Origin: Escherichia coli
Lineage (GTDB): Bacteria > Pseudomonadota > Gammaproteobacteria > Enterobacterales > Enterobacteriaceae
Direction: 5' to 3' (one strand)
Length of the DNA stretch: 64,000 nt
Assembly (NCBI RefSeq): GCF_030013595.1
Contig: NZ_CP122768.1
Shown: piece by piece, positions 1 through 64,000 of the stretch
Position numbering within the stretch: position 1 is the stretch's first letter
Layout of the letters: each line of letters opens with the position of its first letter
Position numbers and translations under genes: made by a program
Notes under the pieces: model-generated
Seen by the model: the letters and a program-made list of their open reading frames with translations, nothing else
Told to the model about the DNA's origin: nothing
Databases searched by the model: none

Positions 1-1
1 G

Positions 2-442
2 CTTGATGCTGAAGATCAGGAGGCTGTACGTCAGCATGCTATCGCCGCCCTTAACCTCACGCAGCAGGCCAAGCGTCTTGCCACCGACGATAACGATGGG
101 ACGCTCAATACTGCTCTTATTGACGGAGTGCGTCGCTTTGCGATGGATGTGCGCGATTTAGACATAGACCTTATCGACCGCATCAATCCCTTTGGTGAAG
201 CCTACGCTATCCTTGCTAAGACGATGAGTGAAGACAGTTTGAAGCAGGTCGCGGCGGCAATCTCGGCCAAGCGTACCTCGATCACACCTGAAGATGCCAA
301 GGTGATCGCCAAGCGTGCCGCTGAATTCAAACGTGAACGTGGCCGCCTCCCATCGTTAACTTCGCCGGATGCTTGGGAAAAACACCTTGCTGAAGGTGCA
401 GCTGCGTTTATGCGTTTTAGGGCGGAGGGACGTTATGAATAA
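2..442 (+). CDS. 3' portion of a gene that starts upstream of the window; hypothetical protein
   Basis: Frame of ORF 128..442 stays open back to the window start (LDAEDQEAVRQHAIAAL...); stop TAA 440-442 overlaps the ATG of the next gene (ATGAATAA), suggesting a co-translated pair. Confidence 0.5.
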   Translation, partial: LDAEDQEAVRQHAIAALNLTQQAKRLATDDNDGTLNTALIDGVRRFAMDVRDLDIDLIDRINPFGEAYAILAKTMSEDSLKQVAAAISAKRTSITPEDAKVIAKRAAEFKRERGRLPSLTSPDAWEKHLAEGAAAFMRFRAEGRYE

Positions 443-1613
443 TTCTGATTTAGACGATTTGGCAGCAGAACTTGCCGAGTTTGCACCACCTGAGAAGAAA
501 AAAGGACGTCCAGCCAGCGAGGAACGCATCATAGCCGGTTTTGAAGAGATCCAGCGCTTTACTGAGCAACATGGGCGTGTCCCGCAACATGGCGAAGAGC
601 GTGATATCTTCGAGCGTCTCTATGCAGTGCGGCTCGACCGCCTACGCAGTCTCCCAGACTGCCGTGCCTTGCTAGAGCCACTGGATCATCAGGGCTTATT
701 AGCTGGAGGGGGCGATGTAGCGGAGTCTGCGGACGAAATTATCGATATCGATAACTTGGCTGCCGAACTGGCGGATGTTTCCAGCGAGGACGATATCACG
801 GTCTTGCGTCATGTTCGTGCTAGCACCGAAAAGCGCGTTGTACAAGGAGTTGCGGATCGCAAGCCGTGCGAGGATTTTGATGCGTTCAAACCACTATTTG
901 AGCAGGTACGCAATGATCTAAGTTCAGGGTTAAGAGTGACCCGACCTTTTGGGCAGTATGCAACGATTGAAGTGGGTCATTGGTTTATCCTGGATGGTCA
1001 AACGGCTTATGTGTCTGAGGAAGGTGAAGAGTTCGATTCTCCACAGGGGAAGAAAGATGCTCGGCTGCGTGTCATTTATTCGAATGGTACAGAAAGCAAC
1101 CTACTTCGGCTGTCATTGGTTCGTGCTTTGTATAAAGACGAAACAGCGCGTCGAATTACCGATCCAGACATGGGGCCTTTATTCAGCGATGCTCTAGAAG
1201 AGAGCGATCTAGAAAGTGGCACTATTTATGTGTTGCGTTCGCTATCTGATAACCCTTATGTAGCTGAACATCGTGATGTCATTCACAAGATTGGAGTGAC
1301 TGGCGGCAAAGTAGAGGCGCGTATTGCCAATGCGGAACACGATTCCACCTATCTGTTAGCGAAAGTCGAGGTGGTAGCTTCATACAAGCTTGCAGGCATC
1401 AACAGCACCCGGATGGAAAACCTGTTTCACAGGTTGTTTGCACCCGCAAGGCTTAACATTACCATTAACGACCGTTTCGGCCATCCAGTGCAGCCCGAGG
1501 AATGGTTTCTCGTTCCGTTATTCGTTATCGATGAGGCTGTTGCACGTATTAAGGATGGTAGCATCATTGGGTATGTTTATGACCCCATGTCTGCGAAACT
1601 GGTGAAGGCATAG
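435..1613 (+). CDS. hypothetical protein with GIY-YIG/T5orf172-like motif region
   Basis: ATG 435 preceded by GGAGGGA; 392 aa; segment TIYVLRSLSDNPYVAEHRDVIHKIGVTGGKVEARI resembles the T5orf172 signature (G.VYVL...KIG.T); assignment by motif recall only. Confidence 0.5.
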   Translation: MNNSDLDDLAAELAEFAPPEKKKGRPASEERIIAGFEEIQRFTEQHGRVPQHGEERDIFERLYAVRLDRLRSLPDCRALLEPLDHQGLLAGGGDVAESADEIIDIDNLAAELADVSSEDDITVLRHVRASTEKRVVQGVADRKPCEDFDAFKPLFEQVRNDLSSGLRVTRPFGQYATIEVGHWFILDGQTAYVSEEGEEFDSPQGKKDARLRVIYSNGTESNLLRLSLVRALYKDETARRITDPDMGPLFSDALEESDLESGTIYVLRSLSDNPYVAEHRDVIHKIGVTGGKVEARIANAEHDSTYLLAKVEVVASYKLAGINSTRMENLFHRLFAPARLNITINDRFGHPVQPEEWFLVPLFVIDEAVARIKDGSIIGYVYDPMSAKLVKA

Positions 1614-1639
1614 TGAAGTGACACACTGAATTTGGCCAC

Positions 1640-1672
1640 CTGTTCTGAGGTGAGTATATCACCTCAGAACAG
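1640..1672. terminator. perfect 14-bp inverted repeat hairpin (5-nt loop) 27 bp after the stop of the preceding gene; no T-tract
   Basis: ctgttctgaggtga-gtata-tcacctcagaacag read directly; could be a terminator or a recombination/insertion target. Confidence 0.4.
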
Positions 1673-1841
1673 CACAGGAATAAAAGATACTGATTTGAAT
1701 GTGCCTATACTTTGTGATGTGAGGATCAATGAATAGTAACCTGATCAAGATATGTTACCGTGGTGAGACTGGTGAAAGTGGTGAAAGTGATCTAAGAACA
1801 TTGATACTTGGTGAGATTCTATATATCTCACTATGAAGTGG

Positions 1842-2261
<420 letters not shown>

Positions 2262-2448
2262 GTAAGCGTCGTCTGAGTACCGTCTGGTCCCGAATCCAGG
2301 ATCCTGTAACTTAAGCACCCACTTATTTTGCAGGTGGACACCTCATGCGCACCAAAGAACGACTCCCCCGGAAACGCTATTCTCCTGAATTTAAAATGGA
2401 ACTGGTCAGGCTGGCCCTTGAACAAGATATCACGAACGGTGCAATAGT

Positions 2449-4171
2449 GGTTCTTCCGCAACTTGGGTGGAAGAAAATGGATGAAACTTTCTGGTGAACA
2501 AGGATCTAAGCTGTTTTAAGTTATGGGCAACGCAATGCACTCTCTTAAGACACTTCTACAGTTACCTTGCGGATGGCGATGCAGTCGACAAATTATTAGC
2601 TCTGACGGTATCACCCTCCATCTCCACGGAAAACGCAAAACAGCACAATGTCCTGAATGCTCTAAGCGTAGCGACTCTGTTCATAGTTCTCGTCGGCGCC
2701 GGATACAGCATCTACCCTGCTCCGGGCAGACGCTATGGCTTGTATTTTCCGTCCGCCACTGGTACTGCCGTAACCCGGCTTGTTCACGTAAAATTTTTGC
2801 CGAGTCGCTTGCTCCCTTCGCCGGTTCACACCAGCAGTCTTCACAGGCGTTACAAAATTTACAACGTCAACTGGGATTAATAGCTGGAGGTGAGGCTGGA
2901 AAACGGGCTGCAACGGCAGCGGGTCTCCGTTGCAGTGCTGATACTCTTCTTCGCAGGGTTATCAATACCCCGGAGACGAAACAGTCAGGCGCGCCTCATG
3001 TCGGTATTGATGAGTGGGCGTGGCATCGGGGCCACTGCTGCGGTATGTTAATAGTCAATCTTGATACTCACCGTCCCCTCGTCCTGCTTCCCGGCCGTGA
3101 TCAGCGTACGCTGGCGACCTGGTTCAGAAAATATCCGGAAATACAGGTTGTCTCGCGTGATCGCAGTGGAGTCTATGCGACAGCAGCACGTGAAGGTGCA
3201 CCTCAGGCCAGACAGGTGGCCGATCGATGGCACCTGCTAAAAAATATTGGTGATGAGCCTGAACGAATGATGTACAGACATATACCTCTGATACGTCTTG
3301 TTGCCAGTGAGTTGTCACCAAAGAAATCACCTGAGCCAGAACTGTCTGTGCCTGCAGCATCGCTCCGTCGTCCGGAACGCCTTAAACAGCAAACCCGCAA
3401 AAAACGGCATCAGCGTTGGACAGAGGTTATGGCCCTGCATAACAAGGGATGTAGTTTCAGGGAAATATCCCGTATTACAGGCCTGTCGCGTGTGACAGTC
3501 AGTCGCTGAGTACGTTCAGGAACATTCCCTGAAATGTCAACCCGACCTCCAAAGCGAGGGCTTTTGGACCCATGGAGGGAGTGGTTAAAAGAGCAACGAG
3601 AAAGTGGGAATTATAACGCCAGCCGGATAATGGCGGGAAATGGTGGTCCGGGGGTTTACAGGCAGTGAAACCATTGTCAGGGATACTGTTGCCAAATGGC
3701 GTAAAGGCTGGATCCCACCGGTTACTACTGCCGTCAGACTTCCTTCAGTGTCCCGGGTAAGGCGCTGGTTGATGCCCTGGAGAATAATCAGGGATGAAGA
3801 AAATTATGCTTCCCGATTTATTAGTCTGATGTGTGAAAAAGAACCGGAGCTGAAAATAGCGCAGCAACTGGTACTCGAGTTCTACCGTATTCTGAAAACC
3901 CAAAATAAATCACAGCTTAGCAGCTGGTTCACTCGAGTCCACGAAAGCGGTTCAGCAGAACTTCGGCGCGTGGCTGCGGGGATGGAAGCTGATGCTGCGG
4001 CTATATGTGAGGCAATCAGCAGTCGCTGGAGTAATGGTGTTGTCGAAGGTCATGTAAATCGCCTGAAGATGTTGAAACGCCAGATGTATGGTCGAGCCGG
4101 ATTTGAACTGCTCAGGCAGAGGGTCATGAGTCCACTGGCATGAAAATCTCCACCCAAGTTGCGGAAGAACC
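2449..4171 (+). mobile_element. ISL3-family insertion sequence with ~24-bp terminal inverted repeats, nested inside the IS66 orfA
   Basis: Left end ggttcttccgcaacttgggtggaag (2449-2473) is the reverse complement of the right end ctccacccaagttgcggaagaacc (4148-4171); the transposase reading frames lie between. Confidence 0.7.
2523..4143 (+). pseudogene. ISL3-family transposase, disrupted (at least two frame changes between 3509 and 3640)
   Basis: N-terminal zinc-finger-like CPEC...C..PAC, central GIDEWAWHRGHCCGMLIVNLD...VSRDRSGVY...VADRWHLLKN, C-terminal SNGVVEGHVNRLKMLKRQMYGRAGFELLRQR split across ORFs 2523..3509 and 3640..4143. Confidence 0.65.
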
Positions 4172-4498
4172 ACTTTTCATCCGTCGTTGACACAAGAGGG
4201 CAGTATCGCTGCTCTGGCCCGTCAACATGACGTCAACGATAATCTGCTCTTTAAATGGATAAGGCTCTAGCAACGTGAAGGGCGGGCGGGTCTGTCGACC
4301 CCGAAAAAATGCATCGTCGCTTCCTGCCCTGATACCCGTGCAACTTCAGGCGGAGCCTTCTCTCCCGGCATTCGAACCACCATCCTGTTCACCTACCACT
4401 GCCTGCCACATAAAATGTCGGGGCGGAGAAATAACACTGACCTCTCCCTCAGTTGAGCTTATGAGCACTGTCCTGCGCGAACTGATGCGGGGGTCTGT

Positions 4499-4864
4499 AT
4501 GATAAATCTTCCCGCAGGCACAAAAATCTGGCTGGTTGCCGGTATCACCGATATGCGCAACGGCTTCAATGGTCTCGCCGCAAAGGTGCAGACAGCGTTG
4601 AAAGATGACCCGATGTCCGGCCACGTCTTCATCTTCCGGGGCCGCAGCGGCAGTCAGGTCAAACTGCTGTGGTCCACCGGCGACGGACTGTGCCTGCTGA
4701 CCAAAAGGCTGGAGCGTGGCCGCTTCGCCTGGCCGTCGACCCGCGATGGCAAAGTGTTCCTGACGCCGGCGCAGCTGGCGATGCTGATGGAAGGTATCGA
4801 CTGGCGACAGCCAAAGCGGTTACTGACGTCCCTGACATGTTGTAGCCCAGGTCTTCTTCGTTGA
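4499..4864 (+). CDS. IS66-family orfB (TnpB-like accessory protein)
   Basis: MINLPAGTKIWLVAGITDMRNGFNGLAAKVQ...FIFRGRSGSQVKLLW...DGLCLLTKRLERGRFAWP matches the conserved IS66 Orf2 family. Confidence 0.75.
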   Translation: MINLPAGTKIWLVAGITDMRNGFNGLAAKVQTALKDDPMSGHVFIFRGRSGSQVKLLWSTGDGLCLLTKRLERGRFAWPSTRDGKVFLTPAQLAMLMEGIDWRQPKRLLTSLTCCSPGLLR

Positions 4865-5684
4865 TAAAGTTCACATCCAGAGGATGGATACTTCCTGTAG
4901 CCCGTAATATCGTCGGTTCAATATCCTGCACATTCATCGGGATCACCGATGCAAGAAAAGCCCATTGATCAGAATAAGGCTGGAAATTAATATCAACAAA
5001 AACGCTTCCCCCCGATGCACGCGGTCTTTTTTGCAGAGGTAACGCGATAAGATTACCAAATCCTCCTTTTGGCATAGTATCCTGATTAGGAAATAATCGG
5101 TCATAAGAACTCAATTGCAGCTGTCGGGTCCGGCTGCACGTATAGCTAATAATAGCAGTCCCCAGACGGCGAGCTTCGCGGGCCGAAACTCGTGAAGCAA
5201 AAAATATCCAGACATGCGCTCCCTGACGTGAGCGGGATATTTCCAGCGCAGCAGGTACACTCAGCTCATCACAGGCTCGCATGAACGCGGATGCATCCTT
5301 CTGCCATTCAGCTTTATCAAAATCAACAGCCAGAAAATAACAGGAATCATCTTCCAGCAACGGATATAACCCGGCAGTATGCGTGCCTGCCAGATGCTGG
5401 TAGATGACAAGATCAGATACAGGGAGTAACTGACGGTGCGTACAGTCCCCGCATTTTATCCGGGGTTTACCGCATATTCTCGCCTGCCATTCGTTAGCGC
5501 AGGCAGGAGAGTACCCTGATTTGCCGCTGGTTTTACTTTCCCAACGAAGGGCCCATATATCATCACGCCCACGAAACAACCGACGAAATAATGCAACCTT
5601 CTCGTCGGTGGATAATACGGAAACGCGCTGCACAGGGCTCGGCGGTTTACGTCGCCATTCCAAGTAATGAGACCAGACGGGCAT
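4850..5684 (-). pseudogene. archaeo-eukaryotic-type primase-polymerase-like protein, N-terminal fragment; C-terminus replaced by the IS66 remnant (boundary approximate)
   Basis: ORF 4659..5684 contains DxD-like YFLAVDFDKAEW and sGxH-like SRQGAHVWIFF motifs plus Cys cluster CGKPRIKCGDC; its last ~60 codons are antisense to IS66 orfB, so the gene is truncated near 4850. Confidence 0.35.
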
Positions 5685-5887
5685 TTTCTGCCCTCAATGC
5701 AGCTAATTCATCGCTGTCAGATTTATGAACCATATTCGTTACCTGTATCCGATCCACTGAGGCACCACGGCAGAAATTCGGGTCCCCTACACTGATGACA
5801 AAGCGCCCCGCCCTCTTCTGCCTATTAACTCAAGCACCTCCCAACAACTTACAGAAACTTAATTCTAATACCTAATACAGCTGTAAT

Positions 5888-6451
5888 TCAGTTGTGTCGT
5901 GGTCGGCCCCGGTTACTTTTTTCGGGAAGCCTGCTACGGCCCAGAATAATACCGTGTTCTTTCTGATCCTGTTTAGCCAGGTAGCTGAGGGCGTAACGTA
6001 AGTCGTCTACCGCGGACTTATCACTATAGTGAATCACGTGATCGATACGCACCGGGTATTTATCTTTAGCCCGGCACAGATGAAAATAACCATCCCCTTC
6101 CGTGATCCGCCTCCAGATATCTCCCAGTTGCCTGGATATCTGATAAGAGTTCTTGTGACGTTGTCCATCCAGGTAGCCGATAAAATGAATATGAAGCCCT
6201 TTGTCTGGTGTATATTCCATAACCCAGTAATATCCTGCCAACATCGTTTGGTTTTCGCTAAGTAAACGGTATATTTCCATACACATACTGTGCTTACAGG
6301 AATGCCCGAAACTGGGCGTGTATTTCCTGTAGGCAAAATCAATTCTGAAAGGTAACAGTTTAGAAAAACGTTGAAACAGACCTTCCATGTGTTCATTCAC
6401 ATCTTTCAGAATCGCGAAATTCATTTCGTAATTGGGATTGGCATTATACAT
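5888..6451 (-). CDS. YagK/YfjJ-family (inovirus Gp2-like) prophage protein
   Basis: 187-aa ORF; resemblance to the YfjJ/YagK C-terminal domain family found in CP4-type cryptic prophages (by recall). Confidence 0.5.
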   Translation of the reverse strand: MYNANPNYEMNFAILKDVNEHMEGLFQRFSKLLPFRIDFAYRKYTPSFGHSCKHSMCMEIYRLLSENQTMLAGYYWVMEYTPDKGLHIHFIGYLDGQRHKNSYQISRQLGDIWRRITEGDGYFHLCRAKDKYPVRIDHVIHYSDKSAVDDLRYALSYLAKQDQKEHGIILGRSRLPEKSNRGRPRHN

Positions 6452-7423
6452 TTTATAGTCCTTACTTTATAAAATTCACAGGAAGAGGGAATTACGTAAA
6501 TACTGAGAGTACATAAACGCCGTACCACGGCATTAATAAACGAGGTAACCAGCAGTACAGACAACCTGATAAAACTGTTTGGTATTACCTCATTACAATG
6601 AGGTAATACTTCAGAATACAGTGAGGCTCTCTTAAACAGAGGACTAGTAAGAATTACAATGGCAAAAACACACCTCATAGAATTAAGTTTAAGGAAGTAC
6701 CATTCAATCACTTACAGGAAGTAATCTGATCTTCACAAAAGTCAGCTATCGAATAGCCACAGGCAACATCGCTATTAATATTGCCGTACCATTAAGTAAA
6801 AACAGGGACTCTGCAGAGAGAGCCTACAGATATTTAACCTCACAATAAGAAGATTATTTTATACAGAAAATATTATATTTACCCATACTTATAAACTGTA
6901 ATGGAGCTATAACATACGAACTAAAGACAATATACTCTAATAGTGTTCTGGTACGTAACTAGTGTTAAATACAAACCAGACATACATTCAGTGGATTAAC
7001 TATCTCAATATTACGCTATGAGCGTAGTAACATAATTTACACATAACTAAACCCCATACACCTCCACACTGTAGTATATGGGATAGACGCATTACGCACA
7101 TACAGAATACTCAGCATAACATAAAGAGGAGTGACATTACGATAAAAAGAGACAACATAACAGATAACATAACTCCCATTAATAATACTAATTAACCTAA
7201 ATTATTTATTGAATACGAAAACAATGAAGGCCCCACCTCACCTCAGACTAAAGCCGACAATATCCTGAGCAACAGGATATCCAATAGTAAATAGTGGTTA
7301 CACCAGTTATATTTACTGACTGACCTGTACCAGAGTTTTCTAATACAACGCTGACATGGTAAAGGCATTAGTCTCCTCCGCAAGTAGCAGAGGAGACTAT
7401 ATGTTAGTCAACGATTAAGTTGT

Positions 7424-8874
7424 TCAGAGGTCAAAGTTAGGTGCGACACACAACGTTTTTCCCTCAATAACCGGTACAACTCTGTTTTGTTCATACAGTA
7501 AATCCAGTAACCAGTTGATTTTATCCTTTTTCCGGAAACGGTTCGGACCACGCTGTAAAATGTCATTTTTTTTCATACAGAGGATCCCCTTCTCAATGCA
7601 ATAGCTTTTTATCCAGTTGAAAAGTTCAAGCTCCTCTGGAATGAGTCGCACAGGTACGGTCAGGGCAGGGTTGTCAAAAGTTAACGGATTAGACAACCGC
7701 ACATACTCATTACCGTACCATATTGCTAATTCTCTCGCCATTTCTGCAATGTAAGGGGAAATCTCCCCCTCCTCACCGCTCGAATGGTAAATAAGTCCTG
7801 CCAGTCTTGCCATATACTCTGCATTTTTAGCAGCATATTCCCGGCAATGTCTTAAAGGCCCCAATCCCCCCAGCTTCGATTCCACATCATTGTAATAATC
7901 CGTCCAGATTCTGGCAGCCTGAGGAGAAAAGTGAAGGCAACGTCGTTCACCACTCATCGCCAGACTTTCATCAATAAGCTCATTGATCCTCTGTTCAAAC
8001 AAATCCTGATACTGTGATGAATAATTATCTCCGGTTATTATCCTTGTCCCCTGCGTTGATGTTGGTTGACACATCAAAAACCTTGCATGATGTCCTGACG
8101 TTTTCACAAGTTCTTTTTTTCGCGTACAAAAACCTTTGTGGTAAACATCAGGCTGAATCATCGCCGACATCGTCAGTCTTGGCTCCTTCAAATTAATTCC
8201 GGGAGATGATTTCCTGTCGATGAAAAGAGAACCTCCATCCCACAAAGTGTTAATAATTCCCAGTTTACTCATGGCCCGGCTGTCAAAAATTCCCCCCCTT
8301 CACTGGATACAAGAGCAAAAGAACGATTGCTATCGGAGTAATATTTTAACATTCCCTCTATCGTTGTCTCATTAAAAATTGTTCGACGTATCTGCGGCGG
8401 AACAGGAGACTTATTCAGATGCGTTTCAAGCTCTGATTCTGTTGCCTTGTAATCTTTACCGGCACGAATCTCTTTATGAAATTTTGATTCCAGCGCTTTT
8501 TGTTTTTGCTCCCATATTTCCTTTTCTGTGCTGTAATTCTCAACCAGTTTCGCGTATTCTTCCGCCAGGGCTTCATCCCTGAGATAAAATGCTTTCATAA
8601 ACACTTTATCCACGGTCGTTTTCCTTTCACCAGAATCAGCCAGAATCAGAGAGTAAAGATTAACAGGCCCACGTAAATTTCCAGGTCTGCACACGTCAAT
8701 CTGATTCTGACAGGCAATTGAGATCGCTGTTAATGCGGATGTCGCCACCATAGCCAAAGGTGCCTGTGTATTTTTTTGAGTTTCAATTATTGCATTTCTC
8801 ACCAGCGGTGGTAGTGCATATATCGGATAAGGATTTTCTGGTGCAAGTAAGCACATAAAAGCCTCTCTTTTCAT
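7424..8874 (-). pseudogene. DUF3987 (YfjI-like) protein split into 201-aa and 282-aa reading frames at a G7 homopolymer/ATGA junction
   Basis: ORFs 8269..8874 and 7424..8272 lie in different frames; coding-strand G7 tract (plus-strand C7 at 8292-8298) sits 20 nt before the junction; adding one G would fuse them into ~483 aa. Confidence 0.55.
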
Positions 8875-9104
8875 TAATGGGTTAGTAAAGTAGCAGCAAC
8901 TCCCGCTATAATAGCGAAATAGCTGCTGTTCAGACCTAATGTTCTGAGAAATACAGAATATCTGTAGATCTGATGTTTAATAAACCGATAAGGTTAATTC
9001 AGTTCATACTGTGTTATTTACCACGAAATATCATTCATGTTTCTCATTCTTAACACCTCCTAAAATTATTTCACTAACACCTTCCCCCCGGTCTTTTTCC
9101 TTTC

Positions 9105-9332
9105 TCAGGAATCAGCCAGAACCATAGTGTAAATATTAACGGGCCCACGTAAATTTCCGGGGTTGCACACGTCAATCTGATTCTGACAGGCAATTGATAT
9201 CGCTGTTAATAATGATGTTGTAGTCATAGCCAGAGATGCTTTTTCATTGTGTTGAGTTTCAATTATTGCATTTCCAGTCATTGATGGTTGCGCATATACT
9301 GGATACGGAGTATCCGGTTTGATGTAAGACAT
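9105..9332 (-). pseudogene. truncated duplicate of the N-terminus of the DUF3987 gene
   Basis: 75-aa ORF ...GNAIIETQHNEKASLAMTTTSLLTAISIACQNQIDVCNPGNLRGPVNIYTMVLADS parallels ...RNAIIETQKNTQAPLAMVATSALTAISIACQNQIDVCRPGNLRGPVNLYSLILADS of ORF 8269..8874. Confidence 0.5.
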
Positions 9333-9437
9333 AAATATTTCCTTTTTTCGTAATAACTTTCGGTTATAGCAGCTATTTCCGCTACAATAGCAACAATAGC
9401 TGCTATACAGACTGGATATACTGAAAATACAGACAGT

Positions 9438-9686
9438 TCATCTGGTCTGTATCCAGCAGAGAAGGTCACTTAACAACCATCCGCAAGATTTCTTTCCGAT
9501 AGACTTACGTGGTGGAAATGTTCCCTCCCGTTCAAGTTTCCACGCTTGTGTACGAGAAATTGACGTGATCTCATATCGTTCCTTTTCACGTACCAGTCTG
9601 TCGCATTCAATCCCATAAGCTTTCAAAATGACCAGACGCTGTTCATCTGTTAATGGAAGCCACATACTACCCTCCTGATATATCAA
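9438..9686 (-). CDS. AlpA-family phage/island transcriptional regulator (HTH)
   Basis: C-terminal ...ITSISRTQAWKLEREGTFPPRKSIGKKSCGWLLSDLLCWI matches the AlpA pattern (helix-turn-helix followed by ...G...W...W); position next to the DUF3987 gene as in CP4-57-type islands. Confidence 0.6.
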   Translation of the reverse strand: MIYQEGSMWLPLTDEQRLVILKAYGIECDRLVREKERYEITSISRTQAWKLEREGTFPPRKSIGKKSCGWLLSDLLCWIQTR

Positions 9687-10355
9687 TACTTTTTATTTCC
9701 GGCATGAGCATGAAATGACTAAGTTTCCCGGATAAACAATGAGTGAAAGTCACTATCATTCATCCAGTCAACACCTTACAAATAAAATGTAATACTATGA
9801 TTTTTATAGGTCAAAATACTGAATTGAAATGTTAAAATGGCTTTTAATAGAAAAAATAAAGACATATAGAACCAAATAAAAACAAGCCGCGACCAATAAA
9901 AACAAAAATTAATATTAAAAATCCATTATGACGATTTTTGTTGACTAAAATTAGGTTGGGATATATAAATAAATCCATGTAAAATTCAAACAAAGCATGG
10001 AGGAGTCGCAGGAAGGTGAAATATTTCCATCTAATTTGTGATAATCATCACAAAAATAAGCTACAACAAGCGGAGGAAAAGACAATCTGTTGCTGAACAG
10101 ACAGAAGCAGGCTACGAATGATCGGAAAATGAAGCAAATACGCTTATACAGAAGACGCAGAGGTAACTGACGGAGACAATCACAATCAGGAGAAAATTAT
10201 CGTAAATAATGTATAAAATCTCAGGATATAAACAAATGTACACAAGCTATCCACGTAATCAGCGGCTGGCTCAGGATTAACGTTTCATTTCAGTGGACAA
10301 CATCGATTCTGTCTGACAGCGGACCAATATGTAGCAAGCAGAAACTTCTGACATC

Positions 10356-11954
10356 ATGGTAACTCGGACAATGCAACAAAAGTATCAGTATGATCGTGTT
10401 TTATCCGGCGAACTCCACCCATTCCCTGGCATATACGAGGCGGTTTCCGAACAAATCCTTTTGCTCATTTTTAAAGCACGTCAACTATATCAGGATCCAG
10501 AATATCGCCCCTGGTTTGAAGAACAGCACAGAGTACTCTCTGCATTACGTGCCAATACAGAGCTCCTGAGAATCTTTAGAGAACAAAGAAGCGCTGAAGA
10601 ACCAAAGCTTACTATTGAAGAGTCTACCTCCCCCCAACCCACTCCTTCTGCTCTTACAGATGCGCTTAATGTGATGTGCCATTTATACAATGGTTTTGAT
10701 GAAGGAAATATCAGTCTGAAAACTTGGGGGGCGATGCAAGAGGTACAGACAACATCAACCTTTATCAGCCCAGGACCGAGAACCTGGAAAACACCTGAAC
10801 TGGCAAAGTTTGTAGGAGATGATTTATTTAATATTCTGACTGAATGTAAGGCCTGGAGTTCACCAATTCCAGCAGAAACCCGACAGGGGTATTGCCATCA
10901 GGATCTGTCTGTTGCACACTCCTGCACCTCAGAGTTACTGGCACACCTGAATCAATATCATGAAATTGATGAATCAGCAATACTTGCCAGAGTTATTGGT
11001 ATAACAGTTAACGGATTCTACAAGAAAAATAATACAGACCTTCCAGAATGGCTATCCCCCTTTAAAGAGGAACATAAAATATTCAGAGATTGTCCGGAGC
11101 AAAATACCGGGGATGTAATCAGACGGAAAGAACAACTGTTGAAAACAGGACGTACAGAATTCGTGAATAATTTGTGTCGGGTCGCCAACTGGTATGAAAT
11201 TGAGTCAATATACGATGAATACGTCCGTCTTTATGCCAATGAAATCATTGACTGGTTCAACAAAACCATGAAGTATTTTAAACCAACAGATTTTATCCGA
11301 TATACATGGAAATTCGCAACAGTTACTCCGGATAAAGATACAGAAACCGGGCATACAACTGCATGGGAAAAGGATTATTGCCAGATAACCATACAACGTG
11401 ATGAACTTCTGAGGTTGATTCACACCAATACCCTTCAGGATGCAGTAATTTATCTTTGTCATTGTCTACAGAAGGAATACAAGAAATCATCCCAAAATGA
11501 GATAGAGTTCCCAGGAATAAAACCTCCGACATCAGAGAGTAAAATTAATATAACAAATAATATTAAATTTCATTCTCTCCTGGAGCTCAGTAAAGATAAT
11601 GAGAAGCGTCTGGAAACATTTCAAAAATGGTATGAAAAAAATAAAGTTTTGTTAGAAAGTCATAAACAAAAACGAACAGAGAAGATTGACGTTGCCGTAC
11701 GACTTGTAGGGCTGAAAGCCTATGATCTGCATGAAGGGATTCCGGATAGTCCAAAACGAAAAGTTAAAGATGGCATAAATGAAGACATCAAAGCCGATAC
11801 CAGTTTACGCCTGTCAAAGACAAATATAAGTGATACGTCGCTAAACCGTTATCGCCGCACTGTTAAGGAGATTATCAATAACGAAATTGACGCATTCCTG
11901 TTGGAACAGAAGAAAAAAATAAAAGATTTCCCTACAGTGAAGATAGAGATGTGA
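10356..11954 (+). CDS. hypothetical protein, 532 aa, AT-rich island cargo gene; no recognisable domain
   Basis: Long ATG-initiated ORF with no stops in a visibly AT-rich block, preceded by ~670 bp of AT-rich non-coding DNA; lysine-rich C-terminal third. Confidence 0.6.
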   Translation: MVTRTMQQKYQYDRVLSGELHPFPGIYEAVSEQILLLIFKARQLYQDPEYRPWFEEQHRVLSALRANTELLRIFREQRSAEEPKLTIEESTSPQPTPSALTDALNVMCHLYNGFDEGNISLKTWGAMQEVQTTSTFISPGPRTWKTPELAKFVGDDLFNILTECKAWSSPIPAETRQGYCHQDLSVAHSCTSELLAHLNQYHEIDESAILARVIGITVNGFYKKNNTDLPEWLSPFKEEHKIFRDCPEQNTGDVIRRKEQLLKTGRTEFVNNLCRVANWYEIESIYDEYVRLYANEIIDWFNKTMKYFKPTDFIRYTWKFATVTPDKDTETGHTTAWEKDYCQITIQRDELLRLIHTNTLQDAVIYLCHCLQKEYKKSSQNEIEFPGIKPPTSESKINITNNIKFHSLLELSKDNEKRLETFQKWYEKNKVLLESHKQKRTEKIDVAVRLVGLKAYDLHEGIPDSPKRKVKDGINEDIKADTSLRLSKTNISDTSLNRYRRTVKEIINNEIDAFLLEQKKKIKDFPTVKIEM

Positions 11955-12078
11955 TTCGACCTTTATGGGGAAAATGCCTGACCGGGCAGTAGATCACAGA
12001 TGGGATAACATCCCGGTTATCCCCTGTTTGTTCTGCTTCAGGTTGCCAGAGCTCCAGGAACACGAGGCAATCGGCAAA

Positions 12079-12675
12079 TTATGCGGCTTTTCCATTAACA
12101 GATTCGGCCACAAGAACAACACCGTGTTTGTTTCGATCAGGATGTTCACTCCAGATTTCTGATTCAGGAATACTTTCCCCATCATAGCAGATCCGATCAC
12201 CATCAAACGGATAATACCGTGCGGAATCTGTATCTAAGATAAACACCTTAAGATTCGTTGAACGACGCGCTATATGCTGCCAGAGGGCTTTACCTCCTTC
12301 ATATTGCTCGTTATCACTTAATAGTATAACGCCTGCTTTTGTGGCTATTGTTTCATAAACAAACGTAGCAAGGCTAACATCACGTACAGCACCATCGACA
12401 ACAATCCCTTCAATCTGAGCAACGTCCTGTTCTTCCCAGAATTTCCGGACAAACACCCCTTCAAGCTGTGAACGACGCTGAAGCTCCAGAGTGGCAACAA
12501 CCTTATGGCGAATATCACCATCAATAACAGAAGGTGCAGCTTCGATTACCGCAGCGAACGGAGTCTTTGGATCCCAGATGATCTGGTAAAGCACACCCTG
12601 AATAGTTACTCCATCCAGTATCGAAAAACGACGAGCTACAGTAGCAGGGGAGTAAGACATTGGAATGACAGCCAT
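12079..12675 (-). CDS. hypothetical protein, 198 aa, adjacent to the tRNA 3' end
   Basis: ATG-initiated ORF convergent with the 532-aa gene; no recognisable motif; no clear Shine-Dalgarno upstream. Confidence 0.5.
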   Translation of the reverse strand: MAVIPMSYSPATVARRFSILDGVTIQGVLYQIIWDPKTPFAAVIEAAPSVIDGDIRHKVVATLELQRRSQLEGVFVRKFWEEQDVAQIEGIVVDGAVRDVSLATFVYETIATKAGVILLSDNEQYEGGKALWQHIARRSTNLKVFILDTDSARYYPFDGDRICYDGESIPESEIWSEHPDRNKHGVVLVAESVNGKAA

Positions 12676-12985
12676 TTTATGGCCTAAAATTTGAAAACAT
12701 CAGTATCAATACTGACCTCATCAGTCTGAGCATATATTGATAAAGTTTTTATGTTTACACTCAATAAATACCTTACCAAACAACTAATAGCGATGTCTAC
12801 ATTGCCATTCGACATGCTTACAATTTTTGTCAACAAGAAAGTGAATTTATATCAACGGTAAGAAGTAAACACGAGGACACCAAAACCAAATGTACACACT
12901 TTTGTGCTTTGTGTCCCCTGTGTGTACCCAAATGACAAACTGCAAGAAAATCTAGGCACACACTTATCTAACTTATTGATTTAAA

Positions 12986-13061
12986 TGGTGCCGATAATAG
13001 GAGTCGAACCTACGACCTTCGCATTACGAATGCGCTGCTCTACCAACTGAGCTATATCGGC
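12986..13061 (-). tRNA. thrW: tRNA-Thr (anticodon CGU), thrW-like; island integration site at its 3' end
   Basis: Reverse complement reads GCCGATATAGCTCAGTTGGTAGAGCAGCGCATTCGTAATGCGAAGGTCGTAGGTTCGACTCCTATTATCGGCACCA: cloverleaf-compatible, anticodon loop ttCGTaa, CCA end. Confidence 0.93.
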
Positions 13062-13175
13062 CCTGAAAGGACATGTTCACGAACGTGAATCACGGTGGAC
13101 AAGGTTAAAACTAACCGGGCGATGCGTCAATGGCCTTGTGAATCAAATGGCTACTTTTGCATCACCCGGTTTTAT

Positions 13176-14429
13176 TTACGCACGAATGGTGTAATCACCA
13201 ATGCCGATCCACTTGTAAGTGGTCAGTGCTTCCAGCCCCATTGGGCCACGCGCGTGGAGTTTTTGTGTGCTTACCGCCACTTCCGCACCCAGACCAAACT
13301 GGCCGCCATCGGTAAAACGCGTAGAGGCGTTAACGTAAACAGCGGACGAATCCACTTCGTTAACAAAACGCTGGGCGTTGCGCATATCGCGGGTCAGGAT
13401 CGCATCGGAGTGTTGTGTGCCGTGTTCACGAATATGGGCGATGGCATCGTCAAGATCGCTGACGATTTTAACGTTCAAATCTAATGACAGAAACTCATCG
13501 TCATACTCTTCGGCTTTAACAGCCACCACCTTCGCGGGGCCTGCCTGCAACTGCGCCAGCGCAGCTACATCTGCGTGTAATGCCACGCTGCTTTCCGCCA
13601 TTTGCTTGCTTAATGCGGGCAGGAAGCTATCGGCGATGTTTTTATTTACCAGCAACGTTTCTACCGTATTACATGTGCTCGGACGCTGAGTTTTTGCGTT
13701 GACGATTACTTTCAGGGCTTCAGCGATCTCTGCACTTTCATCAACGTAAATATGGCATACGCCTATACCGCCTGTGATCACTGGGATTGTCGACTGTTCG
13801 CGGCACAGCTTATGCAGGCCAGCGCCTCCACGCGGGATCAGCATGTCGATGTATTTATCCATACGCAGCATTTCACTGACCAGCGCACGGTCAGGATTAT
13901 CAATCGCCTGCACGGCACCCGCCGGTAAGCCGCAGGATTTCAGGGCGTCCTGAATCACCGCTACCGTTGCAGCGTTAGTGCGACAGGTTTCTTTGCCACC
14001 ACGCAGGATCACCGCGTTACCGGTTTTCAGGCACAGCGAAGCGACATCAACCGTCACGTTCGGGCGCGCTTCATAAATCACGCCAATAACCCCCAGCGGT
14101 ACGCGACGACGCTCAAGACGCAGGCCGCTGTCCAGTACGCCGCCATCGATTACCTGCCCCACCGGATCGGCGAGATTACACACCTGACGCACATCGTCGG
14201 CGATGCCTTTCAGCCGTGCGGGCGTCAGTGCCAGACGGTCAAGCATCGCTTCGCTAAGGCCATTGGCACGCGCGTCAGCAACATCCTGGGCGTTAGCGTT
14301 GAGGATGATTTCGCTTTGTGCTTCCAGTTCATCGGCGATTTTTTCCAGCACGCGATTTTTTTCGCGGCTGGAGAGTTGCGCTAATTTATACGAGGCTTGC
14401 TTCGCGGCAATGCCCATTTGTTCCAGCAT
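13176..14429 (-). CDS. proA: gamma-glutamyl phosphate reductase
   Basis: 417-aa ORF, recognised as E. coli ProA; followed by proB in conserved operon order. Confidence 0.95.
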
Positions 14430-14440
14430 CGGCCAGCTCC

Positions 14441-15544
14441 TTAACGGGTAATCATGTCATCACGGTGAACGGCAACCGGGCCATATTCATATCCCAGTAT
14501 TGCATCAATTTCTTGCGAGTGGTGTCCGGCAATGCGGCGTAACGAATCGCTGTTGTAACGACTGACGCCGTGAGCGATATCGCGACCTTCGAGGTTGCAA
14601 ATGCGGATGACTTCACCACGCGAGAAATTGCCAGTCACGCTTTTAATGCCTTTCGGCAACAGGGAGCTGCCGCGTTCAAGAATGGCGGCAGTTGCGCCTT
14701 CATCTACCGTGATTTCACCCGCCGGCGGCGCACCGAAAATCCAGCGTTTGCGGTTTTCAAGCGGAGTCGCCTGGGCATGGAACAACGTACCGACGGAGAT
14801 GCCTTCCATCACATCACCAATAACGCCCGGCTTGCTGCCCGCGGCAATAATGGTGTCGATACCCGCACGGCAAGCCACGTCCGCGGCCTGCAATTTGGTA
14901 CTCATGCCGCCAGTTCCGAGGCCTGAAACGCTGTCGCCAGCAATCGCTCGCAGTGCGTCATCAATGCCGTAAACATCTTTAATCAGTTCTGCCTGCGGAT
15001 TGCTGCGCGGGTCAGCGGTATACAAACCTTTTTGATCGGTCAGCAGCAACAGTTTATCGGCACCCGCCAGAATCGCCGCCAGCGCAGAAAGGTTATCGTT
15101 ATCGCCGACCTTAATCTCTGCAGTCGCGACAGCATCGTTCTCATTGATTACCGGAACGATATTGTTATCGAGCAACGCACGCAGGGTGTCGCGGGCGTTC
15201 AGGAAGCGTTCACGGTCTTCCATATCAGCACGGGTCAGCAGCATTTGCCCGACGTGAATGCCATAAATCGAAAACAGCTGTTCCCACAGTTGAATCAGTC
15301 GACTCTGCCCTACCGCCGCCAGCAGTTGTTTCGAGGCGATAGTCGCTGGCAGTTCTGGGTAACCCAGGTGCTCACGTCCGGCGGCAATCGCGCCCGACGT
15401 CACAATAACAATCCGATGCCCGGCGGCATGTAACTGCGCGCACTGGCGAACGAGTTCAACAATATGGGCACGGTTCAGGCGGCGCGATCCGCCTGTTAGC
15501 ACACTGGTGCCGAGTTTTACCACCAGCGTCTGGCTGTCACTCAT
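14441..15544 (-). CDS. proB: glutamate 5-kinase
   Basis: ORF 14441..15631 trimmed to the ATG giving [16 protein letters not shown]... (367 aa). Confidence 0.93.
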
Positions 15545-15732
15545 GATTCTCTGCCATTCAATTTTAGGAAAAATGATATCAAACGAACGTTTTAGCAGGA
15601 CTGTCGTCGGTTGCCAACCATCTGCGAGCAAAGCATGGCGTTTTGTTGCGCGGGATCAGCAAGCGTAGCGGCAGTTGTTTACGCTTTTATTACAGATTTA
15701 ATAAATTACCACATTTTAAGAATATTATTAAT

Positions 15733-15750
15733 CTGTAATATATCTTTAAC
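15733..15750 (+). promoter_or_regulatory. Pho box (PhoB binding site) of the phoE promoter
   Basis: ctgtaatatatctttaac resembles the Pho box consensus CTGTCATA(A/T)A(T/A)CTGT(C/A)A(C/T), ~80 bp upstream of phoE. Confidence 0.55.
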
Positions 15751-15831
15751 AATCTCAGGTTAAAAACTTTCCTGTTTTCAACGGGACTCTCCCGCTGAAT
15801 ATTCGCGCGTTAATTAAAATCAGGAATGAAA

Positions 15832-16887
15832 ATGAAAAAGAGCACTCTGGCATTAGTGGTGATGGGCATTGTGGCATCTGCATCCGTACAGGCCGCAGAA
15901 ATATATAACAAAGACGGTAATAAACTGGATGTCTATGGCAAAGTTAAAGCCATGCATTATATGAGTGATAACGACAGTAAAGATGGCGACCAGAGTTATA
16001 TCCGTTTTGGTTTTAAAGGCGAAACACAAATTAACGATCAACTGACGGGTTATGGTCGTTGGGAAGCAGAGTTTGCCGGTAATAAAGCGGAGAGTGATAC
16101 TGCACAGCAAAAAACGCGTCTCGCTTTTGCCGGGTTGAAATATAAAGATTTGGGTTCTTTCGATTATGGTCGTAACCTGGGCGCGCTGTATGACGTGGAA
16201 GCCTGGACCGATATGTTCCCGGAATTTGGTGGCGACTCCTCGGCGCAGACCGACAACTTTATGACCAAACGCGCCAGCGGTCTGGCCACTTACCGTAACA
16301 CTGACTTCTTCGGCGTTATCGATGGCCTGAACTTAACCCTGCAATATCAAGGGAAAAACGAAAACCGCGACGTTAAAAAGCAAAACGGCGATGGCTTCGG
16401 TACGTCATTGACATATGACTTTGGTGGCAGCGATTTCGCCATCAGTGGGGCCTATACCAACTCCGATCGCACTAACGAGCAGAACCTGCAAAGCCGTGGC
16501 ACAGGCAAGCGTGCAGAAGCATGGGCAACAGGTCTGAAATACGATGCCAATAATATTTATCTGGCAACTTTCTATTCTGAAACACGCAAAATGACGCCAA
16601 TAACTGGCGGCTTTGCCAATAAGACACAGAACTTTGAAGCGGTCGCCCAATACCAGTTTGACTTTGGTCTGCGTCCGTCGCTGGGTTATGTCTTATCGAA
16701 AGGGAAAGATATTGAAGGCATCGGTGATGAAGATCTGGTCAACTATATCGATGTTGGTGCTACGTATTATTTCAACAAAAATATGTCGGCATTTGTTGAT
16801 TATAAAATAAACCAACTGGATAGCGATAATAAGCTGAACATCAATAATGATGATATTGTCGCGGTTGGCATGACCTATCAGTTTTAA
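15832..16887 (+). CDS. phoE: phosphate-starvation outer membrane porin PhoE
   Basis: [37 protein letters not shown]... with C-terminal ...VAVGMTYQF porin signature; second ATG of the ORF chosen. Confidence 0.93.
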
Positions 16888-16894
16888 TGGATAT

Positions 16895-16917
16895 TGCCGG
16901 ATGTGATGCATCCGGCA
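16895..16917. terminator. hairpin between convergent phoE and crl (probable bidirectional terminator)
   Basis: tgccggatgtgatgcatccggca palindrome immediately after the phoE stop. Confidence 0.55.
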
Positions 16918-16925
16918 CATTTCAC

Positions 16926-17384
<459 letters not shown>

Positions 17385-18629
17385 TTAACACAATCGTTTT
17401 TCGATCCAGTCGGTGATTTCCTGAAGACCTTTGTCAAAATTCCGATACACCGGGTTAAATGGGATCTCTAATAATTTACCGTCAGCAGATGATGAGGTGA
17501 TTAAGCGTGAGTCCTCTTCCGGGCTGAACGGATCGTTCTTCCAGTAGCCTGATAACATTGGCGTTGGGCAGCGACGTCCCAGCAATCCTTGCACTTTTAA
17601 TGAATAGCGATTCAGCTCCACGCGCAACGCTTCGTCGGAAGCATCATGCATCCCCAAACGGCTCGCCAGAACGTCAAGATACATTTCCGGCACCTGTTGC
17701 TGGCACTTAAAATCACTCAACAGGGTATGAACTACCGGACCAAGACAGGCAACCGCTTTCAGACGCGGCGATTCAAGGTATGCCAGACGTACGGCAACGT
17801 TAGCGCCGAAACGGAAACCAAAGGCCGCGACACGAGTGTGATCTACCCACGGAACGTTAGGCAGCGCCTTTAAAACGTGCTGATGCAACAGGCTGGAGTC
17901 CTGGGTGAGCTTCCATTTTGAAGAAAAGCCCACCGACGGCATATCAATAGTCAGCATCGCAATGCCGCGCGGCGCAAAATAACGTTCATACAGGCTGTAA
18001 TAGTCCGTCTGCATCGCATCCAGACCACCACACATTAATACTGTCGGGAACGGGCCATCACCTTTCGGCATATGCAAAAAGCCGGTGATGGGCGCACCGC
18101 CGGGTACGGTAAACTCCATCTGCCGCATCGTGCCCGGCAGACGCTGAGCGGCCTCTTCATAGGCGCGGTTTGACAAAGCTTGCGCTTGCTCGGCCAGGTC
18201 ATCTCCTTTCAGATGAGGATAGGCGGCAATGTTGTACAACGTAGCCGCATGCAGCCAGTGTCGACCACTGAGTTGCGGATCTTCTTCCGCACAGGCTTTT
18301 TGTTGCCACACCATCGCCTGGGTGGCCCACTCATAAATCCAGTTGCCGCCGCGGTAGCCAATCACCGTATCGTATAAATCATCGTCGGTACGTTCGGCAT
18401 CGCTCATCACAATACGCGCCTGGACGTCGAGGATTTCACGTGGGTCAATGCCGCGCCAGATCCACATCAAACGGTTAATCATGCGATACCAGTGAGGGAT
18501 GGTTTTACCATCAAGGGCCGACTGCACAGGCGGTTGTGCGCCGTGATTAAAGCGGCGAACTAGCGTCGAGGTTTCAGGATGTTTAAAGCGGGGTTTGAAC
18601 AGGGTTTCGCTCAGGTTTGCCTGTGTCAT
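17385..18629 (-). CDS. frsA: esterase FrsA (fermentation/respiration switch protein)
   Basis: 414-aa ORF recognised as FrsA; conserved position between crl and gpt. Confidence 0.92.
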
Positions 18630-18720
18630 GGATGCAGCCTCCAGAATACTTACTGGAAACTATTGTAACCTGCCTGAAGTTAAAAAGAACAACGCCCGGC
18701 AGTGCCAGGCGTTGAAAAGA

Positions 18721-19179
18721 TTAGCGACCGGAGATTGGCGGGACGAATACGACGCCCATATCCCACGGTTGTTCGATCCAGGTATCTTGCGGGATATCAA
18801 CAACATAATCATCAACCAGCGGACGACCGGCCGGTTTTGCGAAGATGGTGACAAAGTGCGCTTTTGGATACATTTCACGAATCGCAACCGCAGTACCACC
18901 GGTATCCACCAGGTCATCAATTACGATGAAGCCTTCGCCATCGCCTTCTGCGCGTTTCAGCACTTTAAGCTCGCGCTGGTTGTCGTGATCGTAGCTGGAA
19001 ATACAAACGGTATCGACATGACGAATACCCAGTTCACGCGCCAGTAACGCACCCGGTACCAGACCGCCACGGCTTACGGCAATAATGCCTTTCCATTGTT
19101 CAGAAGGCATCAGTCGGCTTGCGAGTTTACGTGCATGGATCTGCAACATGTCCCAGGTGACGATGTATTTTTCGCTCAT
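18721..19179 (-). CDS. gpt: xanthine-guanine phosphoribosyltransferase
   Basis: 152-aa [26 protein letters not shown]... with PRTase motif [14 protein letters not shown]. Confidence 0.93.
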
Positions 19180-19439
19180 GTGAAGTGTCCCAGCCTGTTT
19201 ATCTACGGCTTAAAAAGTGTTCGAGGGGAAAATAGGTTGCGCGAGATTATAGAGATCTGGCGCACTAAAAACCAGTATTTCACATGAGTCCGCGTCTTTT
19301 TACGCACTGCCTCTCCCTGACGCGGGATAAAGTGGTATTCTCAAACATATCTCGCAAGCCTGTCTTGTGTTGACAACATTTTCTGCTAACCCTGTGACCT
19401 GCAATACTGTTTTGCGGGTGATCGACAAGGAGACTTAAC

Positions 19440-20897
19440 GTGTCTGAACTGTCTCAATTATCTCCACAGCCGCTGTGGGATATTTTTGCCAAAATCTGTT
19501 CTATTCCTCACCCGTCCTATCATGAAGAGCAACTCGCTGAATACATTGTTGGTTGGGCAAAAGAGAAAGGTTTCCATGTCGAACGCGATCAGGTAGGTAA
19601 TATCCTGATTCGTAAACCTGCTACCGCAGGTATGGAAAATCGTAAACCGGTCGTCTTACAGGCCCACCTCGATATGGTGCCGCAGAAAAATAACGACACC
19701 GTGCATGACTTCACGAAAGATCCTATCCAGCCTTATATTGATGGTGAATGGGTTAAAGCGCGCGGCACCACGCTGGGTGCGGATAACGGCATTGGTATGG
19801 CCTCTGCACTGGCGGTTCTGGCTGACGAAAACGTGGTTCACGGCCCGCTGGAAGTGCTGCTGACCATGACCGAAGAAGCCGGTATGGACGGTGCGTTCGG
19901 CTTACAGAGCAACTGGTTGCAGGCTGATATTCTGATTAACACCGACTCCGAAGAAGAAGGTGAAATCTACATGGGTTGCGCGGGGGGTATCGACTTCACC
20001 TCCAACCTGCATTTAGATCGTGAAGCAGTTCCAGCTGGTTTTGAAACCTTCAAGTTAACCTTAAAAGGTCTGAAAGGCGGTCACTCCGGCGGTGAAATCC
20101 ACGTTGGCCTGGGTAATGCCAACAAACTGCTGGTGCGCTTCCTGGCGGGTCATGCAGAAGAACTGGACCTGCGCCTTATCGATTTCAACGGCGGCACACT
20201 GCGTAACGCCATCCCGCGTGAAGCCTTTGCGACCATTGCTGTCGCAGCTGATAAAGTCGACGCACTGAAATCTCTGGTGAATACCTATCAGGAGATCCTG
20301 AAAAACGAGCTGGCAGAGAAAGAGAAAAATCTGGCCTTGTTGCTGGACTCTGTTGCGAACGATAAAGCTGCCCTGATTGCGAAATCTCGCGATACCTTTA
20401 TTCGTCTGCTGAACGCCACCCCGAACGGTGTGATCCGCAACTCCGACGTGGCAAAAGGTGTGGTCGAAACCTCCCTGAACGTCGGTGTGGTGACCATGAC
20501 TGACAATAACGTAGAAATTCACTGCCTGATCCGTTCTCTGATCGACAGCGGTAAAGACTACGTGGTGAGCATGCTGGATTCGCTGGGTAAACTGGCTGGC
20601 GCGAAAACCGAAGCGAAAGGCGCATATCCTGGCTGGAAGCCGGACGCTAATTCTCCGGTGATGCATCTGGTACGTGAAACTTATCAGCGTCTGTTCAACA
20701 AGACGCCGAACATCCAGATTATCCACGCGGGCCTGGAATGTGGTCTGTTCAAAAAACCGTATCCGGAAATGGACATGGTTTCTATCGGGCCAACAATCAC
20801 CGGTCCACACTCTCCGGATGAGCAAGTTCATATCGAAAGCGTTGGTCATTACTGGACACTGCTGACTGAACTGCTGAAAGAAATTCCGACGAAGTAA
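19440..20897 (+). CDS. pepD: cytosol non-specific dipeptidase (aminoacyl-histidine dipeptidase)
   Basis: 485-aa ORF starting at GTG; VSELSQLSPQPLWDIFAKICSIPHPSYHEE... recognised as PepD. Confidence 0.92.
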   Translation: MSELSQLSPQPLWDIFAKICSIPHPSYHEEQLAEYIVGWAKEKGFHVERDQVGNILIRKPATAGMENRKPVVLQAHLDMVPQKNNDTVHDFTKDPIQPYIDGEWVKARGTTLGADNGIGMASALAVLADENVVHGPLEVLLTMTEEAGMDGAFGLQSNWLQADILINTDSEEEGEIYMGCAGGIDFTSNLHLDREAVPAGFETFKLTLKGLKGGHSGGEIHVGLGNANKLLVRFLAGHAEELDLRLIDFNGGTLRNAIPREAFATIAVAADKVDALKSLVNTYQEILKNELAEKEKNLALLLDSVANDKAALIAKSRDTFIRLLNATPNGVIRNSDVAKGVVETSLNVGVVTMTDNNVEIHCLIRSLIDSGKDYVVSMLDSLGKLAGAKTEAKGAYPGWKPDANSPVMHLVRETYQRLFNKTPNIQIIHAGLECGLFKKPYPEMDMVSIGPTITGPHSPDEQVHIESVGHYWTLLTELLKEIPTK

Positions 20898-20909
20898 TTA
20901 TTTGATTTG

Positions 20910-20941
20910 CTGCCGGATGGCGTTTAATCGTCTTCCGGCAG
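20910..20941. terminator. hairpin downstream of pepD
   Basis: ctgccggatggcg...cgtcttccggcag stem-loop right after the pepD stop. Confidence 0.45.
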
Positions 20942-20953
20942 TTTCATCCTTCA

Positions 20954-21508
20954 TTATCCTTCGATAAAAGCCATCCCTGTAAATGTCCGTCTCGGGTTGC
21001 CACGTTCAATCTGGTGATGGAACATTCGCCGCTGCGATTTCAGCACCGCGCTATTTTCCTGTTGCTGTTGTTCCAGCTTCCAGGCAATCAGCAATCGCGC
21101 CAGCAGCTTGTTAGCATGCCCAGAAACCAGTTTTTGCGCCCATGATGAGGCCGATACGGACTCGGACAAATCCACTGAATAGTGCCGCACCAACTTTCGC
21201 TTAATGCCCATGCGTTATCGCCATCCAGAGAAATCAGCGCCGAACGCAGCGTGTCAGAGTAGCGGCCCGTTTCTGTTTCCAGCACCGTTACCGCGACGTC
21301 TTGCCGGGTAAAAACGACCAACAGAGAATAACGCTGCGCCAATCGGGTAGCCGCGTCCGGGGTGTAAATCTGGCATCCCTACTACGCGCTGCATGTTGGG
21401 TAAATTTGCCGTGGTGTGTAATTGTTGAATCGCTAAACTCTCGATCCGCAGGTCATCAGATGCGATGGTAAATACCGCATCGGATAAGGGACGAATATAT
21501 TTGCCCAT
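20954..21508 (-). pseudogene. prfH: rtcB-like 5' fragment and prfH (release factor H) remnants, frameshifted
   Basis: 21254..21508 encodes an RtcB-like N-terminus (...[16 protein letters not shown]...); 20954..21342 encodes PrfH-like segments in two frames (...[51 protein letters not shown]). Confidence 0.65.
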
Positions 21509-21752
21509 GTATCATTCCATTTATACTCGTCATACTTCAAGTTGCATGTACTGCGACTCGAATTATTTAGAGTATATAAATATAAAAATCAGGAAATGGC
21601 AGACGAATCCAGGGCAAGAAAAAAGAATTAATCCTGGAAAGGTCTGCAAAGAGTCATTGATAAAGGATTTGTCATGATTTACCTCCTTGCAGTTTGTGGA
21701 ATAAGAAAACGCGCACATACCAGGCGGGTGTTATTTTCATTGCAAGCTGGAT

Positions 21753-22205
21753 TTAATGTTGCGGTTTATATCGCATAGAAAAATTAGTAAACCACGCTCC
21801 CCTGCATTCAACGCGCTGCTGCTTAACTGTCTGAAAACCATAACGTTCAAAAAAGGGTTTTGCGGTTATGCTGGCGTCCACCGTAAGTTCGGATTCAGAC
21901 TTAATCAAAGGTTTTAACAAAGCGCTGGCAACCCCACGGCGGGTGTATTCAGGGTCAACAAATAACATATCGATATAATGTTCAATGCGGGAAATAAAAC
22001 CAACCGGTTGTGCATTAATGATCGCAACCCACACTTGTGATTTCGCGAGTTTCTCCTTCCAGCGAGATTCGTCAATCTGCGCCCAGGCGGCAATTTGTTG
22101 TGGTGAATAATGCTGACTGGCGGTCATCGTAACCGCTCTAATGAAAATAGCGCATAGTTGCTGAAAATCGCCAGGCTGATAATCTCTTATTTGTATGTTA
22201 TTCAT
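21753..22205 (-). CDS. yafP: GNAT-family acetyltransferase YafP
   Basis: 150-aa ORF; last gene of the dinB-yafN-yafO-yafP arrangement. Confidence 0.85.
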   Translation of the reverse strand: MNNIQIRDYQPGDFQQLCAIFIRAVTMTASQHYSPQQIAAWAQIDESRWKEKLAKSQVWVAIINAQPVGFISRIEHYIDMLFVDPEYTRRGVASALLKPLIKSESELTVDASITAKPFFERYGFQTVKQQRVECRGAWFTNFSMRYKPQH

Positions 22206-22214
22206 AATATAAAT

Positions 22215-22613
22215 TCAAAAACGCATGCGAAACGCTTCTGCCATTTTTCCAATTTTATGCATTTGGTTGTTATCTCGAGCCAGTTTATGAGGTTCAGGCT
22301 TCAGAATGGCAATGAGCAACCATGCTTGCTCATCAAACGCACCCTGACAATATACCAAATGCGCTTCGTCATTCGTTCTGCTGAATTGGCGCAACTGTGG
22401 CGGAAATGGATTATTCACATTTGCCAGATGAATATGAGCAACTCGCTCAAATTTGATTAATGGCCAGGTAAACGAGTCGTCGTAGAGTGCATCGCGACCA
22501 AATATATCTGGCAAAATACCGTCACGCTTATAGGAAATAAAATCCGCCGTTAACGCATCAAGTTCCTCTGCTGTAAGTTGCAGGCGAATAAGTTTTGTTT
22601 TGAATACCCGCAT
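22215..22613 (-). CDS. yafO: mRNA interferase toxin YafO
   Basis: 132-aa ORF immediately downstream of the yafN antitoxin gene (3-bp spacing). Confidence 0.85.
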   Translation of the reverse strand: MRVFKTKLIRLQLTAEELDALTADFISYKRDGILPDIFGRDALYDDSFTWPLIKFERVAHIHLANVNNPFPPQLRQFSRTNDEAHLVYCQGAFDEQAWLLIAILKPEPHKLARDNNQMHKIGKMAEAFRMRF

Positions 22614-22615
22614 CC

Positions 22616-22909
22616 TTATTCCTTAAAGTCATTGAAATCATCATCCGTCATATCATTAAGATATTGTTCAGCGCGGCGTGTAATTTCCTCTAATCTTGCG
22701 GCACTCGGACGGAAGCGCGCCTTCACCAGTTTTTTCTCCTCTTGTTCTGCAAGCATGTCCATTAACGCTTCGAATGCGCTGGCACTTAAGAGATATCCTG
22801 CGGGGCGATTATTAGAAAGAACCGCAACCGGTTGATCAATAAAGTATTTTGCTGGATTTTTACGTAACTCAGTGATATTGACCGATTTTTCAGCGAGAAT
22901 TCGATGCAT
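22616..22909 (-). CDS. yafN: antitoxin YafN (Phd/YefM family)
   Basis: 97-aa ORF MHRILAEKSVNITELRKNPAKYF... typical Phd/YefM-type N-terminus. Confidence 0.85.
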   Translation of the reverse strand: MHRILAEKSVNITELRKNPAKYFIDQPVAVLSNNRPAGYLLSASAFEALMDMLAEQEEKKLVKARFRPSAARLEEITRRAEQYLNDMTDDDFNDFKE

Positions 22910-22960
22910 ACAGTGATACCCTCATAATAATGCACACCAGAATATACATAATAGTATACA

Positions 22961-24016
22961 TCATAATCCCAGCACCAGTTGTCTTTCCATTTGCGGGTCA
23001 AGCAACGTCACATGCAGCCCCACCAGCCGCACACCGCGCCCGCCGCGACGTTCATCCCAGGTTTTACGCGCGGTGGCAATTAAGTCAGCTTTATTCAGCC
23101 GCGGCCAGACGTGCTCCTGAGTGGTTTGCTGAAAATCGTCGAACTTTAATTTCACCCCCTGGCGAGCAATCAGTAAATCAGGTTTCACCTTTGCCAGACG
23201 GCGTTCAAGTTCCGGATACAGCCGCTCGATAATCGCTTCACATTCAGACCAGTGATGAATATCTTCCGCCATCGTGCGTTCCACGCCGACGGATTTTCGT
23301 AACCGTTCGCTGTTAACGTCGCGCTCGTCAATCCCCTGACTACGCTCCCACAAAATGCGGCCAAATTTGCCAAAACGTTTGAGCAGAGTCACCAGATCAC
23401 ACTTTTGCACATCACCGCAGGTCCGCAGCCCCATCGCTTCCAGTTTTGCCGCCGAGACTTTGCCGACGCCGGGAATTTTTGCCAGCGGTAAGGTTTGCAG
23501 AAATGCCGGAACTTCTGCCGGCGTAATCACAAACTGGCCGTTGGGTTTATTCATGTCGGAGGCGATTTTAGCGAGAAACTTTACTGGTGCCACGCCCGCA
23601 GACGCCGTCAGTTGCAGCTCGTTGAAGATTGTCTGGCGGATTTCCTGGGCGATGAGGGTCGCAGAACCGTGGCAATGGACGCTATCAGTAACATCGAGAT
23701 AGGCTTCATCCAGTGACAACGGTTCAATACGCGAGGTGTAGCGCGAGAAGATTTCACGGATATGATTTGAGGCTTCTTTGTAGGCGTCAAAGCGCCCCGG
23801 AAGCAAGGTGAGATGTGGGCATAATTTGAGCGCCATCCCAGTAGGCATAGCGCTACGTACGCCAAATTTACGCGCGGGATAATTGGCGGTGCTGATCACC
23901 CCCCGACGTTCGCGGCTGCCGCCAATAGCAATAGGGATATCGCGCAGGGCGGGATTGTCGCGCATCTCCACTGCGGCGAAAAAGCAGTCCATATCCACAT
24001 GAATGATTTTACGCAT
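22961..24016 (-). CDS. dinB: DNA polymerase IV (Y-family translesion polymerase)
   Basis: 351-aa [36 protein letters not shown]... classic Y-family motifs. Confidence 0.95.
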
Positions 24017-24030
24017 TGCTCACCTCTCAA

Positions 24031-24050
24031 CACTGGTAAAGTATACAGTG
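24031..24050. promoter_or_regulatory. LexA (SOS) box upstream of dinB
   Basis: cactggtaaagtatacagtg = CTG-N10-CAG palindrome 15 bp upstream of the dinB start. Confidence 0.8.
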
Positions 24051-24086
24051 ATTTCAGGGTTTGAGAAATGCGTAAAGATTCAGCAT

Positions 24087-25010
24087 CTAGCGCGTTCGCT
24101 GCGAAAGCACCTGCTGCTTATCCAGCTTTTGCACCAGCGGCTGCACCACTTTATCCCCATGCTGACCAAAGTATTGATACAGCGTATCGGACGCACTTTT
24201 GGTCAGCACCATAATCTCAATGCGTCGGTTGCCCGCGCTTTGCGGATTTTTCGCGTCCAGCAGCATCTGGTCCGCCATCGCGCTTACCTGCATCACTTTA
24301 TCTTCCGGCATTCCGGCCTCTTCCAGCACCCGACGGGCCGAAAGCGCGCGATCGCCCGAAAGGTTCCAGTTGTTGTAGATATTGTTTTTGTAGGCCATCG
24401 CATCGGTATGCCCGGTAATAATAATTTTGTTATCGAGCGAGTCGAACACTGGCGCGAGCTCCACCAGCAAAGTTTTAAAGAACGGCATAATCTGCGCGCT
24501 GCCGCGTTCAAACATATTGCGGTTCTGGTCATCTTTAATCAGCACGCGTAATCCCTGCGGGACAATCTCCATCTCCAGATTCGCTTCCATATGTGCATCA
24601 CGGGCAATGGTGTTGATACTGGTTGCCAACTCGCCAAGCTCGGTGGCGGATTTCTTCTTCAGCAGCGCCGGTTTCTCATTCACATCACGCGCTTTTTTCT
24701 CCGTCTCTTCCGGCACCGCTACGGTGGCAGGTTTTGGCGGATGAGACGGGCTGATTTTATTTAACGGCGACAGCCCACCACCGTTAAAAATCGACTGCCC
24801 GTGCAGCGCGGCGATAATGCTTTCACGCTCGGATTTACTGACGCTGTTGACAATCCACAGCGTCATAAACAGCGCCATCATTGCCAAAGTAAAGTCGGCG
24901 AACGTCACCTTCCGCGCCCCGCCGTGGTGCCCGGCATGATTCTTTTTGATCTGCCGCCGGACGATGGTGGTTTTTGCCCCACGCTCGCGGCGGTTGCCCG
25001 TCTTTCTCAT
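24087..25010 (-). CDS. lafU: lateral-flagellar stator protein MotB-like (OmpA-like C-terminus), intact
   Basis: ORF trimmed to MRKTGNRRERGAKTTIVRRQIKKNHAGHHGGARKVTFADFTLAMMALFMTLW... (MotB N-terminus with TM helix); C-terminal peptidoglycan-binding region; follows the MotA-like gene. Confidence 0.85.
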   Translation of the reverse strand: MRKTGNRRERGAKTTIVRRQIKKNHAGHHGGARKVTFADFTLAMMALFMTLWIVNSVSKSERESIIAALHGQSIFNGGGLSPLNKISPSHPPKPATVAVPEETEKKARDVNEKPALLKKKSATELGELATSINTIARDAHMEANLEMEIVPQGLRVLIKDDQNRNMFERGSAQIMPFFKTLLVELAPVFDSLDNKIIITGHTDAMAYKNNIYNNWNLSGDRALSARRVLEEAGMPEDKVMQVSAMADQMLLDAKNPQSAGNRRIEIMVLTKSASDTLYQYFGQHGDKVVQPLVQKLDKQQVLSQRTR

Positions 25011-25012
25011 GC

Positions 25013-25876
25013 TTATTCTTGCTCCAGCATCGCATTCACCCACGCGTCGAGGTTGGCGAAGGTCGGTTTAGATGCCAGATGCAGCAGCTTACGCCCGGCG
25101 TCCACCGCCAGCAGGGTCGGTTTGCCGCCTGCCTGCGCCACCAGCACGGTGCGCACGCATTCCAGCAAAGAATGTTCCGCCCGTGCCTGTTGTTCCATGG
25201 CGTTGGCAAGCGGGTCCATCAGGCAGTAGCAGATAAAGACGCCTAAAAACGTCCCCACCAGAGCCGCCGCCACTTTCAGGCCAATCAGGGCGATAGATCC
25301 ATCAATCGACTGCATGGTGATGATGATGCCCAGCACCGCCGCGCAAATACCAAATCCCGGCATCGCTTCGGCAGTACGTTGCAGCGAGCGCGACGGCGTT
25401 AACAGGGACTCTTCCGCGGTGTCCAGTTCCTGATCGAGAATGCCTTCCAGTTCGTGGGCGTCGATTTTGCCCATCGCCATCAGGCGAAAGTTATCGGCAA
25501 TAAAGGTCACCAGCCGCTTCTGGGTTAATACCAACGGGTATTTCTGGAAAACGGTGCTATCTTCCGGTTGCTCAATATGCTGATCCAGCATGCGCAGGCC
25601 GCCGTTTTGTACCATTTCAAGCAACTCATACAGGCACATTAATAGCTGACGCTGAAACTCCGGCCCGAGCTGTTTTTTACTGATCACGCCTTTAATTTGA
25701 TGGGCAATCTCTTTCAGCACATGTTTCGGGTTACCAATAATCATCGCCCCAAAACCGGCACCCAAAATAATGATCATCTCCGCCGGTTGCCAGATAGCCA
25801 CTAATTGCCCGCCCGCTTCAAAATAACCGCCAAATACGCAGCCGAGCACCACCAGTAAACCTAATATTTTTTGCAT
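25013..25876 (-). CDS. lafT: lateral-flagellar stator protein MotA-like
   Basis: 287-aa four-TM MotA-type protein ending ...AALVGTFLGVFICYCLMDPLANAM... Confidence 0.85.
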   Translation of the reverse strand: MQKILGLLVVLGCVFGGYFEAGGQLVAIWQPAEMIIILGAGFGAMIIGNPKHVLKEIAHQIKGVISKKQLGPEFQRQLLMCLYELLEMVQNGGLRMLDQHIEQPEDSTVFQKYPLVLTQKRLVTFIADNFRLMAMGKIDAHELEGILDQELDTAEESLLTPSRSLQRTAEAMPGFGICAAVLGIIITMQSIDGSIALIGLKVAAALVGTFLGVFICYCLMDPLANAMEQQARAEHSLLECVRTVLVAQAGGKPTLLAVDAGRKLLHLASKPTFANLDAWVNAMLEQE

Positions 25877-25888
25877 GATTTCTTCACT

Positions 25889-26605
25889 TTAATTCGGATA
25901 GACAAAATCACGAATTTTCTGCGCGATCTGTTTATTCAGTTGACAAATTCGGGCCTCGGTTAGCCCTAATACCAGCGCAATTTCTTTGAGATTCATCTCA
26001 TGCTGGTAATACATGGAGAGGATCAGTTGCTCTTTTTCGCTTAATTGTGAAAGCGCCTGTTGCAACATTTGCTGGGTGACAAACTGATCTTCCAGTTCCC
26101 GGCCAGCAAGCGGAATGCCAGGCCCTTCGCCGTTCAGCAGTTCGTCAAGGCTGGCGAGCGTTTCCGCCCCTTCCAGTTGCTGATATTCGAGATAATCTTC
26201 ATGCGAGATCCCTTCCACGGCCAGTTCTGGCCACTCCGGTTCGTGCCCCAGTTTTTTACGCGTTTCGCGAATCAGGTCTTTCATCTGATGATATTTCTGT
26301 CGCAGCTGGCGCGGTCGCCAGTCGAGAGCGCGCAGCTCATCAAGGATCGCGCCGCGAATACGGTGCACGGCATAGCCGGCAAAACCTTCGTCCGGCAGCC
26401 CGTAGCGGCGAATGGCGTTAAGCAGCCCCATTAACGCCGTTTGTTCCATATCCTGACGGTCAATAATGCAATTACACTGCGGGGCAAGTTGCCGCACCAC
26501 TTTACGCACCAGTGGTAAATAGGCCTGCAAGTAGTGGCTCTCCTGCTGCGGGGTTAATACCGGCGCGGCAGCAAATTCTTCTGACTCGAATACGTCCTGT
26601 AGCAT
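25889..26605 (-). CDS. lafS: sigma-28 (FliA-like) sigma factor of the lateral system
   Basis: 238-aa sigma-70-family protein with region 2 and region 4 HTH (...EIALVLGLTEARICQLNKQ...). Confidence 0.85.
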   Translation of the reverse strand: MLQDVFESEEFAAAPVLTPQQESHYLQAYLPLVRKVVRQLAPQCNCIIDRQDMEQTALMGLLNAIRRYGLPDEGFAGYAVHRIRGAILDELRALDWRPRQLRQKYHQMKDLIRETRKKLGHEPEWPELAVEGISHEDYLEYQQLEGAETLASLDELLNGEGPGIPLAGRELEDQFVTQQMLQQALSQLSEKEQLILSMYYQHEMNLKEIALVLGLTEARICQLNKQIAQKIRDFVYPN

Positions 26606-26624
26606 GTTTATATCCGCCTGGTGA

Positions 26625-27092
26625 TTACTGGAAGACCACTTTTTTCACCAGCAAATCCTTATACGGTGCGCTCATTTTGCGACGTTGAAGATCTTTCTTT
26701 AACGCATCCGAAATCAGTTTGCGGATGGCAGATATTTTCATGCCGCGCAAATCTTCAAATTTCATTTCCGTCAGGCATTCAACCGCAATACTTTGATACA
26801 GCGGCTCCTGATGTTTTATTTTTTCCGCTTCTTTGTCACTGGCAACCACCATCACTAATTCCGCCGACAAATAATGGTCCGCGCCGTTGTTGTCATGCAG
26901 CGTGACAATGGTTTCCGGCAACGTCACAAACACGCTTTTGCTTTCATCCAGGGTTTCCACCGTTTCCGTCTGCGCGGCGGCAGTCGGTTTTCCTTTTCCG
27001 GCATAATGATGCCAGACACCCCATCCAGCTCCGACCCCCACCACCAACGCCAGAACGGCGCTGACCACGCCCGCCACCACGATTTTCTTCAT
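26625..27092 (-). CDS. lafF: FliL-like flagellar basal body-associated protein
   Basis: 155-aa protein with a single N-terminal TM segment, FliL-like. Confidence 0.75.
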   Translation of the reverse strand: MKKIVVAGVVSAVLALVVGVGAGWGVWHHYAGKGKPTAAAQTETVETLDESKSVFVTLPETIVTLHDNNGADHYLSAELVMVVASDKEAEKIKHQEPLYQSIAVECLTEMKFEDLRGMKISAIRKLISDALKKDLQRRKMSAPYKDLLVKKVVFQ

Positions 27093-27099
27093 ATTGCCT

Positions 27100-28161
27100 T
27101 TACACTTTGATCAAAACGGATTCGTTCTGTTGAAATTGAGGCGCATCATCAAGCTGTAAGGCGGCACTCACCTCTTCCTGCTGATGGCCCGACTGTTGTT
27201 GTTGCTGCGACTGCCCTTCGGAGGAAACCTGTACGTTCACCTCCATAAAATTTTGCGCCGTCAGATGCTGGCGGAGATCGTCGCTAAACTGTTGTAACGC
27301 GCGGCAAACTTCACTTTGGTTCGCGCCGATATGCACCATCAGTTTGCCGTTATCGAGTTGTACGGCGATCTCAAGCTTGCCAAGCGACGGTGGATCGAGA
27401 CGGATGGTGGAGATCTGCTGTTGTTTGTTGAGCTGAAAGTGGATCTGATCTTTCAAAAGCGTCGTCAGTTTTTCGCCCAGTTCGTCCATCGAAAGCGTGG
27501 CTGGTTTGGCGACAATCTCCTGATGTTCGCTGACCAGATCCGGCGTCTTAACCTGCAACACCGCACGCGCAATAACCGGTTCGCTGTCCGGCACTTTTTC
27601 CGTTTTACGCTCGACCTGCGGGCGCGCGTTCACACGGGTTAGTTCAGGTTTCGGGCGAGCTGGCTGTGTTGAGACGCGCGGCTGCGTCGGCGCAATGGCA
27701 TGTAAATATTCACTGGCGTAAGTCGCCAGTCTGGCCTGCTGTTCGGGTTTCGCCTGCGGCAACTGACTGATCAGTTCCTGCAACTGCGGCGGCAACGGCG
27801 TGAGTTCCTGCTGCTGCGTCGGGCGTTGCGGCGCGTTTTGCACCACCGCTTTCGTCAATTGCTGGATAACCGGCGATGTTGCGACGTTTCGCGGCTGCGG
27901 CGTGTCCTGATGCGGCGCGGCAGGTTGCGGAAGTAACAGCGCCATTAGCGCCTGCATCGCCACCAGATCGTTCTCCTGCGGGCGCGTCGCCTGTTGCTGA
28001 CTGGTTTTAGCGCTATGAACGCGCTCCGCCACCGCCGCGACCGCCATTTTCGGCAGGGTAAACGCGGGCGCGTTTTCACCGCTCACCGGCGGTAAAATAT
28101 CCGCCTTCAACGAAGCGGTTTCCGCAAGCGTTCCGAGCGTGGCAAGCAATGCCGGATTCAT
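27100..28161 (-). CDS. lafE: FliK-like hook-length control protein
   Basis: 353 aa, Pro/Gln-rich central region and conserved C-terminal hook-length domain. Confidence 0.75.
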   Translation of the reverse strand: MNPALLATLGTLAETASLKADILPPVSGENAPAFTLPKMAVAAVAERVHSAKTSQQQATRPQENDLVAMQALMALLLPQPAAPHQDTPQPRNVATSPVIQQLTKAVVQNAPQRPTQQQELTPLPPQLQELISQLPQAKPEQQARLATYASEYLHAIAPTQPRVSTQPARPKPELTRVNARPQVERKTEKVPDSEPVIARAVLQVKTPDLVSEHQEIVAKPATLSMDELGEKLTTLLKDQIHFQLNKQQQISTIRLDPPSLGKLEIAVQLDNGKLMVHIGANQSEVCRALQQFSDDLRQHLTAQNFMEVNVQVSSEGQSQQQQQSGHQQEEVSAALQLDDAPQFQQNESVLIKV

Positions 28162-28469
28162 GACTTCTCCGAAAGTAAATTAACAATTGAGTAGGCCAGT
28201 ACGCCTTCCTGATGCCGCTGATGCTGTTCCATACGCGCTTTCAACACTTCTGCGCGCTGCTCGCGCCGTTTAATCAGGGCGTTAAACGCGTCATACAGTC
28301 GCGCTTTCACTGCATCCAACTGCGCCGCATCGGTTTCCGCCGCCGCGTAATCGTGAAACTGGCGTATCAACTGCTGATGCAGTGCCGGAAGGCGTCGCCA
28401 GCGTTGCTTGTCGAGGGCTTCATTCATCGCCTCGACCAGTGCGAAAAGTTGCCTGCGTTGTTTTTCCAT
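28158..28469 (-). CDS. lafD: FliT-like flagellar chaperone
   Basis: 103-aa helical protein between the FliS-like and FliK-like genes. Confidence 0.6.
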   Translation of the reverse strand: MEKQRRQLFALVEAMNEALDKQRWRRLPALHQQLIRQFHDYAAAETDAAQLDAVKARLYDAFNALIKRREQRAEVLKARMEQHQRHQEGVLAYSIVNLLSEKS

Positions 28470-28473
28470 CGTC

Positions 28474-28866
28474 TTAACCCAGCTTGCCCGAAAGCCCTTC
28501 CCAGCCTTCGCGCAGGTTGCTTAAGATCAGCATCACTTCATCGATTTTCTCTGCCGACAGTTCGCCGCTGGCCTCATACAATCGGTAAACGCAGTGGTCA
28601 TAGAGTCGCGAAAGGTTGACCACCAGCTCGCCGCCAGTTTCAAACTCCAGCGAACTGGTGAGCGCATTGAGAATGTCGATGCATTTATTGATGCTCTGGG
28701 CTTTCTTCTCGAAACGCCGCCCTTCAATATGGCTTTTGGCGCGTTCCAGCTCGTCCATCAGGCCAGAAAACAGCACCAGCACCAGTTCCAGAGGCGATGC
28801 CGCCGCAGTACGCGCCGCGAGATCGATCTCTTTATATTGCGAATAGCCGTCCTGTACTTGGTACAT
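28474..28866 (-). CDS. lafC: FliS-like flagellin chaperone
   Basis: 130-aa protein MYQVQDGYSQYKEIDLAARTAAASPLELVLVLFSGL... FliS family. Confidence 0.8.
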   Translation of the reverse strand: MYQVQDGYSQYKEIDLAARTAAASPLELVLVLFSGLMDELERAKSHIEGRRFEKKAQSINKCIDILNALTSSLEFETGGELVVNLSRLYDHCVYRLYEASGELSAEKIDEVMLILSNLREGWEGLSGKLG

Positions 28867-28888
28867 CTTTAGGGATATTCCTTCTGAG

Positions 28889-30205
28889 TTACGCGAATGC
28901 CGCCATGCTGGCTTTCATGGTGTACACCTCGACCAGCGTGTTGGTGTACTCCTCGAGATAACGGTCGTAGTTGGCGTTATAGGTATCAGTAAGCTGATCG
29001 CCTTCGTCCTGAATTTTGCTCATCTGATCGTCAATGTTCTGCTGGCGCAGGGTGATGATGCCGTTGCTGGAGTCCGTGTAGGTGTTAATCAGGTCGTCCA
29101 TCTGCGCTACCATGCTGTTGTCGCCAACGAAAATAGAGGTCAGACCGTCAGGATTTTTCGCCATTTCGTCGTTGAACTGGTCGGAGTCAATCTGTAAGTG
29201 GCCGTGAGAATCGAGGGTGATGCCATAGTCAACAATCGACACGCCGTTGTAGCTGGCATGGGCGATGTCATCGAGCTGGTTCGCCAGTGAACTGAGTCCG
29301 GCGTCGCCTGCAAATACCCCGGCGCTGGTACTGTCATCACCGTGAGTGGTTAGCGAATCAACCGTATCGATCAGGGTGTTATAGGCATCGACAAAGGTCT
29401 GCACTTTCTCCTGGCTGGCGCTGGAATCTTCGCTAATGTTAAAGGTAGTGAGGTCGCTGTCAGAATCGCTGACTTCGGTGAAAGTCATGGTGACGCCGGG
29501 GATCACATCATCAAACGTATTGCTGCTGTTGGTGATCTCAGGCCCCGTGGCGCTGCCAAGATGAATAATCGCGTCCTGAGCGGAGGAAACATCCGTGGCA
29601 ACGGGCGCGCTGGTGCTATCGTTGCTGCCGTCATGCCCCGTTACGCTCACCGAAAATGCGCTCTGCGCCCCGGTGCTATCGGAGGTGAGCATAATCGTGG
29701 TGGTGCCGTCGGTTTTTACCAGTGCCGCCGACACGCCCGGATTGTCATCAGAGTCGTTAATCGCATTCACCAGCTCGCTGGCGTCGATAAAACCGTCGCC
29801 GTCACCGTTCTGATCTGCCGCCGACAGATCAATATCCATGGTGCTGTCGCCCATCGTCAGTTCAAAAGTGCCGGTGGCGGAAAAGGTGTCGTCGCCCATA
29901 CTGAACGTGGTTTGCTGCCCCTGCGCCAGTTGCTCAACGAAAAACGAGTAGCTTCCCGCCTGTGCCTGCGAGTTAGCAGAAACGGTCGCCGAGTCATTAT
30001 TGCTGGTGGCGGCAAAAGTCACCGGGCCGTCGGTATCGCTGTTCAGCGCGTCAACGGCGCTCTGAAAATCGCTTAACGCCGAGCTGAGCGAGTCCAGGCC
30101 GCTGCTTTCAGCGTCCAGCTCGGTCTGCTTCTCCTGCAAATTTGCCGCCTGGGTGGCGACATCCGCATAAGCAATTTCTTGCGCAATGGTTCTTGGGTTA
30201 ATCAT
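28889..30205 (-). CDS. lafB: FliD-like filament cap protein
   Basis: 438-aa Ser/Thr/Asp-rich axial protein with cap-like terminal heptads. Confidence 0.8.
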   Translation of the reverse strand: MINPRTIAQEIAYADVATQAANLQEKQTELDAESSGLDSLSSALSDFQSAVDALNSDTDGPVTFAATSNNDSATVSANSQAQAGSYSFFVEQLAQGQQTTFSMGDDTFSATGTFELTMGDSTMDIDLSAADQNGDGDGFIDASELVNAINDSDDNPGVSAALVKTDGTTTIMLTSDSTGAQSAFSVSVTGHDGSNDSTSAPVATDVSSAQDAIIHLGSATGPEITNSSNTFDDVIPGVTMTFTEVSDSDSDLTTFNISEDSSASQEKVQTFVDAYNTLIDTVDSLTTHGDDSTSAGVFAGDAGLSSLANQLDDIAHASYNGVSIVDYGITLDSHGHLQIDSDQFNDEMAKNPDGLTSIFVGDNSMVAQMDDLINTYTDSSNGIITLRQQNIDDQMSKIQDEGDQLTDTYNANYDRYLEEYTNTLVEVYTMKASMAAFA

Positions 30206-30235
30206 TGATGACTCCGGGTAACGATGTCAGGTTAA

Positions 30236-30252
30236 TGGCAAAAGGCGTGCCA
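30236..30252 (-). promoter_or_regulatory. sigma-54 promoter core (-24/-12) for the lafB operon
   Basis: Minus strand reads TGGCACGCCTTTTGCCA = TGGCAC-N5-TTGC, placing the predicted start site ~15-20 nt before the lafB ATG (30205). Confidence 0.65.
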
Positions 30253-30387
30253 ATATTTTTTATGTGAATAATCAATAGATTGAAAAACAGGCGGAAATGG
30301 TGTTTCCGGTCTGGCGGAAAAAAGCCTGCCGCTGAAAGCACAACACCGCCTGCAGGCGGTGTTGAGACTGATGACAAACGCAACACT

Positions 30388-30488
<101 letters not shown>

Positions 30489-30495
30489 TCCGCCA

Positions 30496-31410
30496 TTACT
30501 GCAGCAGGCTGGAAACCATGCTGGACATGCTGTTGGACTGTTTCAGCATGGTGATGCCGGTCTGCATCAGCACCTGCTGTTTGGTCATGTTGGACGCTTC
30601 CGTCGCGTAGTCGGTATCCATGATGTTACCGATAGCAACTTCGGTGTTGTCCTGCATGCTGGTCAGGTTATTAGCCGTGTCGTTCAGACGGTTGATAGAC
30701 GCACCCAGTTTGGACTGGATCTGAGACACGTCATCCATCGCGGTAGAGATGCTGGTGATCATCTGGTTAGCCGAGCCAGACGCAGTCAGCTCAGTACCGC
30801 CAGAAACGCCTGCGGTGCCCGTGGTGTCAGCCTGATCCGCACTAAAGGAGTTGCTGATAGCAGAAAGATCAGTCACCAGGGTATTCAGCTGGCTTGAAAT
30901 ATTCACGGTCATGGTGTCGGAAGATTCCGCGCCCACCTGGAAAGTTACCGCGCTCTGGAACAGACCGTCAGTACCGGTGTTGCTGGTGCCGGAAACACCG
31001 AACAGGTTGGTGCCGCCGTAAGTGGTGTTTTGCAGCATGTCAGACATCTGCTGGCCCAGTTCGTCGTATTCGTCCTGCATCGCCTGCAGGTCGTCGTCGC
31101 TGTAGGTGCCGTTCGCTGCCTGAGTTGACAGGTCTTTCATACGACCCAGCACGTCAGACATTTCGTCGAACATGCTGTCAGCGGTTTGCAGCATCGCGGT
31201 GGCATCATTGATGTTGCTCAGCGCAACACCCATACCGCTGGACTGTGCTGTCAGACGGTTAGCAATTTGTTTGCCTGCGGCGTCATCGGCAGAAGAGTTA
31301 ATCCGGTTACCCGTTGCCAGGCGTTCCATAGATGTAGACAGAGAAGAGCTGCTTTTGCTGATTGCATTAACGGCGGCCATTGAGGCGTTATTGGTGTTAA
31401 TAGATAACAT
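30496..31410 (-). CDS. lafA: lateral flagellin
   Basis: ORF trimmed to MLSINTNNASMAAVNAISKSSSSLSTSMERLATGNRINSSADDAAGKQIANRL... (flagellin N-terminus) with C-terminal ...QTGITMLKQSNSMSSMVSSLLQ; AAGGA 8 nt upstream of ATG 31410. Confidence 0.9.
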   Translation of the reverse strand: MLSINTNNASMAAVNAISKSSSSLSTSMERLATGNRINSSADDAAGKQIANRLTAQSSGMGVALSNINDATAMLQTADSMFDEMSDVLGRMKDLSTQAANGTYSDDDLQAMQDEYDELGQQMSDMLQNTTYGGTNLFGVSGTSNTGTDGLFQSAVTFQVGAESSDTMTVNISSQLNTLVTDLSAISNSFSADQADTTGTAGVSGGTELTASGSANQMITSISTAMDDVSQIQSKLGASINRLNDTANNLTSMQDNTEVAIGNIMDTDYATEASNMTKQQVLMQTGITMLKQSNSMSSMVSSLLQ

Positions 31411-31455
31411 GATACTGCTCCTTGGGATTAATCGTTTTCGTTTCGATACCCTGTA

Positions 31456-31482
31456 AAAACGACACCTCGGGAGCAAACTTAA
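31456..31482 (-). promoter_or_regulatory. candidate sigma-28-type promoter for lafA (weak -10)
   Basis: Minus strand TTAAGTTT-N11-GTCGTTTT versus consensus TAAAGTTT-N11-GCCGATAA; -35 7/8, -10 only 4/8. Confidence 0.3.
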
Positions 31483-31843
31483 AACCGCTATGAAAAAAAT
31501 TCGCTACGTATTATCCGATGCCACTTTTAGCTAAAAAAAGCAGAGTTTAAATTCAGATAAAAAGATTATTAGCAATATCTGCCACATGGCCAGGTATCAA
31601 AATATGTCTTAATCAAACGCTTGATATAGTTAAGATTGTCATCAATTATCGCGTTTTGTTCTCAATGTACTGATGCCAAAATTTACATTGCGTTGCAAAT
31701 AGCACACATTTGGCTATTGTACCTGTCCTGTCATTTCGTTACATTTCCACGCCATATAGTGATTAAGAATAATCCTATTACCGTAAAATATTAATTATCA
31801 CGCAGAAAAATCATCTTCTCAGGGACGTATAAGACTGTGCTTT

Positions 31844-32737
31844 ATGCAAAGCACTATCAGGAAACATTTATCCCTTGCTAAGGTAAACTCAACTATGAGT
31901 ATTATTATCAACAACTGGCGGATGGACCCGTCGCTTAATGCCTTAATACATTGCGAAACGGGTGAAACACGTCGTCTCGGCGAATACCATTTTATTTTGC
32001 TGGAAACATTAGCAAAAAATGCCGATGTGGTTTTATCGCGATCTTATTTATGTGCCGAAGTATGGAAGAACCGTATTGTCGGCGGAAACAGCCTACCGAC
32101 GGCGATCCATGCATTGCGCGTTGCTATCGATGATGATGGCAAACAACAGAACATTATTAAAACCATCCCGAAAAAAGGTTACCTGTGCAATAAAGAGTAT
32201 GTGTCTTTGCCGGAGTCATCGCCTGCAGAAGCGCTGATTATTACCGACCAGATACAGGATACAGCCCCAGAAGAGATATCTTCGACAACACCGCCTGTGC
32301 CTGTCAGAAAAAAACATAAAGGACTGATGGGGTTAGCCTTGACCGCGGCTGTTATATTTATTGGCTCGACCGTGGGGTATTCACACTTGAAAAATACACC
32401 TGACGCCCCGCAGCTGGTAAAAGAGTCAATTAACAGTCCAAGAATAAAAATATTTCATCTTAGTTCTGGAAAAGAAAATAATTCTGTACCGTTACTGTCA
32501 CAAACCCTCGCACCAGGAAAAGACAAACTCGATAATTTATTGTCAGCGCATAATATGACAATGACAACCTATTATAAATATGTTCGTAACCGACTGGAGA
32601 GTGATATTGTTCTGCGCAACCAGTGCAACGGTAGCTGGCAATTAACTTTTAATGTGGATAGCTGGCAGAATAGCGATATTAATAGCGCGATGTATCAGAA
32701 TTTAGAGAAGTTGTTAAATACTGTGCAGAAGTGCTGA
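31844..32737 (+). CDS. lafZ: membrane-anchored ToxR/CadC-like transcriptional regulator (winged-helix N-terminus, one TM segment)
   Basis: N-terminal winged-helix-like region (...RLGEYHFILLETLAKNADVVLSRSYLCAEVWKNRIVGGNSLPTAIHALRVAIDDD...), then hydrophobic GLMGLALTAAVIFIGSTVGY segment; divergent from lafA. Confidence 0.7.
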   Translation: MQSTIRKHLSLAKVNSTMSIIINNWRMDPSLNALIHCETGETRRLGEYHFILLETLAKNADVVLSRSYLCAEVWKNRIVGGNSLPTAIHALRVAIDDDGKQQNIIKTIPKKGYLCNKEYVSLPESSPAEALIITDQIQDTAPEEISSTTPPVPVRKKHKGLMGLALTAAVIFIGSTVGYSHLKNTPDAPQLVKESINSPRIKIFHLSSGKENNSVPLLSQTLAPGKDKLDNLLSAHNMTMTTYYKYVRNRLESDIVLRNQCNGSWQLTFNVDSWQNSDINSAMYQNLEKLLNTVQKC

Positions 32738-32750
32738 TGAGTGCCAATAT

Positions 32751-32788
32751 ATGCCGGATACGACGCTAAAGGCGTCTTATCCGGCTGA
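32751..32788. repeat. REP-like palindrome between lafZ and lafW
   Basis: atgccggatacgacgctaaaggcgtcttatccggctga. Confidence 0.6.
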
Positions 32789-32791
32789 TAA

Positions 32792-33769
32792 TTACCCCAA
32801 TAAATTCCTCACCGTCTGGCTGGAAATTCGCGCCTGACCGTTCACCGCCTGCAATAAAACCTGATAGTTATGATTGGCGCTATCCAGCACGCCGCCGAGA
32901 TTTTCCGACGCCTGCACGGCGCTTTCCGTTTGCGGGAAGCGCGACATGCCGTCGATCAACTGCCGCGCCTTTTCCTGCTGTACCGCCATCTGCACACGCT
33001 GCTGATTAATGCTTTCTAACGTCTGAGAAATCCCCGCTCCGCCCTGTTGCAGGCTTTGCACTAAGCGGTCCGCCTGCGACGGTTCGGCAAAGGTTTTTAG
33101 TGGCATAAACGCTGATTTATCACCATCGGTGCGCACGCTTAGGGTGCTTTCAATGTTGGGCCACTGTTTTTCAGTGGTGGAGAAACTTATACCATCGGCG
33201 TTTTGATGCATCTGCACGCCCACGCGGCGCAGGGCGTTGGTCAGCCGCGTTTGATACTGCGCGGCGCTGTCATCCTCAGACAGCATCACCGCCGAAAGCT
33301 GAGTCTGCCGCCCGTCAGAGACGCTGAACATCCGCGTTCCCGGCGTGGGATTGTGTACCAGATTCGCCAGATCCGGCGAGTGAAAGCTCACCCGCGCTTC
33401 CCCCTGCAACACTGGCTGCAACTGGCGGTCCACCGCACCGCCGGAAAGCGCGGTGCGTTTGTCCAGCATCTGCATCAGCGCCGTACTCTGCGCCTGCCCG
33501 CCCTTACGCTGGCTGTGACGGTAATCGAGCAACTGCTGCTCCAGTTGCCCGAGATAATGATCCGCCTGCTGCAACGTGGTGAGCTGGTCGTTAAGCTGCA
33601 CGCTGTAACGCTGCGGGCGAGTGGTAATCAGCGGCGAGGCCGGATATTCACTCGCCGTCGCCGGGAGTTTTTGCCGCACCGCCTGAGTGGGCGCAACGGT
33701 TGACGACGATACCGCAGCGCTATGCGCGCCGCCGGTGGTGAGTGACGAAGAAGTAAGTCCGACCTGCAT
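32792..33769 (-). CDS. lafW: Flag-2-specific axial-protein-like protein (LafW)
   Basis: 325-aa Gln/Ser-rich protein with axial-protein-like C-terminus ...ISSQTVRNLLG; GGAG upstream; located after lfgL. Confidence 0.6.
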   Translation of the reverse strand: MQVGLTSSSLTTGGAHSAAVSSSTVAPTQAVRQKLPATASEYPASPLITTRPQRYSVQLNDQLTTLQQADHYLGQLEQQLLDYRHSQRKGGQAQSTALMQMLDKRTALSGGAVDRQLQPVLQGEARVSFHSPDLANLVHNPTPGTRMFSVSDGRQTQLSAVMLSEDDSAAQYQTRLTNALRRVGVQMHQNADGISFSTTEKQWPNIESTLSVRTDGDKSAFMPLKTFAEPSQADRLVQSLQQGGAGISQTLESINQQRVQMAVQQEKARQLIDGMSRFPQTESAVQASENLGGVLDSANHNYQVLLQAVNGQARISSQTVRNLLG

Positions 33770-33785
33770 ACTGCTCCTGAAAGAG

Positions 33786-34715
33786 TTAGAGAACGCTGAA
33801 TAAATTCAACTCACTCACTTTCGAGTAAGTCTTGAGGGTAGCTTCCATTGCTACTTCCAGTCCGGTAAAGGTGATCGACGCCGGGCCGTAATCGAGATCC
33901 TGTAATGAACCAATCAACTCATCATTAGAAGTAGAGATATCGGTCTGCGCATCGCTCAGCATCGACATGGTGTTCTGCGTCTCGCCGAGCGACGCAATCG
34001 AGGCGTTGAGGTCGTCCGAGGCGGTGTCCACCACGTTAACTGCGTTCTGAATATCGCTCTGCATCTGCGGATCGGCCGGGTCAACGTTTGGGTCTTGCAA
34101 CTCCTGCGACAGGGTATTCAGTGTGTTGAGCACATCTAAATTGCTGCCGAAGAAATCGCTCGCCGCCACGTTGGTATCCACTTCCACGCCGTTCGACACC
34201 GTGGTCTGGCGGTGGTCGCTGTTGCCCTGATAGCTGTAGCTGTCGGTCACGCCATCGCCGTCATCGTCCACCGCCACAATCGGCGGCTGATCGTTGATGG
34301 TACCGCCAAACACGTAATGCCCGTCTTCGTCCTGATAGTTCAGCGCCGCGACCATTGATTCGGTGAGCGACTCAATATCCTGCCCGAGACTTGCGAGCGA
34401 ATCGGCGGTATTGGTGCCATTCGCCGCTTCCAGCAGGTCGTCGCGCACCGCCAGCAGGCTGTTGTTGACGCCATCAAGGATTGATTCCTGCTGACTTAAC
34501 CCCGCCGACGCGGAGTCGATATTGCTCTGATACTGCTCAATCGCCGACTGTTGGCGGTTCAACTGGGTGATGCGCGTGGCGGCGATCGGGTCATCCGACG
34601 GCTGCAAAATTTCCTTGCCGGTTGCCATCTGCTCGACCACATGCGCCAGATCGCCGGAGAGATTATTAAAACTTTGCGTCATCGAGACGTAGGTTTGTTG
34701 GGTGGTTACTCGCAT
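33786..34715 (-). CDS. lfgL: FlgL-like hook-filament junction protein (HAP3)
   Basis: ORF trimmed to MRVTTQQTYVSMTQSFNNLSGDLAHVVEQMATGKEILQPSDDPIAATR..., FlgL-like N-terminus. Confidence 0.8.
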   Translation of the reverse strand: MRVTTQQTYVSMTQSFNNLSGDLAHVVEQMATGKEILQPSDDPIAATRITQLNRQQSAIEQYQSNIDSASAGLSQQESILDGVNNSLLAVRDDLLEAANGTNTADSLASLGQDIESLTESMVAALNYQDEDGHYVFGGTINDQPPIVAVDDDGDGVTDSYSYQGNSDHRQTTVSNGVEVDTNVAASDFFGSNLDVLNTLNTLSQELQDPNVDPADPQMQSDIQNAVNVVDTASDDLNASIASLGETQNTMSMLSDAQTDISTSNDELIGSLQDLDYGPASITFTGLEVAMEATLKTYSKVSELNLFSVL

Positions 34716-34729
34716 TTTCGCGCTCCCGC

Positions 34730-36106
34730 TTAGCTGCACATTTCCAGCACCGAATCGAAAATCTCGGCCCCGGCGGAAATGACTTTCAGATTGGCTTCAT
34801 AAATTTGTTGATAGGTGATCAGGTTAACCGCCTCTTCGTCCATGCTGACGCCGCTGACGCTGCTCTGCTGGTTTTGCGCTGCGGAATAGACATTGGACGC
34901 GGCATCGACTTCCGTCTGGTTTTGCTGGCTGTAAATGCCGATATTGCTGATGATTGACGAGCACGCCTGCCCGACCGTCACGCTGCCGAGGTTGGCTATC
35001 TCCAGCGGTTCGGTGGAGATATTGATCAGCGCCTGTAAGTTGTCGCTGTTACCGCTTTCGTCCGGTGAACTGGAAAACGCCAGCTCATCGGCGGTGATAT
35101 CCGGGTTGACGGTCAGCGGGCCATCGGCGTTGCTGGCGTCATAAATAAACAGCGGCTCGCCGGGGTTGCCGTTGAGATCGTAGCCCTGCGCCAGTTGATT
35201 GTTGACCGCATCGGCAAACTGCGACGCCATGCTGTTGATGGTGTCGGTCAGCGGCGTCAGCACGTCGTTTTGATAATCAAACAGTGCGCCTAATGAACCT
35301 CCAGTGTCGGTGGTCATCGTCGAGGTGGTTCCGGCGAAGGTCAGCGACATGGTCGGCGTGCCGTCGGCGTTGGTTTCCAGCGCGATGGTCGAGCTTTGCT
35401 GCCCGCTCACCAGCGGTTGACCGTTTTTCAGGGTAACGTTGTAGTTGCCCTGGTCGTCGATATTGACCTGCACATCCATCATCCCGCTGAGTTCTTCCAC
35501 CATCTGGTCGCGGGCGTCGTACAGCGCGGAGGCGTTATCGCCGTTGGCTTCGGCCTGAGCGATTTGCTGGTTATAGCTGGCGATGCCGCTGGTGAGCGTG
35601 TTGATTTGCGACACCATCGCCTGCTGCTGGCTGATGATTTCCGTGCTTTGCGAGTCGATGTAATCCAGCGTGTTGTCGATACGCAGCGACAGCGCCCCGG
35701 CTTCGCTGATCACCTGTTCGCGCAGGGCGGAATCGTCAGGGCTGGTGGTCGCTTCGTTAAGGGCGGCGAAGAAGTTATCGAACCCGCCGCTCAGGCTGCT
35801 GTTATCGTCGCTCAGTACCGCTTCCAGTTGCGTGAGATACCCCTGCTGGGTGCTGTAATAGCCGTAATCGCTGGCGGCATACCACACCTGATTCACCTGA
35901 TACTGGTTAGAGACGCGGCGAATGCTGTCGACCTGCACGCCGTTACCGGCGCTGTTCGGCGAACCACCGCTGGCACCGATGGTGCTGATTTCTGCCACCT
36001 GACGGGTGTAGCCCGTAGTCATGGCGTTGGCGGTGTTTTGCGCCGTGACGTTCAGCTCCACCTGCGCGGTTGATGCGCCGCTGTAGCCGATGTTAATCAT
36101 GTCCAT
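34730..36106 (-). CDS. lfgK: FlgK-like hook-associated protein (HAP1)
   Basis: 458 aa, ...NTANAMTTGYTRQ... N-terminus and ...YQQIYEANLKVISAGAEIFDSVLEM C-terminus. Confidence 0.85.
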   Translation of the reverse strand: MDMINIGYSGASTAQVELNVTAQNTANAMTTGYTRQVAEISTIGASGGSPNSAGNGVQVDSIRRVSNQYQVNQVWYAASDYGYYSTQQGYLTQLEAVLSDDNSSLSGGFDNFFAALNEATTSPDDSALREQVISEAGALSLRIDNTLDYIDSQSTEIISQQQAMVSQINTLTSGIASYNQQIAQAEANGDNASALYDARDQMVEELSGMMDVQVNIDDQGNYNVTLKNGQPLVSGQQSSTIALETNADGTPTMSLTFAGTTSTMTTDTGGSLGALFDYQNDVLTPLTDTINSMASQFADAVNNQLAQGYDLNGNPGEPLFIYDASNADGPLTVNPDITADELAFSSSPDESGNSDNLQALINISTEPLEIANLGSVTVGQACSSIISNIGIYSQQNQTEVDAASNVYSAAQNQQSSVSGVSMDEEAVNLITYQQIYEANLKVISAGAEIFDSVLEMCS

Positions 36107-36182
36107 GTTGGATCCTTACCGGTAAATCGTGCCGGTTAAAAGCGGCGTGAAGATGGGGATTCTTAAGTGGATAATGGTGCGC

Positions 36183-36298
36183 GCTGATGCCCTCACCCCG
36201 GCCCTCTCCCACAGGGAGAGGGAGAAAACCTGCGCCATATTCACCTCCGCGCTCAATCGGTCCCCTCGCCCCTTTGGGGAGAGGGTTAGGGTGAGGGG
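36183..36298. repeat. GC-rich composite palindromic intergenic repeat (Box C-like class; name uncertain), copy A
   Basis: ccctcaccccggccctctcccacagggagaggg ... cccctcgcccctttggggagagggttagggtgaggg; inverted relative to copies at 38461 and 48730. Confidence 0.7.
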
Positions 36299-36311
36299 CA
36301 AAGCGCGCCCC

Positions 36312-36611
36312 TCATTTCCCCTTCGGCGACAACTGCTTCACAATCATCGCCGCGATCCCAATCCCGTGCTGCTGCGCCAGGGTGTTACACAACTCATCGT
36401 CATAAAACCCCTGCATCATGCGCACCGAATCGCTGTTAAACGGGTTATCTTTCGAATCGAACAACTCGTTGGTTTTGCGCATCTCTTTGAGCATATTGCG
36501 TAAAAAAATCGCCTCAAACTGTTCGGCGGCCTGCCTGATATCATTGGCCTGAACCTTCGGCCCCATTAACGCATCGCTGCCGTCAATCCCGCCGCTGCCG
36601 TTAACTTTCAT
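36312..36611 (-). CDS. lfgJ: FlgJ-like rod-binding domain protein, no muramidase domain
   Basis: 99-aa protein ...QFEAIFLRNMLKEMRKT...DSVRMMQGFYDDELCNTLAQQHGIGIA matching only the FlgJ N-terminal rod-binding domain. Confidence 0.75.
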   Translation of the reverse strand: MKVNGSGGIDGSDALMGPKVQANDIRQAAEQFEAIFLRNMLKEMRKTNELFDSKDNPFNSDSVRMMQGFYDDELCNTLAQQHGIGIAAMIVKQLSPKGK

Positions 36612-37711
36612 CAGATCACCTCCAGGTCGGCATCCAGCGCGCCCGCTTCATGCAGCGCCTGCAAAATCGACATAATGTCGTCCGGCGTCGCACCTAAACT
36701 GTTCAACGCATTAACCAACGTTTTCAGGCTGCTCGACTCCGGCAAACTTACCACGCCCGGACGGGCATGATTCACCGCAATATTGCTCTGCGGCGTTACC
36801 GCCGTGCGCCCGCCCGCAAAGGCATTCGGCTGGCTGACGTTGCTGGTTTCGTTAATCGAAACGGTCAAACTACCGTGCGACACCGCCGCCGCGTGCAGCG
36901 CAACGCCATCGCCCATCACCACCGTGCCGGTGCGCGAGTTAAACACCACGCGGGCGCGGATTTTCTCCGCCTGAACCTGCACATCGTCCAGTTGCGACAT
37001 AAACGCCACCCGCGCGCCGGGGCTGGTAGGCGCACGCACGGTAACGTTGGTGGAACTCTGCGCGGTGGCAATGCCGCCAAACGAGGCATTAATCGCCGCC
37101 GCAATGTTGTTGGCATCTTTAAACGACGGGCGTTTCAGGTTGAGGGTGATGGTATCGCCCATCTGAAAATCGCTGGGGATCTCGCGCTCCACCGTTGCGC
37201 CGTTAGGAATTAACCCGGCGGTTGGTGTATTAACCGTTACGCTCGAGCCGCTGGCCCCGGTGGCATTCATCCCACCCACCACCACGCTGCCCTGCGCCAG
37301 GGCATACACTTCGCCATCCGCGCCGTGCAACTGCGTAAGCAATAAAGTGCCGCCGCGAATACTTTTGGCATCTCCAATCGACGAAACGGTGACATCAATA
37401 GTCTGCCCGCGCGAGTACATCGGCGGCAATGTGGCGCTCACCGCCACCGCGGCGACGTTTTTCACCTTCGGGTCGATTTTATTCGGCAGCTGCACACCGA
37501 ACTGGCGCAGCATATTGGTGATGGTCTGGTTGGTGAATTTGACCTGATTTTTATCGCCGGTGCCGTCGAGGCCGACCACCAGGCTGTAGCCGACCAGTTG
37601 GTTTTCGCGCACACCCTGTACGTTGACCAGCGACTCCAGCGATTGCGCCAGCGCCACACCGGGCAGCGCCAGGCTTACGGCTACGACCACCGTCTTTATC
37701 CAGTTTTGCAT
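36611..37711 (-). CDS. lfgI: FlgI-like P-ring protein
   Basis: ORF trimmed to [22 protein letters not shown] signal peptide (GGAG upstream); FlgI family. Confidence 0.85.
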
Positions 37712-37725
37712 TGCACTCTCCGGCA

Positions 37726-38391
37726 TTAGATCGGGAACAGAGGATGGTTAAACAGCCGCGTCAGCCAGCCTGCGGCGTTGGCGTCGCTTAACGCGCCGCG
37801 TCCGGCATAGGAAATGCGGGCGTCGGCGATCCGCTGGGAGGAAACAGAGTTGTCGTTCTGGATATCGTCGGCGCGTACCAGGCCGCTCAAGCGGATGTAC
37901 TCATCGCCCTGGTTGAGGGTCAGCCATTTTTCGCCGCGAATTTCCAGGATGCCGTTGGGCTGCACCGCATGGACGGAAACGGTGATCTCCCCGCGCAGGC
38001 TGTTCTGCTGCTGGGAAGTGGCGCTGCCGTCAAAGTCGCGGTTGGCATCGATGGAGCCGGAAAGCTTATCTTTGGTGTGACCAAAAATGGTCGGTGCGCC
38101 GATGTCGACGGTGTTGTTTTTACCGAAGTTGGTTTTCGCCTGTTTGCTCGACTGGGTGGATTCTTCGAGGATCACCGTCAGGATATCGCCCACGCGGTAA
38201 GCCCGCCTGTCGGCGGTGAGCGACCAGTTGTAGCCAGTTTCAAACACGCCCCCGGCACGCCCGTCTGCCGGAGGCGGCGCTTCGGTTTTCGGTGGCGCAA
38301 AGTATGCGTCGTCTTTTTTGACCAGAATGGCCTGCGATTCACACCCGCTAAGCAGGGGAAGCAGCGCCACCAGCCAGAAATAATTTTTCAC
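37726..38391 (-). CDS. lfgH: FlgH-like L-ring lipoprotein
   Basis: [17 protein letters not shown] lipoprotein signal with lipobox; FlgH family. Confidence 0.85.
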
Positions 38392-38460
38392 GTTCTGCCT
38401 GTTTAGTGTTGCAGGCCACGGGGTGGCCGTTTTTTTGGTGGGTGCGGAGCCGATTTGTTC

Positions 38461-38576
38461 CCCTCACCCTAACCCTCTCCCCAAAGGGGCGAGGGGACCG
38501 ATCGAGCACAATGTTGCATACAGCGCCGGTCTGCTCCCTCTCCCTGTGGGAGAGGGCCGGGGTGAGGGCATCAGAC
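38461..38576. repeat. GC-rich composite palindromic intergenic repeat, copy B
   Basis: ccctcaccctaaccctctccccaaaggggcgaggggacc ... ctccctctccctgtgggagagggccggggtgaggg; reverse complement of copy A. Confidence 0.7.
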
Positions 38577-38596
38577 CGCACGTTGCCCCCACGCCC

Positions 38597-39382
38597 TTAC
38601 AGCGTCTGGCTGATGTACTGCAACATATCGTCCGCTGCCGACACCATTTTGGCGTTCATCTCGTACGCGCGTTGCACCGTAATCATCGCCACCATTTCGT
38701 TGACGATATCCACGTTCGAGCCTTCCAGTGCGTTGTCCTGCAAAGTGCCAAGCCCATCTTCGCCCGGCACACCTTCTGTCGGCTGACCGCTGGCGGCGGT
38801 TTCCAGATAGAGGTTGTCACCCTCGGCGGAAAGCCCCGCCGGGTTAGCGAAGTTAACCAGCGTCAGTTGCCCTAACTCGGTCACGTCGCTGTCGCCAGGT
38901 AAGATCGCCGTCACCGTGCCGTCCTCACCAAAAGCAACATTAGTCGCCCCCGCCGGAACGTCGATTTCCGGTTGTAACGGCAAGCCCTGCGAGTTGGTCA
39001 GCACGCCGTCGGCGTTCACCTGCAAGTTGCCGTCGCGGGTATAGGCGATATCGCCGTTGGCCTTTTGCACCTGTAAAAATCCCTGCCCCATAATGGCGAC
39101 ATTCATCGCGTTGTCGGTGGTTTCAACGTTGCCTTCGGTGAAGGTTTTCTGGGTGCCGACAATGCGCACGCCGCTACCGAATTGCAGCCCGGTCGGCATG
39201 ATGTTGTTCTGGTCGAGCATCGCGCCCGGCGCTTCCTGGGTCTGGTAGAACAGATCCTGAAACATCACCCGGTCGCGCTTGAAGCCGGTGGTGTTAACGT
39301 TGGCGATGTTGTTGGCAATCGCGCTCATTTCAGCATCCTGCGCCGAGAGGCCGGTTTTGCTGATCCATAGTGCTGCGTTCAT
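38597..39382 (-). CDS. lfgG: FlgG-like distal rod protein
   Basis: 261 aa, MNAALWISKTGLSAQDAEMSAIANNIANVNTTGFKRDR... and ...ITVQRAYEMNAKMVSAADDMLQ. Confidence 0.88.
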   Translation of the reverse strand: MNAALWISKTGLSAQDAEMSAIANNIANVNTTGFKRDRVMFQDLFYQTQEAPGAMLDQNNIMPTGLQFGSGVRIVGTQKTFTEGNVETTDNAMNVAIMGQGFLQVQKANGDIAYTRDGNLQVNADGVLTNSQGLPLQPEIDVPAGATNVAFGEDGTVTAILPGDSDVTELGQLTLVNFANPAGLSAEGDNLYLETAASGQPTEGVPGEDGLGTLQDNALEGSNVDIVNEMVAMITVQRAYEMNAKMVSAADDMLQYISQTL

Positions 39383-39415
39383 GGTGGTAAATTCCGTATT
39401 GTTTTGGGCCGCGGT

Positions 39416-39447
39416 TGCCGGATGCGGCGTGAACTTATCCGGCCTAC
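39416..39447. repeat. REP element between lfgG and lfgF
   Basis: tgccggatgcggcgtgaacttatccggcctac. Confidence 0.75.
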
Positions 39448-39456
39448 GATGTGCGG

Positions 39457-40194
39457 TTACGAGCCGCGCAATAAGCGGTTGCCCGCGTCGCTGATATCTT
39501 CGGCGGTTTTCATCATCTTGATTTGCGCTTCAAACTGGCGGTTCATGGCGATGGACGACATCATCTCGCTCACCGCCGAGACGTTGCTGCCTTCGAGAAA
39601 ACCGCCACTGACTTTGATATTTTCATCGCGCTGGGCCGGAACGCCGTCGGCAGTTATCAGCATCCCTTCAGGATTTTTCGCTAGGTTAGCAACCGGAATA
39701 TCCACCAGCTTCAGGCGGTCGATATCCATCGTCGCGGTCACGTCGCCGTCATCGGGCGTCACCGACAGCGTGCCGTCGCTGCCAAACGAGGCGATGGCGT
39801 TCGGCGGCAGAATGATCGGCCCGTTATCCCCCTGCACCAGATTGCCGTCGATGACCAGTTGCCCCTGGTCGTCCTGCTGAATGTTGCCGTTGCGGGTATA
39901 CACTTCGTTGCCGTTTTTATCCTGCACCGCAATGTAACCCGCGCCCTGAATCGCCACGTCCAGCGGGCGTTCGGTTTTCTCCGCTACACCCGTGCTGTCG
40001 TTCACGCCGCTGGCCCCTTCCTGCGCCATATAGCGCGTGTCGAAGCCACCGCCTTTCACCTTGTCGTTGGTCGCCATCGCCATATCGGCACGAAAACCAT
40101 TGGTGTTGACGTTCGCCAGGTTGTTGGCGCTGATCTGCTGCTCGTACAGGGTCTGAGAAGCACCGCTCAGGGCGGTATAAATCAAACGGTCCAT
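39457..40194 (-). CDS. lfgF: FlgF-like proximal rod protein
   Basis: 245 aa, MDRLIYTALSGASQTLYEQQISANNLANVNTNGFRAD... Confidence 0.85.
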   Translation of the reverse strand: MDRLIYTALSGASQTLYEQQISANNLANVNTNGFRADMAMATNDKVKGGGFDTRYMAQEGASGVNDSTGVAEKTERPLDVAIQGAGYIAVQDKNGNEVYTRNGNIQQDDQGQLVIDGNLVQGDNGPIILPPNAIASFGSDGTLSVTPDDGDVTATMDIDRLKLVDIPVANLAKNPEGMLITADGVPAQRDENIKVSGGFLEGSNVSAVSEMMSSIAMNRQFEAQIKMMKTAEDISDAGNRLLRGS

Positions 40195-41396
40195 TACATT
40201 GCCTGGAACAGCGCGTCATCGAGCTGCGTGCTGGTAGCGATAACTTTGGTGTTGGCCTGATAGTTACGCTGGGCGGTCATCAAGTTGACCAGTTCGCTGG
40301 TGATATCGACGTTAGAGCTTTCGAGCACGCCGGACGACAGCGTGCCGCAGGTGCCGGAGCCGGGAACGCCAATCAGCGGGGTGCCGGACTCGCCCGTTTG
40401 TACCCACGCGGTGCCGCTCACTGCCTCCAGGCCGTTTTCATTCGGGAAAGTCGCCAGCACCACCTGCCCCTGCAACATGCGCTCGCCGTTGCTGTAGGTG
40501 GCGTAAACTTTGCCATCGTCATCAACCTGCACACCGTTTTGCGTTGCGGAGGCGTAGCCGTTGGCAGCGTTGGTGGTGACCGAGAAGTCCGAGCCGTATT
40601 GCGTACAAGTGGTGTAATCGACGGTTAAGTCGATGGGTGCGGCGGCGTCGGTCTGAAACTCAATGGTCTGCGGTGTGGTTGGCGAGGTCAGCTTCCCGGT
40701 ATTCGGGTCGAAAGTTAAGGTCGTCGCCGGAACGCCAGTCTGCTGCTGACCGTCGAAGGTGTACTGCACTTCCCAGGTGTTTTCGCTGGTTTTGGTGAAA
40801 TACTGGCATACCGAGTGTTCGTTACCTAATGAGTCATACACCGTGGTGGTGTAGCTGTCGGTGTACGAGCTGCTGTTGGTCGGGTCGAACGGTACGGTGG
40901 TGCGATCGATAGCTTCATCGCTGGCGTTGAAGTTAGCGGTAAAGGTCAGGCTGCTGCTGGCCTGCGCCGGGATATTGCCGGTTTTGATCTGGATATCGGT
41001 GACCGTACCGGTTTGCAGAGTGCCCGTGTCATCGACCGGATAACCCTGTAAATAAGCGCCCGAGGCGTTGACAATATAGCCGTTTTTGTCGGTTTCAAAC
41101 GATCCGGCGCGGGTATAAGAAATGTTGCCCGCGCTGTCGCAGGTCACAAAAAAGCCATCGTTGTTAATCGCCAGATCCAGCGCGTTACCGGTGGAGACCA
41201 GCGAACCGCCGCGCGAAATGCTTTGCGCGGTGCCTGCCACGCTGACGCCCATCGCCTGACTTCCGGCATACATGGCTGAAAACTGGGTGGTCATCGACTT
41301 ATAGCCTACCGTTCCGGCGTTGGCGATGTTGTTACTGATCCCGTCGAGCTGTTCGTTAACGGCATTCAGCCCCGTTGCGGCAATTTCATAACTCAT
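40194..41396 (-). CDS. lfgE: FlgE-like hook protein
   Basis: 400 aa, MSYEIAATGLNAVNEQLDGISNNIANAGTVGYK... and ...VNLMTAQRNYQANTKVIATSTQLDDALFQAM. Confidence 0.88.
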   Translation of the reverse strand: MSYEIAATGLNAVNEQLDGISNNIANAGTVGYKSMTTQFSAMYAGSQAMGVSVAGTAQSISRGGSLVSTGNALDLAINNDGFFVTCDSAGNISYTRAGSFETDKNGYIVNASGAYLQGYPVDDTGTLQTGTVTDIQIKTGNIPAQASSSLTFTANFNASDEAIDRTTVPFDPTNSSSYTDSYTTTVYDSLGNEHSVCQYFTKTSENTWEVQYTFDGQQQTGVPATTLTFDPNTGKLTSPTTPQTIEFQTDAAAPIDLTVDYTTCTQYGSDFSVTTNAANGYASATQNGVQVDDDGKVYATYSNGERMLQGQVVLATFPNENGLEAVSGTAWVQTGESGTPLIGVPGSGTCGTLSSGVLESSNVDITSELVNLMTAQRNYQANTKVIATSTQLDDALFQAM

Positions 41397-41441
41397 TGTT
41401 TCGTCCTGTTAATTCAAATTTTGACAGCGTGCCCGTTGTTT

Positions 41442-41524
41442 TGCCGGATGCGGCGAACGCCTTATCCGGCCTACAAAACCATGCAGTTTCATGTAGGCCT
41501 GATAAGCGAAGCGCATCAGGCAAT
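41442..41524. repeat. BIME (paired REP elements) between lfgE and lfgD
   Basis: ttgccggatgcggcgaacgccttatccggcctaca ... tgtaggcctgataagcgaagcgcatcaggca. Confidence 0.8.
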
Positions 41525-41537
41525 TTGGCACCGGACA

Positions 41538-42251
41538 TCACGCCACATCACTGTCGGCATCGGGTACGCCAAACTGGCTAATCATGGTGAACGGCACTTC
41601 GCCCACGCCTGCAACATTGAGCACCGGAGAGCCGCCGTCGAGCGGGATGCGTACATCTTCCACTTCGCCGGAAACTTCAATCGGCACCTCTTCTTCCCCG
41701 GTGTTGGTCACCACCGAGACGTCGTAATCACCCGGCGGGATACCGTAATCCGCCGGATTAATCGAGAAATCCACCTGGCCTGGCCCGACGGACGAACTGC
41801 CTTCCGGGATCAGCGACACCGTATAGTCATCGCCTGCGGCATCGGTAAAGTGGAGATCGGCGGTGGTACAGGCGTCGTCAAGCGTGGCGCGACCATTAAT
41901 GGTCTGGTCGCTCACCTGCAAGGCGGTGGTCTGCACCATAATGTCGTCACCCACCAGGTTGCCGAGCGCCATTACCTGAATGTTGCTCATCAGCACCGCG
42001 TTGGTGTTGGCCTGCACGCTCATCTCTTCCATCATCGCCACCTGCGCCATCGACGAAAGCTGGTCGATGTATTCGGTGGCGTCAGTCGGGTCGGTCGGGT
42101 CCTGGTTTTGGATCTCGGCGACAAACAGCGTCAGGAAGGTATCGACGGGCGAGCTATCGCTGCTGCTTGTCGTGTCGCTGGCCGCCACGTTGTTGCTTTC
42201 CGCCGTGGCGGTCGGCTGCGGCGATTGCGCATTCAGCACCAAGGTATTCAT
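41538..42251 (-). CDS. lfgD: FlgD-like hook capping/scaffold protein
   Basis: 237 aa with FlgD-like N-terminus ...VDTFLTLFVAEIQNQDPTDPTDATEYIDQL. Confidence 0.8.
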   Translation of the reverse strand: MNTLVLNAQSPQPTATAESNNVAASDTTSSSDSSPVDTFLTLFVAEIQNQDPTDPTDATEYIDQLSSMAQVAMMEEMSVQANTNAVLMSNIQVMALGNLVGDDIMVQTTALQVSDQTINGRATLDDACTTADLHFTDAAGDDYTVSLIPEGSSSVGPGQVDFSINPADYGIPPGDYDVSVVTNTGEEEVPIEVSGEVEDVRIPLDGGSPVLNVAGVGEVPFTMISQFGVPDADSDVA

Positions 42252-42682
42252 CAGGCTTCTCCCAGTTTCAGCAAACTTTGCTGCATACTTTTCACGTTGT
42301 TGAGCACATCGACATTGGTTTCGAAATCGCGCGAGGCCGACATCATGTCCGCCATCTGTTCCACCACGTTGACGTCGGGATACCAGACATCCCCGTTAGC
42401 ATCCGCCAGCGGCGAATGCGGTTCATAGCGTTTCACCGCCCCGCCGGTTTGCAGCACGTCCTGCACCTGCACGCTGGCACCATCGATCGCATGGCGATGC
42501 GTTCCCGCCAGCAAGCTGTGGTGATACACCGCCGCAAACACCGGGCTGCGCGCTTTATACGCCTGTGCCTCGCTGCCGGCAGGTGCATTGGCATTCGCCA
42601 GGTTACTGGCAACGGTATTCAGACGTAGCGTTTGCGCCGTCATCGCCGAACCGGAAATCTGATAGATATCAGTAAATGACAT
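42251..42682 (-). CDS. lfgC: FlgC-like rod protein
   Basis: 143 aa, MSFTDIYQISGSAMTAQTLRLNTVASNLANANA... Confidence 0.88.
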   Translation of the reverse strand: MSFTDIYQISGSAMTAQTLRLNTVASNLANANAPAGSEAQAYKARSPVFAAVYHHSLLAGTHRHAIDGASVQVQDVLQTGGAVKRYEPHSPLADANGDVWYPDVNVVEQMADMMSASRDFETNVDVLNNVKSMQQSLLKLGEA

Positions 42683-42684
42683 GC

Positions 42685-43020
42685 TTATTTCCCTTCAATG
42701 GCCTCTCTGATGCCGCTGATTTGCAGATTCAGAAAGGTCAGACTGCTTTGATAATCCATACTATTTTGTGAAAACCGCGCCTGTTCACTGTTCAGCTCCA
42801 CGGTGTTGCCATCTTCCGACGGCTGCATCGGCACGCGGTACTGGACATCCACCGCCGCGTTATTTGCCCGTTGCATCTCCCTGGCAAAATCAATATCTTT
42901 AGCCTTGAAATTTGGCGTATCGACGTTCGCCAGATTCGCAGTCAGTAGCTCGGTCCTCTCAAGACGTAACTTCACTGCCTGCGGATGCACTCCCAATGCT
43001 TGTTGAAAACTGATCCCCAT
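42685..43020 (-). CDS. lfgB: FlgB-like rod protein (start moved downstream of the sigma-54 promoter)
   Basis: MGISFQQALGVHPQAVKLRLERTELLTANLANVDTPNFKAKDIDF... FlgB-like; the upstream ATG at 43050 lies inside the predicted promoter-to-start-site interval, so ATG 43020 (GGAG upstream) is preferred. Confidence 0.75.
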   Translation of the reverse strand: MGISFQQALGVHPQAVKLRLERTELLTANLANVDTPNFKAKDIDFAREMQRANNAAVDVQYRVPMQPSEDGNTVELNSEQARFSQNSMDYQSSLTFLNLQISGIREAIEGK

Positions 43021-43056
43021 TCTCTGCGTCACTCCTGCTTCAATCCGCATACGCTA

Positions 43057-43072
43057 AGCAATCGCTGTGCCA
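43057..43072 (-). promoter_or_regulatory. sigma-54 promoter core (-24/-12) for the lfgB rod/hook operon
   Basis: Minus strand reads TGGCACAGCGATTGCT = TGGCAC-N5-TTGC, ~35 nt upstream of the lfgB start. Confidence 0.7.
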
Positions 43073-43101
43073 TTTTTTAAGTGACTGATGAGAAAGGGTT
43101 T

Positions 43102-43839
43102 ATGAGTTTTCAATTTTGCAGGCGGAAGTTTTATTTCCTCCTGGCGCTGACCTTACCGGGCTACGCCGCCGTCCACCCCGTGCAACACAGCGCGCGGGAA
43201 CAAGTCAACGCCCAGGTACTGAATGCCGCGAGCCAGGAAATTGAATCGCTGGCGCAACAGCGGCGCTGGCATGACTATCGCTACACCTTTAAGGTCTATA
43301 TTCCCTCGCAGATTGCGACCGCCGCCCCCTGTGCGACTACACCCGGCGTCACGCTCACTTCGCCTGCGGAAATCACCCTCAACCGGATGAACTTCACCGT
43401 CAGTTGCCCGCAAAGCTGGCAGATGAACGTGGCGGTGCGCCCGGATGTTCTGGTGCCGGTGGTAATGGCGAAGTCACTGGTTGCCCGCGACACGCCGCTC
43501 ACGGCAAATGATGTGGAGTTGAAGCCCTACAACGTCAGCGCCCAGCGCCGCAATGTGTTGATGGATCCCGATGACGCGATTGGTTTCAGCAGTAAACACG
43601 CGCTGCAACCGGGCAGGCCCATCACCAAAGAAGAGCTGGTTTCGCCAGTGCTGGTCGAACGCGATCAGCCGGTGATGATTGTTTACCAGAGCGCGGGGAT
43701 CACCGCCTCGATGCCCGGCGTGGCGCTGAAAAATGGTCGCAAAGGCGAGATGGTGAAAGTGCGTAACGCCAGCAGCCAGCGGGTCATCAGCGCGATGGTG
43801 GCGGAAAGCGGCGTGGTAACAACGGTAAGCGCGGAGTAA
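43102..43839 (+). CDS. lfgA: FlgA-like P-ring assembly chaperone
   Basis: ORF trimmed to MSFQFCRRKFYFLLALTLPGYAAV signal peptide; divergent from lfgB. Confidence 0.75.
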   Translation: MSFQFCRRKFYFLLALTLPGYAAVHPVQHSAREQVNAQVLNAASQEIESLAQQRRWHDYRYTFKVYIPSQIATAAPCATTPGVTLTSPAEITLNRMNFTVSCPQSWQMNVAVRPDVLVPVVMAKSLVARDTPLTANDVELKPYNVSAQRRNVLMDPDDAIGFSSKHALQPGRPITKEELVSPVLVERDQPVMIVYQSAGITASMPGVALKNGRKGEMVKVRNASSQRVISAMVAESGVVTTVSAE

Positions 43840-44026
43840 TTTGCTGTAATACCGCGTAGCATATGTATGACTAGCTCCCAATATTCTGACTTTCTGACAA
43901 ATTTCATTGTGTATTTTGGATAATTATTGAGCACTCAATCACTACTGTTTAAATATCCAGATGATAACTATTTCATCTGGGTCAAATGAGTGATATTGTA
44001 TCACCAATAAGACCTACGGGGGTGCT

Positions 44027-45451
44027 ATGTCTGAATTTGAATTGCTCGTGAAAGATCTTCTTTTAAAATCAGAAGAAGACGAGAAAAAGCGACAAGAAAA
44101 AGATCGAGAATTAATTTCAAAGGTTCTTGAAATCTATGATCAAAAATATGTTGCAGAACTCCTACGAAAAGTAGGAAAAAATGAATGGAGCAGAGAAACA
44201 CTTAACCGTTGGATAAATGGTAAGTGTAACCCTAAACAATTAACTTCTGCTGAGGAAACTTTACTTCGAAAGATGCTTCCAGAACCTCCCGAACATCATC
44301 CTAACTATACATTTCGTTTTATTGATTTATTCGCAGGGATTGGTGGTATTCGTAAAGGCTTCGAAAATATTGGTGGGCAGTGTGTTTTTACTAGCGAATG
44401 GAATAAAGAAGCGGTAAGAACCTACAAAGCTAATTGGTTTAATGATGAACTAAATCATAAATTTAATCTTGATATACGAGAAGTCACTTTAAGTGATAGA
44501 GATGATGTTTCCGAAATGGAAGCCTATAATCATATAGACAAAAATATTCCAGATCATGATGTCCTTCTGGCCGGTTTTCCATGTCAGCCCTTTAGTCTGG
44601 CTGGGGTAAGCAAGAAAAATTCTCTGGGGCGTGCACATGGTTTTGAATGTGAGGCACAAGGAACACTATTTTTTGATGTCGCTCGAATTATTAAATCAAA
44701 AAAACCAGCTATTTTTGTGCTTGAGAATGTGAAGAACCTTAAAAGTCATGATAAAGGTAAGACTTTTAAAGTCATCATGGAAACACTCAATGAATTAGGG
44801 TATGAAGTCGCCGATGCTGGTGTGACTGGCTCAGATGATCCTAAAATTATAGATGGAAAACATTTTTTACCCCAACATCGTGAGCGTATAGTGTTGGTAG
44901 GATTTCGTAGGGATCTAAATATTCACAAGGATTTCACGTTACGAAATATTAACCGCTTTTACCCTCAAAACAGGCCAACATTTGGTGAATTATTAGATCA
45001 TGATGTTGACGACAAATATATTTTGACTCCAAGGTTATGGGAATATCTTTACAATTATGCAAAAAAACATGCAGCAAAAGGAAATGGATTTGGTTTTGGT
45101 TTAGTGGATCCTAAAAATCCAGATAGTATCGCACGAACGCTGTCTGCTCGTTACCATAAAGATGGCTCTGAAATACTGATCGATCGTGGCTGGGATAAGG
45201 CTGTCGGTGAAATCGATTTTAGTAATCCAGCGAATCAAGAGAATCGACCAAGAAGACTGACACCTCATGAATGTGCCAGGTTAATGGGTTTTGAAAAACC
45301 AGGGGGAAGACCTTTTAGAATACCTGTATCAGATACTCAAGCTTATAGACAATTTGGGAACTCAGTTGTTGTGCCAGTATTTGAAGCTGTAGCAAGATTA
45401 CTAGAACCGTACATACAAAAGGCTGTCAGCATGCAAGTTATTAACGATTAA
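44027..45451 (+). CDS. DNA (cytosine-5)-methyltransferase, Dcm/M.EcoRII-like (predicted CCWGG specificity)
   Basis: 474 aa with motifs [15 protein letters not shown] (I), [10 protein letters not shown] (IV), ENVKNL (VI), [10 protein letters not shown] (X); collinear with E. coli Dcm as recalled; ACGGGGG RBS; AT-rich compared with flanking flagellar genes. Confidence 0.85.
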
Positions 45452-45474
45452 TAATAATTAACTTTCACTATTGT

Positions 45475-45498
45475 GAGGCCTTTTTTATTAAAGGCCTC
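45475..45498. terminator. bidirectional hairpin between the convergent methyltransferase and endonuclease genes
   Basis: gaggccttttttattaaaggcctc perfect stem-loop in the 87-bp convergent intergenic region. Confidence 0.6.
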
Positions 45499-45538
45499 TA
45501 AATATATAATCATAAGTTATTATAAGTATACTTTTATA

Positions 45539-46744
45539 TTATATAAAATCTTCATACAGCGTTATTAACTGTGTGATAAAACCCTCTAACGTTAATAATC
45601 CATCCCTGATTTCCTCCGGATATTTTTTATGAAGAGGGGAAGGTACAACCAAGGTGACACCTTCAGCTCTCATTTCGTTAAATTGAGCAACTGAGACACC
45701 CTCTTGTAAGGTAAACAAATATATTTTGTTGATTTTATTTGCTTCATTGAGTGCCTGACGCCACCGATCCTTACATGTTGTTTTTACAGCAAGCATACGG
45801 AGTTTTTCTCTTGGAAAGTGATCATCATGGTAAGCTGCCGCTGATGGAAAAAGAAAATCGGGTTTCTTTTTTCCTTCAGTAATACATTGAGTAGCAAAAT
45901 GATGCAGTCCATGCTCAATAAAAATTTGCTCAAGATGTAGCTCCAGTGATTTCCCGGCTCGAGATTTTCTTCGATTACTAACAGAGTTAGCCATAGCTAT
46001 AAAATCATCTACAGAACCAAACCCTTGACGGATGATGTCCAGTACGTGAATTTCTTCAACCATTAGAAAGAGATCATATTCAATACGGCGGCGTTCTAAA
46101 AGTTGGTCATCTGGACTGGTTACGCCTGTTGGGTAATAACCCGCAGCATATTGAATAATCTCTAAGCCAGAAGGAAAGCTATGTTTCCAGCTTTCCGGAA
46201 TAACATATTCCTTTTGAGAGATTTTTGGCCTTGATGCGAGTACACCAAGTATTTCACTGGCAGGCCCAAACATTAAAGTTCCAGGAATGATCTCCCCAAT
46301 AGCTGATTCCAGTACATCCTCTTCTTCTGGGCTAACACAAACCCATACATCAACACTTTTGCTGTCTCTCCCTGGCTCATGTTCAAACGCAAGCACAGAC
46401 AAAGCACCTGTATTTTCCGGATCCTGTAGGGGACTGCCAGCCCCCCACCGAGTGATGCGTTTTTCATTTCTTGTTTGCCCGAAATACTTATTATTGTAGT
46501 AAATAGCGCGAACCTCACTGTCTACACATTCATGAGAGGAATAAGTTGCGCGCAATAAAACCGAAGGATTTTTTTCTGACGTATGATCTATAGATGGGAA
46601 AAGTTCAGCGACGATACCAGAAGGGATATATACCCCCACTTGATGCCCTCCTGTTGCACCAGTGTCGTTTGCTGAAAGACGTTTAATATAGAGATAGTTG
46701 TTACCACCGACCTTATCAAGCAGCCAATCTTGTAATCCTGACAT
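45539..46744 (-). CDS. type II restriction endonuclease, EcoRII-like
   Basis: 401 aa; N-terminal ...YIKRLSANDTGATGGHQVGVYIPSGIV... and overall collinearity with R.EcoRII as recalled; convergent partner of a Dcm-like methylase. Confidence 0.65.
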   Translation of the reverse strand: MSGLQDWLLDKVGGNNYLYIKRLSANDTGATGGHQVGVYIPSGIVAELFPSIDHTSEKNPSVLLRATYSSHECVDSEVRAIYYNNKYFGQTRNEKRITRWGAGSPLQDPENTGALSVLAFEHEPGRDSKSVDVWVCVSPEEEDVLESAIGEIIPGTLMFGPASEILGVLASRPKISQKEYVIPESWKHSFPSGLEIIQYAAGYYPTGVTSPDDQLLERRRIEYDLFLMVEEIHVLDIIRQGFGSVDDFIAMANSVSNRRKSRAGKSLELHLEQIFIEHGLHHFATQCITEGKKKPDFLFPSAAAYHDDHFPREKLRMLAVKTTCKDRWRQALNEANKINKIYLFTLQEGVSVAQFNEMRAEGVTLVVPSPLHKKYPEEIRDGLLTLEGFITQLITLYEDFI

Positions 46745-46797
46745 AAGACATCCTTATTTTTGCATAGTATCCGATTCAGATTTTTCCACATATCCAT

Positions 46798-46831
46798 CAG
46801 AACGACCAGAACGACCAGAACGACCAGAACC
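46798..46831. repeat. tandem 9-bp repeat (CAGAACGAC, three full copies plus one partial) in the endonuclease/lfgM divergent region
   Basis: cag-aacgaccag-aacgaccag-aacgaccag-aacc read directly, 54-87 bp upstream of the endonuclease ATG. Confidence 0.9.
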
Positions 46832-46934
46832 AACATATCTGAACAAAAAGTAAATATGCGATAACGATTAAAGTTTTGCCGCCTGTTAACCGCTTTACCG
46901 GAGTAACCCACCTAAATACCGAGACGAGGTTGCG

Positions 46935-47210
46935 ATGAAAATCACCCCGACTATGCCAGGCAATCGCCCGACAGTCACAACGGCAGGCTCCAGCCAGCCG
47001 CGCAAAGGCACGGCGACCACCACGACGCTAAGCGCCGACGACATTACCCAGGCGGGATTGCAGTCTGCCCAGCAAACACTGAACGACCAGCAAGAGAGCG
47101 ATATCGACAGCGATAAAGTGGCGCAAATGCAGGCGATGCTGGCCTCCGGCAGCCTGCAAGTGGACACCGAACAGTTAGCCAGCGACATGCTGAGTTTTTT
47201 CCAGAACTAA
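46935..47210 (+). CDS. lfgM: FlgM-like anti-sigma-28 factor
   Basis: 91 aa; C-terminal ...VAQMQAMLASGSLQVDTEQLASDMLSFFQN matches the FlgM sigma-28-binding region; GAGG RBS. Confidence 0.8.
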   Translation: MKITPTMPGNRPTVTTAGSSQPRKGTATTTTLSADDITQAGLQSAQQTLNDQQESDIDSDKVAQMQAMLASGSLQVDTEQLASDMLSFFQN

Positions 47211-47222
47211 GAGGCCGATGAA

Positions 47223-47651
47223 GTGAGTATCAGGTTACAACAGGTGAAGGCGTTGTTGCAGGGAATTCGTGACGATGACGCGCTGTATGATTCCCTGCGC
47301 GAACTTCTCCAGCGCCAGCGGATCTGCATGATTCGCCGCGCCAGCGAAGAGCTGCTGGCGGTAAACGAGGAGATAACCCATCACTATGAGCAGTTGCATG
47401 GGCATAGCCATCAGCGACACAGCCTGCTGAAAATGCTCGGTGTTAGCGTAAATCGTGACGGTCTGGCGCAGGTATTTGCCTGGCTTCCGGCGGTACAAAA
47501 AGCGGCAGCACAACAGTTGTGGCAACGCCTTGAGCAAAAAGCGGAACGCTGCAAAGCCTACAACGACAAAAACGGCGAGCAGTTGATTCGCCAGTATGAA
47601 TTTATTCAGTCTTTTTTAGGCAGCGAAGCGGATTTTCTGTACCAGGAATAA
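47223..47651 (+). CDS. lfgN: FlgN-like chaperone
   Basis: 142-aa helical protein starting at GTG 47223 with AGAGG upstream; follows lfgM as in flgM-flgN pairs. Confidence 0.7.
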   Translation: MSIRLQQVKALLQGIRDDDALYDSLRELLQRQRICMIRRASEELLAVNEEITHHYEQLHGHSHQRHSLLKMLGVSVNRDGLAQVFAWLPAVQKAAAQQLWQRLEQKAERCKAYNDKNGEQLIRQYEFIQSFLGSEADFLYQE

Positions 47652-47778
47652 CGACCATTCCTTCCCCCATCGCGGAAACGGATTTTCCGCCTGATTCACA
47701 ATCCTTTGTTTTTGATTATAAAAAATCACGGCACGCTTATTGCACATTCCGCAAAGTAATAAAGACTGGAAGCCACCT

Positions 47779-48609
47779 ATGAGTTTTATTGAATGTTACG
47801 AACCGGAATACGTGCGCAATTTTATGACGCAATATCCCGATTCGCCTTTGTACATCCGCAAGGTGTGGAAAAACGAGATTCGCCTGAGCCTGATGCTGAC
47901 AGAGCCAGAAAGTTGCGAAGCGGTGCTCAACGATGCCAGGGCCTTTGATTTACAGCTCACCTACCGCCCGGCGGAAGAAAATGCCGCAGAGCTTTCCGCG
48001 CGCGATGCGATAGTAAACCAGGTCATTTTGAGTACCCTCACGCTCCCCGATTTAACCCCAGAGCTTTCACTATATGCCATCGGGATTTTACTCTCCCGCG
48101 CCAGCAAAATGCCGGGCAGAGACGGAGATATTCTTGCCCGTTTGACGACGCTGCCGCAGGCGCTGGCCGATCATGCGAAAAAAGGCACGCTACAGGCACA
48201 GTTCGCCCAACTTCCGCCCGTGCCACAGCTGGCGCGTCACCTGGCCACGCTACTCGGGAGTTTTACGTTTGACTGGTCGATTTTGCCGGAAAGCCCGCGC
48301 AAAACTTCGCTGCCGTTGCAGATGCCTTTGCTGGCGCTACATGACGCCAACAGCGAAGCCCTGGTGCAACAGCAGCTTCAGGCTCAGTGGCAAACCACCT
48401 GGCAACAGCATTTTGCCACCGCGCCCTGGATGATGCGTAACTGGCTGATTTACCGCGTTTACCATGAGGTGATTGGACAGGCAGACGGAGCAGATTATTG
48501 CCCGCTGGTGTGCGATTTTTATCTTATCCGCACGTTAATCAGTTTTATGGACGCTGGATGGTTCTCCGCTGCGACAGGAGGATATTTTCGCCCTTTTTGC
48601 GGTGTTTGA
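47779..48609 (+). CDS. hypothetical protein in the Flag-2 variable region
   Basis: ORF 47740..48609 begins at a TTG; first ATG with GGAAG RBS is 47779 (MSFIECYEPEYVRNF...); no recognisable domain. Confidence 0.55.
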   Translation: MSFIECYEPEYVRNFMTQYPDSPLYIRKVWKNEIRLSLMLTEPESCEAVLNDARAFDLQLTYRPAEENAAELSARDAIVNQVILSTLTLPDLTPELSLYAIGILLSRASKMPGRDGDILARLTTLPQALADHAKKGTLQAQFAQLPPVPQLARHLATLLGSFTFDWSILPESPRKTSLPLQMPLLALHDANSEALVQQQLQAQWQTTWQQHFATAPWMMRNWLIYRVYHEVIGQADGADYCPLVCDFYLIRTLISFMDAGWFSAATGGYFRPFCGV

Positions 48610-48729
48610 ACGCTGGCGAGAGAGTGAAAATGCGCTGTTTATTCGCCAGCAAATTCAGTCGTTATGTGCGGCAGAGCCGCTGCTTTCAGCATTTTCGCTG
48701 CTGACGTGAGTCGCTCTGTGCGCGCTTTT

Positions 48730-48845
48730 CCCCTCACCCTAACCCTCTCCCCAAAGGGGCGAGGGAACCGATCGAGCACGGTGTTAAAATCGGCGCTGGT
48801 TTTCTCCCCTCTCCCTGTGGGAGAGGGTCGGGGTGAGGGCATCAG
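48730..48845. repeat. GC-rich composite palindromic intergenic repeat, copy C
   Basis: ccctcaccctaaccctctccccaaaggggcgagggaacc ... cccctctccctgtgggagagggtcggggtgaggg, same orientation as copy B. Confidence 0.7.
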
Positions 48846-48888
48846 CACGCACATTCATCACATTCACCCCTTAACTCACCCAGACACC

Positions 48889-51360
48889 ATGCCAACACAA
48901 ACCATCATCAAAACACTCGCCACCCACCGCGAAAAACCGTTTGTCAGCGTCGTCACGCCAACCTGGAACCGTGGCGCATTCCTGCCGTACCTGCTTTATA
49001 TGTACCGCTATCAGGATTACCCGGCAGACCGCCGCGAACTCATCATCCTCGACGACTCGCCGCAAAGCCATCAACACATCATCGACCGCCTGACCAATGG
49101 CACACCGGAAGCCTTTAACATCCGCTATATTCATCACCCGGAAAAACTGCCACTGGGCAAAAAACGCAACATGCTCAACGAACTGGCGAGCGGCGAATAC
49201 ATCCTCTGCATGGACGATGACGACTACTACCCGGCAGATAAAATCTCCTGGACCATCGCCATGATGCAAAAACATAGGGCGCTCATCTCCGGCTCCGACC
49301 AGATCCCCATCTGGTACAGCCACATCAACCGCATTTTCAAAAGCCGCAGCTTTGGCCCGCATAACATCCTCAACGGCACCTTTTGCTATCACCGTAACTA
49401 CCTGAAAAAGCACCGTTACGACGACGATAGCAATTTAGGCGAAGAGAAAAGTTTCACCAACAATTTCAGCGTTAACCCGCTACAACTGCCCGGCGAGCGC
49501 ACGATTCTGTGTATCTCGCACAGCCACAACACCTTTGATAAAGACTTTATTCTCGGGGCCAGCACGCCTGTAAACGCGGCGCTTACGGATATCGTCCGCG
49601 ATCCGCTGCTCCGCAATGCTTATCTGAGTCTGCATAACGCCACTCATCACCAGGCGATCAACCATCAGGCGATCGATCAGATCGTTCTGCTGAATCTGGA
49701 TAAACGCCCGGATCGCTTACAACAGATCCGTGAAGAACTGGCATTGCTGCATATTCCACCTGAGAAGATCACCCGCCTTGCCGCCAGTGAAGATCAAAAC
49801 GGTCAACGGGGTCGCCGCCAGTCGCACTTGCAGGCGCTGCGCCTGGCGCAACAGCACGGCTGGCAAAACTATCTGCTGCTGGAAGATGACGCGGTTATTC
49901 TCAAGCAGGAGAAACATATTCAGGTGCTGAACACGCTGCTGGCGAGCCTGGCGAAAATTCCCTGGCAGGTGATGATCCTTGGCGGCGAAATTTCGCAAGG
50001 AACTATGCTAAAAAGTTTGCCGGGGCTGGTGCACGCGCGGGACTGCCGCAAAGTGTGCGCTTATCTGGTGAACAGCCGCTACTACCCGCAACTGGCGCAG
50101 CAGATGAGCAACGATGAGCACTCGCTGGAAGCCTGCTGGCAGCCGCTGCTACACGCCGACAAATGGCTGGCCTGTTACCCGAGCCTTTGTTACCAGCGAC
50201 CGGGCTTTAGCGATATCGAGAAAAAAGTCACCGACAACATTAGTCACTATTTCAATAAGTTACACGTAACCACCAAGCCATCCACGTTACCCATCGCCGA
50301 CACCATCGGCTTTTTTATGGAAACCTCATTCCACTACGCGCTGTATCGCCCAATCATCACCGCTCTACAGGCGCAGGGGGAGAGCTGCACGCTGGTGATC
50401 AACGACCGCGTGTTTAAACCGTTTCTGGATGAAATGCTGGAGACGCTAAAAAGCATCGACGACCCACAGCTTAAAGGTATGCGCTTGTCTGAGATGCAGG
50501 CACACGGCCAGCGGATGAAATGCCTGGTCAGCCCCTACCACACGCCCGCGCTCAATGGCCTGGCAGCGGTGAACGTTCGCGCCATGTATGGCTTAGCCAA
50601 AGAAACGTGGAACCACGCCGACTGGAACCGTTTTTATCAGCGCATTTTGTGTTACAGCCACTACAGCCAGCAGGCGCTGGCGCATTTCGGTAGCGCAAAA
50701 GTGGTCGGCAACCCACGCTTCGACGCCTGGCATAACGGCACGTTCGACCGCACTCTGCCGGAAAATATCCAACCCGATTCCTGTAAACCTACGGTGCTCT
50801 ACGCCCCTACGTTTGGCGCACTAAGCTCCCTGCCCCACTGGGCAGAAAAATTAGGCCGCTTAAGTGGCAATGTGAATCTGATTTGCAAACTGCACCACGG
50901 CACCTGCTCGCGCCCGGAAGAAACTGCATCGCTGGCACTGGCGCGCAGGCATTTAAAACGGCGCACCGACTCCGCCCGCCACACGCTGGCGCTGCTGGCA
51001 AAGGCCGATTACGTGCTGACCGATAACAGCGGCTTTATTTTCGATGCTATTCACGTTGATAAGCGGGTGATCCTGCTCGACTTTCCGGGCATGAGTGAAT
51101 TGCTCGACGGCGAGAAAAGCTACTCCACGCCGGAGAGCGCCGATCAGCAAATCCGCGAAATATTGCCGGTGGCTCATGATATGGCAGAGTTGCGTTACTT
51201 GTTGTCAGAGGCGTTTGACTGGGGGGCGGTGCAGACACGGCTTAAGGAGATTCGTCATCACTATTGCGATGCGTTTATGGATGGCAAGGCGGGAGAACGG
51301 GCGGCGATGGTGATTGTTGAGGCGCTGGCGGACAAGGAACCGTCAGGGATATGTCGATAA
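48889..51360 (+). CDS. three-domain glycosyltransferase: N-terminal GT2-like, central GT25-like, C-terminal CDP-glycerol glycerophosphotransferase (TagF)-like
   Basis: 823 aa from ATG 48889; VVTPTWNR...CMDDDD (GT-A/DXD); IVLLNLDKRPDRLQQI...LLLEDDAVIL (GT25-like); VLYAPTFG and YVLTDNSGFIFDAIHV (TagF-family signatures). Confidence 0.7.
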   Translation: MPTQTIIKTLATHREKPFVSVVTPTWNRGAFLPYLLYMYRYQDYPADRRELIILDDSPQSHQHIIDRLTNGTPEAFNIRYIHHPEKLPLGKKRNMLNELASGEYILCMDDDDYYPADKISWTIAMMQKHRALISGSDQIPIWYSHINRIFKSRSFGPHNILNGTFCYHRNYLKKHRYDDDSNLGEEKSFTNNFSVNPLQLPGERTILCISHSHNTFDKDFILGASTPVNAALTDIVRDPLLRNAYLSLHNATHHQAINHQAIDQIVLLNLDKRPDRLQQIREELALLHIPPEKITRLAASEDQNGQRGRRQSHLQALRLAQQHGWQNYLLLEDDAVILKQEKHIQVLNTLLASLAKIPWQVMILGGEISQGTMLKSLPGLVHARDCRKVCAYLVNSRYYPQLAQQMSNDEHSLEACWQPLLHADKWLACYPSLCYQRPGFSDIEKKVTDNISHYFNKLHVTTKPSTLPIADTIGFFMETSFHYALYRPIITALQAQGESCTLVINDRVFKPFLDEMLETLKSIDDPQLKGMRLSEMQAHGQRMKCLVSPYHTPALNGLAAVNVRAMYGLAKETWNHADWNRFYQRILCYSHYSQQALAHFGSAKVVGNPRFDAWHNGTFDRTLPENIQPDSCKPTVLYAPTFGALSSLPHWAEKLGRLSGNVNLICKLHHGTCSRPEETASLALARRHLKRRTDSARHTLALLAKADYVLTDNSGFIFDAIHVDKRVILLDFPGMSELLDGEKSYSTPESADQQIREILPVAHDMAELRYLLSEAFDWGAVQTRLKEIRHHYCDAFMDGKAGERAAMVIVEALADKEPSGICR

Positions 51361-51504
51361 AATTCGATTTTTTAAACATGTCGTTGGAATACGTTTATGC
51401 CATCGACATGTTTTGGCGATATGTCGAAAAAACACGATTTTTTAAACATATTTAACATAGCCAAACGGCAGACGGCATCATCTTCTCTCACAGCGGGAAT
51501 TAAA

Positions 51505-51909
51505 TCAGTAGGTGGCTGATTTACCCCTAATCACCTCAATGATCCCCGTCGTCGACACCGACGGCGTGCGGGGGAAATACACCACCTCACAAATATACGC
51601 AAAGCTGTCAAACTTCCCTGCCCAATCATCACCCATCACCAGAATATCCGCACCGTACCCCCGCAGATACTCCGCTTTCTGCTCCAGCGATTCTTCCAGA
51701 AATACGCCATCCACGCACGCCAGCCCGGCGATGATCGCCATGCGGTCATCCTGATGGTAAACCGGCGCTCTGCCCTTTTTGGCAATATTTAAGGCGTCGG
51801 ACGATACGCCGACCAGCAGCCGTTCGCCCAGCGTGCGGGCGCGTTGTAAAAGGCGCAGATGACCGACGTGAAACACATCGAAGGTGCCAAAGGTGATGAC
51901 CGTTTTCAT
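51505..51909 (-). CDS. glycerol-3-phosphate cytidylyltransferase (TagD-like; CDP-glycerol synthesis)
   Basis: 134 aa MKTVITFGTFDVFHVGHLRLLQRA...VMGDDWAGKFD...EVVYFPRTPSVSTTGII with HxGH and C-terminal motifs matching TagD; ATG directly follows the lfiJ stop with GGAG RBS. Confidence 0.85.
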   Translation of the reverse strand: MKTVITFGTFDVFHVGHLRLLQRARTLGERLLVGVSSDALNIAKKGRAPVYHQDDRMAIIAGLACVDGVFLEESLEQKAEYLRGYGADILVMGDDWAGKFDSFAYICEVVYFPRTPSVSTTGIIEVIRGKSATY

Positions 51910-51911
51910 GG

Positions 51912-52346
51912 CTACTCCGCTAATTTGTGCCGCAGCCAGCACTGAACGGCGATATCGTCCACCGCTTTTTGCGCTTTCGCGTTGGCGCTTTCCTGCTGCT
52001 CGCGGCGTTTGTCGTCCAGCGTCAGGGCCACCACTTTCTCTTCGCACGCCGCCGCCGTCAGGTTTTTCTGCATTCGCGTGGCTTTGATGTTAGCCAGCGT
52101 TTTTTCCTGCTCCTGCCATGCGATCACCTTGCGCAAAGTGCCTTTGTAGCCGCTGACGTTTTTCAGCGATTCCACCGACGCCGCCGCGCCCGCAGACGTT
52201 TTCTCCACAAGGTAGCCTAACGCCTTGATATTGTTGTCATAGCCCGCGCAGATCTGTTTTTGCTTTGCCAGTTCGACGGTTTTGTCTTTGACCGATTTAT
52301 CCCGCAGGCGCTGCAACTGCGCCAGGGTGTCGATGATTTGTCGCAT
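51912..52346 (-). CDS. lfiJ: FliJ-like export apparatus protein
   Basis: 144-aa coiled-coil protein following the FliI-like ATPase gene. Confidence 0.7.
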   Translation of the reverse strand: MRQIIDTLAQLQRLRDKSVKDKTVELAKQKQICAGYDNNIKALGYLVEKTSAGAAASVESLKNVSGYKGTLRKVIAWQEQEKTLANIKATRMQKNLTAAACEEKVVALTLDDKRREQQESANAKAQKAVDDIAVQCWLRHKLAE

Positions 52347-52348
52347 GG

Positions 52349-53686
52349 TTACTGTTCTGCCTTTTTGGCGGTGGGAAAGAGAATTTGCAGGCGGCTTTGC
52401 ACCAGTTCCAGGGAGGCGGGTTCGCGCATCTCCTGGCGCAAAAATCGCTCGATAGCCGGGAACATTTTCACCGCTTTGTCGACGCTGGCATCCGCGCCTG
52501 CCACGTAGCCGCCGAGTGGGATCAGCGGTTTGATCTCCATATAGGCGGCGTAGTTTTGCTTTAACGCGCGGGCGGATTGCTGATGTTCCAGGCTTGTGAC
52601 CTGGTTCATGCAGCGGCTGATCGACTGACCGATATCAATGGCCGGATAGTGCCCCGCTTCCGCCAGTTTGCGGGTTAATACGATATGCCCGTCCAGCACC
52701 GCGCGGGCGCAGTCAACGATGGGATCTTGCTGGTCGTCGCCTTCCGCCAGCACGGTGTAGATGGCGGTCATCGATCCCGCGCTTTCGCTGTTGCCTGCGC
52801 TCTCGACCAGTTTGGGGATCATGCCGAATGCCGATGGCGGATAGCCTTTGGTGGCGGGCGGTTCGCCGAGCGAGAGAGCAATTTCCCGCTGTGCCATCGC
52901 GTAGCGGGTCAGGGAATCCACCAGCAGTAAAACGTGATGCCCGCGGTCACGAAACCAGGCGGCGATGGAGTGGCACAGTTCGGTGGCTTTCAGGCGCATC
53001 AGCGGCGATTCATCGGCGGGCGCGACAACAACGATAGACTTTGCCAGCCCGTCCGCGCCCAACGAGTGGTCGATAAACTCTTTCACTTCGCGCCCGCGTT
53101 CGCCAATCAGCCCGACCACCACGATGTCTGCTTTGGTCTGGCGGGTGATCATCCCCAGCAGCACACTTTTCCCGACGCCGCTGCCCGCCATCAGACCGAC
53201 GCGCTGGCCTTTGCCGATGGTCAGCAGGCCGTTGATCGCTTTCACGCCCACGTCCAGCGGTTCGTCCACTGAACGGCGGGTTAAGGGATTAACCGAGGGC
53301 GGCAGCGGCGGCAGAAGGTCATTGCCGTTCAGGCGGCCTTTGCCATCCAGCGGTTCGCCGAGGCCATTCACCACGCGGCCTAACCAGCTTTCGCCAATCA
53401 GGATGTCGTGGGCTTTTTCTTCCGGGAAGACGCGTGCGCCCGCCATCAGGCCGACCGGCAGTTTAAACGGCATCAGGTAGGTGATGTCGCGATTAAAGCC
53501 TACGGCCTGCGCGTCGATAAGCGTGTGGTTGGCGCTTTCGATGCGGCACAGCTGCCCGGTCATTAGCGGGCAGCCGACGCTCTCCAGCAGGATGCCGTTT
53601 AGGCGCACCAGCCGCCCGGCGACGCGGGCCAGCGGGATCGACTCCAGCGAGCGCAGGGCGTTATCGAAAGCGGAAAAATCACTCAC
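52349..53686 (-). CDS. lfiI: FliI-like flagellum-specific export ATPase
   Basis: 445 aa with Walker A GSGVGKS and FliI/F1-ATPase-like architecture. Confidence 0.9.
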   Translation of the reverse strand: MSDFSAFDNALRSLESIPLARVAGRLVRLNGILLESVGCPLMTGQLCRIESANHTLIDAQAVGFNRDITYLMPFKLPVGLMAGARVFPEEKAHDILIGESWLGRVVNGLGEPLDGKGRLNGNDLLPPLPPSVNPLTRRSVDEPLDVGVKAINGLLTIGKGQRVGLMAGSGVGKSVLLGMITRQTKADIVVVGLIGERGREVKEFIDHSLGADGLAKSIVVVAPADESPLMRLKATELCHSIAAWFRDRGHHVLLLVDSLTRYAMAQREIALSLGEPPATKGYPPSAFGMIPKLVESAGNSESAGSMTAIYTVLAEGDDQQDPIVDCARAVLDGHIVLTRKLAEAGHYPAIDIGQSISRCMNQVTSLEHQQSARALKQNYAAYMEIKPLIPLGGYVAGADASVDKAVKMFPAIERFLRQEMREPASLELVQSRLQILFPTAKKAEQ

Positions 53687-54389
53687 CCTGCGACTCCGGC
53701 GTTAGGGTTTCTTTCAGTGCGGTCATGCACTGTTCCAGGCGGTGCTCGCAGCCGATATCCAGTTCTGATTTATCAGTGATCACCCGGCATTCCCCCGGCG
53801 GCAAATCCGGCGAAGGCGTCAGCCCCCATTCGCTGACCTTTTCCGGCACCGCGTCGCGCAGGCGGTTAAACTCTTCCGTGCTCAGCATTACTTGCAGGGT
53901 CTCCGGCATCGCCGGGAAGGCCGCCAGCGCCTCTTCCACCAGCGCCAGCAACTGCGTCGGTTGCAGCGCAAGCTCGCAGCGGATCACCTGGCGGGTGACT
54001 TTTTCCACCAGTTGCAGCAAATCTTCCCGCTGTTTACGTTCGATATGGGCGAGGAAGTCGTTCACTTTTTCGGTGATGGCTTCCAGCGGTTGCGCCGCCT
54101 CAACAAACTGTTTGCGCCCTTCCTGCTGCCCGGCGAGGCTACCTTCGGTGTAGCCCTGGCGTCGCCCCTCGGCAAAACCTTGCTGATGACCTTCGCTAAA
54201 GCCCTGCTCCTGACCTTCGGTCATTCCCTGAGCAAACCCTTTTTGCAGCCCTTCCTGAAAACCGTCCATCAGCTGGCGCTGGTAATCGGCGGCGCTGATG
54301 CTGGCGGTGAGCGGTTCTCCGGTCACCGCACGCTGGCGCGGCGGAAAACGATGCAGGCGATAGCGCCCGCGCAGTGTTTCAATGGTCAT
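53679..54389 (-). CDS. lfiH: FliH-like export ATPase regulator
   Basis: 236 aa with repeated QG(F/Y)AEG-type segments, between FliG-like and FliI-like genes. Confidence 0.7.
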   Translation of the reverse strand: MTIETLRGRYRLHRFPPRQRAVTGEPLTASISAADYQRQLMDGFQEGLQKGFAQGMTEGQEQGFSEGHQQGFAEGRRQGYTEGSLAGQQEGRKQFVEAAQPLEAITEKVNDFLAHIERKQREDLLQLVEKVTRQVIRCELALQPTQLLALVEEALAAFPAMPETLQVMLSTEEFNRLRDAVPEKVSEWGLTPSPDLPPGECRVITDKSELDIGCEHRLEQCMTALKETLTPESQGE

Positions 54390-54392
54390 GGG

Positions 54393-55403
54393 TTACTCCG
54401 CCGTCTGTTCCGCAAAGAGCTGTAGCTGAATTTCGCCCGCCTCTTCCAGTTCACGGGCGATGCCCATGATTTCGCGGCGGATCTGTTCGATACGGCTGAC
54501 CGGCACCGGCCCCAGACGCGCGGTAATGGCTTCCAGTTGCTGCGCCTGACGTTTTGGCATTACCGCGTAAATCGAGCGGCGCAACAGGGCTTCGGTGCCT
54601 TTCAGCGCCACCGCCCAGTCTTCCATCGGCACTTCGTCGAGCAGACGTCGACGCACCTCTTCGTTCTGGCGGCTGAGGATAAAGAAGTCGTACATCTCAT
54701 CCTGGAGCTGCTCCAGCACCTCTTCGTCGCGCTCGCGCATCTGGTCGAGGATCACCTGCTGGTTACCCTGGAAGCGGTTGACGATATCCGCCGCCTGTTT
54801 GATGCCTTTTACCTTCGAGCCGTGTTCCGAAAGTACCGACAGACCGCGCTCGATCAGGCGGTCCAGTTCATCCACCACGTCGCGGTTAACATCGTTGAGT
54901 TTCGCCACCCGATAGAGAATTTCGTTTTGCACCGATTCGTTGAGATACGAGAGCACCGCCGCCGAGATTTCCGGCGTCAGAAACGCGAGGAACACCGCCT
55001 GCAATTGCAGATGTTCTTCGGAGATCAGCATCGCCAGCTGGCGTGGTTCCACCCATTGCAGGCGCGCCATCCGCGAGCGGATCTCATCGCCATAAATGCC
55101 GTTGATCACGCTGCTGGCGATCTCGGTGCCGAGGGCTTTGTTGAGAATGCCCTGCAACATGGATCGCGACGCACCGTTGATCCCGCTCTGCTCCCTGAAT
55201 TCATCAAAGAAGTTGTTGATCACTTTGCGCGCCATGCTGGTTTTAACGCCGGAAAGCCGCGCCATGTTTTCGCTCAGGCGCACCACTTCTTCGCGGCTGA
55301 GTTTTTGCATCACCGTCGCCGCCGCTTCTTCGCCAAGGCACAGCAGCAGGATCGCCGCCTGTTCCAGGTAGCTGTTGCTCTTATTTGTTGTCAATTCGCT
55401 CAT
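54393..55403 (-). CDS. lfiG: FliG-like rotor/switch protein
   Basis: 336 aa, FliG-like C-terminal charged helix region. Confidence 0.85.
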   Translation of the reverse strand: MSELTTNKSNSYLEQAAILLLCLGEEAAATVMQKLSREEVVRLSENMARLSGVKTSMARKVINNFFDEFREQSGINGASRSMLQGILNKALGTEIASSVINGIYGDEIRSRMARLQWVEPRQLAMLISEEHLQLQAVFLAFLTPEISAAVLSYLNESVQNEILYRVAKLNDVNRDVVDELDRLIERGLSVLSEHGSKVKGIKQAADIVNRFQGNQQVILDQMRERDEEVLEQLQDEMYDFFILSRQNEEVRRRLLDEVPMEDWAVALKGTEALLRRSIYAVMPKRQAQQLEAITARLGPVPVSRIEQIRREIMGIARELEEAGEIQLQLFAEQTAE

Positions 55404-57027
55404 TGCTGGTGATCCATTGTCTGAGAACTTCGGCTACGCGATCGGTGTCGCTCATGGCCAGTTTTTGCAGGAACTCGAGTTTTACTTCGAGGCCGGAACT
55501 CTGGGACGGCAGGCTGTCATCACCAGGCAGCGACGGCAGGTCGACGTTTTTGCGCTCCTCTTCCGGCATGGCAATCCACGGTTCGCTGACAGCTTCCGGT
55601 TCTGGTGTGATAACTGGCGCACGTACCGCCGTCAGCCGTTTCATCAGTGGGCGCACCACGAACAACAGCAACAACAGCGCCAGCAGGCCACAGCCAATCA
55701 GCCGCACCCAGGCCAGCACGCTGTCATCTTTCCACAGCGGAATAATTGGTTCGACCGGCATCGCCTGCGGGACAAAGTTAAGCAGCGATAAGGTGAGATT
55801 GTCACCGCGCTGGACGTCAATCCCGGCGGCATTGTTCAGCAACGCGGTCAGTTGCGCAGTCTGCTCCGGCTTCCAGTTTTTCAGCGCCGGGGCGTTTTGA
55901 TTGAGCACCACCGCCACGTTAAGGCGTTTCACCGCAAATCCGGGATGCTGAATATGCTGGACGCTGCGGTCGTAAGAGTAATCGCGCTTGCTTTCGCTGT
56001 GTTTCGAAAGCGCTTCCGGCGAGCGGTTTTCTTCCGTGCCGTTGGTCATTTGATTCGCCGCAACCGGCGGGCGGTTGCTGAGCGAACCGGGCACGCCCAT
56101 CGCCACCTGGTTAGTGTCGCTGTCCAGCACGCTCTCTTCGCGGTTGATTTTCGGCGCGTCGCCGTAGTGTTCCTGGGTTTCGTCGATGGTACTGAGGTCG
56201 AGATCCGGCATCACGCTGACGCGGTAATTCCCCGTACCAACCAGCGAATCCAGCACGTTCGCCACGCTGGCGCGGGTTTTGTCCTGGATATCTTTGAGGA
56301 TCTGATCGCGTTTACGGGTGGCGGCAGAAACCGCCTCGCCTGCGCCAATGCCGTCGGTCAGCAGATTTCCCGCCTGATCGACGACGCTAACTTTGCTGGC
56401 GTGCAGCCCCGGAATGCTGTCGGACACCAGATGCACAATGGCGTTCACCTGGTCCATATTCAGCTTCGCGCCGTAGTGCAGGCGCACCACCACCGAGGCG
56501 CTGTTTTGCGGCTCATCGCTGACCACAAACGAGCTTTCTTCGTTAAGCGCCAGATGCACCCGTGCGCTCTCCACCGCGTCCAGCGACATAATGCTCTGCG
56601 CCAGCTCCCCTTCGAGGCTGCGTTTGTAGCGCACGTTCTGCACGAACTGGCTGCTGCCGAGCACTTCGTCTTTGTCCATCAGCTCGTAGCCGCTGGGCAA
56701 TATCGCCTGCACGCCTTTGGCGGCAAGGGTCATGCGCGTTTTCGACAGTTCATCTTCCGGCACCAGAATTTGCCCGCTCTGCGGGTCAATGCGGTAGCTG
56801 AGCTTTTCACCGTCCAGCACGGTGACAATCTGCGACACAGGCAGATTTTCCTGGCGTCCGTAGAGCGAGACGTAGCCGCGATTACCGGTCCACAGCACAC
56901 TAACGATAATCGCCGTCGCCGCAACGGCAAGCCCCACTCCCGCCATCAATGCCCAGCGTTTGTTATCTGCAAGACGCAGTCGAAACGCCGGAAACGCCTG
57001 GGTTAACTTATTTATTTGTGCATTCAT
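55381..57027 (-). CDS. lfiF: FliF-like MS-ring protein
   Basis: 548 aa with N- and C-terminal TM segments, FliF family. Confidence 0.88.
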   Translation of the reverse strand: MNAQINKLTQAFPAFRLRLADNKRWALMAGVGLAVAATAIIVSVLWTGNRGYVSLYGRQENLPVSQIVTVLDGEKLSYRIDPQSGQILVPEDELSKTRMTLAAKGVQAILPSGYELMDKDEVLGSSQFVQNVRYKRSLEGELAQSIMSLDAVESARVHLALNEESSFVVSDEPQNSASVVVRLHYGAKLNMDQVNAIVHLVSDSIPGLHASKVSVVDQAGNLLTDGIGAGEAVSAATRKRDQILKDIQDKTRASVANVLDSLVGTGNYRVSVMPDLDLSTIDETQEHYGDAPKINREESVLDSDTNQVAMGVPGSLSNRPPVAANQMTNGTEENRSPEALSKHSESKRDYSYDRSVQHIQHPGFAVKRLNVAVVLNQNAPALKNWKPEQTAQLTALLNNAAGIDVQRGDNLTLSLLNFVPQAMPVEPIIPLWKDDSVLAWVRLIGCGLLALLLLLFVVRPLMKRLTAVRAPVITPEPEAVSEPWIAMPEEERKNVDLPSLPGDDSLPSQSSGLEVKLEFLQKLAMSDTDRVAEVLRQWITSNERIDNK

Positions 57028-57031
57028 AGGG

Positions 57032-57373
57032 TTAGATCGACATACTCATCAGATCGTTAAATCCGGTGGCGATTTTGTTGCGCACCTGCACCAGCGCGGA
57101 GAACGAGAGCGATGCCTGCTGGCTGGCGATCATCGCGCCGGCCAGGTCATCGCTTTTACCCAGGTCGATTGCCGTTTGCTGCTGCTCCGCCACCTGCTGG
57201 AACTGGTCAACGTGACCGAGCGCACCGCTCATAATGCGGTTAAACGACACGTCCGGGTCGGTGGAACTGAAGGTCATGGCGGGCAGCACCGGTGCCTGGG
57301 CGTTGGCCTGCATCCGCTGCACGTCCTGCATGATTTGCGCCTGCATGGTGCTGTTGATTGTGGTAATGCTCAT
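57032..57373 (-). CDS. lfiE: FliE-like basal body protein
   Basis: 113 aa, ...FNDLMSMSI C-terminus, FliE family. Confidence 0.8.
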   Translation of the reverse strand: MSITTINSTMQAQIMQDVQRMQANAQAPVLPAMTFSSTDPDVSFNRIMSGALGHVDQFQQVAEQQQTAIDLGKSDDLAGAMIASQQASLSFSALVQVRNKIATGFNDLMSMSI

Positions 57374-57387
57374 TTTTAACTTCCGGG

Positions 57388-58374
57388 TCAGGAGAAAACT
57401 TCAATACCGTGCTTGCGCATGGAGGCCAGTCGATAGCGCAGTGCGCGCGGGGTAATGCCTAACAGGTCGGCAATTTTGCTGCGGTTGCCCTGATATTTAC
57501 GCATCAGGTCGGCGATATATTGATACTGGGCGCTACGTCCGGCCTGGCCTAAATCGCTGGTTTCCGCAACAGATACGGAGGGCTGAATGGGCCATTGCAG
57601 TTCGCTGTGGTCGGCAATGTCATTTTCCGGCAGGCCTAACGCGTCCGGGTAAATCACGCCGTCGCGATTTAAAATCATTCCCCGCTGAATGGCGTTTTCC
57701 AGCTGGCGCACATTACCCGGCCAGCGGTAATTCAGCAGCGCACGGCGGGTAGATTCCGAAAGGGTGATATTTTTCACCAGCACCGTGGAGTATTTTTTAA
57801 TAAATGACTCTGCCAGCGGAATAATATCGTTCAGACGTTCACGCAGCGGCGGCATGGTAATAGGAATAACCACCAGACGATAATAGAGATCTTCACGAAA
57901 ACGCCCTTCGGCGACTTCCTGCTCAAGGTTTTTATTGGTGCAGGCAATCAGGCGAAAATTGAGTTTAATTTGTCGGTTGCTGCCTAATCGCTCAACCTGT
58001 TGTTCCTGCAATACGCGTAATATTTTGGCCTGTAATGCCAGCGGCATATCGCCAATTTCATCGAGCAATAAGGTGCCGTTATTTGCCAGTTCCATTTTGC
58101 CTGGCACGCTGGCAATTGCGCCGGTAAATGCGCCTTTGTCGTAGCCAAATAATGTAGCTTCCAGCATGTTTTCCGGGATCGCCGCGCAGTTCACGCCGAC
58201 ATAGGGTGCGCTTTCATTTTCACCAAAGGCTACGGTGTGAATATATTTTGCCACGCACTCTTTGCCCGCGCCGGTTTCGCCCTGAATGAGCACCGGCACG
58301 TTAAATGCGGCGACACGCTTTGCCAGAGTAAAAGCGTTAATGCTGGAAGCGGCAGTTGCAATAAGTTCAGACAT
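57388..58374 (-). CDS. lafK: sigma-54-dependent transcriptional activator without an N-terminal receiver domain (AAA+ plus C-terminal HTH only)
   Basis: 328 aa; Walker A GETGAGKE ~30 residues from the N-terminus, GAFTGA loop, C-terminal HTH ...SKIADLLGITPRALRYRL. Confidence 0.85.
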   Translation of the reverse strand: MSELIATAASSINAFTLAKRVAAFNVPVLIQGETGAGKECVAKYIHTVAFGENESAPYVGVNCAAIPENMLEATLFGYDKGAFTGAIASVPGKMELANNGTLLLDEIGDMPLALQAKILRVLQEQQVERLGSNRQIKLNFRLIACTNKNLEQEVAEGRFREDLYYRLVVIPITMPPLRERLNDIIPLAESFIKKYSTVLVKNITLSESTRRALLNYRWPGNVRQLENAIQRGMILNRDGVIYPDALGLPENDIADHSELQWPIQPSVSVAETSDLGQAGRSAQYQYIADLMRKYQGNRSKIADLLGITPRALRYRLASMRKHGIEVFS

Positions 58375-58526
58375 AGGGTGAACGATATAAGTAGCGACAA
58401 TAATCAGGATGTTCTGAAGCGTATCACCGGCGGGATTAACAAGTTCGAATTAAACGATAATAAAAATATTATTTGATGGTAAACAATGAGTTAGATATTA
58501 ATACTGTTAATTTGGACATCTGTGAT

Positions 58527-58567
58527 GCCCCCTCACCCTAACCCTCTCCCCGGATGGGGCGAGGGGA
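58527..58567. repeat. partial copy (one arm) of the GC-rich palindromic repeat, copy D
   Basis: ccctcaccctaaccctctccccggatggggcgaggggaca in the lafK-lfiM divergent intergenic region. Confidence 0.65.
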
Positions 58568-58746
58568 CAGACCGCAGACTGATTGGCGAAAATCACTCCC
58601 ATTAAGCAATTAATCGATTAATTATTTTTTCATCCTATTAATAATTTGCCCCTTTCACTCCCCCTCTATTTAATACCTCACCTTGTGTCACTGCCGGATT
58701 TGCGTGCACAAAATCGCCCATACCATTACAGCAGAGAAAGTAAGCC

Positions 58747-59598
58747 ATGCTGAAGTACAGTAAAACGCCAGGCATCTTTAAATTAGAAGGTAATCGGCTC
58801 GGACGCCCCTACCATCGCCTGCCGACCCTGTTTACGGGGAATTTTGACGTGATTGATTCGCATCTTGGCAGCTACTTTCTCAAAAAGCATCGCAGCAATA
58901 TCACCTTAAAAAAGATTGGCTGCGAAATGGATATTATTAATAAAAACGCCGAGCTGATGGTTTCCCAGGTCGGGCATCTGGCGTTTGATATTGATCGCTC
59001 CTTGCTGTTAATGCTGCTGGGCAATTTTTATGGTCTGGAGTCGTCTCTTGAAGAGGCGAAAGACCATAATGGCCTGCCGACCAAAACCGAAACGCGGTTA
59101 AAGAACCGCCTCGCGCTGGATATCTGCACGCTGATTTTTAATCTGCAAACCTCCGGTATTGCGCTGAAATTAAAGCTGGATAGCAGCACGGTGATTACCC
59201 ACTGGGCGTATCAATTAACCTTTACCCTCGCGGGTGATGAAGAGAGCAGTTTTCGTATTTTGCTCGACGACGCCCATACCGATTTTATTTTAAATCTGAT
59301 CCGCCACAGCGAGCACAGTAAACCGCAGCAGGTGGCAAAATCGGTTAATAAACCGGCCCTGATTAAAGAAATCATCCGCTCCCTGCCGCTGACCCTGAAC
59401 GTCAAAATCGCCGAGCTGTCGATGAATGTCGCCGATCTGGCGCAGATAAAAGCCGGGGATATTTTACCCATCTCGCTGGGAGAAACGTTCCCGGTGGCGA
59501 TTGGGCAATCTGAATTATTTAGCGCCCTGATTGTGGAAGACAAAGACAAACTGTTTTTGTCGGAGCTGGCGGGCAAAAATGAGAATAGCCATGAGTAA
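58747..59598 (+). CDS. lfiM: FliM-like switch protein
   Basis: 283 aa; precedes the FliN-like gene with overlapping stop/start. Confidence 0.65.
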   Translation: MLKYSKTPGIFKLEGNRLGRPYHRLPTLFTGNFDVIDSHLGSYFLKKHRSNITLKKIGCEMDIINKNAELMVSQVGHLAFDIDRSLLLMLLGNFYGLESSLEEAKDHNGLPTKTETRLKNRLALDICTLIFNLQTSGIALKLKLDSSTVITHWAYQLTFTLAGDEESSFRILLDDAHTDFILNLIRHSEHSKPQQVAKSVNKPALIKEIIRSLPLTLNVKIAELSMNVADLAQIKAGDILPISLGETFPVAIGQSELFSALIVEDKDKLFLSELAGKNENSHE

Positions 59599-59962
59599 GC
59601 AAGAAGATATTTTAGCCGGGGATTTTGGCCTCACCGATGAAGTTGCGCCTGTCGCGAAATCCGCCGACGCTGAAACGCTGGTCACCCGCCTGGAAGACCG
59701 CTTTTCCGACTCGATGACGCTGCTGAAACGCATTCCGGTGACCTTAACGCTGGAAGTGTCGTCGGTGGAAATTATGTTAGCCGACCTGCTTAACATCGAC
59801 GACGACACGGTGATTGAGCTGGATAAGCTCGCCGGGGAGCCGCTGGATATCAAAGTGAACAATATCCTGCTGGGCAAAGCGGAAGTGGTGGTGGTCAACG
59901 AGAAGTACGGCCTGCGCGTGCTGGAGTTTAACACCCGCGATATCAACGACCTGGCACCATGA
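59591..59962 (+). CDS. lfiN: FliN-like switch protein
   Basis: MSKQEDILAGDF... C-terminal SpoA-like ...GEPLDIKVNNILLGKAEVVVVNEKYGLRVLEF; ATG overlaps the lfiM stop (alternative ATG at 59579). Confidence 0.8.
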   Translation: MSKQEDILAGDFGLTDEVAPVAKSADAETLVTRLEDRFSDSMTLLKRIPVTLTLEVSSVEIMLADLLNIDDDTVIELDKLAGEPLDIKVNNILLGKAEVVVVNEKYGLRVLEFNTRDINDLAP

Positions 59963-60711
59963 AACGCCGCACTCAACTGACGCTGGGCCTTGGGCTGCTG
60001 GCGCTTGCGCCGCTGGCGTTAGCCCAGGGTGGCGATATTGCGCTGCTTAACGTGGTCACCCACGGCAACACTCAGGAGTACAGCGTCAAAATCCAGGTGC
60101 TGATTCTGATGACCCTCGTCGGTTTGCTGCCGACGATGGTGCTGATGATGACCTGCTTTACGCGCTTTATTATCGTGCTGTCGCTGCTGCGCCAGGCGCT
60201 GGGGCTGCAACAAACGCCGCCAAACCGTATTCTGATTGGTATTGCGCTCTCACTCACCATGCTGGTGATGCGCCCTATCTGGCTCAATATTTACGACCAT
60301 GCGGTGGTGCCGTTCGAAAACGATCGGATTACGCTGACCGATGCGTTAAGCATCGCCGCGACGCCGCTGAAACGCTTTATGCTGGCGCAGACCGACAAAA
60401 AAGCGATGGCGCAAATCATGACCATCGGCGGCGCAAAGGGCAATGCCGCCGACCAGGATCTCTCGATTGTGGTGCCCGCCTATGTGTTGAGCGAGCTGAA
60501 AACGGCCTTCCAGATTGGCTTTATGATTTACATCCCGTTTCTGGTTATCGACCTGATTGTCGCCAGCGTATTGATGGCGATGGGGATGATGATGCTGTCG
60601 CCGCTGATTGTTTCGCTGCCCTTTAAACTGATGCTGTTTGTGCTGATCGACGGCTGGTCGCTGACAATCGGTACGCTCACCACCAGCATTCGCGGGCTGG
60701 GGCTGGGCTGA
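59959..60711 (+). CDS. lfiP: FliP-like export gate protein
   Basis: 250 aa with signal peptide and FliP TM pattern; ATG overlaps the lfiN stop. Confidence 0.88.
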   Translation: MKRRTQLTLGLGLLALAPLALAQGGDIALLNVVTHGNTQEYSVKIQVLILMTLVGLLPTMVLMMTCFTRFIIVLSLLRQALGLQQTPPNRILIGIALSLTMLVMRPIWLNIYDHAVVPFENDRITLTDALSIAATPLKRFMLAQTDKKAMAQIMTIGGAKGNAADQDLSIVVPAYVLSELKTAFQIGFMIYIPFLVIDLIVASVLMAMGMMMLSPLIVSLPFKLMLFVLIDGWSLTIGTLTTSIRGLGLG

Positions 60712-60713
60712 TT

Positions 60714-60986
60714 ATGTTGACCGTAGACGTAGCCGCCGACATTGTCGCGAGCGGCATTAAAGTGGTGATTTTACTGGTTTCGGTACTGGTAGTGCCAAGC
60801 CTGCTGGTTGGCCTGCTGGTGAGCGTGTTCCAGGCGGTGACGCAGATTAACGAACAGACCCTGAGTTTTTTGCCGAGGCTGATTGTCACGCTGGTGGTGC
60901 TGGGCGTGTGCGGCAAATGGATGATTATCCAATTGCATGATCTGTGTATTCATCTGTTTACCCAGGCCGCGTTGCTGGTGCATTAA
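60714..60986 (+). CDS. lfiQ: FliQ-like export gate protein
   Basis: 90-aa two-TM protein. Confidence 0.85.
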   Translation: MLTVDVAADIVASGIKVVILLVSVLVVPSLLVGLLVSVFQAVTQINEQTLSFLPRLIVTLVVLGVCGKWMIIQLHDLCIHLFTQAALLVH

Positions 60987-60987
60987 G

Positions 60988-61770
60988 ATGCGCACAAGCG
61001 ACGTTACGCAACTGATGGATCTGGCGATGGGGCTGTGGTTTCCCTTCGTGCGCATTATGGCGTTTCTGCGCTATGTGCCGGTGCTGGATAACAGCGCCCT
61101 GACCGTGCGCGTGCGGATCATTTTGTCGCTGGCGCTGGCAATCATCATCACGTCGTTGATCCCCCATCCCATTCCCCATGATTTGCTATCGCTCAACAGC
61201 CTGATCCTGACGGTGGAGCAAATTTTATGGGGCATGTTGTTCGGGCTGATGTTTCAGTTTCTGTTTCTCGCGCTACAACTCGCCGGGCAAATTCTCTCGT
61301 TCAATATGGGGATGAGCATGGCGGTGATGAACGACCCGAGCAGCGGCGCATCGACCACCGTGCTGGCGGAGCTTATCAACGTCTACGCGATCCTGCTGTT
61401 TTTTGCCATGGATGGGCATCTGCTGCTGGTGAGCGTGCTGTATAAGGGTTTCACCTACTGGCCGATCGGCAACGCGCTGCATCCGCAAACCCTGCGCACC
61501 ATCGCGCTAGCCTTTAGCTGGGTGCTGGCGTCCGCATCGCTGCTGGCGCTGCCGACCACCTTCATTATGCTGATTGTGCAGGGCTGCTTTGGCCTGCTTA
61601 ACCGTATTGCACCGCCGCTGAACCTCTTTTCACTGGGCTTTCCCATCAACATGCTGGCGGGGCTGGTCTGCTTCGCCACCCTGCTCTACAACCTGCCGGA
61701 TCACTATCTGCATCTGGCGAATTTTGTCCTGCAACAACTCGACGCGCTGAAAGGTCACTATGGCGGATAG
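60988..61770 (+). CDS. lfiR: FliR-like export gate protein
   Basis: ORF trimmed to ATG 60988 (MRTSDVTQLMDLAMGLWFPFVR...), polytopic membrane protein. Confidence 0.85.
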   Translation: MRTSDVTQLMDLAMGLWFPFVRIMAFLRYVPVLDNSALTVRVRIILSLALAIIITSLIPHPIPHDLLSLNSLILTVEQILWGMLFGLMFQFLFLALQLAGQILSFNMGMSMAVMNDPSSGASTTVLAELINVYAILLFFAMDGHLLLVSVLYKGFTYWPIGNALHPQTLRTIALAFSWVLASASLLALPTTFIMLIVQGCFGLLNRIAPPLNLFSLGFPINMLAGLVCFATLLYNLPDHYLHLANFVLQQLDALKGHYGG

Positions 61771-62899
61771 CAGCAGCGAAGAAAAAACAGAGAAACCCTC
61801 GGCGCAAAAGCTGCGTAAAGCGCGTGAAGAGGGGCAACTGCCACGCTCGAAGGATATGGGGCTGGCGGCGAGCCTGTTTGCGGCGTTTGTGGTGATCTCC
61901 AGTAGCTTCCCGTGGTATGCCGATTTTGTGCGCGAGAGTTTTATCAGCGTGCATCAGTACGCGCAGGAGATTAATAACCCGGATGTGATCGGCCAGTTTC
62001 TGCGCCATCACCTGTTAATTCTCGGCAAGTTTATTCTCACCTTGCTGCCGATGCCCGCCGCCGCGCTGCTCTCCTCGCTGGTGCCCGGCGGCTGGCTGTT
62101 CTTGCCGAAAAAAATCCTCCCGGATTTCAGCAAAATCAGCCCGTTAAAAGGCATTGGGCGACTGTTTTCCAGCGAACATCTGGCGGAAACGGGAAAGATG
62201 ACGGTGAAGTCGGTGGTGGTGCTGGTGATGCTGTGGGTAAGCCTGCGCAATAACTTTGTCGCCTTTCTCGGCCTGCAGGCACTGCCGTTCAAAGTAGCGA
62301 TGAATGACGGTTTATCGCTCTACGCCAGCGTGATGCGCAACTTTGTCATCCTGTTTATCTTCTTTGCGTTAATCGACGTGCCGCTGGCGAAAGCCCTGTT
62401 CACCAAAGGGCTGAAGATGACCAAACAGGAGCTGAAAGAAGAGTATAAAAATCAGGAAGGCAAGCCGGAAGTGAAGGCGCGCGTGCGGCGGCTGCAACGG
62501 CAGCTGGCGATGGGGCAAATCCGCAAAGTGGTGCCGAAAGCCAACGTGGTGATCACCAACCCGACCCACTACGCCGTTGCGTTGCAGTACGACCAGTCGC
62601 GCGCCGCCGCGCCGTTTGTGGTGGCGAAAGGCACCGATGAAATCGCCCTCTATATTCGCCAGGTCGCCACGGAGAATCAGGTAGAAGTGGTCGAGTTCCC
62701 GCGGCTGGCGCGCTCGGTTTACTACACCACCCAGGTGAACCAACAAATTCCGTTTCAGCTTTACCGGGCCATTGCCCACGTTCTGACCTACGTCCTACAA
62801 ATGAAACACTGGCGCGAGGGCGCACAGCCGCGCCCGGCCCTGAACAGACATATTTCCATTCCCAAAGAGGTGCTTAAACTGGATGGCGAAAACAACTAA
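61760..62899 (+). CDS. lfhB: FlhB-like export switch protein
   Basis: 379 aa, MADSSSEEKTEKPSAQKLRKAREEGQLPRSKD... with NPTH autocleavage motif (...VVITNPTHYAVAL...). Confidence 0.9.
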   Translation: MADSSSEEKTEKPSAQKLRKAREEGQLPRSKDMGLAASLFAAFVVISSSFPWYADFVRESFISVHQYAQEINNPDVIGQFLRHHLLILGKFILTLLPMPAAALLSSLVPGGWLFLPKKILPDFSKISPLKGIGRLFSSEHLAETGKMTVKSVVVLVMLWVSLRNNFVAFLGLQALPFKVAMNDGLSLYASVMRNFVILFIFFALIDVPLAKALFTKGLKMTKQELKEEYKNQEGKPEVKARVRRLQRQLAMGQIRKVVPKANVVITNPTHYAVALQYDQSRAAAPFVVAKGTDEIALYIRQVATENQVEVVEFPRLARSVYYTTQVNQQIPFQLYRAIAHVLTYVLQMKHWREGAQPRPALNRHISIPKEVLKLDGENN

Positions 62900-64000
62900 A
62901 TCGTTCCTCGCGCTGCTGCGCGGCGGCAATCTCGGCGTGCCGCTGGTGATACTTTGTATTCTGGCGATGGTTATTCTGCCGCTGCCGCCTGCGCTGCTGG
63001 ATATTCTGTTCACCTTCAACATTGTGCTGGCGGTGATGGTGCTGCTGGTGGCGGTGTCGGCGAAACGACCGCTGGAATTCAGCCTGTTCCCGACCATTTT
63101 GCTGATCACTACCTTAATGCGCCTGACGCTCAACGTTGCTTCTACGCGCGTGGTGCTGCTGCACGGGCATCTCGGCGCGGGCGCGGCGGGTAAGGTGATT
63201 GAGTCGTTTGGTCAGGTGGTGATTGGCGGCAACTTTGTCGTCGGTTTCGTGGTGTTTATCATCCTGATGATCATCAACTTTATTGTCGTCACCAAAGGGG
63301 CCGAGCGTATTTCCGAGGTTTCTGCCCGCTTTACCCTGGACGCGATGCCCGGCAAACAGATGGCGATTGACGCCGATCTTAACGCCGGGTTGATCAACCA
63401 GGCGCAGGCGCAAACCCGGCGTAAAGATGTTGCCAGCGAGGCCGATTTCTACGGCGCAATGGACGGGGCATCGAAGTTTGTGCGCGGGGACGCCATCGCC
63501 GGGATGATGATTCTGGCGATCAACCTGATCGGCGGCGTCTGTATCGGGATCTTCAAATACAACCTGAGCGCCGATGCCGCCTTCCAGCAATATGTGCTGA
63601 TGACCATCGGCGACGGCCTGGTGGCGCAGATCCCGTCCCTGCTGCTCTCCACCGCGGCGGCAATTATCGTCACCCGCGTCAGCGACAACGGCGATATCGC
63701 CCATGACGTGCGCCACCAGCTGCTGGCAAGCCCGTCGGTGCTCTACACCGCCACCGGGATCATGTTTGTGCTGGCGGTGGTGCCGGGGATGCCGCATCTG
63801 CCGTTTTTGCTGTTCAGCGCCCTGTTGGGTTTTACCGGCTGGCGGATGAGCAAACGCCCGCAGGCGGCGGAGGCAGAAGAGAAAAGCCTCGAAACGCTGA
63901 CCCGGACTATCACCGAAACCAGCGAGCAACAGGTCAGTTGGGAAACCATTCCGCTGATCGAGCCTATCAGTTTAAGTCTCGGCTACAAGCTGGTGGCGTT
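62883..64000 (+). CDS. lfhA: FlhA-like export gate protein, 5' portion (continues beyond the window)
   Basis: ATG 62883 (MAKTTKSFLALLRGGNLGVPLVILCILAM...) open to the window end; FlhA TM domain motifs (...FTLDAMPGKQMAIDADL...). Confidence 0.88.
   Translation, partial: MAKTTKSFLALLRGGNLGVPLVILCILAMVILPLPPALLDILFTFNIVLAVMVLLVAVSAKRPLEFSLFPTILLITTLMRLTLNVASTRVVLLHGHLGAGAAGKVIESFGQVVIGGNFVVGFVVFIILMIINFIVVTKGAERISEVSARFTLDAMPGKQMAIDADLNAGLINQAQAQTRRKDVASEADFYGAMDGASKFVRGDAIAGMMILAINLIGGVCIGIFKYNLSADAAFQQYVLMTIGDGLVAQIPSLLLSTAAAIIVTRVSDNGDIAHDVRHQLLASPSVLYTATGIMFVLAVVPGMPHLPFLLFSALLGFTGWRMSKRPQAAEAEEKSLETLTRTITETSEQQVSWETIPLIEPISLSLGYKLVA

What the first reader, a model, noticed from the sequence alone, without database searches (positions are those of the whole stretch)
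2..1613. Overlapping gene pair at the island edge with a T5orf172/GIY-YIG-like protein
The window opens inside a gene whose stop overlaps the start of a 392-aa protein carrying a T5orf172-like signature (TIYVLRS...HKIGVTGGKVEARI), followed by a perfect 14-bp hairpin. The upstream partner is cut by the window edge, so the system cannot be reconstructed here.
Basis: partly seen in the sequence, partly recalled or inferred. Interest (0 to 1): 0.5.

Follow-up and report, generated by a model that had tools for sequence, protein, structure and literature searches.

The report
Helicase–nuclease end of restriction-like operon
The window opens on the last two genes (helicase tail and GIY-YIG nuclease) of a three-gene methylase–helicase–nuclease operon already described in other bacteria as a probable restriction-type phage defence, so it is a real but largely ordinary find whose biochemistry nobody has yet worked out.

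Summary
Window 2-442 is the last 146 codons of a gene whose TAA (440-442) overlaps by 8 nt the ATG (435) of a 392-aa protein. That protein has Pfam T5orf172/MUG113 hits and a GIY-YIG fold. A perfect 14-bp hairpin follows at 1640-1672.

Near-identical E. coli genomes supply the missing upstream part. It is a 681-aa SF2 (DEAD/DEAH) helicase preceded by a 928-aa MmeI-type adenine methyltransferase that lacks MmeI's PD-ExK nuclease residues.

This matches the methylase-helicase-GIY-YIG triad (B. subtilis YeeA/DnmA-YeeB-YeeC) described by Morgan et al. 2009. That triad was inactive against three phages in B. subtilis but protective in Vibrio crassostreae. In 80 related loci the helicase was adjacent in 69/69 and the methylase upstream in 60/60.

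Most likely function: an ATP-dependent, Type I/ISP-like restriction-modification defence. This is inferred, not demonstrated.

The pair sits mid-island (thrW island), not at its edge. The hairpin belongs to an IS911-like left-end relic that starts one base after the stop codon; it is not a canonical terminator.

Verdict: new member of a known, biochemically uncharacterised kind; modest interest.

The parts
2..442 (+). Last 146 codons plus the TAA stop of a 681-aa SF2 (DEAD/DEAH, ResIII-like) helicase, YeeB-like. This C-terminal extension lies outside the motor core.
   Evidence: The window is identical at protein level to the last 146 residues of WP_001060305.1. The full protein has Pfam DEAD at 9.6e-06 and ResIII at 2e-05. 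Walker A SGKS (K55), DEFH, TGS and QIIGRATR motifs are visible in the translation. The C-terminus is conserved to residue 681 in relatives.
424..442 (+). Translational-coupling junction: GGAGG ribosome-binding site (424-428), nuclease ATG (435-437), helicase TAA (440-442).
   Evidence: Read directly from the sequence. In 69 of 69 related loci with enough upstream DNA the helicase gene lies directly upstream on the same strand, its match ending within 120 nt of the nuclease start; raw coordinates show overlap in many loci.
435..1613 (+). 392-aa three-domain nuclease subunit, YeeC-like (WP_001065545.1 with one substitution, S324 instead of R324).
   Evidence: The family has 2390 representatives at 50% clustering with E<=1e-3 and 581 with E<=1e-30, mostly full length.
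513..683 (+). N-terminal helical domain (aa 27-83). Conserved; function unknown; candidate docking surface for the helicase or methylase.
   Evidence: AlphaFold2 pLDDT is 87-97 over aa 21-90, with helices 27-46, 58-72 and 74-83. F36, F42, P50, E60, R66 and L67 are nearly invariant.
867..1169 (+). Middle domain (aa 145-245): one helix plus a small SH3/Tudor-like beta-barrel.
1212..1610 (+). C-terminal T5orf172 / GIY-YIG nuclease domain (aa 260-392) with its catalytic residues intact.
1614..1691 (+). Relic of an IS911-like (IS3 family) left end. It begins TGAAGTG one base after the stop codon and contains the 14-bp hairpin (1640-1672).
   Evidence: The relic aligns with the IS911 left end taken from L001:21440-21640(-) from the terminal TGAAGTG through the hairpin. 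It is retained downstream of the nuclease in a Klebsiella plasmid and in two other E. coli contexts that diverge after it.

Best explanation
The finding is the 3' end of a three-gene operon carried on a thrW-inserted genomic island of E. coli. The genes are an MmeI-type N6-adenine methyltransferase/target-recognition subunit (928 aa, outside the window), an SF2 helicase (681 aa, last 146 aa in the window) and a GIY-YIG/T5orf172 nuclease (392 aa, complete in the window). It belongs to the YeeA(DnmA)-YeeB-YeeC class.

Proposed mechanism, step by step:
1. The MmeI-like subunit reads a short asymmetric site and methylates one adenine, marking host DNA. This is inferred from MmeI and from B. subtilis DnmA.
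2. Its N-terminal domain has lost the PD-ExK catalytic residues (shown). It is presumed to serve instead as an adaptor for the other two subunits (inferred).
3. On unmethylated sites the helicase hydrolyses ATP and translocates along DNA. Its motifs are shown to be intact; activity is inferred.
4. The GIY-YIG subunit cuts the DNA. It is made by translational coupling to the helicase and is probably tethered through its conserved N-terminal helical and SH3-like domains. Its catalytic residues and fold are shown; cleavage is inferred.

The net effect would be an ATP-dependent, Type I/Type ISP-like restriction of phage and plasmid DNA.
For: Identity of the operon:
- The window's first 1700 bases are 99.9% identical to 11 or more E. 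coli chromosomes annotated methyltransferase / DEAD-DEAH helicase / GIY-YIG nuclease, with overlapping junctions.
- The methyltransferase carries all five MmeI Pfam domains (MmeI_Mtase 1.3e-115, MmeI_TRD 7.5e-73, MmeI_N 2.2e-33). It matches the MmeI structure 5HR4 at 4.1e-132.
- D70, E80 and K82 of MmeI are replaced in this protein and in three distant helicase-linked homologues.

The nuclease:
- Pfam T5orf172/MUG113 hits, invariant catalytic residues and a GIY-YIG fold.
- A T5orf172-domain protein (phage ICP1 Odn) is described as an origin-directed nuclease giving double-strand cleavage (PMC8263062).

Synteny:
- The helicase is adjacent in 69/69 related loci and the MmeI-like gene lies upstream in 60/60.
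- The same order holds in three loci where the nuclease is only 35-39% identical.

Defence context:
- Neighbours include SIR2+HerA, a Type ISP enzyme and NERD/PLD genes.
- The family is found on 228 plasmids, 94 of them conjugative.
- The operon's GC content is 0.489, against 0.532 for core genes in the window.

Literature:
- Morgan et al. 2009 defined exactly this class and proposed this division of labour (PMC2731913).
- yeeAB gave phage resistance in V. crassostreae (bioRxiv 10.1101/2021.05.05.442762; PMC9973331).
Against: - No biochemical demonstration of restriction by any member turned up in the searchable literature.
- B. subtilis dnmA-yeeB-yeeC gave no protection against three phages, and its site is not depleted in phage genomes (PMC9973331).
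- YeeA and a Moraxella homologue showed no endonuclease activity when expressed alone (PMC2731913).
- The PADLOC and NCBIfam libraries have no model for the helicase or nuclease as a system.
- The window itself lacks the methyltransferase and 535 codons of the helicase, so whether the operon is intact in the source strain is inferred from relatives.
- The window's nuclease has S324 where RefSeq and the family consensus have R.
Confidence: 0.7

Rival explanations
1. Defunct relic. Only the methyltransferase still works, as an orphan epigenetic regulator. The helicase and nuclease genes in the window are non-functional passengers, as was proposed for B. subtilis DnmA-YeeB-YeeC.
For: The B. subtilis triad gave no phage protection and no effect on transformation, and its authors call it an RM relic (PMC9973331). 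The E. coli copy sits among IS debris and pseudogenes. The window's nuclease carries a private S324 substitution.
Against: All three ORFs are intact. Helicase motifs and GIY-YIG catalytic residues are conserved. The helicase is the best-conserved of the three (median 81% identity across 68 loci, against 68% and 65.5%), which does not look like decay. Synteny is 69/69 and 60/60. Vibrio yeeAB is protective.
Confidence: 0.15
2. A non-degradative, BREX/DISARM-like exclusion system. The methylase marks self, and the helicase-nuclease pair blocks phage replication by remodelling or nicking rather than by classical double-strand restriction.
For: The methyltransferase shares regions with PglX/BrxX and DrmMI (PADLOC 1.2e-21 to DrmMI; PDB BrxX 1.5e-4). 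The DnmA site is not depleted in phage genomes, so any defence must differ from canonical RM (PMC9973331). Some GIY-YIG enzymes nick DNA (general knowledge).
Against: No other BREX or DISARM core genes are in the operon. The helicase gives no DrmA, DrmD or BrxH hits. A three-gene methylase/motor/nuclease layout is most simply a restriction enzyme.
Confidence: 0.1
3. The T5orf172 gene is a free-standing homing endonuclease or selfish insertion that merely landed next to a helicase.
For: T5orf172 domains are common in phage homing-endonuclease-like genes (PMC8263062). The locus is surrounded by mobile elements.
Against: The full 392-aa architecture, including the two non-nuclease domains, is conserved in hundreds of clusters. 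The gene is always translationally coupled to the same helicase family (69/69). PHROGs gives no phage family hit.
Confidence: 0.03

Closest known systems
B. subtilis DnmA(YeeA)-YeeB-YeeC and the V. crassostreae yeeAB(C) cluster: the 'second group' of MmeI homologues of Morgan et al. 2009.
   Same: Same three components in the same order. These are an MmeI-like methyltransferase without the PD-ExK motif, a DEAD-type SF2 helicase, and a GIY-YIG/T5orf172 protein whose nuclease domain is C-terminal. They also sit on horizontally acquired islands.
   Different: The E. coli member has not been studied. [quoted passage not shown] The E. coli helicase is 681 aa, and its C-terminal 146 aa are the part seen in the window. 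Direct sequence comparison with the B. subtilis proteins could not be run here.
MmeI, a Type IIL/IIG single-chain restriction-modification enzyme (PDB 5HR4).
   Same: The methyltransferase partner shares the MmeI helical spacer, methyltransferase, TRD and C-terminal domains (E 4.1e-132) and a homologous N-terminal domain.
   Different: MmeI cuts with its own PD-ExK domain (D70/E80/K82) and needs no ATP or helicase. Here those residues are missing, and cleavage is presumably delegated to a separate helicase and GIY-YIG protein.
Type I (EcoKI-like) and Type ISP (LlaGI/LlaBIII) ATP-dependent restriction enzymes.
   Same: They combine an adenine methylase/TRD, an SF2 translocase and a nuclease. 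In 38 of 60 related loci variable genes (RhuM, YhcG/DUF1016, GmrSD_N, AlbA_2) are embedded inside the operon. To my recollection, similar genes are embedded in Type I hsd loci; this was not checked here.
   Different: The nuclease is a GIY-YIG on its own polypeptide rather than a PD-ExK/Mrr domain fused to the motor. The target is read by a fused MmeI-type TRD rather than by an HsdS subunit. Methylation is expected on one strand only (Morgan 2009).
ICP1 phage Odn (Gp88), a T5orf172-domain nuclease.
   Same: It has the same Pfam domain with conserved arginine and glutamate. It shows that a T5orf172 domain can be an active DNA endonuclease.
   Different: Odn is a stand-alone phage protein targeted by a RepA-like N-terminal domain. 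It has no helicase or methylase partner.

Membership tests
MmeI-like methylase / helicase / GIY-YIG triad (YeeA-YeeB-YeeC class) | A methyltransferase homologous to MmeI along its length. | tested here: met
   All five MmeI Pfam domains are present. Match to PDB 5HR4 at 4.1e-132. PADLOC PDLC03598 matches end to end at 1.4e-278.
MmeI-like methylase / helicase / GIY-YIG triad (YeeA-YeeB-YeeC class) | The N-terminal domain lacks the PD-ExK residues D70, E80 and K82 of MmeI. | tested here: met
   In alignment A2 these columns hold L, Q and L in the E. coli protein, and no D/E/K in three distant helicase-linked homologues. The motif positions come from PMC2731913. They are consistent with the paper's numbered residues E51, D70, E80 and K82 and with the PDB alignment that starts at residue 108. 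The alignment is weak in this region.
MmeI-like methylase / helicase / GIY-YIG triad (YeeA-YeeB-YeeC class) | A DEAD-type SF2 helicase gene directly downstream of the methylase. | tested here: met
   In E. coli the junction overlaps by 4 nt. The methylase lies upstream in 60/60 related loci; it is directly adjacent in 22 and separated by a 0.7-2.4 kb insert in 38.
MmeI-like methylase / helicase / GIY-YIG triad (YeeA-YeeB-YeeC class) | A GIY-YIG/T5orf172 protein as the third gene. | tested here: met
   The helicase is adjacent to the nuclease in 69/69 loci.
MmeI-like methylase / helicase / GIY-YIG triad (YeeA-YeeB-YeeC class) | Direct sequence homology to B. subtilis YeeB and YeeC. | not tested
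   The B. subtilis sequences were not retrievable with these tools. Membership rests on architecture and on the papers' descriptions.
MmeI-like methylase / helicase / GIY-YIG triad (YeeA-YeeB-YeeC class) | Single-strand m6A at an asymmetric site, and phage restriction. | not testable with these tools
   This needs methylome sequencing and plating assays.
GIY-YIG nuclease superfamily | Profile match to a family of the superfamily. | tested here: met
   MUG113 at 5.8e-13 and T5orf172 at 3.9e-11. PMC8263062 states that T5orf172 belongs to the GIY-YIG superfamily.
GIY-YIG nuclease superfamily | Conserved catalytic Tyr (GIY), Arg and Glu. | tested here: met
   Y265, R296 and E356 are invariant. The second motif reads K285-I-G287 rather than YIG. 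H332 is nearly invariant.
GIY-YIG nuclease superfamily | The GIY-YIG alpha/beta fold. | tested here: met
Type IIL/IIG restriction enzyme (MmeI family proper) | A PD-ExK catalytic motif in the same polypeptide as the methylase. | tested here: not met
   The strong match to PADLOC's REase_MTase_IIG model would therefore give a misleading label for this protein.
DISARM / BREX | Core partners (DrmA/DrmB, or BrxA/B/C/L and PglZ) in the operon. | tested here: not met
   Only three genes are present. The helicase hits no Drm or Brx model. PglX models score far below their cut-offs.
Rho-independent terminator (for the hairpin) | A GC-rich stem followed by a U-tract. | tested here: not met
   The stem is present. 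No T-run follows on either strand, and the scan does not call it.
IS3-family (IS911-like) terminal inverted repeat relic (for 1614-1691) | Similarity to an IS911 end beginning TGAAGTG, at the right register. | tested here: met
   The alignment with the IS911 left end from L001 runs continuously from the terminal TGAAGTG through the hairpin to CACAGG. A genuine IS911 right end lies at 1834.

The most novel reading that the evidence does not exclude
The triad could be a distinct, still unclassified class of ATP-dependent restriction enzyme. An MmeI-type reader/methylase with single-strand marking would license a separate SF2 motor. That motor's conserved C-terminal tail (the 146 aa seen in the window) would recruit a three-domain GIY-YIG nuclease through its helical and SH3-like domains. 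Cleavage rules would then differ from Types I, ISP and III. The methylase-helicase junction may also be a dedicated docking site for accessory defence genes. The intact E. coli copy would make all of this testable in the standard host.
Probability: 0.3. Interest if true: 0.55.

Novelty: new member of a known kind. Interest (0 to 1): 0.3.

Why it matters
The triad is widespread. At least 594 species genomes matched two narrow peptide patterns, and the nuclease family is found on 228 plasmids. It occurs in about 2% of complete E. coli genomes. Yet its mechanism has never been shown biochemically.

Automated defence predictors would probably label only the methylase, and label it as Type IIG. That would overlook the helicase and nuclease and imply a nuclease activity the methylase has probably lost.

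An intact E. coli copy offers a convenient model to settle whether this is a working restriction system and how a GIY-YIG nuclease is coupled to a translocase. For the genome scan itself, the finding is a correct but unsurprising annotation.

Tried and rejected
Searches that returned nothing useful:
- PADLOC, NCBIfam and PHROGs gave nothing significant for the nuclease. The helicase drew only weak hits: PADLOC PbeA, NCBIfam dnd_restrict_1 far below its cut-off, and generic PHROG DNA-helicase families.
- PDB sequence searches found no relative of the nuclease or the helicase.
- The methylase N-terminus alone did not retrieve MmeI.
- Rfam found nothing in window 1-3000.
- NCBIfam found nothing for the inserted genes; Pfam did.
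- A cluster look-up of ten representatives returned no names, so taxonomy came from the genome scan instead.

Structure searches with the full-length nuclease model gave only weak SH3/Tudor or eIF5A-like hits and no GIY-YIG enzymes. The fold became visible only after the C-terminal domain was modelled alone.

Ideas tested and dropped:
- That the helicase C-terminus and the nuclease N-terminus share a repeated 'helicase-associated' motif. BLASTP gave E = 8.3, so this was rejected.
- That the hairpin is the operon's conserved terminator. The terminator scan did not call it. Sequence downstream of the nuclease is unrelated in 79 relatives. The hairpin proved to be IS-derived.

The first genome scan failed because the 64-sequence alignment was too divergent. 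It was repeated with 14 closer sequences.

A fused helicase-tail/nuclease AlphaFold model was considered and not run. The tool returns no inter-domain error map or coordinates, so an interface could not have been judged.

Full report
**1. What is in the sequence**

Frame 2 is open from window base 2 to a TAA at 440-442. An ATG at 435 opens a 392-codon ORF that ends at TAG 1611-1613. The two genes overlap by 8 nt (ATGAATAA), with a GGAGG 6 nt upstream of the ATG. This is the classic layout for translational coupling.

Pfam places MUG113 (5.8e-13) and T5orf172 (3.9e-11) on residues 262-372.

A perfect 14-bp inverted repeat with a 5-nt loop lies at 1640-1672. It folds at -36 kcal/mol, z = -5.4 against shuffles.

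**2. The missing upstream part**

The first 1700 bases occur in 101 of 5426 complete E. coli genomes, 91 of them at full length and many at 99.9% identity. In those genomes the truncated gene is a 681-aa DEAD/DEAH-box helicase. It is preceded, with a 4-nt overlap, by a 928-aa 'class I SAM-dependent DNA methyltransferase'.

At protein level the window matches the reference helicase tail exactly. It differs from the reference nuclease by one residue, S324 for R324.

The helicase has weak DEAD and ResIII Pfam hits. Clear SF2 motifs are visible in the translation: SGKS with K55, DEFH, TGS and QIIGRATR.

The methyltransferase carries all five Pfam domains of MmeI and matches the MmeI crystal structure sequence at 4.1e-132. 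Where MmeI has its catalytic D70, E80 and K82 (positions from PMC2731913), this protein has L, Q and L. Three distant helicase-linked relatives likewise have no acidic/lysine triad there. They agree with the paper's numbered residues and with the PDB alignment that begins at residue 108. The alignment in this region is weak, so the result is firm about the absence of a conserved ExK and less firm about exact equivalences.

**3. The nuclease protein**

The 392-aa architecture is conserved as a whole. There are 2390 cluster representatives with E <= 1e-3 and 581 with E <= 1e-30, most of them 380-420 aa. In 64 sequences of 33-61% identity the invariant residues include Y265, K285, G287, R296, E328, E356 and W357, and H332 is nearly invariant. 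These are the GIY, (Y/K)IG, Arg and Glu positions expected of a GIY-YIG active site.

AlphaFold2 (pLDDT 87.7) resolves three confident modules joined by flexible linkers:
- a helical N-domain (aa 27-83);
- a helix plus small beta-barrel (aa 145-245);
- the C-terminal domain (aa 260-392).

Whole-model searches found only weak SH3/Tudor-like or eIF5A-like matches for the middle barrel.

A T5orf172 protein, phage ICP1 Odn, is described as an origin-directed nuclease giving double-strand cleavage (PMC8263062).

No solved structure is related by sequence to either window protein.

**4. Is the three-gene unit real?**

A scan of one genome per species found at least 594 genomes with a relative.

Among the 80 loci kept (60-82% identity, mostly Proteobacteria):
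- the helicase lies directly upstream on the same strand in 69 of 69 loci with enough flank;
- an MmeI-like gene lies further upstream in 60 of 60.

Three metagenomic loci whose nuclease is only 35-39% identical show the same order and overlapping junctions.

The helicase is the best conserved component (median identity 81%). The methylase is at 68% and the nuclease at 65.5%.

Neighbouring genes are often defence genes: SIR2+HerA, a Type ISP enzyme, NERD, PLD and KAP-type proteins. The family is also found on 228 plasmids, 94 of them conjugative. These include a Klebsiella IncF/IncHI1B plasmid carrying a 96%-identical copy of the whole module.

**5. What is already known**

Morgan et al. 2009 divided MmeI homologues into two groups. 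Active Type IIL enzymes have the PD-ExK motif. A second group lacks it and is 'invariably' flanked by a DEAD-family helicase (B. subtilis YeeB) and a GIY-YIG protein (YeeC). The authors proposed that the MmeI-like subunit gives specificity and single-strand host methylation while the other two achieve scission. YeeA expressed alone had no endonuclease activity (PMC2731913).

Fernandez et al. 2023 confirmed the conserved synteny. [quoted passage not shown] In Vibrio crassostreae, inactivating yeeAB restored sensitivity to one phage group (bioRxiv 10.1101/2021.05.05.442762).

Four literature searches found no biochemical study of the complex. The E. coli locus is therefore a new, unstudied member of a described but mechanistically open class.

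**6. Most likely mechanism**

I favour an ATP-dependent restriction-modification system of Type I/ISP logic. My confidence is about 0.95 that this is the triad and about 0.6 that it actively restricts.
- Shown here: gene order and coupling, intact methylase, helicase and nuclease motifs, loss of the methylase's own nuclease residues, the GIY-YIG fold, and the defence and mobile-element context.
- Inferred: one-strand m6A marking, ATP-driven translocation from unmethylated sites, cleavage by the GIY-YIG subunit, and docking through the helicase C-terminal tail and the nuclease's N-terminal domains.

Three rivals remain:
- A decayed relic with an orphan methylase. The B. subtilis data support it. 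Conservation and intact motifs argue against it.
- A non-degradative, BREX/DISARM-like block. The methylase resembles PglX and DrmMI, but no other core genes are present.
- A selfish homing endonuclease. The invariant coupling to the helicase contradicts it.

**7.

The pair is not at the island edge. In the closest genome (98.9% identity over 21 kb), the island begins at an integrase next to yagU and includes CbtA/CbeA, RadC, an antirestriction gene, Ag43 and a YeeP-type GTPase. It then continues through IS debris to tRNA-Thr(CGT) beside proA. The operon sits in the middle, between IS remnants.

The hairpin has no U-tract and is not called as a terminator. The 70-78 nt after the stop codon begin TGAAGTG at 1614. 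They align with the left end of IS911 through the hairpin. This relic travels with the nuclease gene in a Klebsiella plasmid and in E. coli strains whose sequence diverges just after it. It may still act as a 3' stem-loop for the transcript, but its origin is an insertion sequence.

**8. Annotation caution**

PADLOC's REase_MTase_IIG model matches the methylase end to end (1.4e-278), while the helicase and nuclease have no defence-system model. Automated tools would therefore probably report a lone Type IIG enzyme. That label is wrong on the nuclease activity and misses two of the three genes.

Noticed in passing
window 1614-1691 (hairpin 1640-1672); L089:3001-3078: The sequence starting one base after the nuclease stop codon is a relic of an IS911-like left end and contains the 14-bp hairpin. 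In strain OSUCMP42NDM the same relic has its 5-nt loop inverted (TATAC instead of GTATA), as in IS911 itself (TATGC). This suggests a palindrome-mediated loop flip.
   Followed up: partly
window 1729-1833 and 1834-2106: The first ~105 nt of a BRO-N domain gene follow the relic; the gene is intact in strain EC2641, 115 nt after the nuclease. At 1834 it is cut by the right end of an inverted IS911 copy, whose transposase C-terminus is the minus-strand ORF 1939-2106.
   Followed up: yes
related loci L010-L088, between the methylase and helicase genes: In 38 of 60 relatives a 0.7-2.4 kb insert separates the methylase from the helicase. It carries one or two same-strand genes from at least 12 unrelated families: RhuM, YhcG/DUF1016 PD-ExK nuclease, AlbA_2+HATPase_c_4, GmrSD_N/DUF262 and several with no Pfam hit. 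From memory (not checked here), this resembles the variable genes embedded in Type I hsd operons. The E. coli copy has no insert.
   Followed up: partly
window 1404 (codon 324 of the nuclease): There is a single A/C difference from the RefSeq copies. It gives S324 where the reference and the family consensus have R, at the start of a helix in the GIY-YIG domain. The position is not invariant, and the effect is unknown.
   Followed up: no
window 4659-5684 (-): A 341-aa ORF matches PADLOC PrimPol at 2.2e-128. In the closest genome it is annotated as a frameshifted, truncated 'TOTE conflict system archaeo-eukaryotic primase' pseudogene. It is the remnant of another conflict system on the same island.
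   Followed up: partly
window 2523-4143 (+) and 7424-8874 (-): The ISL3 transposase and the YfjI-family gene are single ORFs in strain 2022H047. Each is split into two or more ORFs in different frames in the window, so both look frameshifted here.
   Followed up: no
window 12986-13061 (-): tRNA-Thr (anticodon CGT, thrW) next to proA marks the downstream boundary of the island. Window 1614-12985 has GC 0.441, against 0.532 for the core genes beyond it.
   Followed up: partly
window 10356-11954 (+) and 12079-12675 (-): Two island ORFs of 532 and 198 aa lie just inside the tRNA boundary. They have no PADLOC hit and are annotated only as hypothetical proteins.
   Followed up: partly
L003:2678-5733; L004:11635-16551; L006:9623-10282: Other defence genes sit beside distant copies of the triad. 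A SIR2+HerA pair overlaps the nuclease stop in L003. L004 has a 1638-aa Type ISP enzyme. L006 has a second, short T5orf172 protein on the opposite strand.
   Followed up: no

Follow-up and report, generated by a model that had tools for sequence, protein, structure and literature searches.

The gene-free stretch at positions 6452 to 7423 of the 64-kb window (the whole stretch of Escherichia coli DNA that was analysed, 64,000 nucleotides) is best read as the upstream control region of the adjoining gene for a YagK-type HUH nuclease. Most of it would be a long untranslated leader, and a 35-bp block at 7172-7206 would form the promoter/operator core; we put the probability of this reading at about one half. 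It builds on the anatomy of the stretch, its conservation pattern and the absence of a coding or known-RNA signal, all of which are observed directly. A regulatory region is also the option that comes out favoured among those listed in an earlier note on this DNA: the stretch is located directly upstream of the YagK-type gene and its signals lie in the sense orientation of that gene, and within it lie a conserved Shine-Dalgarno region and the one non-coding element of the locus that is deeply conserved. Defence systems and virulence genes reside on islands of this kind, and both the control of these islands and their replication or movement after excision are poorly known. The analysis turns an unannotated gap of 1 kb into a map with one short element, whose conservation spans two bacterial orders and which is linked to a gene for a Rep-like nuclease, and a long dispensable leader. 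The block of around 35 bp offers a precise target for promoter mapping, footprinting and nicking assays.

Genomic setting and composition

The stretch is flanked by a YagK-type and a DUF3987 gene, as the earlier note had named them, both on the minus strand. The former (5888-6451) encodes an 'inovirus-type Gp2' protein of 187 aa and the latter, yfjI (7424-8874), encodes a helicase and is frameshifted by the loss of one nucleotide within a G7 run near 8292 when compared with locus L001; both neighbouring genes are damaged in the window. CP4-57-like integrative islands have a conserved backbone that includes the YagK-type gene: an AlpA-type excisionase/regulator, the YfjI helicase and the YagK-type Rep-like protein are followed by cargo, here a truncated PrimPol-helicase 'TOTE' gene. 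An AlpA-type HTH gene adjoins in nearly all enterobacterial loci, and the PrimPol-helicase is missing from most loci that possess the block. The YagK-type protein has invariant HUH and YxxxYxxK motifs, the latter with the tyrosine spacing (Y-x-x-x-Y-x-x-K) of phiX174 gpA-type Reps, and a near-invariant C-terminal RGRPR AT-hook (R181 and G182 are invariant), which is suited to AATT-rich DNA. The gene is under purifying selection, and the predicted fold of its product matches HUH nucleases, among others. 'Inovirus Gp2' is a remote family name: homologues were found in islands and large plasmids only, and none in the inoviruses of the phage collection or in small rolling-circle replication (RCR) plasmids. 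Literature searches on TOTE/primase, yfjI and yfjJ, and YagK/inovirus retrieved nothing relevant, and no experimental characterisation of the YagK/YfjJ family ('inovirus Gp2-like', formerly DUF3296) was found. The K-12 supplements examined list no transcription starts for yagK or yfjJ, and only 3' ends near yagK. An antiterminator model known for Pseudomonas AlpA was considered and rejected; that AlpA is a larger, Q-like protein with the site GGGACG and thus differs from the Phage_AlpA proteins of 68 to 98 aa found here, so the model is not transferable to the AlpA-type proteins of the island.

The earlier note had described the region as devoid of open reading frames above about 100 aa, AT-rich, and A/C-rich and G-poor on the plus strand, and each of these descriptions holds. 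The longest stop-free run inside 6452-7423 comprises 86 codons and the six frames contain 15 to 31 stops each. The G+C content is 35.4%, compared to 51.6% for the 64-kb window, and the plus strand consists of 38.9% A, 25.7% T, 19.7% C and 15.7% G; the A/C-rich run that had been quoted lies at 7117-7166. When all 972-nt windows of the 64 kb are considered, G+C is equally low in 0.4%, G is equally low in 0.6%, A+C is equally rich in 0.8% and the A/T skew is equally large in 4.4% of them. The strand asymmetry is real and extreme for the 64-kb window, and the AT-richness is that of island intergenic DNA. Repetition of ACATAA(C) is not significantly enriched once all 6-mers are taken into account (p = 0.26). 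The sense (minus) strand of the E. coli leader has more T than A and more G than C, that is, it is C-poor and T-rich, a bias that would be expected for neutral DNA transcribed in this direction. In about 20 other lineages, the leader is short and G-poor on the sense strand, whereas it is C-poor in E. coli; no one explanation of the composition therefore fits the whole family.

The conserved block and a candidate promoter

The block on the minus strand, AATAATTTAGGTTAATTAGTATTATTAATGGGAGT (AATTTAGGTTAATTAGTATTATTAATGGGAGT; 7172-7206), emerged from a cross-genus comparison, a sequence profile and k-mer counts. A related-locus search was built on an alignment of 12 sequences, and the profile of the block matched 41 of 48 related loci across the Enterobacterales and Gilliamella. 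All matches lie on the sense strand and upstream of the gene, 124 to 1154 nt away from it, and the profile had no match elsewhere in 0.49 Mb searched on both strands. The block thus ranges from E. coli to the bee-gut bacterium Gilliamella, and the top conserved non-coding k-mers of the loci fall within it. In Erwinia, Citrobacter and Yersinia, relatives of the gene are likewise preceded by 540 to 620 bp devoid of genes, and of the whole stretch these share nothing but the block with E. coli. Among most E. coli variants, it is 93 to 99% identical, compared to 79 to 95% for the adjoining DNA. There is one copy per genome, and no second copy that could form paired ends was found elsewhere in the island; where two paralogues stand in tandem (L059), each has a separate copy of the block. 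In loci L011 and L015, the upstream neighbour is divergently oriented, so that the gene must have its own promoter in the interval, and the block is the only conserved element there.

The block consists of about 90% A+T and lies within the 74 nt of lowest stability in the region, of which G makes up 5%. It is probably itself this promoter and a protein-recognition site. The block alignment contains a candidate -10 hexamer, TAGTAT (7185-7190, minus strand), with the pattern TA[AG]T[AGT]T, in which T1, A2 and T6 are invariant over 27 lineages; these are exactly the three most critical positions of a -10 element. A purine followed by GGAGT or GAAGT is found 7 to 8 nt downstream of the hexamer. 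As evidence against a promoter, no -35 hexamer (at least 4 of 6 matches at a distance of 16 to 18 bp) was detected at the block of E. coli, Klebsiella (L029) or Erwinia (L011), a simple scan revealed no minus-strand promoter anywhere in 6452-7423, and the sequences upstream of the block are not conserved. Since a -35 element is lacking, an island-encoded factor is probably needed. A second point against a promoter is that the block is better conserved than is usual for promoters at a protein identity of 30 to 40%, which points to a specific protein site whose role is perhaps not transcription.

The only real repeat of the stretch is a tandem duplication of 12 nt, GTTATGTTATCT GTTATGTTGTCT (7150-7173, minus strand, TRF), which begins 5 nt past the 19-nt core of the block, so that its first two bases are inside the 35-nt block. 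O104:H4-type loci carry two copies of GTGGTGGTAT at this position. Such iteron-like repeats are specific to E. coli lineages, and direct repeats beside the block were not found as a general feature (downstream versus upstream, Wilcoxon p = 0.73, 27 lineages).

The leader and the 3' flank of yfjI

The stretch is made up of two parts. The segment 6452-7224 is linked to the downstream YagK-type gene and is still present when a gene other than yfjI lies upstream (L006, L010), and the segment 7225-7423 is linked to yfjI and is replaced in these two loci. The yfjI-linked part contains a strong stem-loop on the minus strand (7369-7399; inverted repeat I8), which has a 13-bp stem, folds as RNA with -25 kcal/mol and is located 25 nt past the yfjI stop codon. 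It lacks a U-tract and is part of the yfjI 3' flank, being kept in all loci with yfjI upstream and absent in L006 and L010. Just upstream of the block, a weak terminator-like hairpin on the minus strand (7216-7246, -10.1 kcal/mol) is followed by UUGUUUUCG; because a simple terminator scan missed it, it is counted as a putative end of the yfjI transcript. In the alignment, L004 has a different, perfect 6-bp stem (ATGAGG...CCTCAT) at this site.

Between the block and the ATG of yagK, conservation is uneven. The middle segment (6851-7149) is hypervariable, with the lowest identity of the alignment (0.62 to 0.97) and large deletions of 27 to 190 aligned columns in relatives, which are not multiples of three. 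It is followed by a hairpin (6796-6824, minus strand, -8.5 kcal/mol) and CCUGUUUUUAC, which the scan recorded as a terminator-like site and which might act as an attenuator or terminator around 350 nt before the ATG. This hairpin is the only helix with compensatory changes (3 pairs), and different hairpins occupy its position in L005/L004 and in L006; its U-run starts 4 nt past a weak stem (10 nt past it in L006), so it is not a canonical terminator. The proximal leader (6452-6795, minus strand) has several small hairpins and is conserved within Escherichia (E. coli and E. albertii). It includes a perfect 13-bp palindrome, GTATTACCTCATT..AATGAGGTAATAC (6582-6609, inverted repeat I4, -15.7 kcal/mol), which reaches up to 15 bp in relatives and has a variable centre; only one-sided changes are seen, which gives no compensatory support. 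The translation-initiation region on the minus strand (6459-6489) coincides with invariant columns at the 3' end of alignment A3 and consists of a Shine-Dalgarno sequence, AAGGA (6459-6463), that precedes the ATG by 7 nt, together with a pyrimidine tract, CCCTCTTCCTG (6479-6489), which is also present in Erwinia, with a 15-nt match to L011. A 98-nt match in strain PEC41 (query positions 272-369) was discarded as a stranded island fragment beside IS3.

Leader identity is 0.87 to 0.95, compared to 0.85 to 0.95 at third-codon positions of yagK. Most of the stretch hence changes about as fast as synonymous sites do, and a large share of it is probably spacer under no constraint. Long leaders of 580 to 1150 nt have recurred independently in five lineages with unrelated sequences, which would not be expected under pure neutrality.

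From this arrangement we infer promoter activity of the block, control by a binding protein and attenuation in the leader, with transcription as a possible cause of the skew. The yfjI transcript would end at the stem-loops 7399-7369 and 7246-7216. The block (7206-7172) would then serve as the core of the yagK promoter, with TAGTAT as -10 element and a start near GGGAGT, and the binding site of an island-encoded protein would overlap this core. Candidates for this protein are the AT-hook/HUH protein itself and the always-adjacent AlpA-type HTH protein. The transcript would begin with an Escherichia-specific leader of about 730 nt, which evolves at a near-neutral rate and tolerates deletions of up to 190 nt, and in which the hairpin and U-run at 6824-6796 may attenuate read-through before the conserved Shine-Dalgarno region and the ATG at 6451 would be reached.

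Alternative explanations and related systems

The remaining options of the earlier note, a decayed gene and a non-coding RNA locus, fared less well. The earlier note was fair in calling the composition unusual for a degraded coding sequence, and a decayed gene is not borne out. The ten longest six-frame fragments had no match in Pfam or PHROG, PGAP annotated neither a gene nor a pseudogene in the stretch across the 1,539 E. coli genomes that have it (of 5,426 complete genomes searched, more than a quarter), and indels among relatives ignore the frame, their lengths not being multiples of three. The only listed open reading frame above 60 aa, a GTG frame of 96 aa (6421-6711) overlapping the start of yagK, is disrupted in relatives by 1- and 4-nt indels. 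A broader version of this idea, in which everything but the end signals is functionless filler, an unrecognisable remnant of genes that were inserted or decayed between the block and yagK, is unlikely. It would agree with the neutral divergence, the tolerated large deletions and the damage to both neighbouring genes. In addition, the equivalent space of relative L076 contains a truncated hha-like ORF, which means that insertion and decay of a gene are possible at this position; a tblastn search with Hha/Cnu and this ORF gave no match to the stretch. However, residual protein similarity is absent in every frame, E. coli and E. albertii have both kept the proximal 350 nt, long leaders without genes are seen again in unrelated lineages, where their sequences are unrelated too, and the conserved block inside the stretch would be left unexplained. 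Less probable still, and indeed very improbable, is a non-coding RNA, either a minus-strand RNA of about 370 nt from the block to 6824-6796 or an antisense, A/C-rich plus-strand RNA, that would have a regulatory role or serve the downstream PrimPol-helicase as a partner. A promoter-like block upstream and a hairpin with compensatory changes and a U-run downstream would delimit such an RNA, the proximal half of the leader (around 390 nt) folds better than shuffled sequences (MFE z = -3.2), and in a GCCGT..ACGGC hairpin three independent one-sided changes keep G.T pairs on the plus strand only (chance 1/8). Yet the Rfam scan that the earlier note had proposed gave just two chance-level matches at E <= 10, BsrC and SNORD65, and the better one in Rfam 15, BsrC, reached 22.2 bits, where the gathering score is 38 (E = 0.76). 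Covariation is not supported either: in 11 Escherichia leaders, the RNAalifold term was positive (+0.86), and double changes occurred in 3 of 87 predicted pairs, all within one hairpin. The putative RNA body loses 100 to 250 nt in natural variants, and its folding, like that of the distal half of the leader and of the hypervariable middle segment, is on a par with shuffled sequences (z = -0.9); other genera, in which just 117 to 300 nt separate block and ATG, have nothing equivalent, and the PrimPol-helicase is missing from most block-bearing loci.

A more serious, if tentative, alternative is that the block is the cleavage or recognition site of the HUH (Rep-like) protein, that is, either an origin of the rolling-circle type (dso) or a nick site resembling oriT that would come into use once AlpA has driven excision of the island. 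The AT-rich surroundings would be the unwinding region, and the remaining replication proteins would be the YfjI helicase and the PrimPol-helicase. This idea is compatible with a block that also overlaps the promoter of the gene, as origins overlap rep promoters in many RCR plasmids and CRESS-DNA viruses. HUH enzymes normally act at a site beside their own gene, and the protein encoded next to the block retains the HUH motif and two gpA-type tyrosines under purifying selection and carries an AT-hook. The low stability of the block, its lack of a -35 element, its fixed orientation, its duplication with each paralogue, its status as the only conserved non-coding element and a conservation exceeding that of the protein all fit a nick site, as does, in E. 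coli, the location between a helicase gene and the genes for the Rep-like protein and the PrimPol-helicase. The block core reads TA[AG]TATTAT, with positions 5 and 7 variable, and differs from the CRESS nonanucleotide, TA[AG]TATTAC, by one base, a similarity that we treat as a lead only. On the other side, the block does not exactly match the nick consensi that were compared (CTTGATA, TAGTATTAC; TA[AG]TATTAC). No conserved hairpin that presents it was found; a CRESS-like stem-loop was rejected since its 5-bp AT stem is lost in Klebsiella/Enterobacter variants (GGGTTTTTAGTATAATTAA in the Klebsiella type). Also against a nick site are the restriction of iteron-like repeats to E. coli lineages, the non-significant ACATAA enrichment, the failure to find homologues of the protein in inoviruses or small RCR plasmids, and the single block copy per island, which leaves no second 'ter' site. 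Nor is the block found in real viruses: a scan of viral_contigs produced seven matches, of which one is an E. coli island filed as viral and the rest are chance matches in AT-rich genomes, three of them in related microviruses, in which part of the match lies over a coding region of the opposite strand. It is a somewhat more doubtful step to propose that the block is the nick site or origin of an unrecognised rolling-circle-type replication or mobilisation module, consisting of an HUH/AT-hook nickase, an AlpA-type protein and, in E. coli, the YfjI helicase, and belonging to the backbone of the very common CP4-57/CP4-6-like 'cryptic prophage' islands of Enterobacterales and Orbales. If the block is only a promoter/operator, the stretch is an ordinary regulatory region; a nick site would give the YagK/YfjJ family a function, and the full module would make CP4-57/CP4-6-like islands replicative or mobilisable elements rather than inert remnants.

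Comparison with known systems reveals partial likenesses. The origin/promoter regions of rolling-circle replicons (the dso of pC194/pUB110, the phiX174 gpA origin and the stem-loop upstream of rep in circoviruses and geminiviruses) likewise consist of a short, conserved, AT-rich element in the same sense just upstream of an HUH/tyrosine nuclease gene. The block core resembles the CRESS nonanucleotide, and the two direct repeats that follow the block in E. coli lineages resemble the hexamer repeats of circoviruses. In contrast to these origins, the block lacks a conserved stem-loop, general iterons and an exact nick consensus, leaving the nick site a candidate, and it resides in chromosomal islands and large plasmids instead of small autonomous replicons or phages, at 117-1154 nt from the gene. 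The intergenic region upstream of gene II in Ff phages (f1/M13) is also gene-free, structured, several hundred nt long, T-rich on the sense strand and located before an 'inovirus-type Gp2' gene; however, there is no similarity in sequence or structure, no morphogenetic or packaging genes are found near the stretch, and the YagK-type protein has no detectable homologue in any inovirus of the phage collection. The origins of SaPI/PICI satellites, which are islands controlled by AlpA, consist of an AT-rich region with iterons on either side, directly 3' of the pri-rep genes. Here too, a helicase gene (YfjI, phrog 'DNA helicase') of an integrase/AlpA island has AT-rich non-coding DNA directly on its 3' side, but iterons have no statistical support at the stretch, the block is linked to the YagK-type gene and not to the helicase, and the loci examined have no capsid-redirection or packaging genes.

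As a long, AT-rich, untranslated and poorly conserved island leader, the stretch also resembles the long, H-NS/Rho-silenced 5' leaders that enterobacteria have at horizontally acquired genes. The leaders of most other genera are rich in C and poor in G on the sense strand (GC skew -0.2 to -0.6), like Rho-loading sites; the sense strand of E. coli is C-poor and T-rich and therefore not rut-like. The K-12 islands CP4-57 (alpA-yfjI-yfjJ) and CP4-6 (yagK) have the same backbone order of alpA, yfjI, a YagK/YfjJ-family gene and cargo. They differ from the island described here in that the K-12 proteins are only around 20% identical to its YagK-type protein, the yfjI-yfjJ spacer measures only 152 bp and neither locus matches the block profile; both K-12 paralogues have a common AGGT-[AT-rich]-GG element upstream.

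The gene-free stretch and its linkage

The stretch 6452-7423 is bordered by two minus-strand genes, the YagK-type gene (6451..5888), which codes for a 187-aa protein, on its downstream side and the DUF3987/YfjI gene (8874..7424) on its upstream side. The earlier note described about 1 kb of ORF-free, AT-rich and strand-asymmetric DNA, which is confirmed by stop counts, base composition and window percentiles: each of the six frames contains 15-31 stops, the longest open run inside the stretch is 86 codons, and the plus strand consists of 38.9% A, 25.7% T, 19.7% C and 15.7% G. The G+C content is 35.4% compared to 51.6% in the window; windows of the same length reach so low a G+C or G content, or so high an A+C content, in just 0.4-0.8% of cases, and so large an A/T skew in 4.4%. 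The stretch was found, mostly as a single copy and with 80-99.5% identity, in 1,539 of 5,426 complete E. coli genomes, and none of these 1,539 genomes carries a PGAP feature under it. In the plasmid collection, matches were restricted to Escherichia records, and the stretch was absent from the phage collection searched.

Ten E. coli versions of the stretch were aligned, and the linkage read from them divides it into two parts. Positions 7225-7423 are kept only in versions with yfjI as the upstream gene; positions 6452-7224, referred to as the leader, are also kept in O104:H4-type and ETEC loci, where the upstream gene is different. The bulk of the stretch thus belongs to the YagK-type gene, since it persists without yfjI upstream, and the most fitting description of the stretch is that of an extended region upstream of a Rep-like gene, within an island backbone that is common. 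In one locus without yfjI upstream (L006, ~5110-5160, plus strand), the far end of the gap contains a 17-bp perfect palindrome, CTGCTATTGTTGCTAGC..GCTAGCAACAATAGCAG, of which a related version is found in L010 (~5240-5290, plus strand), likewise without upstream yfjI; the palindrome adjoins a gene for a 611-aa protein without family match.

Identity to the window is 0.87-0.95 for 6452-6850, 0.62-0.97 for 6851-7150 with up to 190 deleted columns, and mostly 0.93-0.99 for 7151-7224. For yagK, it is 0.85-0.95 at third-codon positions and 0.96-0.99 at codon positions 1 and 2. As the identity of 6452-6850 resembles that of the third-codon positions, sequence comparison suggests that most of the leader is free of constraint, the exceptions being a short block at its distal end and the ~30 nt that directly precede the ATG; outside the block, the leader looks dispensable.

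A conserved block upstream of YagK-type genes

Homologs of the YagK-type protein are encoded in further genera, among them Salmonella, Erwinia, Citrobacter and Yersinia, and in three of these, 540-620 bp free of genes again lie upstream of the gene. The sole similarity of these upstream regions to E. coli is the block AAGGTTAATTA[A/G]TATTATTAA..G[A/G]AGT, located at 7206-7172 on the minus strand of the window. When one genome of each species was scanned, 48 loci were recovered; they come from Enterobacterales, Gilliamella and a small number of distant bacteria. Upstream of most of the genes, the sense strand carries the block, or else GGGTTTTTAGTATAATTAA or GGTTTTTTAATATAATTAT as variants of it, at a distance of 117-300 nt; the distance is larger in E. 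coli (746 nt), E. albertii (582 nt), a Budvicia locus (1025 nt), an IncI plasmid (1020 nt) and the related locus L076 (1148 nt). An nhmmer profile of the block matched 41 of the 48 loci at E < 0.3, always on the sense strand and upstream of the gene, and no further match was present on either strand of the 0.49 Mb searched. Among the most conserved k-mers near the gene, those of the block are the only non-coding ones. E. coli has one block per island, and each of the two tandem paralogs of Enterobacter wuhouensis has its own copy. As far as could be found, this ~35-bp cis element of the leader has no earlier description.

In Escherichia sp. MOD1-EC7003 (L018, ~1-640), the end of an IS66-family element is inserted precisely within the block; the foreign sequence reaches ...GCTTAC, directly followed by TTATTAATGGGAG, and the block has lost its upstream half. 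The conjugative IncI plasmid pNDM5_LS003 (L078, 1896-3491) shows the same order of YfjI, long gap, Gp2-type gene and AlpA; its ORF-free gap of 1,596 bp has 38% T on the sense strand and is, except for the block, unrelated in sequence to the window.

A possible promoter or nick site

The block is most readily interpreted as a promoter or operator core, to which we assign a probability of about 0.5. It contains a candidate -10 element, TA[AG]T[AGT]T, of which T1, A2 and T6 are kept, followed at the expected distance by a purine and GGAGT/GAAGT. In loci where the upstream neighbor is divergent, the gene needs its own promoter, and no other conserved element is present upstream of it there. However, no -35 element was found at the block, and its conservation is above that usual for promoters. 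A function as nick site or origin, which is compatible with that of a promoter or operator, ranks second and is held only tentatively. The YagK-type protein is, judging by its motifs, a putative HUH enzyme, and HUH enzymes normally act next to their own gene. H87 and H89 of the HUH motif are invariant, as is K160 of a Y-x-x-x-Y-x-x-K pattern with near-invariant Y153 and Y157; Pfam matches to REP_ORF2-G2P and YagK_YfjJ_C are both sub-threshold, a profile search of PDB sequences gave no match, and the AlphaFold model has high confidence (pLDDT 88.7). All members of the subfamily terminate in a near-invariant RGRPR, the canonical AT-hook core, with R181 and G182 invariant (alignment A1). An AT-hook is odd for a bacterial HUH-type protein and would fit an AT-rich target; the block has a fixed orientation and lies where the DNA of the region is richest in A+T, and helicase and PrimPol genes are close by in E. 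coli. Against nicking at the block speaks that its short stem is not conserved, that it matches no known nick consensus, that iterons are limited to E. coli lineages and not significant, that YagK-type homologs are absent from inoviruses and small RCR plasmids, and that matches to viral contigs are due to chance. If the block were a nick site, it would provide a replication or mobilization mechanism for the YagK/YfjJ family and these islands.

Among the viral matches, judged to be chance ones, is the 18-mer AAGGTTAATTAATATTAT in three ~4.1-kb Microviridae genomes from IMG/VR (L068, L067 and L072), where it is located antisense, at the end of a VP2-like gene; L068 is circular, its ends repeating over 4,110 nt. 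The distant K-12 paralogs yfjJ and yagK have the upstream element TTG(G)ATAGGTA[AT]TATATA..GG in common (L002, 5470-5500, for yfjJ; L073, 4125-4150, minus strand, for yagK). The yfjJ copy includes ATCTTGATA, which is identical to the core of the nick site in pC194/pUB110-type plasmids and phiX174 (CTTGATA) and for which the chance expectation as a 9-mer in 152 nt is ~6e-4; the yagK copy reads GTTGGATA, and ATCTTGATA is not conserved there.

Remainder of the leader and island backbone

The earlier note also considered a decayed gene or a non-coding RNA locus. A decayed gene is rejected, as PGAP annotation is empty and an hha-like relic such as that of L076 is absent from the leader of the window; a known RNA is likewise dismissed, as an Rfam search of the stretch gave no credible match. 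In L076, a truncated hha-like ORF (2629-2769), 61% identical to Hha residues 23-71, is located between the block and the YagK-type gene, and the database protein P0095 is annotated as an Hha-domain/YagK fusion. Folding of the minus-strand RNA gave z = -3.2 for the proximal and z = -0.9 for the distal 390 nt of the leader. RNAalifold detected no covariation among 11 Escherichia sequences (term +0.86), except for the hairpin 6824-6807, which three lineages form at the same place from differing sequences and which is followed by a U-run. A palindrome of 13-15 bp at 6582-6609 is kept without compensatory support.

The sense strand of the short leader is strongly G-poor in ~20 other lineages; the block-to-ATG segment (100-350 nt; L011-L056) contains 8-14% G with a GC skew of -0.2 to -0.6. 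These leaders resemble Rho-loading regions, whereas those of E. coli and E. albertii differ, their sense strand being T-rich and C-poor. The asymmetry described earlier is thus lineage-specific, and the surplus of T relative to A, and of G relative to C, on the sense strand would be expected from transcription-associated C-to-T change in neutral DNA.

In the nearest relative (L001), the island adjoins tRNA-Thr and proA. The conserved minus-strand order is AlpA-type HTH, short DUF3987 fragment, YfjI, gap, YagK-type gene (labeled "inovirus-type Gp2") and a 786-aa "TOTE" protein, a fusion of a PrimPol-type primase domain and an SF2 helicase. YfjI matches a phage DNA-helicase family, and those matched by the AlpA-type proteins are excisionase/regulator families. 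The AlpA-type gene (68 aa) is a neighbor of the YagK-type gene in nearly all enterobacterial loci, lying either directly after it or directly before the block. Two backbone genes, the TOTE gene and yfjI, are damaged in the window. The TOTE gene is cut by an IS66 element after residue 301; a 341-aa ORF (4659-5684, minus strand) covers the primase domain, with an alignment to residues 25-301, and the remainder is replaced by IS66-family sequence. The gene is intact in O157:H7-type and O104:H4 strains. At ~8292, one T that follows a G7 run in L001 (99.5%-identical locus) is missing from yfjI of the window, which splits the gene into ORFs of 201 and 282 aa; either a genuine frameshift or a sequencing error in the homopolymer could explain this. 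The gene is otherwise identical to L001 over 1.46 kb. The corresponding spacer between yfjI and yfjJ in K-12 CP4-57 is just 152 bp long.

Follow-up and report, generated by a model that had tools for sequence, protein, structure and literature searches.

DUF3987 proteins have been predicted to act as replicative helicases in phages and other mobile elements; they would belong to superfamily 6, related to MCM, and usually have a primase partner (PMC4889955, PMC5862659). One member of the family, AgaPH, has proved to be a 5'-3' helicase that depends on ATP and binds its primase-polymerase (PMC11724360). Closer to the gene analyzed here are the YfjI island proteins of PF13148, such as WP_021519321.1 and YfjI of prophage CP4-57. 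The gene that we found in a 64-kb stretch of an E. coli chromosome (the window, meaning the whole stretch analyzed) has the same sequence as these bar one deleted base, and it stands in the same neighbourhood of an AlpA-type regulator, a 5' DUF3987 fragment, YfjI and YagK/YfjJ. Yet, compared with intact YfjI, the frame of the window copy is broken at codon 189 and the single 477-aa product cannot be made. With AgaPH, a PriCT-DUF3987 protein (PMC11724360), and the phage DUF3987/SF6 helicases (PMC4889955) it has the DUF3987 ATPase core and the Walker A and B motifs in common; an MCM-like fold is predicted for it, and the yfjI module includes a primase-polymerase gene just as AgaPH is associated with a primase-polymerase. 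However, AgaPH carries a PriCT domain that YfjI lacks, the window copy is disrupted, and ATP-dependent helicase activity, shown for AgaPH only (PMC11724360), is a prediction in the case of YfjI.

Frameshifted yfjI copies annotated by PGAP are also on record: Ec42, HB37, ETEC1746 and EcN_Sk with a run of six G (G6), NCTC86 and SCU-104 with G8, B-2207 with G9 and strain 48 with an A8 to A7 change. Like the window copy they show single-base frameshifts, mostly at the same G run, and they are annotated as pseudogenes; these alleles change the length of a homopolymer, whereas the window keeps its G7 and loses the flanking T. The contingency genes of Neisseria, Haemophilus and Campylobacter undergo homopolymer-driven phase variation. 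The locus resembles them in having a poly-G run in the coding region at which length changes shift the frame, but it differs in that the tract is short, the share of out-of-frame copies is about 1% and the product is an element replication helicase, not a surface or restriction-modification function. Our analysis places the locus in an already known family, as an ordinary pseudogene made by a frameshift or else as an error of the consensus.

A split yfjI gene in the thrW island

The window is E. coli chromosome, with thrW, proA, proB and phoE followed by the lateral-flagella (Flag-2) cluster, and everything to the left of thrW is a genomic island. The minus strand of the island carries, in this order, the AlpA-type gene, the DUF3987 fragment, yfjI, the YagK/YfjJ gene and the primase-polymerase gene (Table 1). 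Based on the ORF list and Pfam, both DUF3987/YfjI halves lie on the minus strand as ORF1 and ORF2. ORF1 matches DUF3987 profile positions 1-159 (143.7 bits) and ORF2 positions 168-363 (128.6 bits), which by Pfam score places both in PF13148, whose gathering cut-off is 27. A single continuous ORF of about 460-520 aa over the whole DUF3987 domain is absent, the gene being split at codon 189.

Table 1. Positions in the window of yfjI, its parts and its neighbours
Feature	Position	Strand	Comment
Frameshifted yfjI (DUF3987, MCM-like helicase, predicted)	7424..8874	-	1 deleted base vs WP_021519321.1; Pfam matches in both halves
ORF1, N-terminal piece	8269..8874	-	201 aa from first ATG; Walker A (SGERKT) and Walker B ([S/D]E186)
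ORF2, C-terminal piece	7424..8272	-	282 aa; starts at internal Met196 codon
G7 run	8292..8298	-	C7 on + strand; Gly187 and Gly188 codons plus first base of Val189 in the intact gene
Missing-base site	8291..8292	-	Intact orthologs have T (A on + strand) between both positions
ATGA overlap of ORF1 stop with ORF2 start	8269..8272	-	Out-of-frame TGA over Met196 codon
Archaeo-eukaryotic primase-polymerase	4659..5684	-	PADLOC PrimPol, 2.2e-128
YagK/YfjJ (inovirus Gp2-type)	5888..6451	-	Downstream of yfjI
75-aa DUF3987 fragment	9105..9332	-	Partial duplicate of yfjI 5' end; kept in related islands
AlpA-type HTH regulator/excisionase	9438..9665	-	Head of module; phrog_2790, 5.8e-23
tRNA-Thr (CGT), thrW	12986..13061	-	Island/chromosome boundary next to proA

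The RefSeq start used in the orthologs falls at position 8856 of the window, and the first ATG of ORF1 at 8874. ORF2 reads in the -1 frame with respect to ORF1, and any one-base insertion between the out-of-frame TGA just 5' of the run and the ORF1 stop fuses the two; the product is 483 aa long if translation begins at the upstream ATG and 477 aa long if it begins at the annotated start. ORF1 closes with seven out-of-frame residues, EFLTAGP, followed by the TGA stop. ORF2 holds the remaining AAA+ core and the C-terminal helical/winged-helix region, and its protein is identical to the C-terminus of an intact ortholog (P0001); 28 of 50 homologs have Met at its initiating position, 196. An earlier sequence-only reading of this DNA had described a DUF3987 (YfjI-like) gene read as 201-aa and 282-aa ORFs in different frames and joined at an ATGA stop/start junction. 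All of these elements are present on the minus strand, with the junction at 8272..8269, and its arithmetic that one extra G would fuse the ORFs into a protein of ~483 aa is correct. The G7 run that it placed 20 nt before the junction is there too, although 19 nt separate it from the ATG. No other G or C homopolymer of at least 7 occurs in the 64-kb window.

The intact ortholog matches phrog_2373 'DNA helicase' (9e-62); YfjI had no match in NCBIfam or PADLOC, and a sequence search of the PDB with it returned nothing meaningful. An AlphaFold model of the intact ortholog, made with a 50-sequence alignment, reached a mean pLDDT of 90.6, and its top Foldseek matches in the PDB were MCM2-7 and archaeal MCM (probability 1.0, E about 3e-4; TM-scores modest, about 0.37). 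The predicted model has the MCM-like AAA+ (superfamily 6) fold, which accords with PMC4889955. Both nucleotide-binding motifs lie within ORF1: a Walker A-like SGERKT, in which R78 and K79 are invariant in the 50-sequence alignment, and a Walker B [S/D]E, whose E186 is kept in 49 of the 50 sequences and sits in the model at the end of strand 179-184. By its modelled fold and by analogy, YfjI belongs to the MCM-like AAA+ helicases found in mobile elements, with predicted helicase activity. The frameshift at codon 189 comes three residues past E186. Neither ORF encodes the conserved hydrophobic segment VIFDSRA (residues 189-195), and the near-invariant N203, W206, G208, R215, Q235, R259 and R272, among others, are cut off from the nucleotide-binding motifs. 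From this position of the break in sequence and model, the split gene would be non-functional and a working two-piece enzyme of ORF1 plus ORF2 is unlikely.

Other parts of the island show decay. The PrimPol coding sequence is annotated in E. coli 2022H047, whose island is near-identical, as a frameshifted, C-terminally incomplete pseudogene, and the annotation beyond it lists IS66 tnpB and an ISL3 transposase gene. In the window the ISL3-family transposase gene (2523-4143, plus strand) carries a TGG to TGA change at 3507-3509 and an extra A (+1) at 3629. The two islands differ at 25 sites, 14 of them within 3509-3795, a 290-bp patch that looks like recombination from another degenerate IS copy. 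The interval 9036-9466 is a diverged copy of 8560-8990 (minus strand), that is, of the yfjI leader and first ~75 codons, about 375-430 bp upstream; the identity is 77% by BLAST and 84% as mean column identity with MAFFT. Related islands have this 5' duplicate annotated as an incomplete pseudogene or as the 65-aa protein WP_000579535.1. A second 1-nt deletion lies ~3.6 kb from the yfjI lesion, in the ORF at 10356..11954 (plus strand), where the window has A7 at 11913-11919 against A8 in 306 of the 307 records with an ortholog. With one A less, the last ~13 codons read differently and the protein measures 532 aa vs 545 aa. A7 is shared by strain 48 only, in which the gene is annotated as frameshifted; the strain 48 assembly itself has many homopolymer indels, and therefore the A7 site could be error-prone too. 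A promoter and terminator scan around yfjI stayed at shuffle level. The CFT073 copy of the gene lies in an integrase-AlpA-YfjI-YfjJ island with cargo genes.

At the left end of the window (1-2400) we noticed a GIY-YIG nuclease gene, which in the closest genome has a DEAD/DEAH-box helicase gene just upstream. The two could be a defence-type gene pair of the island; the GIY-YIG nuclease ORF had no match in PADLOC. On the chromosomal side, genes for a DNA cytosine methyltransferase and a type II restriction endonuclease (44027-46744) are placed in the Flag-2 cluster between flgA and flgM, an arrangement common to related genomes. Between the endonuclease gene and flgM, at 46798-46830, there is a perfect 9-nt tandem repeat, CAGAACGAC, of 3.7 copies, in which the window is 18 nt (two units) longer than HCP5S3_I2 and 2022H047. 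Against both comparison genomes, deletions of 3 nt and 2 nt occur at 39434 and 41455 in REP-like palindromic elements, GCCGGATGCGGCGTGAACGCCTTATCCGGCCT. The sole single-base indels vs HCP5S3_I2 in the 51-kb core are at 48806 and 58660, in C-runs where the window has one base more. The first of them is just upstream of the annotated start of a glycosyltransferase gene in the relative, and the adjoining gene is annotated in the relative as frameshifted; the reference may therefore be the one in error.

One missing base beside the G7 run

The nearest island, that of E. coli 2022H047 (99.7% over 14 kb), has an intact yfjI of 1,434 nt encoding the 'YfjI family protein' WP_021519321.1 of 477 aa. Global alignment of the two genes revealed a sole difference, a T absent from the window at gene position 584. 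Over the 1,451 nt of the gene nothing but this T differs, and over 2.7 kb there is one further difference, private to the 2022H047 reference. The intact gene reads GAA GGG GGG GTA ATT TTT GAC AGC CGG GCC ATG AGT (E-G-G-V-I-F-D-S-R-A-M-S) where the window reads GAA GGG GGG GAA TTT TTG ACA GCC GGG CCA TGA; at 8289-8299 the form without the deletion is GGGGGGGTAA and the deletion form is GGGGGGGAA. Window and intact ortholog alike have G7, and the length of the tract is unchanged. The suggestion that G8 would be the correct sequence, with a lesion in tract length, does not hold, as the expected sequence is G7 followed by T. A G8 repair would fuse the ORFs but place Gly at codon 189, where 39 of 50 homologs have V, L, I or T and none of the 50 has Gly. 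Because both sequences have G7, the T is lost and the first out-of-frame TGA falls over the Met196 codon, the ATGA 'junction' is a by-product of the frameshift, its first out-of-frame stop, and not a designed stop/start.

Tract alleles among orthologs

Allele-specific queries of 79-82 nt were run against a set of 5,426 complete E. coli genomes, and a match was counted when it was exact; about 1,110 records have the gene. Queries of this length were chosen because the BLAST low-complexity filter would mask G7 in short ones. The intact allele, G7-T, was matched by its exact 81-mer in 955 of the about 1,110 records (86%). G6-T was found in 8 records (HB37, Ec42, ETEC1746, ETEC1747, ETEC4085, EcN_Sk, PEC1011 and EC7072022BGR), G8-T in 2 (NCTC86 and SCU-104) and G9-T in 1 (B-2207), so that the tract departs from G7 in 11 records (about 1%) and about 99% are in frame at the tract. 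All the G6, G8 and G9 copies that we inspected are annotated 'frameshifted'. G6 alleles turn up in two flank backgrounds and in islands of two types, and are therefore independent events. Most of the other 144 records appear to carry substitutions; in a sampled case, strain 48, the run is interrupted (GGAGGGG-T). The window allele, G7 with no T, was matched by none of the about 1,110 E. coli complete-genome records. A gap-tolerant pattern had no hit in the genomes of GTDB species representatives. Among 39 metagenome contigs, 36 have G7-TA and 3 have same-length substitutions, with no T deletion or length change at the tract.

A collection of 15 billion proteins gave a similar picture. The intact protein P0001, which reads through as E-G-G-V-I-F-D-S-R-A-M, is found there in 223 contigs, the G6 product (ending ...SSEGG) in 8 and 6 contigs in two backgrounds and the G8 product in 2 contigs; on exact look-up the 201-, 195- and 282-aa products of the window and the T-deletion product in the second background were absent from it. 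A cluster representative of 282 aa with 1,034 members (P0018) was considered as a recurrent C-terminal product and rejected: it is an N-terminal partial, in frame through the tract, and its equal length is a coincidence. Other disruptions of yfjI are common, among them the A8 to A7 frameshift of strain 48, the SCU-104 copy that ends beside an IS4-family element and a 250-aa truncated form present in 188 contigs.

Taken across these records, the G7 run behaves as a recurrent, low-frequency (about 1%) frameshift site, a mild hot spot in this gene family and not a switch, and the window allele is a singleton of a different kind from G6, G8 and G9. We also observed that records labelled as the same strain, or as closely similar ones, disagree at the tract: Nissle 1917 has G7 and EcN_Sk G6, NCTC86 has G8 and the near-identical B-2207 locus G9. 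Either the tract is unstable in culture or the homopolymer was missequenced.

Deletion, consensus error or designed element

The explanation that we consider probable is a recent, inactivating deletion private to this strain, in a thrW island that is degenerating. ORF1 and ORF2 are the halves of one yfjI, the helicase gene of an AlpA-YfjI-YfjJ-PrimPol module, from which one base, the T directly 3' of G7 in codon Val189, would have been lost. The frame would shift three residues past the Walker B glutamate and run through seven wrong codons to stop at the TGA over the Met196 codon, and the outcome would be a recently formed pseudogene in an already decaying island. The lesion is edge-on to the sole G/C run of at least 7 in the window, and is therefore no chance juxtaposition; misalignment at the run boundary may have produced the deletion. 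Loss of a run-flanking base is known to result when a misincorporation is followed by realignment of the primer onto the run.

That the deletion is genuine, and not an assembly error, is something we infer rather than show directly. The main competitor is that the strain is truly intact (G7-T) and that its consensus dropped one base at a homopolymer boundary, which we regard as rather unlikely but well above the remaining proposals. It agrees with the window allele being a singleton among about 1,150 orthologous copies, with the contact between the lesion and the only such run in 64 kb, with the disagreement at the tract between assemblies named as the same or closely similar strains and with the shortened A-run 3.6 kb away; the yfjI gene is otherwise identical to the intact allele, and this lack of further degeneration is what an error would give too. 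However, homopolymer artefacts normally alter the length of the run, as in G6, G8 and G9, and here G7 is kept and the unique flanking T is gone. The 51 kb of adjacent core show no single-base deletion against the 99.9% relative HCP5S3_I2, from which they have two 1-nt differences only, both in C-runs in which the window is longer. At two other indel sites vs 2022H047 the window agrees with other genomes, and error alone offers no easy account of two deletions in 13 kb of island. Both the 'inactivating mutation' and the 'sequencing error' listed in the sequence-only reading remain the live explanations; its slippage-prone switch and its coupled two-protein form fared worse.

As a switch, G7 would be a slippage-prone contingency tract that turns the helicase ON (fused) or OFF (split), with a G7 to G8 change returning the window allele to frame. 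We hold this to be very improbable. Tract length does vary in public assemblies, with recurrent events spread over two backgrounds and two island types, truncated G6 and G8 products occur in read-archive assemblies as well, and the frame of the window allele is indeed restorable by G7 to G8. But the comparison of tract length among orthologous islands, run here as the reading had proposed, set 11 length variants against 955 exact intact copies; the lesion of the window is not itself a change in tract length; the G8 revertant would be V189G, with the glycine at a hydrophobic position where homologs have none; and the inspected out-of-frame alleles are annotated as pseudogenes. In E. coli with working mismatch repair, seven G make a short tract for a contingency locus. 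The locus does have a homopolymer within an ORF, but it has neither an ON/OFF state set by tract length nor frequent length polymorphism. More speculative still is a low-rate version, in which the run silences and re-awakens island replication and the T-deletion allele, a silenced state, is rescued by G7 to G8 or by -1 slippage, ribosomal or transcriptional, to yield a V189G helicase.

Least probable of all is a functional split, by coupling at ATGA or by a -1 slip of the ribosome or the transcribing polymerase on the G run that yields the full-length protein: the ATGA overlap would permit termination-reinitiation, and P-site tRNA-Gly could, from the sequence, re-pair perfectly one base back in G7, but no ortholog conserves the split, all being single in-frame ORFs, the break falls inside the AAA+ core with residues 189-195 missing from both pieces, the in-frame heptamer is A-GGG-GGG and not the canonical X-XXY-YYZ, a 101-nt stretch starting at the tract folds no more stably than its shuffled versions (z = +0.51), giving no stable downstream RNA structure, and the 19 nt that precede the ATG show no evident Shine-Dalgarno-like sequence. 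The pair has the stop/start overlap of coupled genes but not a complete unit in each ORF or a conserved pairing, and it has neither the conserved two-frame arrangement nor the slippery heptamer and stimulatory structure of programmed frameshifts. Incidental low-level leakiness that is not designed, through ATGA reinitiation or a -1 tRNA-Gly slip in G7, is possible.

For annotation, with the inactivating deletion as the preferred reading, the locus is to be entered as one frameshifted yfjI pseudogene rather than two genes, and the lesion described as a T lost after G7 and not as a change in G-tract length; beyond annotation it has little significance. The G7 run, carried in a widespread helicase gene of islands, is a useful sentinel for homopolymer errors, because it is a recurrent frameshift site and because assemblies named as the same or closely similar strains disagree there. 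For the family, frameshifting at the G run is one of several routes by which this mobile-element replication gene is repeatedly lost.

Follow-up and report, generated by a model that had tools for sequence, protein, structure and literature searches.

A relic duplication of the yfjI head in Escherichia coli islands and its short-repeat arrays, a probable site of YfjI or a partner rather than of AlpA

The window analysed here, a stretch of 64,000 nucleotides from Escherichia coli, contains an island integrated at thrW that carries an alpA-yfjI module in which the head of yfjI is present twice. The upstream head is the dead relic of one old event, and we consider it probable that the palindromic arrays in front of both heads are a cognate site of YfjI, or of a partner of YfjI, and not an operator of AlpA. 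On the minus strand the module reads alpA, palindrome 2 with the truncated yfjI head, a spacer of 103 nt, palindrome 1 and the full yfjI; the duplicated segment extends from just past the stop codon of alpA to about codon 92 of yfjI. The first gene of the module (9438..9665, minus strand, from the ORF list) encodes an AlpA-like protein of 75 aa (Pfam Phage_AlpA, E = 2e-13) of what we call the window type, with the C-terminus ...SCGWLLSDLLCWIQTR; PGAP labels it 'helix-turn-helix transcriptional regulator' (CDS in the 99.9%-identical strain L001). Searches of NCBIfam and of PDB sequences gave zero matches for YfjI, AlpA or their neighbours. The duplicated arrangement is carried by about 1,290-1,337 of 5,426 complete E. 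coli genomes, both at thrW and at the serX/ycdU site.

A gapped local alignment of window positions 8585-8957 with 9061-9433 gave 76.8% identity (294 matches in 383 columns) and a score of 308, against 19.6 +/- 2.3 in 500 shuffles, whose maximum was 29; the two copies are collinear, in the same orientation and close together, and their similarity is far over chance. The repeat search reported the core as a direct repeat of 294 nt (8585-8878 and 9061-9354, 77% identity, spacing 476), with two collinear continuations that stretch it to 8950 and 9427. A sequence-only reading of this DNA had proposed a diverged tandem duplication of the 5' end of the DUF3987 gene together with its upstream DNA, and the significant diagonal that both methods found when the region was compared with itself bears this out, although the true extent is slightly longer than the limits 8611-8960 and 9076-9430 given by that reading. 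Copy 2, the upstream one next to alpA (9061..9433, minus strand), consists of a leader of about 100 nt with palindrome 2 followed by the first ~92 codons of yfjI, and copy 1, downstream (8585..8957, minus strand), runs on into the full-length gene.

When intact, yfjI (7424..8856, minus strand) encodes a DUF3987 protein of 477 aa. In the window it is split into two ORFs (8269-8874 and 7424-8272) by a frameshift, a 1-bp deletion at 8292; this missing A and an extra G at 8975 are the only differences from L001 over 2.3 kb, and in L001 yfjI is intact. The two ORFs match Pfam DUF3987 (PF13148) at positions 1-159 and 168-363, the halves scoring 143.7 and 128.6 bits, and the upstream fragment scores 34.1 bits, the gathering cut-off being 27. 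This fragment, yfjI' (9061..9332, minus strand), starts with an ATG at 9332 and has a TGA at 9105-9107 in place of Gly76 of the SGERKT motif, which leaves an ORF of 75 aa (9105-9332, minus strand) matching DUF3987 positions 2-45; the homology to yfjI stays in frame for about 17 codons beyond the TGA, to 9061. PGAP already annotates the fragment as a pseudogene ('DUF3987 domain-containing protein, incomplete, missing C-terminus').

Other lineages carry lesions of their own, namely a stop at codon 15 with a 10-bp deletion in L002 and L003, and a 12-bp deletion in L015 and L050. Among orthologous fragments dN/dS is mostly 1.1-3.2, against 0.23 for intact yfjI heads, and the comparison of copy 1 with copy 2 gives an intermediate value of 0.58. 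Judged by these lesions and ratios, the alpA-proximal copy is a dead gene head that evolves neutrally, in agreement with the N-terminal pseudo-copy of 75 aa that had been read from the sequence. That the ORF instead encodes a working small protein, for example a regulator or a dominant-negative partner made of the N-terminal module of YfjI, and that the duplication was kept for its sake, appears extremely improbable. In the window lineage the ORF is intact, with a plausible ribosome-binding site, and the 75-aa form with the same stop recurs across several of the lineages, in P0001 (65 clustered sequences), P0006 (locus L049) and P0009; however, besides the dN/dS mostly at or above 1 and the annotation as a pseudogene, the commonest lineage (O157:H7, UTI89) has the codon-15 stop, other indels occur elsewhere, and in the AlphaFold2 model the break falls within the long helix past the SGERKT loop and not at a domain boundary. 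The fragment compares with ordinary pseudogenes of partial tandem duplication, which are likewise truncated 5' pieces lying by the parent in the same orientation, with stops, lineage-specific indels and neutral dN/dS. Unlike these, it has an unusual age and spread, occurring in about a quarter of E. coli genomes and diverging by up to ~24% between lineages, and it carries a regulatory-type element that stays conserved.

Between the copies lies the spacer (8958..9060, 31% G+C), which was found in 1,337 of the 5,426 E. coli genomes and is annotated in none. Junction and spacer are common to all lineages examined, which indicates a single old event. The copies do not meet in a simple head-to-tail junction without foreign DNA and, since the spacer intervenes, a more complex event or a recombination between two islands is possible. 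The event was either an in-situ partial tandem duplication or an illegitimate recombination between two related islands, and its product has since travelled with the module to several lineages of islands, the full copy occasionally patching the dead one by gene conversion; mosaic copy-1/copy-2 forms are present in P0009 and in P0010, the latter with locus L051.

Alternatively, the arrangement would be the scar of an inter-island recombination in which one island gave alpA, array and truncated yfjI, and the other gave spacer, array and full yfjI. We regard this account as possible, but on balance rather unlikely. It is favoured by the spacer, which has no counterpart upstream of copy 2, by the visible mosaicism of the islands, where the same downstream block is joined to different alpA genes, and by the many conservative aa differences between the copies, which with their dN/dS of 0.58 hint at some divergence while both were functional. 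However, this value is equally expected from one neutral and one constrained branch, the single-copy form of L004/L019 looks like a plausible ancestor, and a full-length parent of copy 2 was found neither in the 5,426 E. coli genomes nor in a search of 5.8 billion proteins, which returned only fragments of at most 94 aa.

The spacer itself resembles neither the 3' end of alpA nor other intergenic regions to a significant degree. A decayed alpA 3' end was rejected as its source (local alignment 35, against 28.5 +/- 5.1 for shuffles, not significant), and so was DNA downstream of canonical alpA, for which there is a likeness by eye to L020, L022 and K-12 with scores inside the shuffle range. The spacer contains a Shine-Dalgarno sequence, GGAGGTG, and a mini-ORF of nine codons (9047-9018; MRNMNDISW followed by a stop), which shows silent changes only in five lineages; a leader peptide or other conserved coding feature was nevertheless rejected, L047 and L049 having lost the Shine-Dalgarno sequence, with ATG changed to GTG and Trp to a stop.

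The leader of each copy contains a palindrome, and the motifs that had been pointed out beforehand were found at their places: copy 2 has tatagcagctat (9365-9376) and atagctgctata (9396-9407), and copy 1 has cgctataatagcg (8904-8916). Array 2 (9365..9407; minus strand TATAGCAGCTATT GTTGCTA TTG TAGCGGA AATAGCTGCTATA), detected as an inverted repeat, has two GCTATT units spaced at 9 nt and, after them, two in inverted orientation, and array 1 occupies 8892..8927 (minus strand AGCAGCTATTTCGCTATTATAGCGGGAGTTGCTGCT). A covariance model built from the element matched array 2 at 9364-9410 (56 bits) and array 1 at 8888-8933 (52.7 bits); folded as single strands they reach -23.7 kcal/mol (z = -5.9) and -19.3 kcal/mol (z = -3.4), respectively. 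Over five lineages array 2 has 3 variable columns out of 40, against 87 out of 250 for the pseudogene next to it (p = 3e-4), a conservation that could be inflated by mosaic recombination breaking at the array; an identical alpA-array block is found in L002, L047 and L049. For array 1 the variable columns are 6 out of 37, against 39 out of 103 in the spacer (p = 0.02). Both arrays stay constant while pseudo-ORF and spacer drift, and if the duplicate retains any working part, this is array 2 and not the 75-aa ORF. A scan for promoters and an inspection by eye across relatives revealed no consistent -35/-10 pair over the palindrome.

Similar arrays recur beside DUF3987 genes. Every alpA-yfjI island, that of the window included, has the array 45-60 nt 5' of yfjI, and relatives with as little as 39% aa identity, among them K-12 CP4-57, have it upstream of the gene too, with both AlpA types; only in distant relatives (L012-14, L032-35, L040 and L043) is it 3' of the gene, where the covariance model also gave hits. 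Four base pairs of the array show compensatory double changes. The arrays of relatives have 2-4 units per arm, the 9-nt unit being expanded from 2 to 4 copies in L017, and in L032, L034 and L040 a centre of about 25 nt, neither AT-rich nor conserved, separates the arms. The iteron core varies with the protein clade (GCTAT/GCTAC, GCTAA, GCGAT, GCGAC, GTTGGG). A detector based on exact 5-mers was run over 224 kb of DUF3987 loci and found 15 arrays, where shuffled sequence gave 0.2; these loci extend about 1.5 kb to each side of the gene, so that adjacency is partly built into the sampling. In control E. coli DNA (139 kb) the same detector found none, and it recovered the validated origin of EcCICFT073. 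An array is absent from roughly one quarter to one third of the examined DUF3987 loci (e.g. L009, L011, L028, L029, L036-39, L045 and L046), and in L007 there is a plain 16-bp palindrome of unrelated sequence. The diversity of YfjI relatives was sampled from viral contigs and from exact-protein look-ups; a scan of genome contigs with YfjI as query gave only two loci. In our literature search we found no paper linking DUF3987 with iterons or describing the array element, and mentions of yfjI were incidental, except for a measurement of a Rho-dependent terminator.

The sequence-only reading had seen in the palindromes operator sites of the adjacent AlpA, whose dimers would control the transcription of yfjI or excision. 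This reading is not supported and we consider it very unlikely, although several observations would suit it: the palindromes lie 25-30 nt past the alpA stop codon and upstream of yfjI, AlpA-family proteins bind DNA, K-12 AlpA is annotated as a transcriptional activator, and palindromic symmetry, which the compensatory changes maintain, suits a dimeric binder. Against it, the same array occurs with window-type (...CGWLLSDLLCWI) and with canonical (...GWVESEIDEWL) AlpA, two types that align over 29 C-terminal residues only and not over the helix-turn-helix. In the serX island of UTI89 and O157:H7 the homology to the window starts just upstream of palindrome 2, past an unrelated alpA. L007 and L008 have similar AlpA proteins yet unrelated palindromes; arrays 3' of DUF3987 genes are found without an adjoining alpA (L013, L014, L032-35, L040 and L043), and the window contains no further copies of the palindrome, be it close to the end of the island or anywhere else. 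The occurrence of the array with two AlpA types and beside DUF3987 genes lacking alpA means that the element tracks yfjI and not alpA, and from these distributions we infer that the palindromes are not AlpA operators.

The palindromes might also act as RNA, forming stem-loops in the alpA-yfjI transcript for processing, stability or attenuation of read-through into yfjI, possibly with Rho, and this we regard as unlikely, though less so than an AlpA operator. The sense-strand hairpins are stable, the conserved one-nucleotide bulge suits a hairpin better than a rigid four-box site, and a measurement in CP4-57 placed a Rho-dependent terminator of very high strength upstream of yfjI (PMC9160355), at the location of the same array. 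Base pairs also follow the path C-G to U.G to U-A, and in our own tally of the per-pair table sense-strand G.U exceeds C.A by 28 to 6 cells; however, when only independent events are counted, the excess shrinks to about 9-10 against 6 and is not significant, so that strand-specific wobble was rejected as proof of an RNA structure. An intrinsic terminator was rejected as well: the stems are followed by ACCGAAAG... and CTTTACTAACC, with no U-tract, and the terminator scan was empty at both palindromes. No Rfam family corresponds to the element, the sole match in Rfam 15 being a plant miRNA model (22.8 bits, gathering 110, E = 0.25) that merely reflects the hairpin. Relatives with 3-4 units per arm, non-conserved centres of 25 nt, a variable number of units and both 5' and 3' positions behave instead as iterons do, and the origin of EcCICFT073, a validated DNA element, is arranged in the same way.

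Concerning the protein, DUF3987 has been predicted to be a mobile-element helicase (PMC5862659), and primase domains (Toprim, Prim-Pol, PriCT) are fused to DUF3987 in homologues. The AlphaFold2 model of YfjI has a pLDDT of 91, and with the full model as query the best Foldseek matches were chains of MCM2-7, ORC and ComM (E = 5e-5 to 1e-3), matches that are moderate in quality (TM 0.35-0.40); over the MCM and ORC-type proteins compared, TM is 0.2-0.4 and sequence identity only 8-14%. Residues ~405-477 follow in the model a helix-helix-helix-plus-hairpin pattern, apparently a winged helix. YfjI is therefore predicted to be an MCM/ORC-like AAA+ protein, resembling in predicted fold and C-terminal pattern the MCM and ORC-Cdc6 proteins that carry a winged helix; it differs from them in that no N-terminal OB/zinc domain of MCM type was identified, its P-loop region (SGERKT) is atypical and its helicase or origin-binding role is a prediction.

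Each array would be a minimal symmetric iteron array, in which a pair of GCTATT-type units with a period of 9 nt precedes an inverted pair, and YfjI, or a partner inherited with it, would recognise the arrays as its cognate site. The arrays would then serve either for loading, in the way of an origin, or as an operator for autoregulation, as in the modules of PICI/SaPI satellites that combine rep with an iteron origin. That YfjI is the binder we infer from its co-location with the arrays; a YfjJ/Gp2-like protein is likewise common in these islands, which counts against taking YfjI as the assured binder.

The cryptic prophage CP4-57 of E. coli K-12 MG1655 (b2624-b2626) has the same order alpA, yfjI, yfjJ, with a YfjI 42% identical to the window type, and its alpA-yfjI intergenic region has the same array, GCTATTTCCGCCATTAATAGCGGAATAGC, with arms of 8/9 nt and a TTAA centre. 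It is a single copy, with neither yfjI' fragment nor spacer, and its alpA is of the canonical and not of the window type. The PICI EcCICFT073 likewise has short iterons with a period of 9-11 nt, in direct and inverted sets immediately beside the replicative helicase gene of its pri-rep module (PMC6092414); both it and the yfjI island are int-alpA-replicase islands, and the same detector picks up the arrays of both. However, the EcCICFT073 Rep is a D5_N/DUF5906/Pox_D5 superfamily-3 protein, whereas YfjI belongs to DUF3987, and the origin of EcCICFT073, validated experimentally by plasmid maintenance (PMC6092414), lies 3' of rep and has more iterons (TCTACC) and an AT-rich centre. The arrays of E. 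coli yfjI have 2+2 units, a 3-nt centre and a position 5' of the gene, and their role as an origin is putative. Phage P4 is another satellite-type int-alpA(vis)-replicase element, whose replicase, alpha, binds short repeated octamers. It is similar to the yfjI island in this organisation, but alpha is a Toprim joined to a D5-type helicase, and the ori and crr iterons of P4 are separate loci.

In a stronger reading, replicons with a YfjI of the DUF3987, MCM/ORC-like kind would form a large class that has so far gone unrecognised, and the arrays would be where they initiate replication or load the helicase. The old duplication would persist because the second array, selectively maintained, rebuilds an origin of PICI/SaPI type, with two iteron sets around a melting region; the arrays, 476 bp apart across a mildly AT-rich stretch, would then flank a 'dead' fragment that is the spacer of a working origin. 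We consider this unlikely. As in PICI/SaPI origins, two groups of iterons lie by a replicase gene, but the AT-rich melting region between iteron sets and the position immediately 3' of rep are lacking: the interval of 430 nt between the arrays has 36% G+C, against 45% for the island, and is only mildly AT-rich. An origin of PICI type in the 970-nt gap between yfjI and yfjJ was also considered and rejected, the gap containing no iterons but only a terminator-like hairpin and a 13-bp palindrome. If the origin reading were true, the class of YfjI replicons would include the CP4-57-type islands that about one in four E. coli genomes, or more, carry.

The duplication is an ordinary evolutionary scar, already flagged by annotation, and the palindromes that it carries are members of a short-repeat element that recurs beside DUF3987/YfjI genes, CP4-57 of K-12 included. 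Should the arrays be the site of YfjI or an origin, they would offer a handle on whether the very common enterobacterial alpA-yfjI-yfjJ islands are still able to replicate after excision and on what DUF3987 proteins do, and would provide a simple sequence signature for finding such replicons.

Positions 8585-8957 (copy 1, which runs into the full yfjI gene) and 9061-9433 (copy 2, next to alpA) align at 76.8% identity over 383 columns, with a local score of 308 against 19.6 ± 2.3 for shuffled sequences. The duplication of the 5' end of the DUF3987 gene and its upstream sequence, proposed in the sequence-only reading, is therefore real, although somewhat longer than first delimited. The genes of the region lie on the minus strand: alpA (9665-9438; matching Pfam Phage_AlpA), a 75-aa DUF3987 fragment (9332-9105), yfjI (DUF3987; 8856-7424) and a gene whose product is YagK/YfjJ-like (inovirus Gp2-like; 6451-5888). 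In gene direction, each repeat unit begins 4 nt past the alpA stop codon (at the position of copy 2), carries a leader of about 100 nt that includes a palindrome and ends at about yfjI codon 92; a spacer of 103 nt (8958-9060) separates the units. The palindromes were found in each copy where they had been placed, at 8892-8927 in copy 1 (array 1) and 9365-9407 in copy 2 (array 2), and each folds much more stably than its shuffled versions.

Matches to window positions 7400-9700 were found in 1,402 of 5,426 complete E. coli genomes (at least 80% covered in 1,291), the closest being strain 2022H047 (99.9%), where the region adjoins tRNA-Thr (thrW) and proA; in the window, ARAGORN places thrW at 12986-13061. 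No integrase gene lies at 12676-12985, the interval that separates thrW from the island's first genes (a 198-aa ORF at 12079-12675 and a 532-aa ORF at 10356-11954); in the related island L004 a tyrosine recombinase lies just beyond the homologous pair of hypothetical genes. The window island may be immobilised. Its remainder (1-5750) is heavily rearranged and, with names transferred from the 2022H047 annotation, contains a GIY-YIG nuclease gene, a DDE transposase pseudogene, an ISL3 transposase, IS66 TnpB and, at about 4847-5735, a truncated and frameshifted archaeo-eukaryotic primase pseudogene annotated 'TOTE conflict system'. The gap between yfjI and yfjJ, about 970 nt and non-coding, holds a terminator-like hairpin directly past the yfjI stop (7369-7399) and a perfect 13-bp palindrome, GTATTACCTCATT / AATGAGGTAATAC, at 6582-6609, which is kept in other islands (L002, 3537-3563; L004, 3183-3209).

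The upstream fragment had been regarded as an N-terminal pseudo-copy, and its PGAP annotation as an incomplete pseudogene without a C-terminus, its lineage-specific lesions and its substitution pattern all agree. In the window, Gly76 of the invariant SGERKT motif is changed to TGA and in-frame homology continues for about 17 codons; in the serX/ycdU island of UTI89 and O157:H7 (L002, L003, L017) the reading frame stops at codon 15 and 10 bp are deleted, loci L015 and L050 share a 12-bp deletion, and L047 has yet another set of lesions. By the Nei-Gojobori method, dN/dS among orthologous fragments is mostly 1.1-3.2 (range 0.43-3.2), against 0.23 for the intact yfjI heads of L004 and the window; copy 1 versus copy 2 is intermediate (0.58). 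The AlphaFold2 model places the break within a long helix (residues 79-131), after the SGERKT loop, so the fragment is not a self-contained domain. With the 75-aa query, no full-length parent was found among 5.8 billion proteins, only fragments of at most 94 aa, nor did the 5,426 genomes contain a full-length yfjI nearer than about 78% to copy 2.

Full-length yfjI is itself disrupted in the window at 8292, beside a C7 run (8293-8299), where one A fewer than in 2022H047 splits it into ORFs 8269-8874 and 7424-8272. Most close genome matches align over 2,302 nt to the 2,301-nt window query; the frameshift could be a real strain-specific change or a sequencing error. The only other difference from 2022H047 in 2.3 kb is an extra G at 8975 in the spacer (CTGATGTTTAAT vs CTGAT-TTTAAT).

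The junction (…GTGAAATAATTT / GGAGGT…) and the spacer are common to every lineage examined. The spacer occurs in 1,337 of the 5,426 genomes, always in the same context and annotated in none, and the arrangement occupies at least two chromosomal sites, with two unrelated alpA genes. Fragments P0009 and P0010 (the latter at locus L051) resemble copy 1 in their 5' part and copy 2 in their 3' part, which indicates gene conversion between the copies. Since the duplication is absent from the rare form alpA-array-yfjI (L004, L019) and from all more distant relatives, the single copy is the ancestral layout. The duplication is thus one old event, afterwards spread and patched: an ordinary relic already flagged by annotation, but unusually old and widespread. 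It may have arisen either in situ or by recombination between two islands; the spacer resembles none of the sequences compared with it. Within the spacer, at 9018-9060, a strong Shine-Dalgarno motif (GGAGGTG) accompanies a 9-codon ORF, MRNMNDISW*, with only silent changes in five lineages; however, L047 and L049 have lost the Shine-Dalgarno sequence, with ATG changed to GTG and Trp to a stop, so that a conserved leader peptide is improbable.

Conservation of the two arrays contrasts with drift in the sequence around them. Counting variable columns among five lineages, we found 3 of 40 in array 2 against 87 of 250 in the adjacent pseudogene (Fisher p = 3e-4), and 6 of 37 in array 1 against 39 of 103 in the spacer (p = 0.02), although mosaic recombination breaking at the array could inflate its apparent conservation. 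The contrast persists between L015 and L047, whose upstream flanks are non-homologous (array 2/40, pseudogene 64/261).

The suggestion that the palindromes are AlpA operators found no support. The element has the consensus TGCTATTTCCGCTATT / AATAGCGGAATAGCA and precedes yfjI by 45-60 nt in relatives whose amino acid identity goes down to 39%, among them Yersinia, Citrobacter, K-12 CP4-57 and contigs of metagenomic and viral origin; no further copy exists in the 64-kb window. It follows both the window-type AlpA (…CGWLLSDLLCWI) and the canonical AlpA (…GWVESEIDEWL), which are alignable only over 29 C-terminal residues. Homology between the window and the serX islands begins a few bases upstream of palindrome 2, past the non-homologous alpA, and loci L007 and L008 have similar AlpA proteins with unrelated palindromes. 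The element is thus not AlpA-specific and associates with yfjI rather than alpA.

Each arm contains two GCTATT-type units spaced 9 nt. Symmetry is preserved through double changes at four pairs, such as CC/GG to TT/AA (L025) and T-A to C-G (L008). In the serX-type island of E. coli 28Eco12 (L017, about 3270-3316) array 2 has a left arm expanded from two GCTATTGTC units to four; this variation in iteron copy number disrupts the symmetry of the hairpin. Searching with a covariance model of the element gave matches immediately 3' of distant DUF3987 genes (L012, L014, L034, L040, L043) and, in L031, a single match upstream of alpA; direct reading of these sites and of L013, L032, L033 and L044 gave 2-4 direct units followed by an equal number inverted, with a period of about 9 nt and a core that varies by clade (GCTAC, GCTAA, GCGAT, GCGAC, GTTGGG). 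With a strict exact-5-mer detector, 224 kb of DUF3987 loci yielded 15 arrays, where shuffles gave 0.2, and 139 kb of control DNA from E. coli yielded none; the detector also picks up the experimentally validated EcCICFT073 PICI origin (PMC6092414). Unannotated ORFs of 106-153 aa without Pfam matches, starting just 3' of the distant DUF3987 genes, overlap the array in L034 (2931-3251), L035 (2925-3380), L040 (2937-3398) and L043 (2113-2562), with stretches such as ATATPAIPAT…VAKIATIAVAN; their predicted peptides vary from locus to locus but the symmetry of the DNA is preserved, which places the constraint on the nucleic acid. The same array lies between alpA and yfjI in the K-12 reference prophage CP4-57 (L054, 2897-2940; NC_000913.3, about 2,758,896-2,758,939); yfjI is named in an older list of YbaO regulator targets (PMC6237786).

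It is possible that the palindromes act at the RNA level, as the hairpins are stable, some changes take a G·U route, and a Rho-dependent terminator among the strongest measured lies upstream of yfjI in CP4-57 (PMC9160355); however, the iteron behaviour and the variable position speak against a defined RNA motif. The DUF3987 family is a predicted mobile-element helicase (PMC5862659), and its homologues are often fused to primase domains (Toprim, Prim-Pol or PriCT). The best fold matches of the YfjI AlphaFold2 model (55-sequence alignment, pLDDT 91, pTM 0.81) are MCM2-7, ORC and ComM chains (E = 5e-5 to 1e-3, TM 0.35-0.40), and we read the C-terminus (about 405-477, three helices plus a hairpin) as a winged helix from the whole-protein model. 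As modelled, YfjI would belong with proteins that recognise origins. The arrays would be the putative cognate site of a YfjI-type AAA+ protein, whether as an origin-like site of loading or as an operator for autoregulation, by analogy with the rep-plus-iteron-origin modules of satellites. In the EcCICFT073 origin, TCTACC/GGTAGA iterons lie on the 3' side of a D5/DUF5906 pri-rep gene, whereas the E. coli arrays depart from a strict PICI-type origin in having 2+2 units, no AT-rich centre and a position 5' of the gene. The recurrent iteron element beside DUF3987 genes, even in K-12, is a useful by-product of this analysis, and it makes the function of yfjI testable.
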